This document shows, piece after piece, positions 1 through 64,000 of a stretch of DNA of 64,000 nt (within the stretch, counting starts at the first letter, position 1; the number at the start of each line of letters is the position of its first letter). Source of the stretch: Pristiophorus japonicus (lineage: Eukaryota); NCBI RefSeq assembly GCF_044704955.1, contig NW_027251843.1, positions 682,001-746,000 on the forward strand. Direction: 5' to 3'. A program made the translations under genes and the position numbers. Under the pieces are notes generated by a model. The model searched no databases. It was given only the letters and a program-made list of their open reading frames with translations, and had not been told where the DNA came from.

Positions 1-2482
1 TACACTCACAATCCTATCAACTCTGGGGTTCTGGGGGCAATTATTTCAGGTCGGGGTCCCTCTGGGGTGGATTTTACGTTGTTGGTCAGTTCGGTTTTAC
101 TCCTCGATGTTGCGTCGGTTGCCTCTCGGTTGGCTCATAGAAACATAGAAAATAGGTGCAGGAGTAGGCCATTCGGCCCTTCGAGCCTGCACCGACATTC
201 AATGAGTTCATGGCTGAACATACAACTTCAGTACCCCATTCCTGCTTTCTCGCCATACCCCATGATCCCCCTAGTAGTAAGGACTACATCTAACTCCTTT
301 TTGAATATATTTAGTGAATTGGCCTCAACAACTTTCTGTGGTAGAGAATTCCATAGCTTCACCACTCTCTGGGTGAAGAAGTTTCTCCTCAACTTGGTCC
401 TAAATGGCTTACCCCTTATCCTTAGACTGTGACCCCTGGTTCTGGACTTCCCCAACATTGGGAACATTCTTCCTGCATCTAACCTGTCTAAACCCGTCAG
501 AATTTTAAACGTGTCAATGAGATTCCCTCTCATTCTTCTGAACTCCAGTGAACACAAGCCCAGTTGATCCAGTTTTTCTTGATATGTCAGTCCCGCCATC
601 CCGGGAATCAGTCTGGTGAACCTTTGCTGCACTCCCTCAATAGCAACAATGTCCTTCCTCAGGTCAGGAGACCTAAACTGTACACAATACTCTAGGTGTG
701 GCCTCACCAAGGCCCTGCACAACTGTAGTACACCTCCCTGCCCCTGTACTCAAATCCCCTCTCTATGAAGGCCAACATGCCATTTGCTTTCTTAACCGCC
801 TGCTGTACCTGCATGCCAACCTTCAATGACTGACATACCATGACACCCAGGTCTCGTTGCACCTCCCCTTTTCCTAATCTGTCACCATTCAGATAATAGT
901 CTGTCTCTCTGTTTTTACCACCAAAGTGGATAACCTCACATTTATCCACATTATACTTCATCTGCCATGCATTTGCCCATTCACCAAACCTATTCAAGTC
1001 ACTCTGCAGCCTCATAGCATCCTCCTCGCAGCTCACACTGCCACCCAACTTAGTGTCATCCGCAAATTTGGAGATACTACATTTAATCCCCTCGTCTAAA
1101 TCATTAATGTACAATGTAACCAGCTGGGGCCCCAGCACAGAACCTTGCGGTACCCCACTAGTCATTGCCTGCCATTCTGAAAAGTACCCATTTACTCCTA
1201 CTCTTTGCTTCCTGTCTGCCAATGAGTTCTCAATCCATGTCAGCACACTACCCCCAATCCCACGTGCTTTAACTTTGCACATTAATCTCTTGTGTGGGAC
1301 CTTCTGAAAGTCCAAATACACCACATCAACTGGTTCTTCCTTGTCCACTCTCCTGGAAACATCCTCAAAAAAATTCCAGAAGATTTGTCAAGCATGATTT
1401 CCCTTTGACAAATCCATGCTGACTTGGACCTATCATGTCACCTCTTTCTAAATGCGCTGCTATGACATCCTTAAGAATTGATTCCATCATTTTACCCAGT
1501 ACCGATACCAGGCTGACCGATCTATAATTCCCTGTTTTCTATTTCCCTTCTTTTTTAAAAAGTGGGGTTGCATTGGCTACCCTCCACTCCATAGGAACTG
1601 ATCCAGACTCTATGGAATGTTGGAAAATGACTGTCAATGCATCCACTATTTCCAAGGCCACCTCCTTAAGTACCCTGGGATGCAGACCAACAGGCTCTGG
1701 TGATTTATCGGCCTTCAATCCCATCAATTTCCCCAACACAATTTCCCGACTAATAAGGATTTCCCTCAGTTCCTCCTTCTTACTAGACCCTCTGACCCCT
1801 TTTATATCCGGAAGGTTGTTTGTGTCCGCCTTAGTGATTAACGAACCAAAGTACTTGTTCAATTTGTCTGCCATTTCTTTGTTCCCCATTATGATGTCCC
1901 CTGATTCTGACTGCAGGGAACTTACGTTTGTCTTGACTAACCTTTTTCTCTTTACATATCAATAGAAGCTTTTGCAATCCGTCTTAATGTTCCCTGCAAG
2001 CTTCCTCTCGTACTCCATTTTCCCTGCCCTAATCAAACCCTATGTCCTCCTCTGCTGAGTTCTAAATTTCTCCCAGTCCCTAGGTTCGCTGCTATTTCTG
2101 GCCAATTTGTATGCCTCTTCTTTGGCTTTAATACTATCCCTGATTTCCCTTGATAGCCACGGTTGAGCCACCTTCCCTTTTTTATTTTTACACCAGACAG
2201 GGATGTATAATTGCTGTAGTTCATCCATGCAGTCTCTAAATGTCTGCCATTGCCCATCCACTGTCAACCCATTAAGTATCATTCGCCAATCTATCCTAGC
2301 CAATTCACGCCTCATACCTTCAAAGTTACCCTTCTTTACGTTCTGGACCATGGTCTTTGAATTAACTGTTTCTTTCTAGAAACATAGAAACATAGAAACA
2401 TAGAAAATAGGTGCAGGAGCAGGCCATTCAGCCCTTCTAGCCTGCACCGCCATTCAATGAGTTCATGGCTGAACATGAAACT

Positions 2483-5388
2483 TCAGTACCCCCTTCCTGC
2501 TTTCTCGCCATAACCCTTGATCCCCCGAGTAGTAAGGACTTCATCTAACTCCCTTTTGAATATATTTAGTGAATTGGACTCAACTACTTTCTGTGGTAGA
2601 GAATTCCACAGGTTCACCACTCTCTGGGTGAAGAAGTTTCTCCTCATCTCGGTCCTAAATGGCTTACCCCTTATCCTTAGACTGTGTCCCCTGGTTCTGG
2701 ACTTCCCCAACATTGGGAACATTCTTTCTGCATCTAACCTGTCTAAACCCGTCAGAATTTTAAATGTTTCTATGAGGTCCCCTCTCATTCTTCTGAACTC
2801 CAGTGAATACAAGCCCAGTTGATCCAATCTTTCTTGATAGGTCAGTCCCGCCATCCCGGGAATCAACCTGGTGAACCTTCGCTGCACTCCCTCAATAGCA
2901 AGAACGTCCTTCCTCAAGTTAGGAGACCAAAACTGTACACAATACTCCAGGTGTGGCCTCACCAAGGCCCTGTACAACTGTAGCAACACCTCCCTGCCCC
3001 TGTACTCAAATCCCCTCGCTATGAAGGCCAACATGCCATTTGCTTTCTTAACCGCCTGCTGTACCTGCATGCTAACCTTCAATGACTGATGTACCATGAC
3101 ACCCAGGTCTCGTTGCACTTCCCTTTTCCTAATCTGTCACCATTCAGATAATAGTCTGTCTCTCTGTTTTTACCACCAAAGTGGATAACCTCACATTTAT
3201 CCACATTATACTTCATCTGCCATGCATTTGCCCACTCACCTAACCTATCCAAGTCACTCTGCAGCCTAATAGCATCCTCCTCGCAGCTCACACTGCCACC
3301 CAACTTAGTATCATCCGCAAATTTGGAGATACTGCATTTAATCCCCTCGTCTAAATCATTAATGTACAATGTAAACAGCTGGGGCCCCAGCACAGAACCT
3401 TGCGGCACTCCACTAGTCACTGCCTGCCATTCTGAAAAGTACCCGTTTACTCCTACTCTTTGCTTCCTGTCTGACAACCAGTTCTCAATCCACGTCAGCA
3501 CACTACCCCCAATCCCATGTGCTTTAACTTTGCACATTAATCTCTTGTGTGGGACCTTGTCGAAAGCCTTCTGAAAGTCCAAATATACCACATCAACTGG
3601 TTCTCCTTTGTCCACTTTACTGGAAACATCCTCAAAAAATTCCAGAAGATTTGTCAAGCATGATTTCCCTTTCACAAATCCATGCTGACTTGGACCTATC
3701 ATGTCACCATTTTCCAGATGCACTGCTATGACATCCTTAATAATTGATTCCATCATTTTACCCACGACTGAGGTCAGGCTGACCGGTCTATAATTCCCTG
3801 TTTTCTCTCTCCCTCCTTTTTTAAAAAGTGGGGTTACATTGGCTCCCCTCCACTCCATAGGAACTGATCCAGAGTCAATGGAATGTTGGAAAATGACTGT
3901 CAATGCATCCGCTATTTCCAAGGCCACCTCCTTAAGTACTCTAGGATGCAGTCCATCAGGCCCTGGGGATTTATCGGCCTTCAATCCCATCAATTTCCCC
4001 AACACAATTTCCCGACTAATAAAGATTTCCCTCAGTTCCCCCTCCTTACTAGACCCTCTGACCCCTTTTATATCCGGAAGGTTGTTTGTATCCTCCTTAG
4101 TGAATACCGAACCAAAGTACTTGTTCAATTGGTCTGCCATTTCTTTGTTCCCCGTTATGACTTCCCCTGATTCTGACTGCAGGGGACCTACGTTTGTCTT
4201 CACCAACCTTTTTCTCTTTACATACCTATAGAAACTTTTGCAATCCGCCTTAATGTTCCCTGCAAGCTTCTTCTCGTACTCCATTTTCCCTGCCCTAATC
4301 AAACCCTTTGTCCTCCTCTGCTGAGTTCTAAATTTCTCCCAGTCCCCAGGTTCGCTGCTATTTCTGGCCAATTTGTATGCCACTTCCTTGGCTTTAATAC
4401 TATCCCTGATTTCCCTAGATAGCCACGGTTGAGCCACCTTCCCTTTTTTATTTTTACGCCAGACAGGAATGTACAATTGTTGTAATTCATCCATGCGGTC
4501 TCTAAATGTCTGCCATTGCCCATCCACAGTCAACCCCCTAAGTATCATTCGCCAATCTATCCTAGCCAATTCACGCCTCATACCTTCAAAGTTACCCTTC
4601 TTTAAGTTCTGGACCATGGTCTCTGAAATTACTGTTTCATTCTCCATCCTAATGCAGAATTCCACCATATTATGGTCACTCTTCCCCAAGGGGCCTCGCA
4701 CAATGAGATTGCTAATTAATCCTCTCTCATTGCACAACACCCAGTCTAAGATGGCCTCCCCCCTAGTTGGTTCCTCAACATATTGGTCTAGAAAACCATC
4801 CCTTATGCACTCCAGGAAATCCTCCTCCACCGTATTGCTTCCAGTTTGGCTAGCCCAATCTATGTGCATATTAAAGTCACCTATTATAACTGCTACACCT
4901 TTATTGCATGCACCCCTAATTTCCTGTTTGATGCCCTCCCCAACATCCCTATTACTGTTTGGAGGTCTGTACACAACTCCTACTAACGTTTTTTGCCCTT
5001 TGGTGTTCTGCAGCTCTACCCATATAGATTCCACATCATCCAAGCTGATGTCTTTCCTAACTATAGCATTAATCTCCTCTTTAACCAGCAATGCTACCCC
5101 ACCTCCTTTTCCTTTTATTCTATCCTTCCTGAATGTTGAATACCCCTGAATGTTGAGTTCCCAGCCCTGATCATCCTGGAGCCACGTCTCCGTAATCCCA
5201 ATCACATCATATTTGTTAACATCTATTTGCACAATTAATTCATCCACCTTATTGCGGATACTCCTTGCATTAAGACACAAAGCCTTCAGGCTTGTTTTAT
5301 TAACACCCTTTGTCCTTTTAGAATTTTGCTGTACAGTGGCCCTTTTTGTTCTTTGCCTTGGGTTTCTCTGCCCTCCACTTTTCCTCAT
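2483..5388 (-). pseudogene. CR1 ORF2 (APE endonuclease + reverse transcriptase), one frameshift near 3120
   Basis: ORFs 3079-5388 and 2483-3118: [29 protein letters not shown]. Compared with sister copies, 1 bp is missing in GCACTTCCCTTTTCC. Confidence 0.95.
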
Positions 5389-5465
5389 CTCCTTTCTGTC
5401 TTTTGCTTTTGTCTCCTTTTTGTTTCCCTCTGTCTCCCTGCATTGGTTCCCATCCCCCTGCCATA

Positions 5466-6428
5466 TTAGTTTAAATCCTCCCCAACAGCACTAGCAAACA
5501 CTCCTCCTAGGACATTGGTTCCTAGGACATTGGTTCCGGTCCTGCCCAGGTGCAGACCGTCAGGTTTGTACTGGTCCCACCTCCCCCAGAACCGGTTCCA
5601 ATGCCCCAGGAATTTGAATCCCTCCCTGCTGCACCACTGCTCAAGCCACGTATTCATCTGCGCTATCCTGCGATTCCTACTCTGACTATCACGTGGCACT
5701 GGTAGCAATCCCGAGATTACTACTTTTGAGGTCCTACTTTTTAATTTAGCTCCTAGCTCCTTAAATTCGTTTCGTAGGACCTAATCCCTTTTTTTACCTA
5801 TGTCGTTGGTACCAATGTGCAGCACAACAACTGGCTGTTCTCCCTCCCATTTCAGAATGTCCTGCACCCGCTCCGAGACATCCTTGACCCTTGCACCAGG
5901 GAGGCAACATACCATCCTGGAGTCTCGGTTGCGGCCGCAGAAACGCCTATCTATTCCCCTCACAATTGAATCCCCTATCACTATCGCTCTCCCACTCTTT
6001 TTCTTGCCCTCCTGTGCAGCAGAGCCAGCCACGGTGCCATGAACTTGGCTGCTGCTGCCCTCCCCTGATGAGTCATCTCCCTCAACAGTACCCAAAGCGG
6101 TGTATCTGTTTTGCAGGGGGATGACCACAGGGGACCCCTGCACTACCTTCCTTGCACTACTCTTTCTGCTGGTCTTCCATTCCCTATCTGGCTGTGGACC
6201 CTTTCCCTGCGGTAAGACCAACTCACTACACGTGCTACTCACGTCATTCTCAGCATCGTGGATGCTCCAGAGTAAATCCACCCTCAGCTCCAATTCCGCA
6301 ACGCGGACCATCAGGAGCCGGAGGTGGACACACTTCCCGCACACGTAGTCGTCAGGGACACCGGAAGTGTCCCTGAGTTCCCACATGGTACAGGAGGAGC
6401 ATAACACCCGACCGAGCTCTCCTGCCAT
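5466..6428 (-). pseudogene. CR1 ORF1 (zinc finger/leucine zipper + SGNH esterase), disrupted
   Basis: CSSC..CGKC, heptad Leu, GDSIVR, HIGTND, DGLHL; premature stop near 5781 and a 15-bp duplication at about 5506-5535. Confidence 0.9.
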
Positions 6429-6595
6429 GTCTTAACCCTTAGATACACTTAAACTGGTAATAACAATGTTAAAAGTTACTGACCAATATAAGAAGAAAAA
6501 GAAAAACTACTCACCAATCACCAGCCAATCACTTACCCCCTAGGCTGTGACGTCACCTTTGTATCTTTGCCTTCTCCCTGTAGCTGCACCGGCAC

Positions 6596-6917
6596 GCCTC
6601 TCGCCGACCCCGGACTCGCGCTGCTCCGAGCTCCCGCCTCCTCGACTGAATGCTCGAACTGCTCGACTCCCGCTGGCCTTTATAGGCCTCTCGCCGACCC
6701 CGGACTCGCGCTGCTCCGAGCTCCCGCCTCCTCGACTGAATGCTCGAACTGCTCGACCCCCGCTGGCCTTTATAGGCCTCTCGCCGACCCCGGACTCGCG
6801 CTGCTCCGAGCTCCCGCCTCCTCGACTGACTGCTCGAACTGCTCGACTCCCGCTGGCCTTTATAGGCCTCTCGCCGACCCCGGACTCGCGCTGCTCCGAG
6901 CTCCCGCCTCCTCGACT
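6596..6917 (-). repeat. CR1 5' UTR array, 90-bp monomer x about 3.6
   Basis: TCGCCGACCC recurs at 6601, 6691, 6781 and 6871. Confidence 0.95.
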
Positions 6918-7204
6918 AATGTAGAATTCCTCCAAATTATGGTCACTCTTCCCCAAGGGGCCTCGCACAACGAGATTGCTAATTAATCCTCTCTCATTGC
7001 ACAACATCCAGTCTAAGATGGCCTCCCCCCTAGTTGGTTCCTTAACATATTGGTCTAGAAAACCATCCCTTATGCACTCCAGGAAATCCTCCTCCACCGT
7101 ATTGCTTCCAGTTTGTTTAGCCCAATCTATGTGCATATTAAAGTCACCCATAATAATTGCTGCACCTTTATTGCATGCACCCCTAATTTCCTGTTTGATG
7201 CCCA

Positions 7205-8061
7205 CCCAAGCAAAAAGCTGATGGAGTTAAGCACACTTTCCCCAGAGCGAGGGCCCTGTGAAGAGCTGACTCAACTCCCCTTTAACTCAACTCATCCACA
7301 ACGAAAACTGACTCCCACCTTCTTAACTCAACTCTACAACTCAATGCAAAAGCTGACTCCAACCTCCAACCTCCAAAACCTCCAACCTCCAACCCCCAAC
7401 CTCCAACACCTCCAACCTCCCACCCCAACCTCCAACAACCCTTGTGTGTTTTTGCAGCTTTTCTTATAGTCTGTTCATCTTCGCGCCAAAACTGTATGCC
7501 ATTGTCTTGGGTCTTCCTTGAATAAAATGGGGTGTGAATGGCAGTTCGATGTGTATCGATCTGTCTGGAATGGGAGATTAGCCACACCTCCTGTATCCTG
7601 TCGCTCGCTGATGGGGTGAATGAAGATGATTGTTAACTATCTTGACAGATGTGCCACTCTGTCTGAGCTGGCCAAAATGATTGCATCAGACCTGTGGGCC
7701 TTTGTTTAATTATTCAACTGATAACCATTCTGTTGCCTTGTGTATTACTTACTGGGGAGGTTTTGCCTGGACATGTTGCCTCTTCTGTGAGGTTTTTACA
7801 CAAAAAGCTGGAGAAATGTCCTTTCAAAATATAAAGTTGCCTTGTATCCATTTTCCTGGAAGAACAGAATGTACACTCCTCTCCCCCCACCGTAGCTGGC
7901 TCATCCCCCGTCCGGTTCCGTGTTGGTACTGTACAGGGTGGCCAGAGTCCCATCATCCTCCGCGGTTTACAGGCTGTTGGCTGCAGTTGGTCATTTTAAA
8001 CAAGGCATCTTCCCATTCTCCCTGCCACATGTCTCCGTGGTTGGTTTTGCAGAACCTTACA
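7205..8061 (-). mobile_element. Probable LTR of an LTR retroelement, interrupted by CR1 (may continue at 1-135)
   Basis: Begins TGTAAGG on the minus strand; TATAAGAAAA near 7465; the same start follows a PPT-like AACGGGGGAC at 8267-8276. Confidence 0.55.
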
Positions 8062-8351
8062 TATGTACTATAATGAATTTGGTGAAGGGTATTGGTTGAG
8101 AAACATTTTTACATTTTCAGTATTGTATTGATTCCAAATGTATGAATACCATTGGTGTATTTTAATGTTTTATCGTGGGTTTAGGTATGATTTGGGGAAG
8201 ATTGGCTCTGTGAGAGGGAAAAGGTTTTGCTTCACATTTTGAAAACATCCTGAGACAGAGTGTTTTAACGGGGGACTGTAAGGTTCTGCAAAACCAACCA
8301 CGGAGACATGTGGCAGGGAGAATGGGAAGATGCCATGTTTAAAATGACCAA
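7987..8351. repeat. 75-bp inverted repeat (7987-8061 / 8277-8351), 215-bp spacer
   Basis: Direct comparison gives 74/75 identical. Confidence 0.95.
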
Positions 8352-8635
8352 TTCGACCAGCAACACAGGACGTTACCTCAGTGCCCGGTCCACTTTCCCC
8401 ATCCACTTACCACATTCTTACAGGTAAACGGGCTCAACACCGGCCCTCGGCCGATGAAATGTCTCCCCTCTACACCACAGGCTGTCCGTCATCTGTTCCC
8501 CATCTCATTCCTGAAGGCACTACCTCTGGCTGGGGCACAGCTCCCCTCCCCACGTGGGCTCACTGTCCCAGTGTGAGCCCAGAGACTGAGCTCCGCAAGT
8601 GGGCTCACTGTTCCAGTGTGAGCCCAGAGACTGAG

Positions 8636-8995
8636 CCCTATAGGTTACGGCACTTCAAGTGTACATCCAAGTACTTCTTAAATGTGGTGAGGGTTTCTGC
8701 CTCTACCACCCTTTCAGGCAGTGAGTTCCAGACCCCCACCACCCTCTGGGTGAAGACATTTCCCCTCAAATACCCACATAAACATTCCACTAATTACTTT
8801 AAATCTATGCCATGGTTGTTCACCAGTCTGCTAAGGGAAATAGAGCCTTCCTATCCACTCTATATTGGCCCCTCATAATTTTATACACCTCAATAAGGTC
8901 TCCCTCAGCCTCCTCTGTTCCACGGAAAGCACTACAGCAGATCCAATCTTTCCTAATTGCTAAAATTTTCCAATCCAGGCAACATCCTCGTAAAT
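8636..8995 (-). mobile_element. Older CR1 3' fragment
   Basis: GDLIEVYKIMRG and FTQRVVGVWNSL-type coding. Confidence 0.85.
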
Positions 8996-9222
8996 CTGCC
9001 TGTGTGCAATTGGTTGTAAAGCACCTTGGGGCGTCCTGAGGCTGCAAAAGGCGCTATATAAATTCAAGGCTTTCTTTCATTGAAGTGGGTGGGCCCTGAT
9101 CCTGACCCTCGCCCATTGTCCGCGCACTCTGACCTTCCAGGAGGTCACAGGATCATTGGGAGCAGTGACCCTGCCTGACCCCGGTACACTGAGGCTAATT
9201 GTATCCTCACCCTGGGCCTCAC

Positions 9223-9420
9223 GTGGGTGGGGTGGCTTGACCCATCCACCTCCATGGCACGAACCTGGTATTGCAGTACTTCCAGGAATGGTGCTTGGGC
9301 TCTAGGCCTTTTGGCTAAGAGCATTAGCGCAGGGTGATCCTTGATGTGTGCAAGGTGACCTCTGGCGTTTGTGATCTGACAAAGAATTGGAAAGATTGGC
9401 GACGAAAAATTTTAAAAAAA
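9223..9420 (+). mobile_element. U2 snRNA-derived retroposon (SINEU-like), permuted U2 segments
   Basis: U2 SLIII/IV (ACCTGGTATTGCAGTACTTCCAGGAATGGTGC, 9263-9294) followed by U2 stem I (GGCCTTTTGGCTAAGA, 9305-9320); A-rich tail; TSD GGCCTCAC at 9215-9222 and 9421-9428. Confidence 0.85.
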
Positions 9421-9754
9421 GGCCTCACCCGGTGCTGGGCCGCAAGCTTTTAAATGCAATCTAGAAGCTTCTACACCGACACCCAACATGAAGCCTTGCT
9501 GAAGTGTGTTTATACAAGTGTGCCGCAATATTCCCGGATAAAGTTCTCCCGATCTGTGTGTGATCTGAGCTTTCTCACTGCTGAGCCTGTTTCCCCTGTA
9601 TCCACCCAGCAACAGTTCGAGCTTCCTGCCAGTGAACAGCGTCTTAACGGGACACTCAGTCTTTACCGACTCTTACTGTTAACCATTTCAGTGCTGAATG
9701 TGTGCCAACCCTGCACTGCAGATGTTTATACAACAGTCCAATATGATTTTGAGT

Positions 9755-10210
9755 ATCAGCTGTGGCTCAGTGCGTTGCACTCTCGCCTCTGAGTCAGAAG
9801 GTTGTGGGTTCAAGTCCCACTCCAAGGACTTGAGCACAAGAATCTACGCTGACACTCCAGTGCAGTGCTGAGGGAGTACTGCACTGTTGGAGGTGCCGTC
9901 TTTCAGATGAGACATTAAACCGAGGCCCTGTCTGCCCTCTCAGGTGGATGTAAAAGATCCCATGCCACTATTTCAAAGAAGAGCAGCGGAGTTCTCCCCG
10001 GTGTCCTGGTCAATATTTATCCCTCAACCAACATAACAGAAGAACAGATTATCAGGTCGTTATCACATCGATGTTTGTGGGAGCTTGCTGTGCGCAGATT
10101 GGCTGCTGTGTTTCCCACATTACAACAGTGACTATACTTCATTGGCTGTAAAGCACTTTGAGATGTCTGCTGGTTTTGAAAAGCGCGATATAAATGAAAG
10201 ACTTTTTTTT
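9755..10210 (+). mobile_element. tRNA-derived DeuSINE (SacSINE1-like)
   Basis: A box TGGCTCAGTG, B box GGTTCAAGTCC, Deu core GGAGGTGCCGTCTTTCAGATGAGACATTAAACCGAGG, LINE-like tail. Confidence 0.85.
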
Positions 10211-10474
10211 TAATCACTTTAAGATCAAACGCATTTATATTTAGATTAAACTTATCAAGTGAGGCAAAGAAGATTAAGAATTAGTGATGCTCGTCTCGAA
10301 TAGTTAATCGCCAGCCAGGAGTTCATTAACCCAGCTCTCCGTTTTCAGTTGTGAATTATCCCCACACGGAAACAGCCACAGTGACAGACGCATACATGCA
10401 ACACACGCAACACACACACACACAAACACACACACTAATATACACCTATTAAGCATCTTTCTCCTCCCTTTCAG

Positions 10475-10803
10475 GCCGAGGGAAGACACCACCCACGCTG
10501 ACCCTGCTGCCCCCCTCCACGGAGGAGGTCACGACCAAGGGCACTGCCACCCTGGTGTGCCTCGCCGATCACTTCTACCCCGATGCGGTGGGGGTGGAGT
10601 GGAAGAAGGACGGGGCGACCATTTCGGCCGGGGTCCAGACCAGCGACTACCTGCGAGCTTCGGACAACACCTACAGTGTCAGCAGCCTGCTGACCCTCTC
10701 TGGCTCCGACTGGGAGTCCAACGCCAGCTTCTCCTGCAGCCTCACCCACGAGAGCCTCTCCTCTCCCCTCAGCAAGGGAGTCAGGAGAGCAGAATGTGCG
10801 TAG
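10475..10803 (+). CDS. IGKC: Immunoglobulin kappa (shark type III/NS4-like) light-chain constant exon
   Basis: Polypyrimidine acceptor CTCCCTTTCAG at 10474, phase 1. Open C1-set domain: TLLPPS..KGTATLVCLADHFYP..EWKKDG..SDNTYSVSSLLTLSGSDWESNASFSC..H..RRAECA*. Closely resembles recalled nurse shark NS4 C. Confidence 0.93.
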
Positions 10804-11233
10804 TGTGTCAGGGACAGTCCGCGGGGGAGACGCAACTTTAAATAGAACAGGGGGTGAGCCGGGAGGGCAAAGGTCATTGTCAGCACTGCATTTCTACTCT
10901 CTTCCTTCTCGGGACTGGGTCAGGGAAAGCATCTGAGGGTCAGGGGGTAAGGCACGTTATTGGGGCAGTGTTGAGGGAGTTTTACTCTGTTTATAACCCG
11001 TGCTGTACCTGCCCTGGGAGTGTTTGATGGGACAGTGTTGATTCGTGCTGCCAAGTAAAACCTCTCGAAGATGCTGAAGACTGTCAGCAGAGTAAAACTA
11101 ATGTTAAACTGCGAAGTGCCGCTTCAGTAAGCAGACCCCCTCCATGCTCACCCTGCTGTTACAATTCAAGATTGTGTCCCCGTTTAAAGGGGCAGGATTC
11201 TCACGGTGTGGAGAAAATCCCCACAACTGTTTT

Positions 11234-11334
11234 AATAAAGCTGCATTCTCCCTGTGAATGTCTCCAGCTCGCTCTCGCTGGGCTGTTTATTCAAGTCTTG
11301 TTTCTGTAAATGTGAATCTGTAAAAGGCAATAAA
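11234..11334 (+). terminator. Candidate polyadenylation signals of the kappa transcript
   Basis: AATAAA at 11234-11239 and 11329-11334; GT-rich sequence follows the second. Confidence 0.6.
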
Positions 11335-11834
11335 CGTGAATAATATTCAGTCTGTGTCTGGCGAGTGCTTTGGAAATGTCCCACCTCCCCCTCAGCTGGA
11401 TTGGCTGCATTTCAGTAAGTGTCTGTCCTGATTGGCTGGGTGTGCTGTCAATCAATGGCACATCAGCAGGAGATTTGATTCAAAGCCAATTTTTCAATCA
11501 TTTTAAAACGATCGATTTTAGCTCGAACCCCTGGAGTGCACAAGATTAAACACAGAGGCACTAAAAGCTGCTGGGATTAAACTCTCCCAGTCTGAGCATT
11601 GGCTCTCACTTTGCACACTGGGGGTGTTGGGGCAGCCCCCGATGGTGGGATCGCACTGTGCACTCTGTGCTGACTGCTGGGGGCAATCTGGGGGCAGGAG
11701 GCCACAGTCACAACGTTGCATTCTCTCTCCTTAACGTGTGGCTCGTGGCAGCAGCACAAAACTGTACCGAGTGAGGCCTCAGCTTAGGGAGAGGAGCAGT
11801 CAGTGTATCACCGTGTACATGTCCCTGAGTGTTA

Positions 11835-12075
11835 GTGTGGCTTACCCAGCACCGCCTGTAGGTGTGTGTGTGTGTGTGTGACTGTTCCCCAGCACCGTCT
11901 GTAGGTGTGTGTGTGTTGTGTGTGTGACTGTTCCCCAGCACCGTCTGTAGGTGTGTGTGTGTTGTGTGTGAGACTGTTACCCAGCACCGCCTGTAGGTGT
12001 GTAAGTGCGTGTGTGTGTGTGACTGTTACCCAGCACTGACTGTAGGTGTGTGTTAGTGACTGCTACCCAGCACTG
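11835..12075. repeat. GT-rich minisatellite (GACTGTTACCCAGCACCGCCTGTAGGTGTGT)n
   Basis: About 6 units with variable (GT)n spacers. Confidence 0.85.
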
Positions 12076-12257
12076 TTATGTCCGCCTGAGGAGATGCTCC
12101 AGCTCCTGGGGGAGTCGGGGGTCGTTAGGGGGCTGGGGGGAGGAGGGTTGGGGAGCGGGGGGGGCGTGGAGGGTAGACCAAGGGAGTGATCGGGGGCTGA
12201 CCTTGTGGGAACGGGGGGGAACCTGGGCGATCGGGTGTGGGGGTTCTCAGGGGGGGT

Positions 12258-13610
12258 CTCACCAATACCCTGTACAGTTGTAGCAGGACTTCCCTACTTT
12301 TATACTCCCCCCTGCCCCCCCTCTGCCCCTTACAATAAAGGCCAATATTCCATTTGCTTTCCTGATCACTTGTTGTACCGCATACTAACTTTTTGTGTTT
12401 CATGCACAAGGACCCTCAGGTCCCTCTGTACTGCAACAGTTTGCAATTTTTTTCCAATTAAAAAATAAATTGCTTTCCTGCCAAAGTGGATTACATCACA
12501 TTTTCCCACATTATACTCCATCTTCCAACTCATTTAGCCCGTCTATATCCCTTTTGCAGATTTTTTGTGTCCTCACAATTTGCTTTCCCACCCATCATCA
12601 TAGGCAGTCCCTCAGAATCGAGGAAGACTTGCCTCTACTCGTAGAATGAGTCGTTAGGTGGCTGAACAGTCCCTGCCACAGGTGGGACATAGAGTTGTTG
12701 AGGGTAAGGGAGGGTGGGACAGGTTTGCCGCGCGTTCCTTCCATTGCCTGTGCTTGGGTTCTGCATGCTCTCGGCGATGAGACTCGAAGTGCTCAGCGCC
12801 CTCCAGGATACACTTCCTCCACTTAGGGAGGTCTTTGGCCAGGACTCCCAGGTGTCAGTGGGGATGTTGAACTTTATCAGGGAGGCTTTGAGGGTGTCCT
12901 CGTAATATTCCTCTGCCCATCTTTGGCTTGTTTGCTGTGAAGGAGTTCCAAGGAGAGCGCTTGCTTTGGGAGTCTCATGTCTGGCATGTGGACAATGTGG
13001 CCTGCCTAGCAAAGCTGATCAATGTGGTCAGTGCTTCAATACTGGGGATGTTGGCCTGGTCGAGGACAATAATGTTGGTGCGTCTGTCCTCCCAGCAAAC
13101 TTGGTTACTTTACACTCGGTCCCTTCGTCATTAATAGAGATTGTAAATAATTGAGGCCCCAGCACTGATCCCCGTGGCACCCCACAAGTTACCATTTGGC
13201 AACGGGAAAATGACCCATTTATTCTGACTCCCTGTTTTCTGTTAGTTAGCCAATCCTCGATAAATGCTAATATATTACCCCCAACCCCGTGAACTTTTAT
13301 CTTGTGCCTTTTATGTGGCACCTTATCGAATGCCTTCTGGAAATCCAAATACACCACATCCACTGGTTACCTTTTATCTACCCTGCTTGTTACATCCTCA
13401 AAGAATTCCAGAAAATTTGTCAAACATGATTTCCCTTTCATAAAACCATGCTGACTCTGCTTGATTGAACAATGCTTTTCCAAATGTCCTGCTACTGCTT
13501 CCTTAATAATGGACTCCAGCATTTTCCCAATGACAGATGTTAGACTAACTGGTCTATAGTTTCCTACTTTCTGTCTGCCTCCTTTTTTAAATAGGGGCGT
13601 TACATTTGCT
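12258..13610 (-). mobile_element. Old CR1 fragment interrupted by RTE
   Basis: [35 protein letters not shown] on both sides of the RTE. Confidence 0.85.
12593..13093 (-). mobile_element. RTE-clade LINE 3' fragment
   Basis: (ATG)n tail after GGGACTGCCT; DTLKASL..NIPTDTWE coding. Confidence 0.75.
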
Positions 13611-13676
13611 GTGCGTGCTTTGCAGAGGGCGTTAAAAGGAGCGGCGACATCCAGAATACCAGATTTTGCCTCAATT

Positions 13677-14123
13677 CAACAGCAACTTGTAATTATATAG
13701 CGCCTTTAACGTAGTGAAAGGTCCCAAGGCACTTCCCAGGAGTATTATGAGATACAAACTTTGACACCAAGTCACATAAAAAGAAATTAGTGTCGGTGAC
13801 CAAAGAGGTAGGTTTTAAGGAGCGTCTTGAAGGAGGAAAGAGGGGTAGAGAGGCGAAGAGATTTAGGGAGGGAGTTCCAGAGCTTGGAGTCTCGGCAACA
13901 GAAGGCACGGCCACCAATGGTTGAGCGATTATAATCAGGGATGCTCAGGAGGGAAGAACTGGAGGAGCAGACATCTCGGGGGGTTGTGGGGCTGGAGGAG
14001 ATTACAGAGATAGGGAGGGGCGAGGCCATGAAGGATGTGAATTTAAAAATCGAGGCGCTGCTTAACCGGAAGCTAATGTAGGTCAGCGGGGGTGATGGGT
14101 GAGCGGGACTTGGTGCGAATTAA
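13677..14123 (-). mobile_element. L2 LINE 3' fragment
   Basis: GGRAF..KLWNSLP..FKTLLKTYLF; GGCGCTATATAA..GTTG tail. Confidence 0.85.
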
Positions 14124-14180
14124 CCCCTCCCCCCCAGGAATAGGCCTCTTGTCCTGCCACACCGCGCCCCCCACCCCCAC

Positions 14181-14507
14181 CTACTTTCCTGCACTGCCCC
14201 CAAATCCCTTGATTCCCTTAATTTTCAAAAATCTATCGATCTCTGTCTTGAATATACTCAAGGACTGAGCCTCCACAGCCCTCTGGGGTAGAGAATTCCA
14301 GAGATTCACCACCCTCTGAATGAAGAGGTTTCTCCTCATCTCAGTCCTAAATGGCCGACCCCTTATTCTGAGACAGTGACACCTGGTTCTGGACTTCCCA
14401 GCCAGAGGAAACATCCTCCCTGCATCTACCCTGTCAAGCCCTGTCAGAATTGGGTATGTTTCAATGGGATCATCTCTTATTCTTCTAAACTCTAGAGAGT
14501 ATAGGCC
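14181..14507 (-). mobile_element. CR1 3' fragment
   Basis: GLYSLEFRR..RNLFIQRVVNLWNSLP. Confidence 0.85.
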
Positions 14508-14802
14508 TTGGAACTTGTGGAACCAAGGCGGGTGGATGGAGTTCAGATACAGATGAGCCATGATCTGATTGAATGGGGGAACAGGCTCGAGGGGCTGAAT
14601 AGCCTCCTCCTGTTCATTGTATACAGCAGCAGCTGTGTACCTCCACAACCTCATCTTGACTTTTATCAGTCGCATCAGAGCCTTGATTCCCTCACCAGGA
14701 GGCTGGAGTTTCCAGATCAATGTCCAGCTGATCGATGTCATGAGTCAGACTCAGTGAGTGCTGTCAGTGGGTGGAAAAGCTGCTCTAACTGCAGCCTTGT
14801 TC

Positions 14803-15592
14803 TAATGCATTTGGGAAGGGGCAACAAGGCAAGGGAATACACAATAAATGGGAAGGTACTGAGAGAGGTGGAGGAACGGAGGGACTTTGGAGTGCATGTC
14901 CACAGATCCCTGAAGGTAGCAGGCCAGGTCGATAAGATGGTTAAAAAGGCACTCAGAATACTTGATTTTATTAGCCGAGGCATAGAATACAAGAGCTGGA
15001 AGGTTATTCTTGAACTGTATAAAACTCTAGTTAGGCCACAGCTAGAGTACTGCGTGCAGTTCTGGTCACCACATTACCGGAAAGATGTGATTACACGAGA
15101 GAGGGTACAGAAGAGACTCACGAGGATGTTGCCAGGACTGGAGAATTTTAGCTATGAGGAAAGATTGGATCTGTTGGAGGTGTTTTCCTTGGAACAGAGG
15201 AGGCTGAGGGGAGACATTATTGAGGTGTATAAAATGATTAGTGGGCGAGATAGAGTGGATAGAATAGACCTATTTCCCTTAGCAGAGGAGTCAACAACCA
15301 GGGGACATAGATTTAAAGTAATTGGTGGAAGGTTTAGAGGGGAGATGAGGAAACAATTCTTCACCCAGAGGGTGGTGGGGGTCCGGAACTCACTGCCTGA
15401 AAGGGTGGTAGAGGCAGAAACCCTCACCACATTTAAAAAGTACTTGGATGTGCCCTTAAAGTGCCGTAACCCACAGGGCTACGGACCCAGAGCTGGAAAG
15501 TGGGATTAGGCTGGGTAGCTCTTTGTTGCCCGGCGCGGACACGATGTGCTGAAAGGCCTCCTTCCGTGCTGTAATTTTCTGTGATTCTATGA
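14803..15592 (+). mobile_element. CR1 3' fragment (second family)
   Basis: Open RT C-terminus to 15509; GATTCTAT tail. Confidence 0.9.
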
Positions 15593-15696
15593 TCGTGCTG
15601 GTGGTGTTGACCACTTTAAAAGTCGCAGCATACATTTTATTGAAACTATTTCCATGCCCGGTTTCCCCGCTGCCAATAATTGGATCAATCGATGCT

Positions 15697-15715
15697 GTAG
15701 CGCCCCCTTGTGGTA
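15697..15715 (-). promoter_or_regulatory. Consensus CTCF-binding motif
   Basis: Minus strand TACCACAAGGGGGCGCTAC in a short non-repeat island. Confidence 0.55.
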
Positions 15716-16020
15716 CATCTATATGGGCTCCACCCAAACCGCTGCTTTCAATCCTTGAACCCACATTGCCTAAGCTAGCTGGAGCTCCGCTCCTTAATCA
15801 CAGCATCTCACAGCATAGAGGGAGGCCATTCGGCCCATCAAACCTGTGCTGGCTCTTTGAAAGAGATTTGGACTACAATGCCTGGACTAATGATCCAGAG
15901 ACACGAGTTCAAATCCCACCACGGCAGCTGGGAAATTTAAATTCATTTAATTAAATAAATCTGGAATAAAAAGCTAGTGTCAGTAATGGTGACCATGAAA
16001 CTGCCGGATTGTCGTAAAAA

Positions 16021-19000
16021 CCCATCTACCTGGCCTGCTACCTTCAGGGATCTGTGGACATGCAAACCCAGGTCACTTTGTTCCTCTACATCTCTCAGTG
16101 TCCTACCATTCAATGTGTATTCGCTTGCCTTGTTCGACCTCCCCAAATGCATTACCTCACACTTATCCGGATTAAATTCCATTTGCCACTGTTCTGCCCA
16201 CCTGACCATTTCATTGATATATTCCTGCAGTCTGCAGCTTTCTTCTTCATTATCAGCCACTCAGCCGATTTTACTAGCATCTGTAAACTTCTACATCATA
16301 TCCCCAATCTTCAAGTCTAAATCATTGATATATACCACAAAAAACAAGGGACCCGGCATTGAGCCCTGCGGGACCCCACTGGAAACAGCCTTCCAGTCAC
16401 AAAAACACCCATCAGCCATAAACTTTTGCTCCCGGCCTCTGAGACAATTTCAGCTCCAACTTGCCACTTTGCCCTGGATCCCATGCACTTTTATTTTCAT
16501 GACCAATCTGCCATGTGGGACCTTATCATACATCATACAAACCACACACAGATTACCTTTAAGGTCCCTAATAGGCCTGTCTCTGTCTTTAATTATCCTC
16601 CTGCTCTTAATGTATTTATAAAACATCTTTGGGTTTTCCTTGATTTTACTTGCCAAAATGTTTTCATGCTCTCTCTTTGCTTTCCTAATTTCCTTTTTAA
16701 TTGCACCCCTGCACTTTCTATACCCCTCTAAAGTTCCTGCAGTATTAGAAACATAGAAACATAGAAAATAGGTGCAGGAGTAGGCCATTCGGCCCTTCTA
16801 GCCTGCACCGCCATTCAATGAGTTCATGGCTGAACATTCAACTTCAGTACCCCATTCCTGCTTTCTCGCCATACCCCTTGATCCCCCTAGTAGTAAGGAC
16901 CTCATCTAACTCCTTTTTGAATATATTTAGTGAATTGGCCTCAACAACTTTCTGTGGTAGAGAATTCCACAGGTTCACCACTCTCTGGGTGAAGAAGTTC
17001 CTCCGCATCTCGGTCCTAAATGGCTTACCCCTTATCCTTAGACTGTGACCTCTGGTTCTGGACTTCCCCAACATTGAGCCCTCGGTATCTGTCATAAGCC
17101 TCCCTTTTTTACTTTATCCTAACTGTATTTCCCTTGACATGCAGGGCCACTAGATTTGTTAGTCCCACCCTTTTTCTTTCAGAGAACAGACTTACTCTGA
17201 AATCACAGGATTTCCTCCTTGAATGCCTCCCACTGCTCTGACACTGATTTACCTTCAACTAGCCGTTTCCAGTCCACTTTGGCCAAATCTCATCTCAGCT
17301 CAGCAAAATTGGCTTTTCCCCAGTTGATAACTTTTATTCCTGGTCTATCTTTGTCCTTTTCCATAACTATCCTAAATCTAACTGAATTATGATCACTGGC
17401 ACCAAAATGCTCTCCCCCACTGATACCCCTTCCACCTGCCCCTCTTCATTCCCCAAAACCAAGTCAAGAACCGTCCACTCCCTTGTTGGGCTTGTTACAC
17501 ACTGGCTAAAAAAATTCTCCTGAATGCATTTTAGGAATTCCGCACCCTCTATATCTTTCACACTAATTTTATCCCAGTTACCATTAGGGTAGTTGAAATC
17601 CCCTACTATAACTGCCCTATAGTTTTTGCACTTGTCAGAAATGTGCCTACATATTTGCTCTTCTCTCTCCCTCTGACTGTTTGGGGGTCTATAGTACACT
17701 CCCAGCAGTGTGATTACCCCTTTTTCATTCTTCAATTCGATCTATATGGCCTCATTTGATGATCCTTCCGACATATCATCCCTCCTCACAGCTGTAATTG
17801 TTCCTTTCAATTGTTTCACAACTGCGAACTCCTCCTTTTTTATCCCCCTCTCTATCCCATCAGGAAAGGCTGTAACCAGGAATGTTGAGCTGCCATACCT
17901 GCCCTTCTTTCAGCCATGTCTCAGTAATAGCTATAATATCGTACTCCCAAGTGTCTATCTGTGCTCTCAGCTCATCTGCCTTATTCCCTATACTCCTTGC
18001 TTGAAGTATATACATTGAGCACTGCCAAACTGCCTTGTTGTCTATTTTCTAGGTTTCTTTCCTCTGTCTTCCAAATTCAATTTCTCCTTTTCTGCTTTCC
18101 AATTCCAGCTTTGCTTCTCTCCCCACTGAATCTATTCTCCGGTTCCCATCCCCCTGCCAAGCTAGTTTAAACCCTCCCAAACAGCACCAGCAAACATCCC
18201 CGCAAGAATATTGATTCCAGCTCTGTTGAGATGCAACCCGTCCGGTTTGTACAGATTCTACCTCCCACAGAAACAGTCCCAATGCCTCAGGAAACTAAAG
18301 CCCTCCGTCCTGCACCATCTCTCCAGCCACGCATTCATCTGCTCTATCCTCCTATTTCTGTACTCACTAGCACGTGGCACTGGGAGTAATCCGGAGATTA
18401 CTACCTTTAGGTCTTGCTTTTTATTCTCTCTCCTTGCTCCCTAAACTCTGCCTGTAGGACCTCATCTCTCTTTCTACCTATGTCATTGGTACCGATATGG
18501 ACCACAACATCTGGCTGTTCACCCTCACCCCTCAGAATGTACTGCAGCCACTCAGTGACATCCTTGACCCTGGCACCAGGCAGGCAACATACCATCCTGG
18601 AGTCACGTCTGCGGCCGCAGAAATGCCTGTCTGTTCCCCTAACTATCGAATCCCCTACCACTATTGCTCTTCCACTCTTCTTCCTCCCCCCTGTGCAGCT
18701 GAGCCACCTATGGTGTCATGGACTTGGCTCTGGCTGCACTTCCTAGAGGCGCCATCGCCCCCACCAGTACTCAGAACACAATACTGGTTGGATAGCGAGA
18801 TGGACTCAGGGGACTCCTGCACTACCTGCCTGGACCTCCTCTTCTGTCTGGTGGTCACCCATTCCCTCTCTGCCTGCACACTCTTAAGCTGCGGGGTGGC
18901 CACCTCTAGAAACGTGCTATCCACGAAGTTCTCAGCCTCGCGGATGCACCACAGTGACTCCAGCTCAGTCTCTGACACTTCCTGCACATGTAGTCGTCCA

Positions 19001-19075
19001 GGCCACGGGAAGCGTCCAGGACTTCCCACATGGCACAGGATGTGCTCTCCACGGGACAGAACTGCTCTGCTATGC
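16021..19075 (-). mobile_element. Older internally deleted CR1 with ORF1 remnant, interrupted at 16746-17076
   Basis: WQMEFNPDKC, YYRPPNS, GDFN, GDSIVRG, HIGTND remnants. Confidence 0.88.
16746..17076 (-). mobile_element. Young CR1 3'-end insertion
   Basis: Near-identical to 2377-2715; octamer tail. Confidence 0.93.
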
Positions 19076-19512
19076 CTCTATTTAATAGTCAAAGAACTAA
19101 CTTAGCAGAAATAAACTTAAAACTATCGAAAAGCAAGTAACGGCCTGGCCTACATCATTCAGGCCATAATTTCTGGATTTGTTCAACCCACTGAGGGCGA
19201 ACTCTGTGGATGGACCAGTCAGCTGTGACTCAATGGGCACCACACTTGCCTCTGTAGTCGGAAGGTTGTGGGTTTAAGTCCCACTCCAGAGACTAAGCTC
19301 CAAAATTGAGACTGACAGTTCCGGTGCAGTACCGAGGGAGTGCCGCACTGTCGGAGGGGCCGTCTTTCAGGCGAGAGATTAAACCGAGACCCTGTCTGCT
19401 CTCTCAGGTGGGTGTTAACGATCCCATGCCACTATTTTGAAGAAGAGCAGGGGAGTTCTCCCCGGTGTCCTGGCCAATATTTATCCCTCAATCAACATCA
19501 CAAAAACAGATT

Positions 19513-20485
19513 GGTTTACGAAATTCCCCCTCTGTGTGTCTGCATTTAGTGCCTCCGGGGGGCGCTGACGGGGTGTGACATTGTCTTCCCCGGGAAGCGG
19601 GGTGGTGCGGGGGGTGAAATGGATAGCGCCCCCTGAGCCGTGGCTGCGCCCGTGAGCTGTGTCCGTTCCCCGTGAGCCGTGTCCCGTGAGCCGAGTCCGC
19701 GCCCCGTGAGCTGTGTCCGTTCCCCCTGAGCCGTGTCCAAGCCCTGTGAGCTGTGTCCGTTCCCCGTGAGCCATATCCAAGTCCCGTGAGCCGTGTCCAC
19801 TCCCCGTGAGCTGTGTCCGTTCCCCCTGAGCTGTGTCCGTTCCCCCTGAGCCGTGTCCGTGCCCCGTGAGCCGTGTCCGTTCCCCGTGAGCTGTGTCCGT
19901 TCCCCCTGAGCCGTGTCCGTTCCCCCTGAGCCGTGTCCGTTCCCCCTGAGCCGTGTCCGTGCCCCGTGAGCCGTGTCCGTTCCCCCTGAGCCGTGTCCGT
20001 TCCCCCTGAGCCGTGTCCGTGCCCCGTGAGCCGAGTCCGTGCCCCGTGAGCCGAGTCCGTGCCCCGTGAGCCGAGTCCGTGCCCCGTGAGCCGTGTCCGC
20101 TCCCCGTGAGCCGAGTCCGTGCCCCGTGAGCCGTGTCCGTGCCCCGTGAGCCGTGTCCGCTCCCCGTGAGCTGTGTCTGCGCCAGGCCTGTGGGTCACGA
20201 ACCGGGCCGCACTTCACTCGCGGGGTGAAACTTGCCGGGAGGTATGCGCCGCTGCACCCCGCCATTTGTTTTTGCCGACTTACCGGTCGGGCCTTTCTGT
20301 GCTGATGTGACAAGGTCGCTGCCGCGATGATGCAGCCTGACACTCGACCCCCCCGAGCCTAACCCCAGGGAAAGTGCAGCGCATCACTACCTGTCAGGGG
20401 CCGTGACCCCAATTTCGATTCCGGGACGCGATTTGGGCGTGGGAAAAGTTACTGACCCAACCGGGGCGATATGCAATTTGGGCCC
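19513..20485. mobile_element. Probable non-autonomous PIF/Harbinger-type element
   Basis: 3-bp TSD ATT (19510-12/20486-88); degenerate GG...CCC termini. Confidence 0.5.
19630..20180. repeat. 20-bp minisatellite (CCCCGTGAGCCGTGTCCGTT)n
   Basis: About 27 tandem units. Confidence 0.95.
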
Positions 20486-21744
20486 ATTATCTCTTCATAC
20501 ACATGTGGGAGCTTGCTGTGCACAAATTCTCTGTCGTGTCTCCTCCATTACTGCAGTCGCCACACTTCAAAAGTACTTCGTTGGCTGTAAAGCGCTTTCG
20601 GACGTCCTGAGGTGGTGAAAGGCGCTAAACAAATGCAAGTCTTTCTTTCCAATTCAGCTCTAAATTTTTGAAACCCAAACCCGCGGACAGTGACGGACAG
20701 GTAAAGACCCTGTGGTCCATCCAGCCCGTCCCACACAATTGTGATACCTTGTGTATCACAGTATAGACTCTCCACCTCACCCAAAACTACCTGATCTCCT
20801 GGGAGAGGCGAAAAACCAGGAAAAAAACCCATTGGGGGGAAATAAATCTGGGAAACTCTTCTCCGACCGCCCTTGCCCCTCCCCAGCAGGCGATGGAAAC
20901 TAGTCCAGGAGGTCACTGTGGCCCTGAATTCCCTGCAGTAACTACCTTCTGTAAGTGGTGATCTCCGCACCGGCCACAAACAGGTCCTGCTCTCGCTTAT
21001 GTACAGCTCATGGATTTAAAATTACAAGCTTTCCCCACAGTGTCAAGTGCTGCAAATACTGTGTTACATTATCAGGGTTATATTCTCGCTGTCTGTCATT
21101 GTCACAACACTCGCTATATTAATGCAAGTTGTTGTTGTATTCAGGGGCCGCTGTATCTGGCTCAGGCTTCTTATCCATCCCCCCTTCCCTTCCCCCTCCA
21201 TTGGGGGCCGTGCCTTCAGCTGCCTGCTCCCGAAACCTCTCTGCCACTCCACCCCTCTCCTCTTTTAAGACCTCCCTTCAAACCCAATCTGTGACTGAGA
21301 GTTTTGATCACCCTCCCAGCCCCTCCCCCTTTGGCTCAGCACCACTTTGACCAGATTACGCCTCTGTCAGCTGCCTCGGGATGTTGTTCTAATGTTCCAG
21401 TTGCTGTAGCAATGCAGGTTGTTGCTGCTGTACCTGGTGGCAGAGCGTCTCTGTGTGGATATACCCTGTGCACCGAGCTCCGCGGTGAGGCCTCCCACAG
21501 TGGAATGACCTGCCGATGCTCGCTGCAGTGCGGACTGGCTGCTGACCTGTCAATCGGTCTGAGACACCGCCTCACGAGCGGACGAGGAGATACACGCTGA
21601 GATCCACCATCAAATGACACGTGGGGAACTGGAAATGATTCTGCAAACCTGACTGGAGGTTTGGTACAAACAGGTTTTACAAACCAATCAATTGAGTGAC
21701 ACAGAAATTGTACAAAAATTTGGACTTTCCAGAACCAACATCGC

Positions 21745-21918
21745 CCCCTTTTGGTATGAAGACAGCACTGCCAATTTCCCTCACAATTTGACTGAGCTGC
21801 ATTTTTCAATGTCTCCTTACGTGGCTCGCTGTCAATCTTTATTCTATAACGCTCCTGTGAAGCGCTCGGGGAGTTTTACTGTGTTAAAGGTGCTGTATAA
21901 AAGTTGCTGTTGTTGTTT
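21745..21918 (+). mobile_element. L2 3' tail fragment
   Basis: Resembles the L2 tails at 13677 and 37083; ends in (TGT)n. Confidence 0.6.
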
Positions 21919-22059
21919 GTTCTGAGTTAGCTGTTCCAACTGAGGTCGGGATATGACTCACAGCTCAGACTGTGCGGCATCCAGTGATGCAATGTTGTAT
22001 CGTGGGCTGAAGAACCACTCCAGGGACATGAGTGTAAAATAAACACATACACTGCTGTG

Positions 22060-22730
22060 CAGTCCTGAGGGAGTGCTGCACTGTCAGAGGGGCAGTACTG
22101 AGGGAGTGCTGCACTGTCAGAGGGGCAGTACTGAGAGAGTGCTGCACTGTCAGAGGGGTAGTACTGAGGGAGTGCTGCATTGCCAGAGGGGCAGTATTGA
22201 TGGAGTGCCGCACTGTTGGAGGGGCAGTAGTGAGTAAGTGCTGCACTGTCGGAATGGCAGTACTGAGCGAGTGCTGCACTGCCGGAGGGCAGTACTGAGG
22301 GAGCGCTGCACTGTCGGAGGGGCAGTACTGAGCGAGTGCTGCACTGTCGGAGGGGTAATACTAAGGGAGTGCTGCACTGATCGAAGGGCAGTGCTGAGAC
22401 AGTACCACAGTGGCGGAGGGGCAGTATTGAGGGAGTGCTGCACTGTTGGAGGGGCAGGACTGAGCGAGTGCTGCACTGTCGGAGGGATAGTAGTAAGGGA
22501 GTACTGCACTGTTGGAGTGGCAGTTCTGAGAGAGTACTGCACTGGCTAAGAGGCAGTACTGAGGGAGTGCAGCACTGTCAGAGGCACAGTACTGAGGGAA
22601 TGCCGCACTGTCGGAGGGGCAGTACTGAGGGAGCGCTGCACTGTTCGAAGGGCAGTACTGAGGGAGTGCCGCACTGTCGGAGGGGCAGTACTGAGGGAGT
22701 GCTGCACTGTCGGAGGGGCAGTACTGAGGA
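22060..22730 (+). repeat. 33-bp minisatellite expanded from a DeuSINE hairpin
   Basis: (GTACTGAGGGAGTGCTGCACTGTCGGAGGGGCA)n, about 20 units, preceded by a SINE head at about 21960. Confidence 0.93.
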
Positions 22731-24264
22731 GGTGTCTGTCGGTGGTTTTCTCGGGCGTAACGAAAACGCACTTCCTACTACAAGTTCTGGACGATTGGGA
22801 TTGTATGGACAGATCAGACTCGGACATACATTTTTCGGGCTCAACCGTTTTGTGTTCAATAAGATTAACAACACCACTCATAAACAGTGCAAAACAGTAC
22901 AACCCTGTCTTGTCCAATTAGCCCTGCCATGCCAAGTTACCACGGCTTAATAAATGAACCCTCCCGTGAAATAAACTAACACAGGACCCCCCCAGCACTA
23001 AACCCCTTGGGTTTGGTTGCGACTTACAATCACCCCCTCACACAGCTAAGTGGTCTTGTGGATGTGTAGGCGCAGGCAATATGCTCACCCTGATTGCCCG
23101 TTGTCTTGCTTGCAGCTTCTTCCTGAACGTCTCGCTCCTGAGCTTTTCCTGGAATTTTTCGTGGGCTTTTTCCTGGGCTTTTCCTGAGCTTTGTCCTGGG
23201 CTTTTTCCGGAGCTTTCTTCCTCCTGAGCTGGAGCTTGTTGCAAAGTGGCTCCTTATATCCCCAAAACCCATCACTTTTCCTCCCGCCAATACTGACCGA
23301 TGGATTGACTCTGGTAATCTGACTGGACAACCTCCCCACCCCTCATAGCCTTTGAAATCTTTGTGAAAGATGATATTTTGTTTTCCCGCTCCCAGGCCTT
23401 GCATCTGGAGAGACAATGAGTGCTGATTACTGGATATCTGTCGTTTCCTGAGTTGATGGCCCCGCCCCCATTATCAGGTAATGGGTTTCGATCACAAACC
23501 GATCTTGCTTAACCGGCTTATCTCCTGGAAGACAATGTGCCGGCCATTTTCTGCCTTGGACCAGTTTGGGTTGGGACTGAGTCGTGACTGTGCTTTAATA
23601 ATGCGAAGTCACAGTGTCTCTGAGTTACCTCTCGGGGTATTGTTCCCAGTAATCACTTTAGATGGTGATGACATCAATGGGCCTGGGCCCCCTGTTACCC
23701 AGCCTGTCAGTGTGAAATGTCCGGTTGTATATGAATGCACCTCAGTGCCACCCCCACAAGCTCGCCAAACAGGACAGTTCTTTCTTGGGGATTTGGATTT
23801 AAGGGTTTAAAGTTTTGTTGATAGAAATGGCCAGAAAGCTGGTGCTACAATCCCCCTGATGATATTTTGTCACCAAAACCAGAAATATCTCGAATTCCGT
23901 CGTCTTCTGCTGCGGGAGGTGCATTGTGGGTCCATTACTGATCAATTACACCCGGGCTCCCGTTTCTTCTGATTTCCTGATTCAGACAAACAGATACAGC
24001 ACCACCTGTGAGTGAACGCTTTTTCCCTCCACAGGTCGGGCTTTCGTTATTTACATATATATACCGTTCGTTCTGCGTTATCGAGTGCCCCCGGTTAAAA
24101 TCTCTCCTGTTGGGGCCTCTTGCGGCTCATGGCCCGTGAGTAAGGAGGCGTCCACGGCGCCCTCGGCCGTGGTATCCGACTGTTTCTCCTTACCGTCCCG
24201 CCCTCTGGGTCATCACCATCGTCCCACACCACGGGAGGAAGACCCGTGTCCACCAGGCTCATTA

Positions 24265-27200
24265 TCATGCCCTGGTTTCTCTTTGCCTTTGACTTCCCCC
24301 CTCGGGGTTAAACAACTTACACTGGTTGATGTGACAGCATTTTGTGCATTTCCGGAGTCTGACTGCATATACCATGGGGCTGGCCTTATCTACGATGTTA
24401 TAAGGCCCCCTGTACATGGCTCGAATGCCCCCACTCGGGCACAGTTCCTGAACATTACCTGGTCTCCCACCTTCCACTCGTGGCTTCTCCGGGGCTCGAG
24501 CAGCAACCGATGTTTCCTGGTGCTGGTTCCCCAGGTTACTGGCTGCCTGCCAGTGAATCTGTTTTAAAACCTCAAACAGATTCTGGACAAACCTGTCCCG
24601 GTTTACCTCCCTGACCTGAGCTTCTGTGAGGACCGGCACCAACACATGGGTTTGGTGCACATAACCCTCCCGGTGATGACCTCATGTGGGGAGTACCCTG
24701 TGCTCCTGGTGGGGCTGGCCCGGACACCCATTAATACCAATGGCAGGACCTCGTCCCATCTCTGTGGGAACGGCCCTATCTCCTTCCTCAGTCTTTCTTT
24801 CAGTGTCTGGTCCATGTGCTCCACAATCCACGATGACTGGGGGTTGTGAGCCACATGCCATTTCCCTTGTATTCCCAGATGTTTGAAGGTGGCCTGCATC
24901 ACCTGCCCCGTGAAATGGCTCCCTTGGCCGGATTCCACGACCTGTGGCAGTCCCCATCGGGAGAACACTTCCCTCACCAGGATCCTTGCTGTCGCTAGTG
25001 CTGTGGCTGCTCGACATGGGAAGGCCTCCACCCACTGGTAGAATCCGTCCACCAGGACTAAGCCATACTTGTTGGGACCCTCTACCGGTTTGCCGTTCCC
25101 CCTTTGTAGAAGGATGGGATACTGTGCTTGGACTTGCTTTAAGTGCGGGGCCAAAGCTACCCGCTGTGTGCCTCCCTTGTCCCGGATTGCTGCTACTGGA
25201 CCTGCTCTATACGGATCCCAGAATACCCCTTCCCTGGCCCCCTGATTGGCCAGCTCGTCTGCCCTTTGGTTGTCCTCCTCCTTGGGCTCTGTCTTTGAAT
25301 TGGGCTTTAACCTTGTGTATGTCGTAATCTCCCCGGGTGCCCGTAACCTCTAAAATCCCCCCTAGCAACGGTGCTGTTGCTAGGGGCTTCCCGTCTACAG
25401 ACTTGAAGTCGCGCCGGGCCTAGATGGCCAAGTACTCATTGCACGAATTACAGGTGAACATGGAATCCCAACGGATGGTATAGGGGGTGGGGAACTCGTC
25501 GGGATGGATAACCACGTACACCACCACCGACAGTTTGACGTGCTGAGTGCTCAGGGTGCTGGGGAGTTTAATGGCTCTCACTACCTTAGCTGTGGGGTCA
25601 TAAATCCCACACCCAGTGAGACGCTTCCCATTCACCTCCGAACTGGACCCGTCTATGTAGATCTCCTGGCCTGTCGGGTGTATCCTGGCCCGGAATCCCA
25701 CATCTACGTCCCACACCTCTTCCACAGTACATGCATGGGCCGTCCCTGGGTAGATGAAATTCACAGCCAGCTTTGGCTCAGTCAACCCCTGCACTCTCAG
25801 ATTCATCTGCGAGAGCAATAAAGTCCAGCGGGCAATGCAGGCACGGCTTACTGTTCTATCCTTTATCCTCCCGTCTAACAACATCTGGCTGGGGGTGTGG
25901 TGGGTCAGTAGAACGATCAGGGATAATCCTGTAAAGAGCTGGGAGTGCGGGCGCCATCTGTAAATTCTCCTTGAGGCGGCTGAACGTTTCCTGACAGTTC
26001 TGGTCCGACTCCCTTGCGGAGGAGCTGAAGCAGAGGGGCTGCCGTGGCGACGTACCCCTCTATAAAGTCCCGGCAGTACCCTGTCAGTCCCAGGAAGGAT
26101 CTTACCCCGGTTACATCCTTGGGGGCGGGTAACTCCTGTACTGCCTTCCTCTTTGCCTCATCGATCGCTCGCTCACCAGCCCTTACGGTCAGCCCGAGGG
26201 ATTTGACTTCCTCCCGGCCGATCTGGCTTTCTTTGGGTTCACTTTAAACCCTGTCTCCCGCAACAGCCTCAACAGCTCATCCAGCAGTGGCCTGTGCTCC
26301 TCCCGCTGCACGGAGAACAAAAGCAAGTCATCCACATACTGGATTAGCTGCTGGGGTCGGCTGAAGCCTTTGAGTGTGTCTGCCATACACTGGTGGAATA
26401 TGGAGGGGCTGTTGTGGAACCCCTGGGGAAGACATGTCCAGGTGTACTGCTTCCCTTTAAATGTAAATGCAAACTTACACAGGTCTTCCCCTTTAACGGG
26501 AATGGACCAGAACCCAATGGAGATATCCAGCACTGTGACAGTGGTTGCGGCCGCTGGAATGCTCCCTCTGAGGTCAGCAACAGCCGCGACTGTGGGAGCG
26601 CAGGCTGGGATATTTTTATTGAGCACCCGATAGTCCACGGTGGTTCTCCATAACTGGTGGGGCTACTTAACCGGCCAAAGTGGTGAGTTTACCTGGCTGG
26701 CTATCGGCCTCAACACCTCCTGTTCCACAGGGATCCCAGTGCCGTCTCCAAGTCGACTTCTGCCTCTCTGGGGAAGCTGTACTGTTTCTGTGGCCGTGAC
26801 ATGGGGTCCCCTTGTACCCTGACTTCTACCCCGTCACCCTGCCACAGTCGTGTTGGTGAGTGGTGAACGAGGCGAGGTTGTCCCACACGTTCGCCGGATA
26901 GTTGGCCGGGGTGTTACAGACCAGCTGCTCTAGGCCGTAATTCCCCTTGGGCTCCATACTACCACACTACCCCTTCCTTCCCCATCTCTTGGGATCACTG
27001 TCACCTCCGGCTTTATCTGAAGCAACTGCCCCCCATAGGCAGTGATTCCTTAAAACCACAATCACTCGGTGGGCCAACATAAAGTCAGCCCCAAGGACTC
27101 CCGATCCGGACTGTTCCCATTGCATCAGGACGCACTCCCACGTGCTATGGAGAGATCCTAGTTCTATGGCCAGGGGTTTTGAGATTGCCCCAGCCTGCTC

Positions 27201-27404
27201 GTTCCCCATGAACCCCACGAGGCTGAATGGGACCCTGCTAGACCAGGGTGAATTGGTTGGGTTTGTTGAATGGTCCACCGTGCTGGAAGCCCCGGTGCCC
27301 ACCAAATATTTCCCCTGCTCCATCTCCATCCACATCTTTACCCAGGGACTGCCCCACTCATTGTACGTGAGTGGACACAGGTACTCAGGCTGGGCGGGTT
27401 CTCG
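24265..27404 (-). pseudogene. pol of element A (PR-RT-tether-RNase H-IN), frameshifted and deleted
   Basis: LVGTGAS, YVDDLLL, IYIDGSS..GCGIY, ESGQGSHF, GPY. Confidence 0.9.
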
Positions 27405-29029
27405 TCAGGGTGGGGGGCATGTGGGTGTGATGGGCATCTAACTTGTCTCTGTTCTTCCCATAACCTTCCGTTGGGCAGCCACCAGAAACTCGAATGACTC
27501 GTCGGTCGTCCCCTTCCCCTCTGTAACACGCGGCTTTTGCACTGGAGGACCCCCTCGGTCTGGCCCCCTTCCCCTTTTGGGAATGGGCAGTCTCGCCTCC
27601 AGTGTCCCGGCTTCCCACACCCGAAACAAGACCTGGACTTGTCGGTACTAACCCATTCCTGTCGCCATTCCTTCCTATTACCCTCACTGGCTTTCATTTC
27701 GTGGATCCTTCCATTTGATTTGACCTCTTTCCCGGAATCGGCCTTAAAGGCTGGACTCAGCTTTCTGAGCACACCTGCCTCCATATTGGCGAGGTTCTTG
27801 GGGTCAAACCACACTTCTGCCCTGGCCCTGATCCTTGGCAAGCTGTTGGCCACAAGGACCCTGAACCAGTGATTCCTGGGGTCCCTATCAACTGCGTGCA
27901 GTCGAGCGTCCATCCAGTTGCCTTTACGTACACAGGCCATCGCCTGTCCGCGAATGCATCTAGTGCCTCGCCGGACAGCTGCCTGGACCATTCTACCTGT
28001 AAGAACGGGCTACCCTGGGTATGCCCCATGGCCCTCAGGGTCTCGTCTTACAGCCCCTCTATGGTGCCTTCTACTCACTTTGTGGCTGCGGATAAGCCCT
28101 GATACAATCTCCAATCAAGGGAGGACAGAATCAGCCTGTTGATCTCGCCCTCACTACATCTGTTGACCCCCCTACCTGTTCTACTTCCATAAAGTGAACT
28201 TAGGGGTCGCCTCCCTGTTTGAGCTTGTGCGTCCCTGCTAGCGTGACTTGCAGCTGAGGGGTTGTGATCGGGACCACATAATCGCTCTGCAGTGGGCCCT
28301 GCTCACCGTTTGGTGCGGGTGGACCAAACTTCTGCTGCCGCAGAGGACACATTGGTGTTGGTGGTACTTCCGGCAACGGTCGGACTTCCCTGTCCTGAGC
28401 CCTATCATCAGGCTCCTGACCCTCCTTGTCCCAGTCTACCCCGGTTTTCCCCGGTGACATTAAACAGGCCAAACCTCTGGCTCAAGACAAGGCTTGGCTC
28501 AATTTATGGATCCTTTCCTTACAGGATCCGTGATCTGTTTCCTCATAGCCTCTACTCCTGGCTACTTTATCAACTATCTTTATATCCCTTAGCTGACCCT
28601 CCAAGCTGCCAGCTTTCGCTATTAGCCTCACATTCTCCTCCCGTAGGGCCTGCTCATTTACCTTGGCCTCTGTAACCTGACACTGTGGGTATTCCACCAT
28701 GTTAACGGAGGTCTCCTCTTGCTCACGTCTTTTTGCCTTTCCCCGTGCAGTTCCTCTAATACTCTGCTCCCGACTACCTCCCTCATGTGTGACCTATCCT
28801 CAGACTCTTTGAGCTCATTCCCTAACTTTTCAACATACTTCCTGAACAGTTGAACTTGCTTCTGCAGACACAGGAGCCAAATCACTTTTTCCTTTGATTT
28901 GCTGTGATCCCTGCTACCTGTCCACTCTGCATCCCTATCCTGGGGATTCTCAGAGCACAGCATCGCCAGCACCCATGGCTGAGACACGTTAATCTTATTG
29001 AACACGTCGGAGGAAATCCTATCCTCCAT
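27405..29029 (-). pseudogene. gag of element A
   Basis: Coiled-coil N-terminus, PLRQQKFGPP, CFGCGKPGHWRRDC; homologous to 43340-44940. Confidence 0.85.
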
Positions 29030-29065
29030 TCCGGGTCTTGCCTCTGATCCGACACAAAACTTATC

Positions 29066-29083
29066 GTCCTGCCGCGGTCGCCA
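29066..29083 (-). other. Primer-binding site, tRNA-Arg(TCG)
   Basis: TGGCGACCGCGGCAGGAC is complementary to the recalled 3' end GTCCTGCCGCGGTCGCCA; lies 5 nt from the LTR end. Confidence 0.8.
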
Positions 29084-29945
29084 ATATCTGTAGGTGCTTT
29101 TCTCGGGCGTACCGAAAATGCAAGTTCTGGATGATAGGATTTATTCAGGCTCAACCGTATTATGTTTTTTAAGATTAACAACACCACACATAAACAGTGC
29201 AAAACAGCACAACCCTGGCTTGTCCAATAAGCCCTGCCATACTAAGTTACCACGGCTTAATAAAAGAACCCTCCCGTGAAATAAACTAACACAGGAACCC
29301 CCCCCAGCAGTAAACCCTTGGGTTTGGTTGAGACTTACAATCACCCCCTCACACAGCTAAGTGGTCTTGCGGATGTGTAGACGCAGGCAATATGCTCACA
29401 CGGATTGCCCGTTGTCTTGCTTGCAGCTTCTTCCTGAACATCTCACTCCTGGTTCCGTACCGCCGATGCAGAATCCAAGTTCCAGTTTGAGTCGAGGTCA
29501 GTTGGTGAGGATTGAAGAGCAGCGCTCAGCTTCTAGCGGTGTTTCGTTGAATGAAGAGAGCTTCAGACCGTTGCAAAGTGGCTCCTTATATCTCCAAAAC
29601 CCATCACCTTTCCTCCCGCCAATACTGACCAATGGATTGACTCCGGTGATCTGTCTGGACGCCCCCCCACCGTGGCCTGGAGTGCCTCATAGCCTTTGAA
29701 ATCTTTGTGAAAAATGATATTTTGTTTTCCCGCTTCCAGGCCTTGCATCTGGAGAGACAATGGGTGCTGATTACTGGATGTCTGTCGTTTCCTGAGTTGA
29801 TGGCCCCCATTAGCAGGTAATGGGTTTCGATCACAAACCGATCTTGCTTAACCGGCTTATCTCCTGGAAGACAATGGGCCGGCCATTTCCTGCCTTGCAC
29901 CAGTTTGGGTTGAGACTGAGTGGTGACTGTGCTTTAATAATGCGA

Positions 29946-30494
29946 GCAGCGGCCATGGGCAGCGTGGAGGCCTTGAGCAGCGGCTTGGCGGCATGCCATT
30001 TCAGGGAGCAGCGCAAGCTGGTGCAGAAGGGCGACAGCAGCGAAGAGGGACGTCATCAAGGTCCAGGTCAGTGATTGGAACGTGGGCAGATAAAGCAGGC
30101 ACGGTGAGATCGGGGCGAAGGAGAGGCGAGAGACTGTACAGGGATGTGATCGGGGCCCAGGAGAGACGTGAGTTTGGTGCCAGGGCCCAGTGGCAGCACG
30201 GGCCAGCCCACACCGCGATATGTGAGCACACTAGGTCCATGCAGCAGAGCAGGTCTTGAGTTGTCTGGATAACCCTTGCCACTGGACCAAGACCTCGCTC
30301 TGTCAAGCCCGTGTGGTGGCTGGTGTGCAACGGCCACCCCACATTAAAAAAAATCATGCACAGGCAACTTCCGCCATTCAGGATTTAGTTCGGGACCCGG
30401 AATATTTGGTCCTTTATTCAAACACCTGTGAACTCATCATTTTTTGGCGTGGAAGCAAGTCATCCAAGTTTCGAGGGACTGCCTATGATGATGA
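29946..30494 (+). mobile_element. Non-coding retroposon with RTE-type 3' tail
   Basis: 12-bp TSD TTAATAATGCGA (29934-45/30495-506); ends GGGACTGCCTATGATGATGA. Confidence 0.8.
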
Positions 30495-31386
30495 TTAATA
30501 ATGCGAAGGCAGAGTGTCTCTGAGTTACCTCTCGGGGTATTGTTCCCAGTAATCACTTTAGATGGTGATGACATCAATGGACCTGGGTTCCCTGCCACTC
30601 AGCCTGTCAGTGTGAAATGTCCGGTTGTATGTGAATGCACGTTAGTCAGGTTAGCCCGGCTCGAACTCCTGCCGGTCAATTCTAGTCCATAAGTCACTCC
30701 CACAAGCTCGCCAAACAGTACAGTTCTTTCTTGGGCTTTTGCATTTAAGGATTTAAAGTATTGTTCATAAAAATGGCCAGAAAGCTGGTGCTACCATTCC
30801 TCACCTCTCCCTCTCCTCGCCCCGCCCCCACCCAAGGGCAATAATGGTTTGTTCGTCAACTCTCCCTCTCCTCTTCCCCACCTCCCCCCCTGGGACAATA
30901 ATGGTATGTTCCTCACCTCTCCACTTCCTCTCCCCCATTGTGGACAATAATAGTATGTTCCTCACTTCTCTCTTGACCTCTGCCCCCCTGTGGACAATAA
31001 TGGTATATTCCTCACCTCTCCACTTCCTCTCCCCCGCTGTGAACAATAATGGTATGTTTCTCACTTCTCTCTCTCCCTCTCCCCCGCTGGGGACAATAAT
31101 GGTATGTTCCACACCTCTCCCTCTCCCCTCCCTGCACCCCTCCCCGGAGACAATAATGGTATTTTCCTCACCACTCCCTGTCGGTCTTCCCCTCCCAACG
31201 CCGCCCCCCCCCGCCTCCCCCGGGGACATTAATGATATGTTCCTCACCTCTTCTTCACCCCCCATGGTGACATAAATGGTATGTTCCTCACCTCGCCCCC
31301 TCCTTTCCCCATCGCCCCCCACCCTAGGAACAATAATGGCATGTTACTCAATTCTCCCCCATCCTGCACCAGGGACAATAATGGTA

Positions 31387-34300
31387 TAGAAACATAGAAA
31401 CATAGAAAATAGGTGCAGGAGTAGGCCATTCGGCCCTTCGAGCCTGCACTGCCATTCAATGAGTTCATGGCTGAACATGCAACTTCAGTACCCCATTCCT
31501 GCTTTCTCACCATACCCCTTGATCCCCCTGGTAGTAAGGACTACATCTAACTCCTTTTTGAATATATTTAGTGAATTGGCCTCAACAACTTTCTGTGATA
31601 GAGAATTCCACAGGTTCACCACTCTCTGGGTGAAGAAGTTTCTCCTCATCTCGGTCCTAAATGGCTTACCACTTATCCTTGGACTGTGACCCCTGGTTCT
31701 GGACTTCCCCAACATTGGGAACATTCTTCCTGCATCTAACCTGTCTAAACCCGTCAGAATTTTGAACATTTCCATGAGATCTCCTCTCATTCTTCTGAAC
31801 TCCAGTGAATACAAGCCCAGTTGATCCAGTCTTTCTTGATATGTCAGTCCCGCCATCCCGGGAATCAGTCTGGTGAACCTTCGCTGCACTCCCTCAATAG
31901 CAAGAAGGTCCTTCCTCAAGTTAGGAGACCAAAACTGTACACAATACTCCAGGTGTGGCCTCACCAAGGCCCTGTACAACTGTAGCAACACCTCCCTGCC
32001 CCTGTACTCAAATCCCCTCGCTATGAAGGCCAACATGCCATTTGCTTTCTTAACCAACTGCTGTACCTGCATGCCAACCTTCAATGACTGATGTACCATG
32101 ACACCCAAGTCTTGTTGCACCTCCCCTTTTCCTAATCTGTCACCATTCAGATAATAGTCTGTCTCTCTGTTTTTACCACCAAAGTGGATAACCCCACATT
32201 TATCCACATTATACTTCATCTACCATGCATTTGCCCACTCACCGAACCTATCCAAGTCACTCTGCAGCCTCATAGCATCCTCCTGGCAGATCACACTGCC
32301 ACCCAACTTAGTGTCATCCGCAAATTTGGAGATACTATATTTAATCCCCTCGTCTAAATCATTAATGTACAATGTAAACAGCTGGGACCCCAGCACAGAA
32401 TTTTGCGGTACCCCACTAGTCACTGCCTGCCATTCTGCAAAGTACCCATTTACTCCTACTCTTTGCTTCCTGTCTGACAACCAGTTCTCAATCCACGTCA
32501 GCACACTACCCCCAATCCCATGTGCTTTAACTTTGCACACTAATCTCTTGTGTGGGACCTTGTCGAAAGCCTTCTGAAAGTCCAAATACACCACATCAAC
32601 TGGTTCTCCCTTGTCCACTCCACTGGAAACATCCTCAAAAAATTACAGATTTGTCAAGCATGATTTCCCTTTCACAAATCCATGCTGACTTGGACCTATC
32701 ATGTCGCCTCTTTCCAAATGCGCTGCTATGACATCCTTAAGAATTGATTCCATAATTTTACCCACTACCGATGTCAGGCTAACCGGTCTATAATCCACTG
32801 TTTTCTCTCTCCCTCCTTTTTTAAAAAGTGGGGTTACATTAACTACCCTCCACTCCATAGGAACTGATCCAGAGTCAATGGAATGTTGGAAAATGACTGT
32901 CAATGCATCCGCTATTTCCAAGGCCACCTCCTTAAGTACTCTGGGATGCAGACCATCAGGCCCTGGGGATTTATCGGCCTTCAATCCCATCAATTTCCCC
33001 AACACAATTTCCCGACTAATAAGGATTTCCCTCAGTTTCTCCTTCTTACTCGACCCGCTGATCCCTTTTATATCCGGAAGATTGTTTGTGTCCTTCCTAG
33101 TGAATACCAAACCAAAATACTTGTTCAATTGGTCTGCCATTTCTTTGTTCCCAGATATGACTTCCCCTGATTCTGACTGCCGGGGACCTACATTTGCCTT
33201 TACTAACCTTTTTCTCTTCACATATGTATAGAAGCTTTTGCAGTCCATTTTAATGTTCCCTGCAAGCTTCCTCTCGTACTCTCTTTTCCCTGCCCTAATC
33301 AAAACCTTTGTCCTCCTTTGCTGCGTTCTAAATTTCTCCCAGTCCCCGGGTTCACTGCTATTTCTGGCCAATTTGTATGCCACTTCCTTGGCTTTAATAC
33401 TATCCCTAATTTCCCTTGATTGCCACGGTTGAGCCACCTTCCCTTTTTTATTTTTACGCCAGACAGGGATGTACAATTGTTGTAGTTCATCCACGCGGTC
33501 TCTAAATGTCTGCCATTGCCCATCCACTGTCAACCCCTTAAGTATCATTCACCAATCTATCCTAGCCAATTCATGCCTTATACCTTCAAAGTAACCGTTC
33601 TATAAGTCCTGGTCCATGGTCTCTGAATTAAATGTTTCATTCTCCATCCTAATGTAGAATTCCACCATATTATGGTCACTCTTCCCCAAGGGGCCTCGCA
33701 CAACGAGATTGCTAATTAATCCTCTCTCATTGCACAACACCCAGTCTAAGATGGCCTCCCTCCTAGTAGGTTCCTCAACATATTGGTCTAGAAAACCATC
33801 CCTTATGCACTCCAGGAAATCCTCCTCCACCGTATTGCTTCCAGTTTGGTTGGCCCAATCTATATGCATATTAAAGTCACCCATGATAACTGCAGCACCT
33901 TTATTGCATGCACCCCTAATTTCCTGTTTGATGCCCTCCCCAACATCACTACTACTGTTTGGAGGTCTGTACACAACTCCCATTAGCGTTTTCTGCCCCT
34001 TGGTATTCCGTAGCTCCACCCATACCGATTCCACATCATCCAAGCTAATGTCTTTCCTTACAATTGCATTAATTTCCTCTTTAACCAGCAACGCCACCCC
34101 GCCTGCTTTTCCTTTCTGTCTATCCTTCCGAAATGTTGATTACCCTTGGATGTTGAGTTCCCAGCCTTGGTCACCCTGGAGCCATGTCTCTGTGATGCCA
34201 ACCACATCATATCCATTAACTGCTATCTGCACAGTTAATTCATCCACCTTATTCCGAATGCTCCTCGCATTGAGGCACAGAGCCTTCAGGTTTGCCTTTT

Positions 34301-36262
34301 TAACACACTTAGACCCTTTAGAATTTTGCTGCAAAGTGGCCCTTTTTGTTTTTGCCTTGGGTTTCTCTGCCCTCCACTTTTACTCATCTCCTTTCTGTCT
34401 TTTGCTTCTGTCTCCATTTTGTTTCCCTCTGTCTCCCTGCATTGGTTTCCATCCCCCTGCCATATTAGTTTAACTCCTCCCCAACAGCACTAGCAAACAC
34501 TCCTCCTCGGACATTGGTTCCAGTCCTGCCTAGGTGCAGACCGTCCAGTTTGTATTGGTCCCACCTCCCCCAGAACCGGTTCCAATGCCCCAGGAATTTG
34601 AATTCCTCCCTGCTGCACCACTGCTCAAGCCACATATTCTTCTGAGCTCTCCTGCAATTCCTACTCTGACTAGCACGAGCACTGGTAGGCATCCCGAGAT
34701 TATTACTTTTAAGGTCCTATTTTTTAATTTAGCTCCTAGCTCCTTAAATTCGTCTCGTAGGACCTCATCCCGTTTTTTACCGATATCTTTGGTACCAATG
34801 TGCACTATGACAACTGGCTGTTCACTCTCCCTTTTCAGAATTTCCTGCACCCACTGCGAGACCTCCTTGACCCTTGCACCAGGGAGGCAACATACCATCC
34901 TGGAGTCTCGGTTGCGGTCGCAGAAACGCCTATCTATTCTCCTTACAATTGAATCCCCTATCATTATCGCTCTCCCAGTCTATTTCCTGTGCAGCAGAGC
35001 CAGCCATGGTGCCATGAACTTGGCTGCTGCTGTTCCCCCCTGATGAGTCATCCCCCTCAACAGTACTCAAAGTGGTGTATCTGTTTTGCAGGGGGATGAC
35101 CACAGGGGATCCCTGCACTACCTTCCTTGCACTGCTCTTCCTGTTGGTCTTCCATTCCCTATCTGGCTGTGGACCCTTTACCTGCAGTAAGACTAACTCA
35201 CTAAACGTGCTATTCACGTCATTCTCAGCATCGTGGATGCTCCAGAGTGAATCCACCTTCAGCTCCAATTCCGCAGCGCGGTCTGTCAGGAGCTGGAGGC
35301 GGATACACTTCCCGCACACGTAGTCGTCAGGGACACCGAAGGCGTCCCTGATTTCCCACATAGTACAGGAGGAGCATAACACGTGTCTGAGCTCTCCTGC
35401 CATGACTTAACCCTTAGATGAACTTAAATTGCCAACAACACTGCTAAAAGTTACTCACTGATATCGAAGAGAAAAAAGAAAAACTACTCACCAATCACCA
35501 GCCAATCACTTACCCCCTTGGCTGTGACATCACCTTTCTATTTCTTTCTACTTCTTTTTTGCCTTCTCCCTGTAGCTGTACAAGCCGGGCCTTTATAGGC
35601 CTCTCGCTGACCCCGGACTGTCACCTCTCTCCGACGTTGCCCAACTCCTGATCTCGCGGCCTTTATAGGTCTCTCACTGACCCCGGACTGTCACCTCTCT
35701 CCGACGCTGTCCGACTCCTGATCTCGCGGCCTTATAGGCCTCTCGCTGACCCCGGACTGTCACCTCTCTCTGACGCTGCCCAACTCCTGATCTCGCGGCC
35801 TTATAGGCCTCGCGCTGACCCCGGACTGTCACCTCTCTCCAACGTTGACCAACTCCTGATCTCGCGGCCTTATAGGCCTCGCGCTGACCCCGGACTGTCA
35901 CCTCTCTCCGACGTTGCCCAACTCCTGATCTTGCGGCCTTTATAGGCCTCTCGCTGACCCCGGACTGTCACCTCTCTCCGACGCTGTCCGACTCCTGATC
36001 TCGCGGCCTTTATAGGCCTCGCGCTGACCCCGGACTGTCGCCTCTCTCTGACGTTGCCCAACTCCTGATCTCGCGGCCTTTATAGGCCTCTCGCTGACCC
36101 CGGACTGTCGCCTCTCTCCGACGTTGCCCAACTCCTGATCTCGCGGCCTTTATAGGCCTCTCGCTGACCCCGGACTGTCACCTCTCACCGACGCTGCCCG
36201 ACTCCTGATCTTGTGGCCTTATAGGCCTCGCGCTGACCCCGGACTGTCGCCTCTCGCCGACG
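31387..36262 (-). mobile_element. Full-length CR1 LINE (copy 3), multiple disruptions
   Basis: Collinear with copy 2: ORF1 34465-35403, ORF2 31485-34390. Confidence 0.96.
35590..36262 (-). repeat. CR1 5' UTR array, 69-70-bp monomer x about 9.5
   Basis: CCTTTATAGGCCTCTCGCTGACCCCGGACTGTCACC recurs. Confidence 0.95.
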
Positions 36263-36754
36263 TTCCACACAGCTACCCCCCTGGGGAATATAATGGTAAG
36301 TTCCTCACCCCGCCCTCTCCTCGCTCCTGCACCCCCCCCCCCCCCCCCGCCAACTCCCCTGCCGGGGACAATAATGGTATGTTTCTCACCTCACCCTCTC
36401 CTCTCCACCCCTGGGTACAATAATGGCATGTTCCTCTCCTCTCCCCCCCACCCCCCGGACAATAGTAGTATGTTCCTCACCTCTCGCTCGCCCCAGCGGG
36501 ACAATAATGGCATCTTCCTCACCTCTCCCTCTCTTCTCCCCCGCCGGGGACACTAATGGTAGGTTCCTCCCCCCACACACCCCCAGGGACAATATTGGTA
36601 TGTTCCTCACCTCTCCCTCTCCTCTCCACCCCCGCACTCCGGTACAATAATGGTATATTCATCTCCTCTCTCCCCACCCCGGGGACAATAATGGTATGTT
36701 CCTCACCTCTCCCTCTTCTCTTCTCCTCCGGCAACAATAATGGTATGTTTCTGT

Positions 36755-38560
36755 TGGATTCCCCTGGATCATTCTCAGTGACTGAGGAAGACTGAGCAGA
36801 TCCAATATGTGGGAATACCGAGCACAGTGTTGAACAACAGGACCTGTTGTTCAACACTGTTTCCATCCAGGTGCAGCAACACCTGGACCCTCCGATTACC
36901 CCATGGCCAAGTTCCCCAGCACACTGAGCGCTTCAGCCCGCACTTTATCACATGGCATCGCAGAGCGGTTGAATCCTTGCGTGGGTTTTGTCTACAAACA
37001 GTTGGATGGTGTCTGCTCTCAACTGGATTATGTTCTTGGAGAGACTCGACAGGGCCTCCTTCTGTTTCTCATTGTTCCCCCACAACAGCAACAACTTGTA
37101 TTTATATAGCGCCTTTAACGTAGTGAAGCGTCCCAAGGCACTTCACAGGAGTATTATGCGATATAAATTTGAAACCGAGCCACATAAGTAGAAATTAGCA
37201 CTGGTCAAAGAGATAGAGTTTAAGGAGCATCTTGAAAGAGGAAAGAGAGGTAGAGAGGCGGAGAGGTTTAGGGAGGGAGTTTAGGAGCTTGGGGGTCTCG
37301 ACAACAGAAGGCTCAGCCACCAATGATTGAGTGATTATAATCAGGGATGCTCAGGAGGGCAGAATTAGAGGAACGCGGATGTCTAGCGGGGTTATGGACT
37401 GGAGGAGATTAGAGAGATAGGGAGGGACAAGACCATGGAGCGATTCGAAAATAAGGATGTGAAATTTGAAATCAAAGCATTACTAAACCGGGAGCCAATG
37501 TAGGTCAGTGAGCAAAGGGGAGATGGGTGAGCGGGACTTGGTGCGAGTTAGGACACGGGCAGCCGAGTTTAGGATCACCTCTAGGTTACGTTGGGCAGAA
37601 TGTAGGAGGCCAGCCAGGAGTTCATTGAAATAGTTGAGTCTAGAGATAACAAAGCATTGATGAAGGTTTCAGCAGCGGATGAGCTGAGGCAGGGGTGGAG
37701 ATGGGCGATGTTGTGGAGATGGAAATAGATGGTCTTAGTTATGTTGCGGATGTGTGGTCGAAATCTCAGACGAATCAATGTGCCCGTCACTTTATGAGAC
37801 CAGTAATGGGCTCCAATTGTAATGTTGCCCAAGCCCGTGACACACAGAAACTGGACAAGTGTAGAGCAAACACCCCAACAATCTGCTCACCAGCGTGTCT
37901 GTGAGCTGCAGCTGTGAAACCCGTGGCGATTTGAACAGCTCTCCGAAGGAGGAAGCCACGGTGATTGGCTGACAGTCTGGGGCGGTAAGGATCGGAGCTA
38001 CCTGCCCTTCCACAATGCCCGGCAGGCTGAGGCCAGTGTATTTCACCATCGCTCTGGCCGGCAGGACAGCCTCCTTGTCGGACTTGCCCAGGTCCATCAT
38101 CTGGTCCCATCCCCCCCTTTTCACCGTGTCCTTACCGACTGTTTTATTATTGGTCGGAGCCAGTGGGTCCTTTCGTGCCCCCACACAGTCCATGCCCATC
38201 TCTGCTTCTCCATGTTTCACAGCCAGCTGAGAAATCTCTCTGGTTGGATTTGCCGTGGGGAGCAGTACCATTGAGCAGAGAAACATTAACACAGGGGTTG
38301 AGATGAATGAGCAGGGCGCAGAATAACAGCGGGAATAATGTAGTCACTGCCTCTGCCAGCTCGGGCGTAGTTTTCAGACGGCAGCCAGGGATCGAAGGGT
38401 TAAATAGATTGAAGCTCTCTCCTCGTTGCTCTCTCAGGCACAAATGCACAGTCTGCAGCACTTTTCTGTGATTGGTCCACCCCTGTGGCTTCTGTGTTGC
38501 CATGGTTTCCATTGTGAGGCCAGGGGACATGAGCCCTCAGTGGTGATGTGTCCTGCGGAG
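36755..38560 (-). pseudogene. MROH1: Intronless MROH1-like (maestro HEAT-repeat) pseudogene, split by L2
   Basis: Frameshifted blocks collinear with the recalled MROH1 C-terminal half: AVTTLFPLLFCALL; GGWDQM..ARAM..LP..QPITVASSFGEL; GLGNITIGA; EALSSLSK..RIQPL; VRAEALSVLGNL; LLHL. Confidence 0.75.
37083..37770 (-). mobile_element. L2 LINE 3' fragment
   Basis: HIRNITKTIYFHLHNIA..LSSSAAET; same tail as 13677. Confidence 0.88.
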
Positions 38561-38921
38561 GGTCATGTGCCCATATAAGTCCTGCCCACTGTGTGTGTCA
38601 GTTTAAGGTGGGTGTTGGGGGGTGGAGAGGGGTTGTGTTGGGGTTGGGAGTTGGGGGCGGTGTTGGGGATGGAGAGGGGTGGTTTTGGGGGTGGGAGAGG
38701 GCGGTGTTGTGTATAAGGTTACCAATCTTCAGAAAAGCACAGAAGGAGACCGTGAACTAAAAATTGCTTAATACCAGCTTTTGGAATGAAGCTGGACAAT
38801 TAAGGACATGCTGTGGTCAGGGACCAAAACTGACTTCATGCATAACAACAATGGAGTTGTTACGTGAGGCCCTGAACTTGATTGACCAGGGTGCGGAAAA
38901 CAAGCTCACTGGAGACACCAA

Positions 38922-41813
38922 GGGCTAGAACCTCCACTTTTGAGCTTAGCACCCAAAAATGGCCATGAATTCCAGTGTGGGCGGTAAAAAAGGGTTTTCA
39001 GATCACCGGTTTCGCGCCCATTCTCAAAACACTTAGATTATATCTTTGAAAATGTGCGTTACCGCGAACGATTTCAAATGGGCGGTAGTGTTAAATTTTC
39101 TGACCTTCTGTTATAAAGTTTGGCCGTCCTGAGCAACAGCATGGCAATGGTCCATTCCCGCGATTCTGGAGGTCAAGGGTCACCATGACATACACAGAAG
39201 AGGAGACGGAGAGAGAGGGAGCTCAGAGGCACTGAAAGCGTGTGTGTCTGTGGTGTGCGTTTGTTTGGCTGTTGTGGGAGGCATGAGGGAGATTCACCAG
39301 CAGCAAAAAGCGCACTGAGCATCAAGAACATAGTTAGCATCGAGTTTTTGTCCCACAAATAACATATAACATGGAAGGGATGGAGGAGGCCCTGGAGCTG
39401 GTAGCCAGGAACACTGGTGGCAGAGGGCTCCCAGTGGTCCCGGAGTGCCGCACTGCACCTCAAGGTGACGCAACCCCATTGCCAACCACACATGAGAGCC
39501 AGGAGCAACATCTGGCTTCTGGCTCGAAGCACGTTCCCACCTTGGGACCGTCCTCTCGCGTTTCCGTCCAAGCAGCGCTTCGGTCATCACCACCCACCTC
39601 CCAATGAAGCATCGCCTGAGAATCTCGGTGGCCAGGCAGCTTGGAGTCAGGAGGGGAAGGGGAAGGGGTAGAGTTGGGGAGGAGAAGCGGGGTGGCTCAG
39701 GGGAAGGGTTGGTTTGTACAGAAATACTGATGATTTCAGACTAATGTTCGGTTTAAATGTTTTTTATTTAACTAAACCTTGCAGCACATTGACTCAGATA
39801 GCTGTGATTCGTTAACATCAAAGGATATAATCACACTTAACTTCAAGCAAAGTAAACTTTAACGGTCAGCAAGGTGATGCCCACAATTGATTTATGACCT
39901 GCACACCCAGCAGTGTGTCAGCCGTGGAAATAACACCAACGTTCTTTCAGGCAAAGCGATCATTGATGAGCTCCTGACGTAAGGCTCTTGCAGCTATCAT
40001 GCCACCATGGGCCCTTTCATGTGGTCTACAGAAGGGTGGGGCATGTCTTCAGCATCAGCCTGATTGTCTGACCCGATGTCAGCGTCCGCCTCCTCATCCT
40101 CCTCTTCCTCTCTCTGGTGAGATGGACTGTCAGGCTCATCAGGCAATTCTTGTCCCCTCCTGATAGCCAAGTTGTGTAGCATGGAGCACACCACCACTCA
40201 TTGAGCTACCTGCTCAGGGTGGTATTGGAGCTCGCCTCATGAGTGGTCCAGGCGTCTAAAGCGCTGCTTCAGCAATCCAATGTTTTCTCCACGATATTGC
40301 GAGTTGCTCTGTGGCTCTCATTGTAGCGCCTCTCGGCCTCGGTATGGGTGTCACGCAGGGGAATCATCAGCAAGGTGGCAAGGCCATATCCTTTGTCCCC
40401 AAGCATCCAGCATTGACCTTGTGTCTCATTGTTAAACAAGTCAGATACAGTGCTCTCACGCAAGATGTGCGCATCATGGATGCTGCTCGGAAATTGAGCA
40501 TTCACTGCCAGTATAATTTGCTGGTGGTCGACATCCAGCTGGACATTCTGAGAGTGGAATCCCTTGTGGAATCCTGAAAACATCAGCATCCTGAAAAGGT
40601 GCCCACATCGCGATGTGCGTACAGTCTATCGCTCCCTGCATCTTGGGGAAGTTTGCAATTCTGGAGAAACCTCGAACCCTCTCACTCTATGCCTCCCTGG
40701 TCATAGGGAAGCTGATCAAGTCCCTCCTGCGTGCGTACAGGGCTTCAGTGACCTGTCTAATGCAGCAATGTGTGGCATGCTGAGAAAGTCTGCAAATGTC
40801 GCCAGCTGTGGCCTGAAAAGAACCCGAAGCATAGAACGATAGTGGCGTGGTGACTTTGACCTCGACAGACAGTGCAGTTCTGATGGTGCTGGCAGGCTGT
40901 AGATCTGCCCTTATCAGCTGGCATACCTCAGTGATAACCTCTTTGTGGAAGCGCAGTCTCCGAAGGCTGGTGGTGTCGGGCAAGTCGAGGTAAGAATGCT
41001 TCTCCTTGTACTTGCGGGGGGTGTAACGTCTGGTCCTCCTCATCTGACTGTTATTTCGTACATTGGGCACATAATGCAATGTCGCGTTCCTTCAGCGATG
41101 TTGAGTCTGCTGCATATATTTGGTCACCAAGAGAGGGTGAGAAAGGACAGGCCCCATTGCAGTAGCTCTGTGTCTGTCACCGATTGCACACAAGCAAAGA
41201 ATGTCCCGACAAGCACACCTCTTCAATTCCAATCGGTCACAGTGTGGTCAAGATGTTTTCAGAGATGTTCACATCAACTCCAACGACCTGCAGAGTACAT
41301 CCGAACTCCGCCGAGGTGAAAGAACGCGACATGTGATCTACATCACGGCGTCCATAACGCTGTGATTCGTTCTGGTTAGTTCCACTTTTTGTGGGCGGTT
41401 TTTTGAGCGAGCGATATTGTGGGCGATATGTGTACGAGGTGGTGAAATTGATGGTGGGTGATCTCCATGGCCGTTACTTTGGGTAAATATGCTGTTCATG
41501 ACAAAAAATAGTCAGCGGGTTAATATTGAATCTCGGCATTAATTCCATGAGGAAAGTAACGCTGGGTGATAATATGGGCGTTGAATTTGCCCATTCTGCT
41601 GATTCCGCCCCAAAAAAGTAGGCGGGCGATAATATTTATTCTCTGCGTTAAGCCCATTGGGAAAGTAACGCTCGGCGACAAGTCTCCTAAAAAAGCCCGT
41701 CAGTTTCCATTTTGTGCCAAAATGGGTGATATCTGGGCATTATATGTCATTTCAGTGGTAAAATGGGTGTTAAGTGGGCATGAAACAGGCAATAAAAGAG
41801 GAGGTTCTAGCCC
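38922..41813 (-). mobile_element. PIF/Harbinger DNA transposon with decayed transposase (about 39960-41160)
   Basis: TIR GGGCTAGAACCTCC(A/T)CTTTT; TSD CAA; HARBI1-like motifs FYASGSFQ, HDAHIL, LGDKGY, YNESHRATRNIVEKT. Confidence 0.93.
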
Positions 41814-42600
41814 CAAGTCTGTAAAAGGACCTGACAACAAAGGAACCACAACAGTTGCACATTTTTTAGGATGAGGTGTTAAGATGAGAAATCAACTTGA
41901 GCCTTGCAGACTCAGTGTGCAAATGGGAAAACAGACGAGTTCATTATTGTAATCAATCAACCAAGGGGACCACAAAACAATGTATTGATGCAAACACTTT
42001 ATCAGAAACCGCAGTGGCGGGAGATCAGTCATAACCTGGATATAAATATGTGAGCTAGAAGCAGCTCAGCAGGAGATGGAACAAGGACAGGAACAGACGG
42101 AAGAAGAAGCACACAGGAGAAGTAGAAGGACACATGTACAGATGGACACAGGTCGAAAGAACGAACAAACAAACGGACGGAAAGACATGTTGTATGGAAC
42201 GTACACAGAAGGAACAGCACTGCAGAGAACGGCCAGAAGAAGAACCAACCGGTCACAGAACCAATGACCACAAACCTACAATGGCTACAGCCAGGAAGGG
42301 CAATTGTATGGTTTCAGTCGATTTCTCTCAGAAATCTAGTCCTGTAGTTTTAGACGGGTTTTGTGCACAATAAAACTGACACTGGGTGAAACCTAAATGT
42401 TGTGCCACATGTTGTCCTTTCCCACTACAAGTTCCCAGGTCGAAGAAACAGAGTAGAGTGAAAAACAAACAACCTACAGAAATTGGTGACCGCGGCAGGA
42501 CCTCGGCTTTGGGAATAGTATCACGGACACATACCAGGGCAAAAACCCTGAGGGAGGCTTGGTTACGTCTAAGGTTGGCTAAGGTGGTCGAAAAGGATCT

Positions 42601-43250
42601 TCTCAAGGGCGGCTAGGGTGACCAGGAGAGTAACAGGGTCTGATAGGCTTGAGTCGTCTCCGTCGATTAGGGTAGCCACTGAGAAAAGAAGTCTCAGGTA
42701 GTTGCTCAGTGGTCTGAGGGAGACCATTGTACTCTCAAAGGCAGCTAGGGCAGCCAGCAGAGGAAGGAACAGTCCTGGGTAGGCTGGAGTAATCCCGGGT
42801 TGACGAGTGTAGCCACCGAGAAAGCCGCAGGTAGTCTGCGAAGGGGTCTCAGGGAGACCAAGGGAATCTCAAGGGTGACCAGGGTAGCCGAAGAGCTCCG
42901 GCTGACTAGGGCAGCCACTGGGAGAAGTAATCGCAGGTAGTCTGCGCAGGGGTGTCAGGGAGGCCAGGGATAATCTCACGGGCGGCCAGGGCAGCCTGAG
43001 GAGAGAAACAGTCTCGGAGCGTCTGGAGTAATCTCGGTTGACTGGGGTGGTCGCAGAGAAAAGTCAATAGTAGTCGCTGATAGTCTCAGGGAGGCCAAGG
43101 GTGATCTCAAGGGCGACTAGGGGACCAGGAGAGAAAGTCTCTGACAGGCCGGAGTAGTCTCGGGTCGACTAGGGTAGCCACAGAGAGAAGCCAGAGTAAC
43201 AGGAACCGCAGGTCACTGCGAGGTGGTCTCAGGGGACACCAAGGTCGTCA
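42601..43250 (+). repeat. About 132-bp diverged tandem repeat in the leader of B
   Basis: TCTCAAGGGCGGCTAGGG-like starts at 42601, 42733, 42867, 42974 and 43105. Confidence 0.85.
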
Positions 43251-43339
43251 GGGAGAAATTCTCAGCCAGAGGCACTGGAAATGGACTCACCGCAGCAAAA
43301 CGTGATAGAGCCCGTGGCTAGAGCAGTTGTAGGAAGTCC

Positions 43340-44940
43340 ATGGAGGCTAAGGTAGCTGGATATATAGGCAACAAATTGGACATTTCAGGGCCATGGGCAC
43401 GGGAAATGCTGCACTCTGGGGATCCGCAGGAAAAAACAGCAGAGTGGACAGTCAGTAGTAACCACAAAGGGTCAAAAGAGAAGGCGGTTTGGCTCATTTG
43501 CCTGCAGAAGCAGACACAACTGTTAAGAGAAAGGGTAGGAAAGCTGGAGAAGGAGAACAAAGGGTTAAAGGGCGAGGTAGGCAGTTTGGAGAAGGAAAGG
43601 CAGGACCAGGGTAGGAAGGAAGAAACGGCACGGAATCACTTTGAGTATTTACAATGCCAGGTGACCGAGTGCAAAAAGCAGCAGCAGACCCACATTGAAC
43701 AAAGTGAAAGGCATTTAGAAAGAGCCAAAGAGGCAGAGGACCAGCTCAGGAGAGTCGATAGCCTATCAGGTAGCTCAAAAACAGGGTTATGCGAGAGCAG
43801 ATCACGGACCTTGTAAGGAAAAGATCCACCAATTAACGGCAGAGTTAGACGGGACCAAAGGGATGGTTTGTCTCAGGGCACCCGGAACAGGCGAGGAAGG
43901 TTGGGATCCAGAGGGGAAAGAGTCAGATGATGGGCCCGAGTATAGCGAGCATCGGCCGGCTCCCGAGGCACCGGGAGCCCCGAAACCGATGTGTCCTTTG
44001 AGACAGCAGAAATTCGGCCCACCCCCGCAAATGGTGGTCCGGCACCATTACAGAGCGACTCGTGATCCCATACACACCGCTTCAGCTGCAAGAGATGCTG
44101 ACGGGTGTGGTACAGTTAAAGCAAGGAGGAGATGCCTCTGTTCATTTTACTAATATAGAGCAGATAGGGGGTATCAGTAACTGCAGCGAGGAGGAGAAAG
44201 TGAAGCTAACACTGCTCTCGCTGGAGGGGAAGCTTTATCAGAGCTTGTCGACAGCCACCAAGTTAGGTGCAGGAACCCCACAGGGCTTAAAGGAGCAAAT
44301 GATGGCAGTGCTCGGGTACAGTCAGGGTAGTCCGTTCTGGCAGGTAGAACAGACTAGGCAGCAAGTAAACGAATCGCCCGATATGTTTGCAGACAGACTG
44401 TGGGCGATTTATTTCAGGGCTGCTGTAGGAAATCTGGTGCGGGCAGATTTAATAGGGGAACCCAGGGACCATTGGCTGAGAACAGTAATGGTAACAGTTT
44501 GCCACGGCTCAGAGCAAAGGTCGAAGTATGGTTTGACCCAGATCATCTCCAGAATACAGAGGCAGGGGTGCTGAGAAGATTAACTCTAGCTTTAAGTCGA
44601 GGCAAGGAGAGGAGGAGAAACTAAACGGGAAGGTACACGAAGTAAAAGGAGAGGTTAGGCCATAGAAAGAATGGAGACAAGAGGGAGGTAATGCAGGTCG
44701 ATCTAAAGGTGAGTGTTTTAACTGTGGGAAGTTGGGACACTGGAGCAAGGATTGTAGGCTCTCTAAAGGAGGGAAGCCAGGGTACGAGGTGCTGAGGCAG
44801 GAAAAGGCCAGAAGAAGGTAGCCGACGACCCAGTGCAGGTTTTAGTGGCCGCATTACAGCAGGTTATGGGCACGGGTGGAGGAAAGCTGGACGCAGCAGT
44901 GGGAGAAAAGGGACCCAATGTGTCGGCACCCCCTTTGTGA
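43340..44940 (+). pseudogene. gag of element B
   Basis: Coiled coil, PLRQQKFGPP, YTPLQL, CFNCGKLGHWSKDC; TGA at 44938-40. Confidence 0.88.
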
Positions 44941-47900
44941 CGGTGCACCCAGCCAGAATACCTGTGTCTGCTCATATATGATGGGTGGGGCAGGTCATGT
45001 GTGGATGTGAAGGTGGAAACAGTTACGGGAAGGGATCTAGTAGATACAGGAGCCTCTAACACGGTTGTCCACTCACCGAATCCGACCACTTCCCCGTGGT
45101 CGAGCGGAGTACCATTTACACTGGTGGGTTTGATGGGTAATGAGCAGGCTGGGGCAGTGTGGAAACCCTTTACCGTAGAGTTAGGACCGAACATAATGAA
45201 ATGGGAGGGCATTTTAATGAAGTGGGAACAGCCCGGTTCGGGAGTTCTCGGGGCCGACTACATGTTGACACACCACACCATAGTGGATATGGAAAACAAT
45301 TGTATATGGGAGGCAGTTGATGCAGATAAGATGGGAGAGATCGTAGTGATTCCCAGGAACAGTACAGACAAAGGCAGCACCTGCACGATGAAACCGAAAG
45401 GGAGTTATGACTGAGAACGATTAGTCGATAACATTCCGGCCCGGTATCAAGGTATGTACGGGAGAATATGGATGCGTTTGCAATGCACAAGCACGATTGC
45501 GGGATAGTATCTAGGGTAGAGGTGAAGATAGATGGGGATTCGATGACACGACCCCAGAAACAGTATAATTTTCCCCGGGAAGCAGAAAGGGATTTGGAAA
45601 CTGCTATAAATTCCCTGGTGGATCAAGGTGTGTTGAGGACCACAGCCACACATGTAAACTCACCCCTATGGCCAGTAAAGAAGCCCGATAACACATGGAG
45701 GGCCACGGTAGATGACCGAATCCTGAATAAAAATATTCCAGCCTGTGCGCCCACGGTAGCAGTGGTAGCGGATTTGATCGGGAGTATCCCTGCGGCCACA
45801 ACAACTTTCACAGTGCTGGACATTTCAAACGGGTTTTGGTCCATTCCCCTGAGATGGGAGGACCAGTATAAATCTACCTTTACCTTTAAAGGTCAGCAGT
45901 ATACGTGGACATGTCTTCCACAAGGGTTTCACAACAGTCCCTCGATCTTCCACCAAAGTATGGCCGAGGCATTAAACGGTTTTAGTCAGCCAGATCGGTT
46001 GGTCCAATATGTGGACGACCTGTTGTTATTCTCCGAAAGTGCGGAGGACCACGGGCCATTATTGAGTGAGTTACTGCATTTGTTGAAAGAAGCAGGTTTT
46101 AAAGTAAATCCCCAGAAAGCTCAAAAATGCAAAGAGGAGGTGCAGTTTCTAGGTTTGACCATTGGGGCAGGAGAAAGGGCCATAGATAGAGCTAACAGAA
46201 AGACAGTCCAGGAACTACCTGTTCCGAAGGACGTGTCTGGAGTAAGTTCTTACCTGGGAATAACGGGTTACTGCAGGGAATTCATAGAGGAATATATAAC
46301 CGTGGCAGCTCCTTTGTTGAGGCTTCTTAGGAAAGGAGTAGAGTGGGAATGGAGTGAGAGTTGTCAGGAAACTTTCATTTGGTTAAAAGAGGTGTTACAG
46401 ACAGCACCAGCGTCGAGAGCAGTAAATGGGGACCAGGACTTTAGTCTGGAGGTAGCAATGACTGGGGACAGTTTGAGTGCAGTGTTACTCCAGGAGCGAC
46501 ACAGCAAGCTGAGACCGGTGGCCTACGTCTCCTGAGTTCTCACCGAAGTAGAAAAGAGCTTTTCGAATTGCAAATGACATCTGTTAGTAATATGTTGGGC
46601 AGTGAAGCATTTTCGGTCGCTCACAGGGTTAGCTACAGTAACTTTACTGACCTGTCACACCACAACACAAATGCTACTGGATGGTAGAATGAAAGATGGG
46701 ACAGTGAGCAGTAACAGGATTGCCCGCTGGACATTGTTGCTTACTCAGTTAGACCTGAAGGTCGAGAGGCCCCGAGCCTGGTTTATCCGGGGACAGCTCA
46801 TGTGTGTTCAGTGGATGTAGATGTGGGATTCTGAGCAGGAGAACACCTGACAGGCAGGGACGTCTATGTAGATGGGTCCAGTTCAGTAATAAACAGAGAG
46901 AGAAAGACAGGCTGTGGGATTTACGATCCTGAGGCAGGGATAGAGAAAGCCATAAAATCCCCAACACTTTAAGTACGCAGCAGACTGAGCTAGCAGCAGT
47001 AGCGTATGTAGTCACACACCCAAACGAATTCCCAACTCCCTGTACGATATGTTCAGACTCCATGTTCATTTCTAATTCCTGTACAGAGTATTTAGCCATA
47101 TTGGCGAGGCGAGGGTTTAAGTCCTCAGATGGAAAATGGTTGGTGATGGTTCCATTGTTAAAAGTCATTTTGGATGTCAAGGGTAGGGACCAGAAGGATT
47201 ACTACATCCAAAAGGTCAAAGCACAATCTAAGACAGAGCCCAAGTGGGAAGGGAATGAGAAAGCAGACACACTGGCTAAAACAGGAGCAGGAGAAGGGAC
47301 ACCTTGGGACCCATGTCACTGTGGACAGATCATGGCTGTAACAGGCAGAGAGGGGCCCAAAGAAGTTCCATTGCCGCCTGATTTAAAACAGGCTCAGCTA
47401 CGGGATGCAAACCTTAGAGCAGCGATTAGGGACAAAATAGATGGGAAGTCTGTAGCGGGACCTTTGGGAGCTGCAGACATAGCAGTAAAGCAAGGAATGT
47501 TGTTCAAGGGAGATAGTTGGATCGTGCCAGGGCAGTGCAGGGAAGAATTCTTGCAGCTGGTGCATGGGGGTCCAGGAGCTGGACATCCAGGGCCAGAAAC
47601 AATGTGGAATAAAGTAGAAGCCGTGGGATGGTGGCCCGGGCTTAGAAGTGATGTCAGGGATTATTGCCAGAATTGTCTGGTATGTGCCACAAACAATCCA
47701 CACCCCCACCGAGGAAGGCTCCGTTGGGACACACGAGGATGGTAGAGGTGCCATGGCAGTCTATACAGATAGATTCCATTGGGCCACTGCCCACCTCAGG
47801 CAGAGGCAATAAATATTGCTTGGTGTTAATACATCTCTTTACAAAATGGGTTGAAGCTTTTCCATGTCGGGCGGCCACCGCGATAGTCACAGCAAAGATT

Positions 47901-48716
47901 CTGGTGCGAGAAGTATTTTCTCAATGGGGGCTGCCCCTGATAGTGGAATCAGATCAAGGGAGTCATTTCACCGGAGCAGTAATGCAGGCCACCCTAAAGC
48001 TGTTAGGGATACAGGGGAAATGGCATGTGGCGTATAACCCCCAATCGTTAGATCCAGTAGAGGACAAACCGGACCTTAAAAGAGAGGCTTAGGAAGGAGA
48101 TAGGAGATACCCCGAAGAAATGGGGTGAGACCCTACCCCTAATACTGATGAGCCACCGAGCCAGTCTCTCTAAGAGTACGGGACACTCCCCACATGTGAT
48201 GATGACAGGAGACTAATGATGACCCCGACCCATATCCTAGCACCAGTCCTGACTGAAACGCAGGTTAAAGAGATCACACGGGACAGGTTTGTCAGAGATC
48301 TGTATGGTACTCTGAAGGGGCTGCATTGGGAAGCAGCTAACAATATGGGCAGGCAGCACCAGCAGGATAAACTGCTGCTGGAACCCTGGGTTACACAGGA
48401 ATGGAGGGCAGGGGATCAGGTAATGGTCAGGAATTATACCAGAATAGCGGCATTTGAACCATTGTACAAAGGACCATATAGCATTGTAGACAAGGCAAGC
48501 CCTATGGTGTACACGATCCAGCTGCCAAAACATATAAAATGGTTCCATATAAACCAGTTTAAGCTGTACAATCCCGGAGAGAAAAGTAAAAAGCGGGCCA
48601 AGGCCCCAGGAACAATAATGAGTTTGATCAGTGTAAGCCTCCCACCAATACTGTGGGATGATGAGGATGGAGAAGTAAGGGATGGAGCAGTAAGGTGGAG
48701 TGGTCAGGTACTGTGA
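44941..48716 (+). pseudogene. pol of element B (PR-RT-tether-RNase H-IN)
   Basis: LVDTGAS; LPQGFHNSP; YVDDLL; LRPVAY tether; VYVDGSS..TELAAV..SDS..GNEKAD; H..H..C..C; WVEAFP; SDQGSHF; GPY. Confidence 0.92.
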
Positions 48717-48904
48717 CCTAGGGTGCCCTGGACACCTCCTCCATCTACACCCCCGAGCCTCTGTAAGCCCAAGCATCGGGATAAAAGGAGAGGGAAGCAG
48801 TGATTGTAAAAAGGAGTTATGTACATTTGTGAAAAACTGAAGGAGGACCTGTGAGGGGGAGGCCCCACAGAGCAAAGGTATTTCTTTCATTTTTGTCTTT
48901 ATAG

Positions 48905-50012
48905 GAGCGAATCGAGCCAAGGGTACGAGAGGAGGTGGACGTTGTGGATAGGCCTGTGGATGGCCATTATTATTAAAGGATTGGGAGATCGGGGAGACAC
49001 CGAGACATTCCTTACACACGGGTGTATGGGAGGAACCGGCCCCACTGTAACTCAAGGGGGAGCCATACGGAGCAACAAGGGCACAAACACCTCTGCTCAC
49101 ACTGGGAGCTGGCCAGGGTGGTTAGGGTCAAATTCGACCAAGTACTCCAGACAAACCGAGGGTAAACTTGGGGAGGTGTCAGTGTCCTGCCCCAGGGTAA
49201 ACATCACGGCCAGGAATGTACGGGTGAGAGAGGGGAGACGAGTTTGTCTGGAATGTAAAGGGATTGCCCCCATGGGAGGGTGGTGGTGGTTACAGAAAAC
49301 AGTCAGGGGAAAAGTTAATGCATCCACAGAATGGGAGAAACTGGGTAAAAACTCAAACAGGCGGAGCAGAGGAACAAGAGAAGGGGTGAAATTGTGTTGG
49401 GAAAAGTGGTGGAAGGAGGAACAAGGGATTTATGTCTGTGTGGTTGGATCTAGCCACAAGTGCAGGGGAGGTGTGGGGATTGTTTTTAAATGACAATGGC
49501 AGGATTCCGGGTCAGGAATGAATTGGACGCAGGGTTTTGATTCCTGTGTGACCTTGACCAAAGGCAGTCAATGCGATCGAACTGATTGCGAGCAGATTAA
49601 AACCTCTCCCTAAAATGCTGAAAGATTCTTCCTTTTGTTTCAAACCCCAGGTTGAGGCACAGTTAGCACAAGAAAGAATAATTCCTATCTCAGACCACAA
49701 ACATATCCGTATTACAGTCAATGATACGTTACGAACCTCCAGGGATACATATCGCGTGTTGGATACTATATCCCACCGTTACCCAAACATTTGACTGAAC
49801 TGTTAAAGAACATCGAGTTGTCCCACAAACATTATTACACGTTACAACAAAAGAATGAAAAAGTAAGGGTGGATATTGAGGAAATGATTGCCCCTCCACA
49901 GTGGGATGTGGGACTCAATATTGAGATCCCCTCCTGGGTTCGAATCGTATCACACTTGTTAGTAATTGTACAGTTGGTAATAGTGTTGTATCTATTCGTC
50001 TTGTCCTGTTAA
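48905..50012 (+). pseudogene. env-position gene of B: hydrophobic leader, Ig-like domain, heptad region and TM helix (disrupted)
   Basis: Acceptor TTTCTTTCATTTTTGTCTTTATAG at 48904; VREGRRVCLEC..WWW..VKLCW..EEQGIYVC; C-terminal IVSHLLVIVQLVIVLYLFVLSC. Confidence 0.7.
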
Positions 50013-51074
50013 TTAAAACAAAAGATGAGGGAAGGGAATCTTGAAAGGTTATTAAAATCAACCAAGGCGAAAGTGTTTGTAAAAGTATAAACTGAAGTCA
50101 GATGGATTAAGGACAAACATTGTTATGTTGTAAAAAGTATGTAATATGGAGATTTGACTGAAGACTGCAATACACCCAAAAGAGCTCAAGGGAAAGAAGA
50201 AGAAGCCACCTAGAGTAATGTCTCTGAGTTTATAACAAGAGATATTAAAGGGGGAAGTGTAAGGGTTATATGTTTCGTGATCGAGGCACAGCAAGAGGCC
50301 ATGGACTAAAATGGCTTAAAAGAAAACCTTTGGGACTGTTGGGCAGGAGAAAGAGCACCAGCCTGGGGCAGGTGATGACTGATCACTGATTAATGTGATT
50401 TCTGGGGTCAGGAGTGAGACCCGATTAACATCGAGACAAAGGGTTTGATACAATCAAGCAGAGCAGCCCATGTATTCATTGGCCGGAGGGGAAAACCAGT
50501 TCCCTCTGGAGACTCCAAGTCTGTGAAAACCCAGGACAACAAAGGATCCCACAAGGCATGCATTCTTGGATAACGGAGCACAAAAGATAAGCAGTTATCT
50601 TTTGCCCCGTCGATTCCATGTGTGAATTGTGGCCGTCCGAACAGATCCAGACCCATCACCACAGCCATCGAGGCTCATCCAGCTGCATTAACTGAAAGGC
50701 AGCCCAGCAGGAGATGTGTATAATCGAATGGATATATCTGTAAGAGCTGAGAACAAAGGTTCAGAGAGAGGAAGAACAGGTTGAAGAAACATCTCAAACC
50801 AGCAGGTCAATGAACTGCAGCCACGAAGCAGGAGCAGGGCCACAACACCTTCCCTCGCTCCACGAGCCGACAATGGACAACAGTAGCAACTGGCTGGATG
50901 GGCGATTGTATGTCTTCGGTCAATCTCTAAGAAGTCTTGTTCTGTAATGTTTAATTGTTTTTTGTGTAATAAACTAACAGTTGGGTTTAAGCCTAAACTT
51001 TGCATTACGTGGAGTCCTTCCTGTAATTCCCGAGGTCTATGAATCAGAGTAGAGTGGAAAACCAACACCCTACA

Positions 51075-53004
51075 GCACATGAGCTCATGACCGCGAGGTA
51101 AACCGGGACAGGTTGGTCCAGAATCTGTTTGATGTTTTAAAACAGATTCACTGGCAGGCAGCCAGTAACCTGGGGAACCAGCACCGGGAAACATCGGTTG
51201 CTACTCGAGCCCCGGAGAAGCCACGAGTGGAAGGTGGGAGACCAGGTAATGTTCAGGAACTGTACCCGAGTGGGGGCATTCGAGCCACTGTACATGGGGC
51301 CTTATAACATCGTAGATAAGGCCAGCCCCATGGTATATGCAGTCAGACTCCCGAAACATACAAAATGCTGCCATATCAACCAATGTACGTTGTTTAACCC
51401 CGAGGAGGGGGGAAGACAAAGGCAAAGAGAAGCCAGGGCACGATAATGAGCCTGGTGGACGCTGGTCTTCCTCCCATGGTGTAGGACGATGATGATGACC
51501 CAGAGGGCGGGACAGTAAGGAGAAACAGTCGGATACCACGGCCTAGGGCGCCGTGGATGCCTCCTTACTCACCAGCCGCGAGCCGCAAGATGCCCCAACA
51601 GGAGAGATTTTAACCGGGGGCACTTGATAACGTGGAACGAACTGCATATATATGTAAATAATGAAAGCCCGACCTGTGGAGGGAAAAAGCGCTCACAGAA
51701 CGGTGGTGTTGTATCTGTTTGTCTGAATCAGGAAATCAGAAGAAACGGGAGCCCGGGTGTAATTGATCAGTTATGGACCCACAATGCACCTCCCGCAGCA
51801 GAAGACGACGGAATCGAGATATTTCTAGTTTTGGTGACAAAATATCATCAGGGGGATTGTAGCACCAGCTTTCTGGCCATTTCTATCAACAATACTTTAA
51901 ATCCTGAAATCCAAATCCCCAAGAAAGAACTGTCCTGTTTGGCGAGCTTGTGGGGGTGGCACTAAGCTGCATTCATATACAACCGGACATTTCACACTGA
52001 CAGGCTGGGTAACAGGGGACCCAGGCCCATTGATGTCATCATCATCTAAAGTGATTCCTGGGAACAATACCCCGAGAGGTAACTCAAAGACACTGTGCCT
52101 TCGCATTATTAAAGCACAGTCACCACTCAATCCCAACCCAAACTGGTGCAAGGCAGGAAATGGCCGGGCCGTTGTCTTCCAGGAGATAAACCGGTTAAGT
52201 AAGATCGGTTTGTGATCGAAACACATTACCTGCTAATGGGGGCCATCAACTCAGGAAACGACAGACATCCAGTACTCAGCACCCATTGTCTCTCCAAATG
52301 CAAGGCCTGGGAGCGGGAAAACAAAATATCATTTTTCACAAACATTTCAAAGGCTACGAGCCACTCCAGACCACGGGGGGAGCGGGGGGAGGAGGGGTCC
52401 AGACAGATCACCGGAGTCAATTCATCGGTCAGTATTGGTGGGCGGAAGAAGTGATGAGTTTTGGGGATAGAAGGAGCCACTTTGCAACAAACTCCAGCTC
52501 AGGTGGAAGAACGCTATGGAAAAAGCTCCGGAAAAAGCCCAGGAAAAAGCTCCGGTTAAAGCTCCAGAAAAGCCCAGGAAAAAGCCCAGGAAAAAGCCCA
52601 GGAGTGAGACGTTCAGGAAGAAGCTGCAAGCAAGACAACGGGCAATCAGGGTGAGCATATTGCCTGCGCCTACACATCCACAAGACCACTTAGCTGTGTG
52701 AGGGGGTGATTGTAAGTCCCAACCAAACCCAAGGGGTTTAGTGCTGGGGGGTGGTCCTGTGTTAGTTTATTTCACGGGAGGGTTCTTTTATTAAGCCGTG
52801 GTAACTTAGCATGGCAGGGCTTATTGGACAAGCCAGGGTTGTACTGTTTTGCACTGTTTATGAGTGGTGTTGTTAATCTTATTAAACACAATACGGTTGA
52901 ACCCGAAAAACGTGTGTCTGAGTCTCATCTGTCCATATAATCTCTATCGTCCAGAACTTGTAGTAGGAGGTGCGTTTTTGGTACGGCTGAGAGAACCACC
53001 TACA
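51075..53004 (+). mobile_element. Duplicate of the 3' end of element A (IN C-terminus + about 1.38-kb LTR from about 51625)
   Basis: Reverse complement of about 22737-24690. Confidence 0.92.
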
Positions 53005-53009
53005 GGCAA

Positions 53010-53390
53010 CCCCTCAGTACTGCCCCTCCGACAATATACCACTCCCTCAGTACTGCCCCTCCGACAGTGCAGCACTCCCTCAGTACTGCCCCTCCGACAG
53101 TGCAGCCCTCCCTCAGTACTGCCCCTCTGACAGTGCAGCACTCCCTCAGTTCTGCCCCTCCAACAGTGCAGCACTCCCTCAGTGCTGCCCCTCTGACAAT
53201 GCAGCACTCCCTCAGTACTGCCCCTCTGACAGTGCAGCACTCCCTCAGTACTGCCCCTCTGACAGTGCAGCAATCCCTCAGTACTGCCCCTCCAACAGTG
53301 CGGCACTCCCTCAGTACTGCCCCTCTGACAGTGCAGCACTCCCTCAGTACTGCCCCTCTGACAGTGCAGCACTCCCTCAGGACTGCACAG
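53010..53390 (-). repeat. 33-bp DeuSINE minisatellite, about 11 units
   Basis: Inverted paralog of 22060-22730. Confidence 0.93.
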
Positions 53391-53599
53391 TAGTGTATGT
53401 CTTTATTTTGCACTCAGGTCCCTGGAGTGGGGCTTGAACCCACGATACAACATTGCATCACTGGATGCCGCACAGTCTGAGCTGTGAGTCATATCCCGAC
53501 CTCAGTTGGAACAGCTAACTCAGAACAAACAACAACAGCAACTTTTATACAGCACCTTTAACACAGTAAAACTCCCCGAGTGCTTCACAGGAGCATTGT

Positions 53600-54890
53600 T
53601 GTTATGTATTTAACCCCTTTTAACATTGTAACCTGCTTCACACCTGCCCACCAGAGGGCCTACCTGTTGGAGTCCCAAGGGATCCCAGCATCCCTTGGCA
53701 GTACAGTATATAAGCAGGCCACCCACGAGGTACCTGCACTCTGGAACTACAATAAAGGAGCTAAGGTCACACTTGCTCATTACACACAGTAATCGGTCTG
53801 AGCATTTATTATGAGCATAACAATTGGTGACGAGATAACGAACCGCGCGTAAATGCAAAGAACAGTTGGCATCCTGGAGAAGTTCTCACAGGGGGATGAT
53901 AGGGAGGACTATGTGGAGAGACTCGACCAATACTTCTTAGCCAACAAGCTGGAAGGGGACGAGAACGCGACCAAACGAAGGGCGATCCTCCTAACCGTCT
54001 GTAGGGCCACTACCTATGGCCTCATGAAGAATCTCCTGGCCCCGGCTAAACCAACAGATAAATCCTATGAAGAACTGTGTACGCTGGTCCGGGAGCACCT
54101 AAATCCTAAGGAAAGCCTTTTGATGGTGAGATATCGGTTCTACACGTGTCAACGATCAGGGGACCAGGAACTGGCAAGCTACGTCACCGAACTAAGGCAT
54201 CTTGCAGAACATTGTGAGTTTGAGGCATTCCGAGAACAAATGCTCAGAGACTTTTTTGTACTGGGTATTGGACATGAGACAATCTTTCGCAAGCTTGTTG
54301 ACTGTAGAAACTGCGAATCTGAATAAAACCATAACGATAGCCTAAGCATTTATGTCCACCAGCGACAACAGCAAGCAGATTTCGCAGAACAAAGAAGTTT
54401 TGGCCAGTACTGTGCATAAAGTAACATCGGTTTTGAGCAGAAATGTACATGGCAGAATGTACACACTGGCTGCTGTGGCCTGACCTCAATTGACCCAGAA
54501 TCAGTCATCATCTGTTAATGCGAGGCAGTTAACACCCTGTTGCTGCTGCGGAGGTGATCATCGGCCCCATCAATGCCGCTTTAAACACTATGCATGCAAT
54601 GGTTGCAGAACAAAGGGACACCTCCAACGAATGTGCAGGCGAGCTGCAAACCCTGCAAACCACCACGTTGCAGAGGAAGATCAGTCCACAGTGGATCAGA
54701 TGGAATTGAAAACTCATACTGAGGAGGCAGAGGTGTATGGGGTACACACGTTCACAACGCAATGCCCACCAATAATGTTGAAAGTTGAACTGAATGGTAT
54801 TCCAGTGTCAATGGAGCGGTACACGGGAGCAAGTCAGTCCATAATGAGTAAAATAGCCTTCGACAGGCTGTGGGGGAAGAAGGCACCCAG
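53600..54890 (+). mobile_element. Gypsy LTR retrotransposon 5' part (LTR 53600-53822, PBS, gag, partial protease)
   Basis: TGTTATG..CATAACA; TATAAG and AATAAA; TGGTGACGAG; YVERLDQYF, two CCHC-like knuckles. Confidence 0.9.
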
Positions 54891-54928
54891 ATCCGTCTGC
54901 TCCACTGTGGACCGATCTTCCTCTGCAA

Positions 54929-55276
54929 TGCAGGAAGAATGTTCCCAATGTTGGGGAAGTCCAGAACCAGGGGACACAGTCTAAGGATAAGGGGGAAGCC
55001 AATTAGGACCGAGATGAGGAGGAATTTCTTCACCCAGAGAGTGGTGAACCTGTGGAATTCTCTACCACAGAAAGTTGTTGAGGCCAATTCACTAAATATA
55101 TTCAAAAAGGAGTTAGATGAAGTCCTTACTACTAGGGGAATCAAGGGGTATGGTGAGAAAGCAGGAATGGGGTACTGAAGTTGCATGTTCAGCCATGAAC
55201 TCATTGAATGGCGGTGCAGGCTAGAAGGGCCGAATGGCCTACTCCTGCACCTATTTTCTATGTTTCTATGTTTCTA
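54929..55276 (+). mobile_element. Young CR1 3' end
   Basis: RNFFTQRVV..; (TTTCTATG)n tail. Confidence 0.93.
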
Positions 55277-55281
55277 TATTT

Positions 55282-57141
55282 CTAAAGATTAAGTATTTCA
55301 GGCGGCCGACGTTCTCTCGTGGAGCGTCGCAGTTGGGGTTCTGGTTGTTGAGCCTTGGTATGCGTCTCTGTCACCTGTGGTGATTCCGGCTTGTCCGGGC
55401 TGGCCACAGGAACTGTGCATGCTGCTGAATGTTCTTGATGCTCGTTCACTGGCAGTGGTGTGGGCAGCATCTCATGATCTTCCTCAGGTTCCTCAGTGTC
55501 CATGCTGAACCTTTTTTTTACTTGGTCCACATGCTTGTGGCATATCTGTCCATTTTTAAGTCTGACCATTATGACCCTATTCCCCTCTTTACCAATTACA
55601 GTACCCTCAAGGCACTTGGGCCCCAAAGCGTGATGAAGAACAATACAGGGTCATCGATTTCTATACATCTCCCCTTTGAGTTACGGTCATGGCACTCATT
55701 TTGGGACTGGCGCTTGCCCTCAACAATGTCTGACAGGACTGGATGAATGAAGGACAGCCGAGTTTTAAGTGTACGTTTCATGAGTAGTTCCGTGGGCGGG
55801 ACTCCCGTGAGTGAATGTGGTCGGGACTTTTAGGCCAGCAGGAGGCACGATAGGCGGCATTGAAGAGAGGGTCCTTGAATCTGGAGCATGCCTTGTTTTA
55901 TGATTTGGACCGCACGTTCTGCCTGGCCATTGGAAGCCAGCTTGAACGGTGCTGTCCTGACCTGTTTGATGTCATTACCTGACATGAACTCCCGGAATTC
56001 ATAGCGAGTGAAACACGGGCCATTGTCAATAACCAGGATGTCCGGCAAGCCGTGGGTCGCTAAGACCACATGCAGACTCTCCACAGTGGTGGATGTCATG
56101 CACGAATTCAATATGATGCACTCGATCCATTGAGGAACAACAATGAGGAACATTTTTCCCATGAATGAGCCCGCGTAGTCTACGTGAATACGTGACCATG
56201 GCCTGATGGGCAAGGGCCACGGACTGAGTGGGGCCTCCCTGGGGGCATTGCCCAGCTGGATACACGTCGTGCACCTATGAACACAGTGTTCCAGGTCCGA
56301 GTCAATTCCCGGCCACCATACATGTGACCGGGCAATGGCCTTCATTAGCATGATGCCTGGGTGGTCACTGTGGAGTTCCCTGATGAATGCTTCCCTACCC
56401 CTCTGGGGCATGACTACCCGGCTGCCCCATAGTAGGCAGTCGGCTTGGATGGAGAGCTCATCCATCTGTCTGTGAAACGGTCTGACCTCCTCGGGGCATG
56501 CTCCATGTGCGGGCGCCAAATCCCCAGGCAGGACACATTTCTTAATCAGGGATAGGAGGAGATCTCTGTTGGTCCAGATTTTGATCAGGCGGGCTGTGAT
56601 GGGGGAGCCTGCACTGTCAAAGACATCAATGGCCATGACCATCTCAGCGCTTTGCTCCGCTGCCCCCTCTGTGTTGGCCAGTGGAAGCCTGCAGAGCGTA
56701 TCAGCACAATTTTCGGTGTCTGGCCGGTGCCGTATGGTGTAGTCATACGCAGCCAGCGTTAGAGCCCATCGCTGTATGCGAGCTGACACATTGGCATTGA
56801 CAGCTTTGTTGTCTGACAACAGGGTTGTTAATGGCTTGTGGTCCGTTTCTAACTCGAACCTTCTGCCAAAAAGGTACTGGTGCATCTTTTTCACCCGTAG
56901 ACATATGCGAGTGCTTCCTTTTCAACCATCCCATATCCCCGTTCTGCTTGGGAGAGCGACCTGGAGGCATAAGCCACAGCTTGGAGTTGGCCCTCATCAT
57001 TACTCTGCTGCAACACGCACCCAACCCCATAGGATGGTGCATCACATGTCAAATCCAATTTTTTACAGGGTTTGTACAGGGTCAACAGCTTATTTGAACA
57101 AAGCAGGTTCCACGCTCGATTGAAAGCCCGTTCCTGACAGA
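55282..57141 (-). mobile_element. Gypsy pol fragment (RNase H + integrase)
   Basis: CDAPSYGVG, EKEALA, TDHKPL, LHSDHPG, HVDYAG, DNGPCF, SNGQAERAV, LRRSTRERRPP. Confidence 0.93.
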
Positions 57142-60100
57142 TGTCGAAATCTCGACCTCCGATAAATGACTCAGACACCTTTAGCTCCGGCAGAAGTTTC
57201 TTTAATTTACTTGCTAGCAAGGAAAAGGTTACACTCAGTCAAGGGCTAAGTGAACACCTCCCAAATGGTACAGTTTCACAAGATATTTATACAGTAAAAC
57301 CCAAGTTATGGCCTCTCCCTGTGTATTGGCTCTGTCTCGCAGTCAGTGAATACAGATAAAGAGTTAATTACTACATCCTTGTCCTGACATGGTTTCCAGA
57401 TATTTCCTTTTGTCAGGGTTATTAGTTGGCCAGCTGGCCATTATTCGATGAGAGTGTGGTAATGAGCTATTACCTGCCTTGCATTGTGTCAGGATTGTCC
57501 AGTTTCCTGGTCAGTTATCTTTTTGCATCAAATGGATGAGGTCTCTACAAGAGATAATGGCTGGTGGTTTGAGTACTTTGAAAAAGGTGGGGTGGCGTGG
57601 AACTGGTGTCGTATAGACAATAGGAGAGCAGCATGGGCGGGTACTTGTCTCAGCCGGACTTGCCTCCTAGCTGTCTGGTGGCTATCAGCCTTTTCAAGCC
57701 AGGTTTAGCTATTTATGCAAGCCGACTGCTTTATGCAGAAATTTCTGGAAGGACCAGGACTCCATTGTGTTATATATTAAAAAGGGCACAAAAATACCGT
57801 GTGGTATCAGCTTAGATAAAAATACATTTCCACATTTCCCCCATTTTGTCCTTCACAAGGACAACTTAATCCATTCTGATCTTGTACAGTCTCTCCATTT
57901 CCATTTCCACACAAGAGCCTTCAGCAGTTGTTGCTACCATAACTCTAGCCGTGGTCTCAGTAGGTAACATAGTTTTTCCCACCCTGGCACAGCAACACTT
58001 AACGACGACAAATAATAGATGGAGGGCGAAGACTATCAGCAGGAATATGATCAAACCCTGTACCACAGATCTCCCTAGGGATCCCAACCATCCCGATGCC
58101 CACCCCACAAGGTGATATCATCCTGGCCAACTGTCTGTTTATACTCTGTTACCTTTTTCCTAATGTATTCAGCTAGACTGCCGATTTCTTCTGATTTATC
58201 CGAGATATACTTACAGCATTCTCCACCTATTAATGCGCATGTCCCTCCTTCCTTGGCTAGGAGATAATCTAAGGCCATACGATTTTGGAGAGCCACTGTT
58301 CGAATAGTTACCATTTCATCATTAACCCCTTCGAAGGCTTGGGAAGTCGTGTTGGCTACTGATTCGACTAAGTTAGCCAGTTCCCGTAACTGCCATTTGG
58401 TTGATGCTATTCCATAGGGTGGCACCATTACCTTGAATATTCCGTTTAGCCATGTCAAATCCATTTAAGTCTATGACTTCCATCGGCATCCCTTAGAGTC
58501 TTTATTGATCTGATAAAGGGTACCACATATCCTAAGTAACAGGACCCTGTCTAGTTGGCTGGTAACCATGGGTAGGCTTTATGGCCACAAATAAAGTAGG
58601 TGCAATTATAGGACATCAGCTCCTGGTCCTTTCGCACTGTCCCTACTCGAATGGTCTCATCTTCCCACCCTTCACCTGGGGCTTTGTTATGGACCATTGT
58701 CCAGCCAACAGTTGCTATCTTTCTCCCATCAGTGGGATTAGTTGTGGCTTGCCATTTAATCATTTGGGAACACTTGCTGCGTCCCATTTCTGGTCCTTTA
58801 GTCTCATTACTCACTAGGCATATTATACCTTCAGGATTTCCTATTCCGGGAGTAATACTTAGGAAGGGTGGCTGACGGTTATTATTATAATTGGGCTGGT
58901 ACCATCCCTGGAAGGCTGTAAGTTTATACCCTGCCGACCTCCATTCTGTTTGCTCCTTCGTTTCTGACACCTTGGTTAGGTTTGTCCTATTTTGCACTAT
59001 CAACCATTCTACCATTTCTGATTCGTTAAAGGGGACAGATCTCAGGGGAATACCCCCTTTGGAGTGGACAGGTACATGGGAACATATCCAACAACTTTCT
59101 TGAGCATACGTATGACTCAGTGCCATAAATACGTTTACTTGCAGTTCCCTTCGGTGGCGTGTCTGATCCCCTGGTATAATCAATAATGCAAATTAAAATC
59201 CTGTCAAGCCCAGCACCATCAGTCCCCATAGTCCATACAGTTCCTTATTCAGTCTTCCTTTTTCTGTTCCTCTGGTTCCTTCTTCCCTTCCTCCTGGTTG
59301 GGTGCCCTTTTGCAATGGGACGCATGGATCCATGTTGGTTTTTCCTTTACCTTGATTGCAGTATTAGTCGCCAGCAAGACCTGGTATGGTCCTTCAAATC
59401 TTGGCTGTAAACTGCTTTTTCTTTTAAAGATTTTGATGTAAACGAATTCCCGGGCTCCAGGTTATAACACTTCCCTTCCGCTGGCTCGACTTGAGCTTCC
59501 TTTACCTGTGAATGAAACTGGAAATACATTTGGTTAGTGCAATACAATAACTCAACATATTTTTCTCCATTTTGTGGATGTCCATTTGTTTTGCAGTAAA
59601 TGGTGCTGTAAAAGGTAGTCATTGGGGACGTCCCATAACTATCTCATGCGGTGACAGGCCTGCTGTTCTGCTGGTTGCAGATCGCATTACCATCAAAGCT
59701 AAGGGCAGCAGTTCTGTCCATTTCAGTCCAGTGTCATTGCATAATTTTGCGAGCTTATTTTTAAGCATTCCATTTTATCTTTCAACAAGTCCAGCTGATT
59801 GTGGATGATAACTGCAATGAAAACGTTGATTAATCTGTAAAGCTTTACACATTTCTCTTATAACAGCCCCCGTGAAATGTGACCCATTATCACTAGAAAG
59901 TTTAGCAGGGATTCCGAAGCGCGGTACAATTTCTTTTAACAAACATTTAGCAACAGTAGTGGCATCAGCCTTTTTACATGGAAAGGCTTCAATCCATCTA
60001 GAGAACACATCTACAATAACTAATACATACTTGAATCCCATACACATAGGTAATTCAATAAAATCCATTTGTAAATGTACAAAAGGCCCGACTGGATTTG

Positions 60101-62610
60101 GGTGGGAGGCAGATTCTACTTTTTCCGTCTTACCCGGATACATTGTCTGACAGGTAACACAATTTTCACAGATTTGTTTTGCAATTGCCGAAATACCTGG
60201 TGCATACCAAGTTGCCAAAATATAATCTGCCATTCCCCCTTTGCCTGCACGTGTGAATGTATGAACACATCGGGCTATTCATGGAAGTAAAGATCTGGGT
60301 GCCACCACACGGCCGTCGTGATGAACCCATATTCCTTCTGGATTTTTATAACATTGATCCTTCATCCAGGTCAACCTCTCCTCCGCACTGGCCTGTGTCT
60401 GAAAGGTCAGCACGTCATTATTAGTGGGTGGCGGGACTGAGCAATTATAAGGTTCTGATTTGATAACAGTTCAACTTCATATTTAGTGGTTCTTGCGGAG
60501 GTTAGGTGTTGGGTGGCACATTTAGTAAGTAAAATCTCGACAGAGTGTGGGATGTATAGAATGGTCTGATGATTTAGAGTTATTGTCTGAGCCTGTTGTA
60601 TAGCATAATAAGCTGCTGCCAGCGAAGGAAGACATCCTCGTAGTCCACGTGCCACTGGGTCTAGTTGGGTACTGAAATACGCTACCGGTCGCTGCCTGTC
60701 CCCATGTAACTTAGTCAAAACAGATTGTGCAAAACCCGATTTTGTGATGAACAAATAAGTTGAATAGCTTAGTGTAATCTGGTAATCCCAAGGCTGGTGC
60801 TGAAGTGAGGGACTGCTTAAGACTCTGAAAAGCATTCCGGGATACTTCATTCCAAATCCTTCTTTAAGCATTGTGAGAATATAGTAGATTCATTCACAGC
60901 TCGTAGGTCTTGGACAAACCTCCATTTGTCACTATTGGGCTTCTGAACTGGAAGAATCGGTGTGTTACACGGACTTCTCATTTATGCTTATAGTGATTCA
61001 CAGATCACAGAATGTAAAGTATTTGTTTTCTAATTTTATTAAAAGACTTCCAAACCCAAGATTTTTCTAATACACCCAAAATGTTGATCAAGGAGATCAC
61101 CTGAAATATCTCAAAATCCCAATTCAAATATTGTACTGCAACTCTTTATCTAAAAAAAAATCCTCTTACTGAGCTAGAAGCTTTTGCGTCAAGATTTTAT
61201 ACCAAGGACAATGGGAGCGTACTCCCCCAGCTTGCACCAAGAGACCCACAAAAGGCTTTTTTTTAAAAAAAGGCATCACAACTTCCCAAGGCAATACAAC
61301 TTCCCTTCCCCGTTCTTTATCTTACTCCTAGACTAAATTTATGTCTTTCATACCAATATAATCAATGATTGCGTGTCTTCTTTCGACAAGTAAGTGTGCA
61401 TTTCCTAGCTCCGTAACTTCTCATCCGAATAAATCCACATCTGCGCTTCTAACTTAAAATGTCTTAAACTTCCCACATACAGGACAACACTATGAAGGGT
61501 TAAAAAAAAACTTCACTCTGCTTGAAAAAGTGAATGGAGCTAAAACAACCTTTCCAAACAGGTTTCCAGACACATGAAAAAAAACACAGAAGCACTCTCA
61601 TTCAAAGACAAGACATTCACAAAAGTCTCTCTCCATTCAATAAAGCTTCTTTTTTGGCCAGCTTTATTTATTTTGAATCCATAAGTCACGATCAGGTTCT
61701 CTTTTTTTTTACATATTGATTTACTTCCTTTGTTAATTTTACATGGGCTTGAAGAATCGGAACCCAGGCCTTTTCTATTACTTTCCTTTTTTTTTCTCTT
61801 CTACCTGGATCTCTGTTTATAAGACACTCCTCTAGACATGTTGTTCTCTCTAAATTAAATGAACCATCGGGTGGAAATGGCCTATTTTCACCCTTAATCC
61901 ATTTTATCCCTTTTTTTTTCTTTGGTCAATTGAAGACTGACCATAATTCTGGAGCATGACATAGGCTGGTGTGCCCTTTTGTGGTGTTTTAACTTGCTCC
62001 GGCACCCATTCTGGATGATTAAGATTTTCCACAGTTTCTGATCTCACAATCCTTTCGGCCAACCGAGTTCTCTACGCCCACTTCTCCTGGCCGTCACGTG
62101 GCCTGAAAAGGCTCTTAATTCGGGCTCAGTCTGGGTGTGTGAGATATGTTGGCACGAACCAACTGTAGTTGATCAATCAGTTACTGTTTCTTCTCTTAAA
62201 CAATACTTGTTTTTTTTTTCCGAATCACAATTTTCCCTAGTGACTATTCCCGTTTCTCTAATTGCAATGTCGCACAAAGGTATTGCACACAACAGTACAA
62301 CAAGGACAACTAGAACAAACAACATTCACGCGAGCATACAAATCATAACCTTAAACTTTATCTAAACAAATAATCAATTCTCAGTCTGCGTTGTACGCCA
62401 CTACAGACTGAGTCGTTAACTTATCCTAATAAAACTTATAAAACTTATAAAACTTATGGTTCCATTACCCTAACTCTTATCACATAAGAACCTTTGATCG
62501 ATTGCACTTTTTGTTTTCCTACTCTTATCATATAAGAAACTTTTCCGAATTAACTCTTACCACATAAGAACCTTCGATCGATTAGCACTTTTTTTTCCTA
62601 ATCTTTCACG
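57142..62610 (-). mobile_element. Deleted endogenous retrovirus (class I, epsilon/gamma-like); 3' LTR 57142-57834
   Basis: TGTGG..CGACA LTR after PPT AAAATGGGGGAAA; integrase HLQMDFIELP..SDNGSHF; tether RPVAYFS..LDPVARG. The 5' boundary is uncertain. Confidence 0.85.
57866..59200 (-). pseudogene. Gamma-type env remnant
   Basis: CWIC in SU; ISD LQNRMALDYLLAKEGGTC; CX6CC; TM GLIIFLLIVFALHLLF. Confidence 0.92.
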
Positions 62611-64000
62611 ATTGTGCGGCCCCTTGGGGAAGAGTGACCATAATATGGTGGAATTTTGCATTGGGATGGAGAATGAAACAGTTAATTCAGAGACCATGGT
62701 CCAGAACTTAAAGAAGGCTAACTTTGAAGGTATGAGGTGTGAATTGGCTGTGATGGATTGGCGAATGATACTTAAGGAGTTGACTGTGGATGGTCAATGG
62801 CAGACATTTAGAGACCGCATGGATGAACTACAAAAATTGTACATTCCTGTCTGGCATAAAAATAAAAAAGGGAAGGTGGCTCAACCGTGGCTATCAAGGG
62901 AAATCAGGGATAGCATTAAAGCCAAGGAAGTGGCATACAAATTGGCCAGAAATAGCAGCGAACCTGGGGACTGGGAGAAATTTAGAACTCAGCAGAGGAG
63001 GACAAAGGGTTTGATTAGGGCAGGGAAAATAGAGTATGAGAAGAAGCTTGCAGGGAACATTAAGACGGATTGCAAAAGTTTCTATAGATATGTAAAGAGA
63101 AAAAGGTTAGTAAAGACAAACGTAGGTCCCCTGCAGTCAGAATCAGGGGAAGTCATAACGGGGAACAAAGAAATGGCGGACCAATTGAACAAGTACTTTG
63201 GTTCGGTATTCACGAAGGAGGACACGAACAACCTTCCGGTTATAAAAGGGGTCGGGGGGTCTAGTAAGGAGGAGGAACTGAGGGAAATCCTTATTAGCCG
63301 GGAAATTGTGTTGGGGAAATTGATGGGATTGAAGGCCGATAAATCCCCAGGGCCTGATGGACTGCATCCCAGAGTACTTAAGGAGGTGGCCTTGGAAATA
63401 GTGGATGCGTTGACAGTCATTTTCCAACATTCCATTGACTCTGGATCAGTTCCTATGGAGTGGAGGGTAGCCAATGTAACCCCACTTTTTAAAAAAGGAG
63501 GGAGAGAGAAAACAGGGAATTATAGACCGGTCAGCCTGACATCGGTAGTGGGTAAAATGATGGAATCAATTATTAAGGATGTCATAGCAGTGCATTTGGA
63601 AAGAGGTGACATGATGGGTCCAAATCAGCATGGATTTGTGAAAGGGAAATCATGCTTGACAAATCTTCTGGAATTTTTTGAGGATGTTTCCAGTAGAGTG
63701 GATAAGGGAGAACCAGTTGATGTGGTATATTTGGACTTTCAGAAGGCGTTCGACAAGGTCCCACACAAGAGGTTGATGTGCAAAGTTAGAGCACATGGGA
63801 TTGGGGGTAGTGTACGGACATGGATTGAGAACTGGTTGTCAGACAGGAAGCAAAGAGTAGGAGTAAATGGGTACTTTTCAGAATGGCAGGCAGTGACTAG
63901 TGGGGTACCGCAAGGTTCTGTGCTGGGGCCCCAGCTGTTTACACTGTACATTAATGATTTAGATGAGGGGATTAAATGTAGTATCTCCAAATTTGCGGAT
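62611..64000 (+). mobile_element. Young CR1 ORF2 segment running off the window
   Basis: Reverse complement of about 3311-4700. Confidence 0.95.

Follow-up and report, generated by a model that had tools for sequence, protein, structure and literature searches.

The window, a stretch of 64,000 nucleotides from Pristiophorus japonicus, contains at its env locus a broken, dead, centre-deleted copy of an abundant (high-copy) shark endogenous retrovirus. The provirus is laid out as follows.

41820..42478, plus strand: 5′ LTR, with TG..CA ends
42484..42501, plus strand: primer binding site, complementary at 18/18 bases to the 3′ end plus CCA of a host tRNA-Arg(TCG)
43322..44574, plus strand: gag in several broken frames, with an N-terminal coiled coil (assigned by position; coiled-coil Pfam matches below cut-off)
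44941..45411, plus strand: retroviral protease (Pfam RVP, E 0.034; LVDTGA motif)
45432..46817, plus strand: reverse transcriptase (RT) and tether, a degenerate RNase H (RVT_1, E 3e-34; RT_RNaseH_2, E 7e-9; RT_RNaseH, E 4e-5)
46933..48716, plus strand: second RNase H and integrase, frameshifted (RNase_H, E 6e-8; Integrase_H2C2, E 9e-18; rve, E 6e-13)
48881..48904, plus strand: predicted env splice acceptor (pyrimidine tract, AG at 48903-04)
48936..48974, plus strand: hydrophobic leader, a predicted signal peptide; the family's upstream start codon is missing in this copy
48990..49187, plus strand: N-terminal module of unknown fold, conserved (GC..G..P, WPGWLGSNS)
49188..49490, plus strand: probable Ig-superfamily (IgSF; V/I-like) domain with two extra cysteine pairs (sequence and profile matches)
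49491..49618, plus strand: in-frame stop (at 49491), followed by what is left of a linker, in which the frame changes
49619..49628, plus strand: junction of a deletion of about 1.15 kb, at a short microhomology
49629..50012, plus strand: 3′ remnant of env, split over two frames (HR2-like helix, WD, transmembrane (TM) helix)
50247..50257, plus strand: polypurine tract
50258..51074, plus strand: 3′ LTR, of a subfamily other than that of the 5′ LTR

The provirus is a mosaic: its two LTRs belong to different subfamilies and no target-site duplication was found between them, from which we conclude that it was rearranged after integration. Of 11 copies selected with the 5′ part of env, 6 have LTRs that match the 5′ LTR (median 83%), against none of 20 selected with the 3′ part; the 3′ LTR matches 17 of those 20 and none of the 11. 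Degenerate direct repeats are found in the proviral leader (window 42593-43193), between the primer site and gag. A segment (51076-53000) that starts directly behind the 3′ LTR, first with a 3′ piece of integrase, forms an inverted duplicate, at 91%, with 22741-24628 and is part of an amplified cluster. Tandem arrays of 20 and 33 bases lie at 19577-20277, 21960-22816 and 52940-53452, the 33-base array belonging to the duplicated segment. A second, related provirus, without an env match, is on the minus strand at 24285-29095 (its RT is 53% identical in protein and about 65% in DNA) and is followed by rearranged pieces. The broken frames at 39997-41091 on the minus strand have transposase motifs, which we take to be of the Harbinger type.

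The original prediction, made from the letters of this copy, had placed an Ig-superfamily domain in the env slot, and the features it listed are present. A splice-acceptor-like signal follows integrase, with an AG that is preserved in 25 of 31 aligned dispersed copies, and the open frame (48855-49493, 212 codons) contains the hydrophobic leader, four sequons (49086, 49131, 49200 and 49317) and VRVREGRRVCLEC, which is read there as described. Three tryptophans lie 9-11 residues past Cys 49254, EEQGIYVC holds Cys 49437, which is 61 residues from Cys 49254, and four more cysteines (49188, 49245, 49395 and 49461) would allow two further pairs. After the stop and the frame changes come SFCFKP, a heptad stretch, WD, a TM helix (49944-50000) and the polypurine tract; a stop in this 3′ remnant takes away a short tail found in dispersed copies. 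A loose Ig pattern, composed with this locus already known, has a single match in the six frames of the window and none in 30 shuffled windows.

Compared with dispersed copies, the env is short by about 1.15 kb, lost at 49619-49628. From the shark's own genome (5.9 Gb, to which a protein labelled sawshark matches at 99%) we fetched 35 dispersed loci, chosen as best matches, so that the counts given here apply within this sample and are not copy numbers. All 29 that could be aligned on both sides of the junction carry extra sequence there (856-3824 bases; 1121-1201 bases in 21 of the 29). In translated dispersed copies the missing part comprises the remainder of F2 and a basic cleavage site, and in addition a stretch resembling a fusion peptide, a long heptad region (HR1) and a cysteine-rich core, with R-x-K/R-R preceding the fusion peptide in 17 of the 20 copies in which the latter is readable. 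That furin site and fusion peptide are lacking, as was reported, is true of the window copy only; undeleted copies have the site and a fusion-peptide-like stretch. The original prediction had offered two options. An envelope with an N-terminal Ig domain and a lost centre is supported, the centre being the deleted segment and the full protein a predicted F-like class I fusogen; a family carrying a non-fusogenic IgSF membrane protein is refuted at the level of the family.

The 22 places without the extra sequence (the window included) are all on C8 at 143-148 Mb or on C1231, and no deleted form was found outside this amplified cluster among the dispersed loci sampled. At seven further cluster loci the match ends at the junction; the one of these that was inspected runs on through the cleavage site. 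Because the flanking DNA of the cluster copies was amplified together with the deleted env, the shared deleted state reflects segmental duplication. A deletion during reverse transcription that then spread as a family was rejected, since the deleted form was found in the cluster alone and the two LTRs are of different subfamilies. The window copy lost its centre once it had integrated, was multiplied along with the segmental amplification and is unable to make the full Env. The idea that splicing supplies the initiator ATG proved unnecessary and was dropped: of 31 aligned dispersed copies, 28 have a start codon that lies past the acceptor and ahead of the leader, and 29 of 29 cluster loci lack it. 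The family has a start codon of its own, which the cluster has lost.

We consider it very likely that the segment at 49188-49490 has an Ig fold. It shows the V/I-set hallmarks (a B-F cysteine pair, a C-strand Trp and D/E-x-G-x-Y-x-C), and Pfam Ig_3 matched the trimmed window segment at E 0.0011 (19.9 bits against a cut-off of 30), the best family member at E 5.8e-5 and 16 of 19 profile rows at E ≤0.1, all Pfam scores being below the cut-off. An Ig-only profile of 19 rows gave 43 PDB matches, 40 of them IgSF by name; the best was CD8 alpha (E 0.0011), in the alignment with which the Cys, Trp and E-x-G-x-Y-x-C spacing agrees end to end. The ten matches listed by an ESM Atlas search were all Ig clusters (scores 0.92-0.94). 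Against the PDB, the single window sequence found no Ig match (one chance match was to an ArfGAP), nor did profile A5, which had untrimmed rows and after which the Ig search was rerun with trimmed ones. Profiles A1 and A4 also matched Ig (16/18 in one case) but included frog and bamboo-shark rows, for which reason they were put aside in favour of A6, the profile relied on. Pfam found no match in the X-read-through of one dispersed env. AlphaFold gave an unusable model of the window piece alone (pLDDT 33) and, in the model of a sister-family env, strands over the Ig part at pLDDT 40-53, the Ig region being barely covered by the fold search; the N-terminal module upstream was at pLDDT <35. In the fold checks that had been proposed, profile searches matched IgSF weakly and AlphaFold gave low confidence.

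That the Ig segment might be unique to the window copy was a concern raised at the outset, and it does not apply: the segment is family-wide, in dispersed copies and in sister families. A genome search with it returned 7149 candidates, and 150 of the 150 that were scored match at ≥70%. Both younger families of the same genome and proteins labelled skate, whale shark and sawshark contain homologues at 38-50%, and UniRef automatically names one bamboo-shark homologue ‘Ig-like domain-containing protein’. The N-terminal module, too, is retained in sister families and in skate and whale shark. Among 57 dispersed copies, the B-strand Cys, the Trp, the Tyr and the F-strand Cys are each kept in 56, and each of the four extra cysteines in 54-57. 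The Ig segment is under purifying selection and conserved from sharks to skate, which answers the dN/dS question posed with the original prediction: between families pN is 0.35, close to that of the fusion core (0.27-0.34), and pS is saturated at 0.81, and one unsaturated pair has a dN/dS of 0.09.

Several related sequences deserve mention. Loci L108-L114 represent younger sister families in which module, Ig domain and core are arranged in the same way, and copies of one of these are 92-98% alike in env protein. An unbroken env frame of 786 codons (L084:1462-3819, also L115) belongs to a distant family and is 45% identical to a bamboo-shark protein; copies related to it at 82-88% have broken frames, the 20 kb fetched contain no pol frame of the kind with ≥300 codons, and it is a candidate for an env co-opted by the host. 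Three proteins (P0004, P0005 and P0011) are gene models that join env pieces to Niban-, zinc-finger- and cadherin-like proteins, which may be either annotation artefacts or exonisation.

The fusion core was modeled on a sister family, whose natural, unbroken env frames have the same layout and are 46% identical to the window piece. In contrast to the window copy, a single frame there encodes everything from the cleavage site and fusion peptide through HR1 and HR2 to the TM helix. The model of this env, built on an alignment of 37 natural rows, reached a mean pLDDT of 54. Foldseek matched the model to the F proteins of RSV, hPIV3 and NDV (E 1e-7 to 1e-6, RSV F and hPIV3 F being the best) and to foamy Env (E 9e-5); in VIA, the 11 top rows were all F proteins or foamy Env (Z 6.2-7.5). 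As the TM-scores are low (0.2-0.25 of query) and Z is below 8, which according to the tool may reflect only a common arrangement, our assignment rests on all top matches being of one class: the full env of the sister family is predicted to be an F-like class I fusogen resembling paramyxo- and pneumovirus F. In a viral structure library the same model was matched by F-like glycoproteins as well as by walleye epsilonretrovirus Envs. The latter (WEHV-1 and WDSV) rank third and fifth, which suggests that they may also have an F-like core.

Judged by its sequence, the family probably belongs to the SnRV clade and has a Loki-like Env. Its RT scores 170-173 bits with MLV-type and foamy viruses and 132 with Ty3; the nearest named relatives are frog and coelacanth proteins (46-49%), four top matches are automatically named NYNRIN-like (an integrase closest to CGIN1/NYNRIN is a mark of lokiretroviruses), and a viral contig collection gave no RT match. 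The RT tree, which has no labelled SnRV or Loki row, groups the window RT with sister shark families (100/99), and this shark group lies outside a 22-row group of weaker, probably class I-like matches. By eye, the motifs LDISNGFWSI, LPQGFH.SP.IFHQ and QYVDD agree with the SnRV row of a published alignment, and all 24 Loki RT rows show PFG where the window RT has LPQGF; on this by-eye comparison we rejected membership in the lokiretroviruses. The env does resemble that of lokiretroviruses, a comparison that the original prediction had proposed; the pol does not. The window pol has a dual RNase H (tether plus RH), which is common to all retroviruses and therefore not diagnostic of Loki. For the primer-site tRNA, ARAGORN reported Arg(tcg) at one of three loci, Ser(cga) at another and nothing at the third, and both aligned tRNA genes show CUUCG in the anticodon loop. 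SnRV also uses an arginine tRNA as primer. Intron-containing tRNA-Arg(TCG) genes are found in tandem arrays with a spacing of about 3.1 kb (L164-L166; C27, C198), and the pattern of this gene has 943 matches in the genome. The Gag coiled coil has weak Pfam matches in the window, and at the sister loci L110 and L112 a single in-frame stop separates gag from pol; both features have been described for SnRV (PMC2717909).

Several published systems are close to this family. The shark family resembles the SnRV clade (Huo, PMC6001957) in RT motifs, Gag coiled coil and in-frame gag-pol stop, and SnRV-like elements are known from elephant shark as CmiERV lineage I (PMC4422223). It resembles the lokiretroviruses in having a dual RNase H and an F-like Env, which comprises a signal peptide, an RXKR site and a fusion peptide, then coiled coils and a TM helix (PMC7947760), and by eye the F2 start (GP..G..L) and the cysteine-rich core are the same. 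In the 17 Loki Envs with N-termini compared (18 of 23 listed entries were covered, one of them a fragment), however, the leader leads directly into F2, with no head, whereas in the shark family about 230 residues, including the Ig domain, are inserted between them. Wang and Han counted no Loki among 3 chondrichthyan genomes (PMC7947760). An N-terminal IgV-type domain on a retroviral Env is known from Env-Dbi and RBD-C, with SIRP-like domains, and from the IgV-like receptor-binding domain (RBD) of MLV and FeLV; a canonical B-F disulfide plus an extra one is found there, as the cysteines of the shark head would also allow, and Hotzel proposed that the SIRP-like domain is a receptor-binding domain derived from a host gene (bioRxiv 10.1101/2024.03.17.585361). 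Those Envs are of mammalian gamma- and alpha-type with SIRP as a clear donor, whereas the shark Env has an F-like core and a donor that is not recognisable. In CrocERV31 (Chong et al., PMC4299795), nectin3 Ig domains likewise occupy the env slot of a class III-like ERV, but there a whole host mRNA replaces env, whereas the shark family keeps its predicted fusogen intact and joins a single domain to it in frame. Foamy Env, which with paramyxo- and pneumovirus F is of the same fold class as the sister env by Foldseek and VIA, carries a binding domain of its own, although that domain has a novel fold and was inserted ahead of the furin site, and the shark module is N-terminal and Ig-like (PMC11468914). 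Ig heads on retroviral Envs, Ig capture by ERVs and F-like retroviral Envs are thus already in print; in the literature searched, with 18 of the 23 Loki Env entries covered, none was reported on an Env of the F type.

We think it probable (roughly 0.68) that the full envelope of this family combines the probable Ig domain with a predicted F-like fusogen, that the Ig domain is likely its receptor-binding head, and that the virus probably belongs to the SnRV clade. A spliced env mRNA would give a type I glycoprotein, which furin would cut into a surface part (module, Ig and F2-like) and a TM part (F1-like); the trimer would grip a cell-surface receptor via its Ig heads, and the core would then refold and the membranes fuse. 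Paramyxo- and pneumovirus F proteins rely on a separate attachment protein (PMC11468914), so a one-gene virus would need a built-in head. We infer the receptor-binding role from the slot, which is shared with the MLV-type and SIRP-like Ig RBDs, and from the constraint on the segment together with the variation of this slot between families. One young family of the same genome has the same core with a non-Ig front, and the Ig domain is thus not needed for this core. The domain would have been captured from a host gene, although no donor gene was identified.

Other readings have to be weighed against this one. The segment could instead be a viral beta domain, rich in disulfides, whose likeness to Ig is confined to sequence patterns; for this one could cite the sub-threshold Pfam scores, the low pLDDT, the failure of profile A5 and an unusual Cys and Trp content; but three differently built searches agree on IgSF, and the Cys, Trp and E-x-G-x-Y-x-C spacing agrees with CD8 alpha over its full length, so we regard it as distinctly unlikely. 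A still less probable idea, to which we give very little credence, is that the deleted form is itself functional, as a short, non-fusogenic Ig membrane or secreted protein that the host has kept in the amplified cluster. Its 212-codon frame is indeed open in many cluster copies and the deletion is common to 22 places, yet all 29 cluster loci examined lack the start codon, a stop parts the Ig domain from the TM helix, which lies in other frames, and several cluster copies have stops within the Ig domain; the co-amplified flanks explain the shared state by segmental duplication.

The strongest of the alternatives, though we still consider it rather improbable, accepts the same architecture and assigns the Ig domain mainly to immune modulation or evasion, as a decoy or shield, with receptor binding left to the upstream module or the F core. 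The nearest solved matches are immune receptors (CD8 alpha and CRTAM), though the matches are weak, and neither the family with the non-Ig front nor the 17 Loki Envs compared have such a head. N-terminal Ig domains on other retroviral Envs, however, are RBDs or have been proposed to be (bioRxiv 2024.03.17.585361), and related families all retain some N-terminal module in the slot, as expected of an exchangeable binding head. We therefore favour a receptor-binding head.

Related Envs in the same genome and in frogs have other modules in this position. A young, high-copy shark family (L096-L107, L117 and L118) has the same F-like core behind a non-Ig, cysteine-rich N-terminal module. Frog proteins P0026 (in a cluster of 14 members), P0043 and P0023 are Envs with this core, and one frog gene model joins this Env to a related pol. 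In two of the three the Ig head weakly resembles CEACAM and lacks the canonical disulfide (Pfam Ig_3, E 1e-4 and 0.048), and an Atlas search with a frog env gave one unnamed cluster (0.84). When the five kinds of N-terminal module were compared profile against profile, with shallow alignments, no pair was significant (best probability 2.4%). Our tentative proposal, which we hold with less than even confidence, is that shark and frog viruses of the SnRV clade share an F-type chassis on which host IgSF heads have been repeatedly captured and swapped as RBDs. The head would be V-like and rich in cysteines in sharks and skates, would in frogs be an unrelated, CEACAM-like one that lacks the disulfide, and would in another shark family be a non-Ig module.

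The locus itself is a dead copy, and its interest rests with the family. F-like Env would not be confined to lokiretroviruses and foamy viruses. If our reading is true, an Ig domain on an F-type core, selected across sharks and skates, shows how F-like retroviral envelopes find cells, and the different Ig head of frogs would parallel the shark and skate head on the same core. It would extend the capture of host Ig domains from the gamma- and alpha-type Envs of mammals to the oldest jawed vertebrates.
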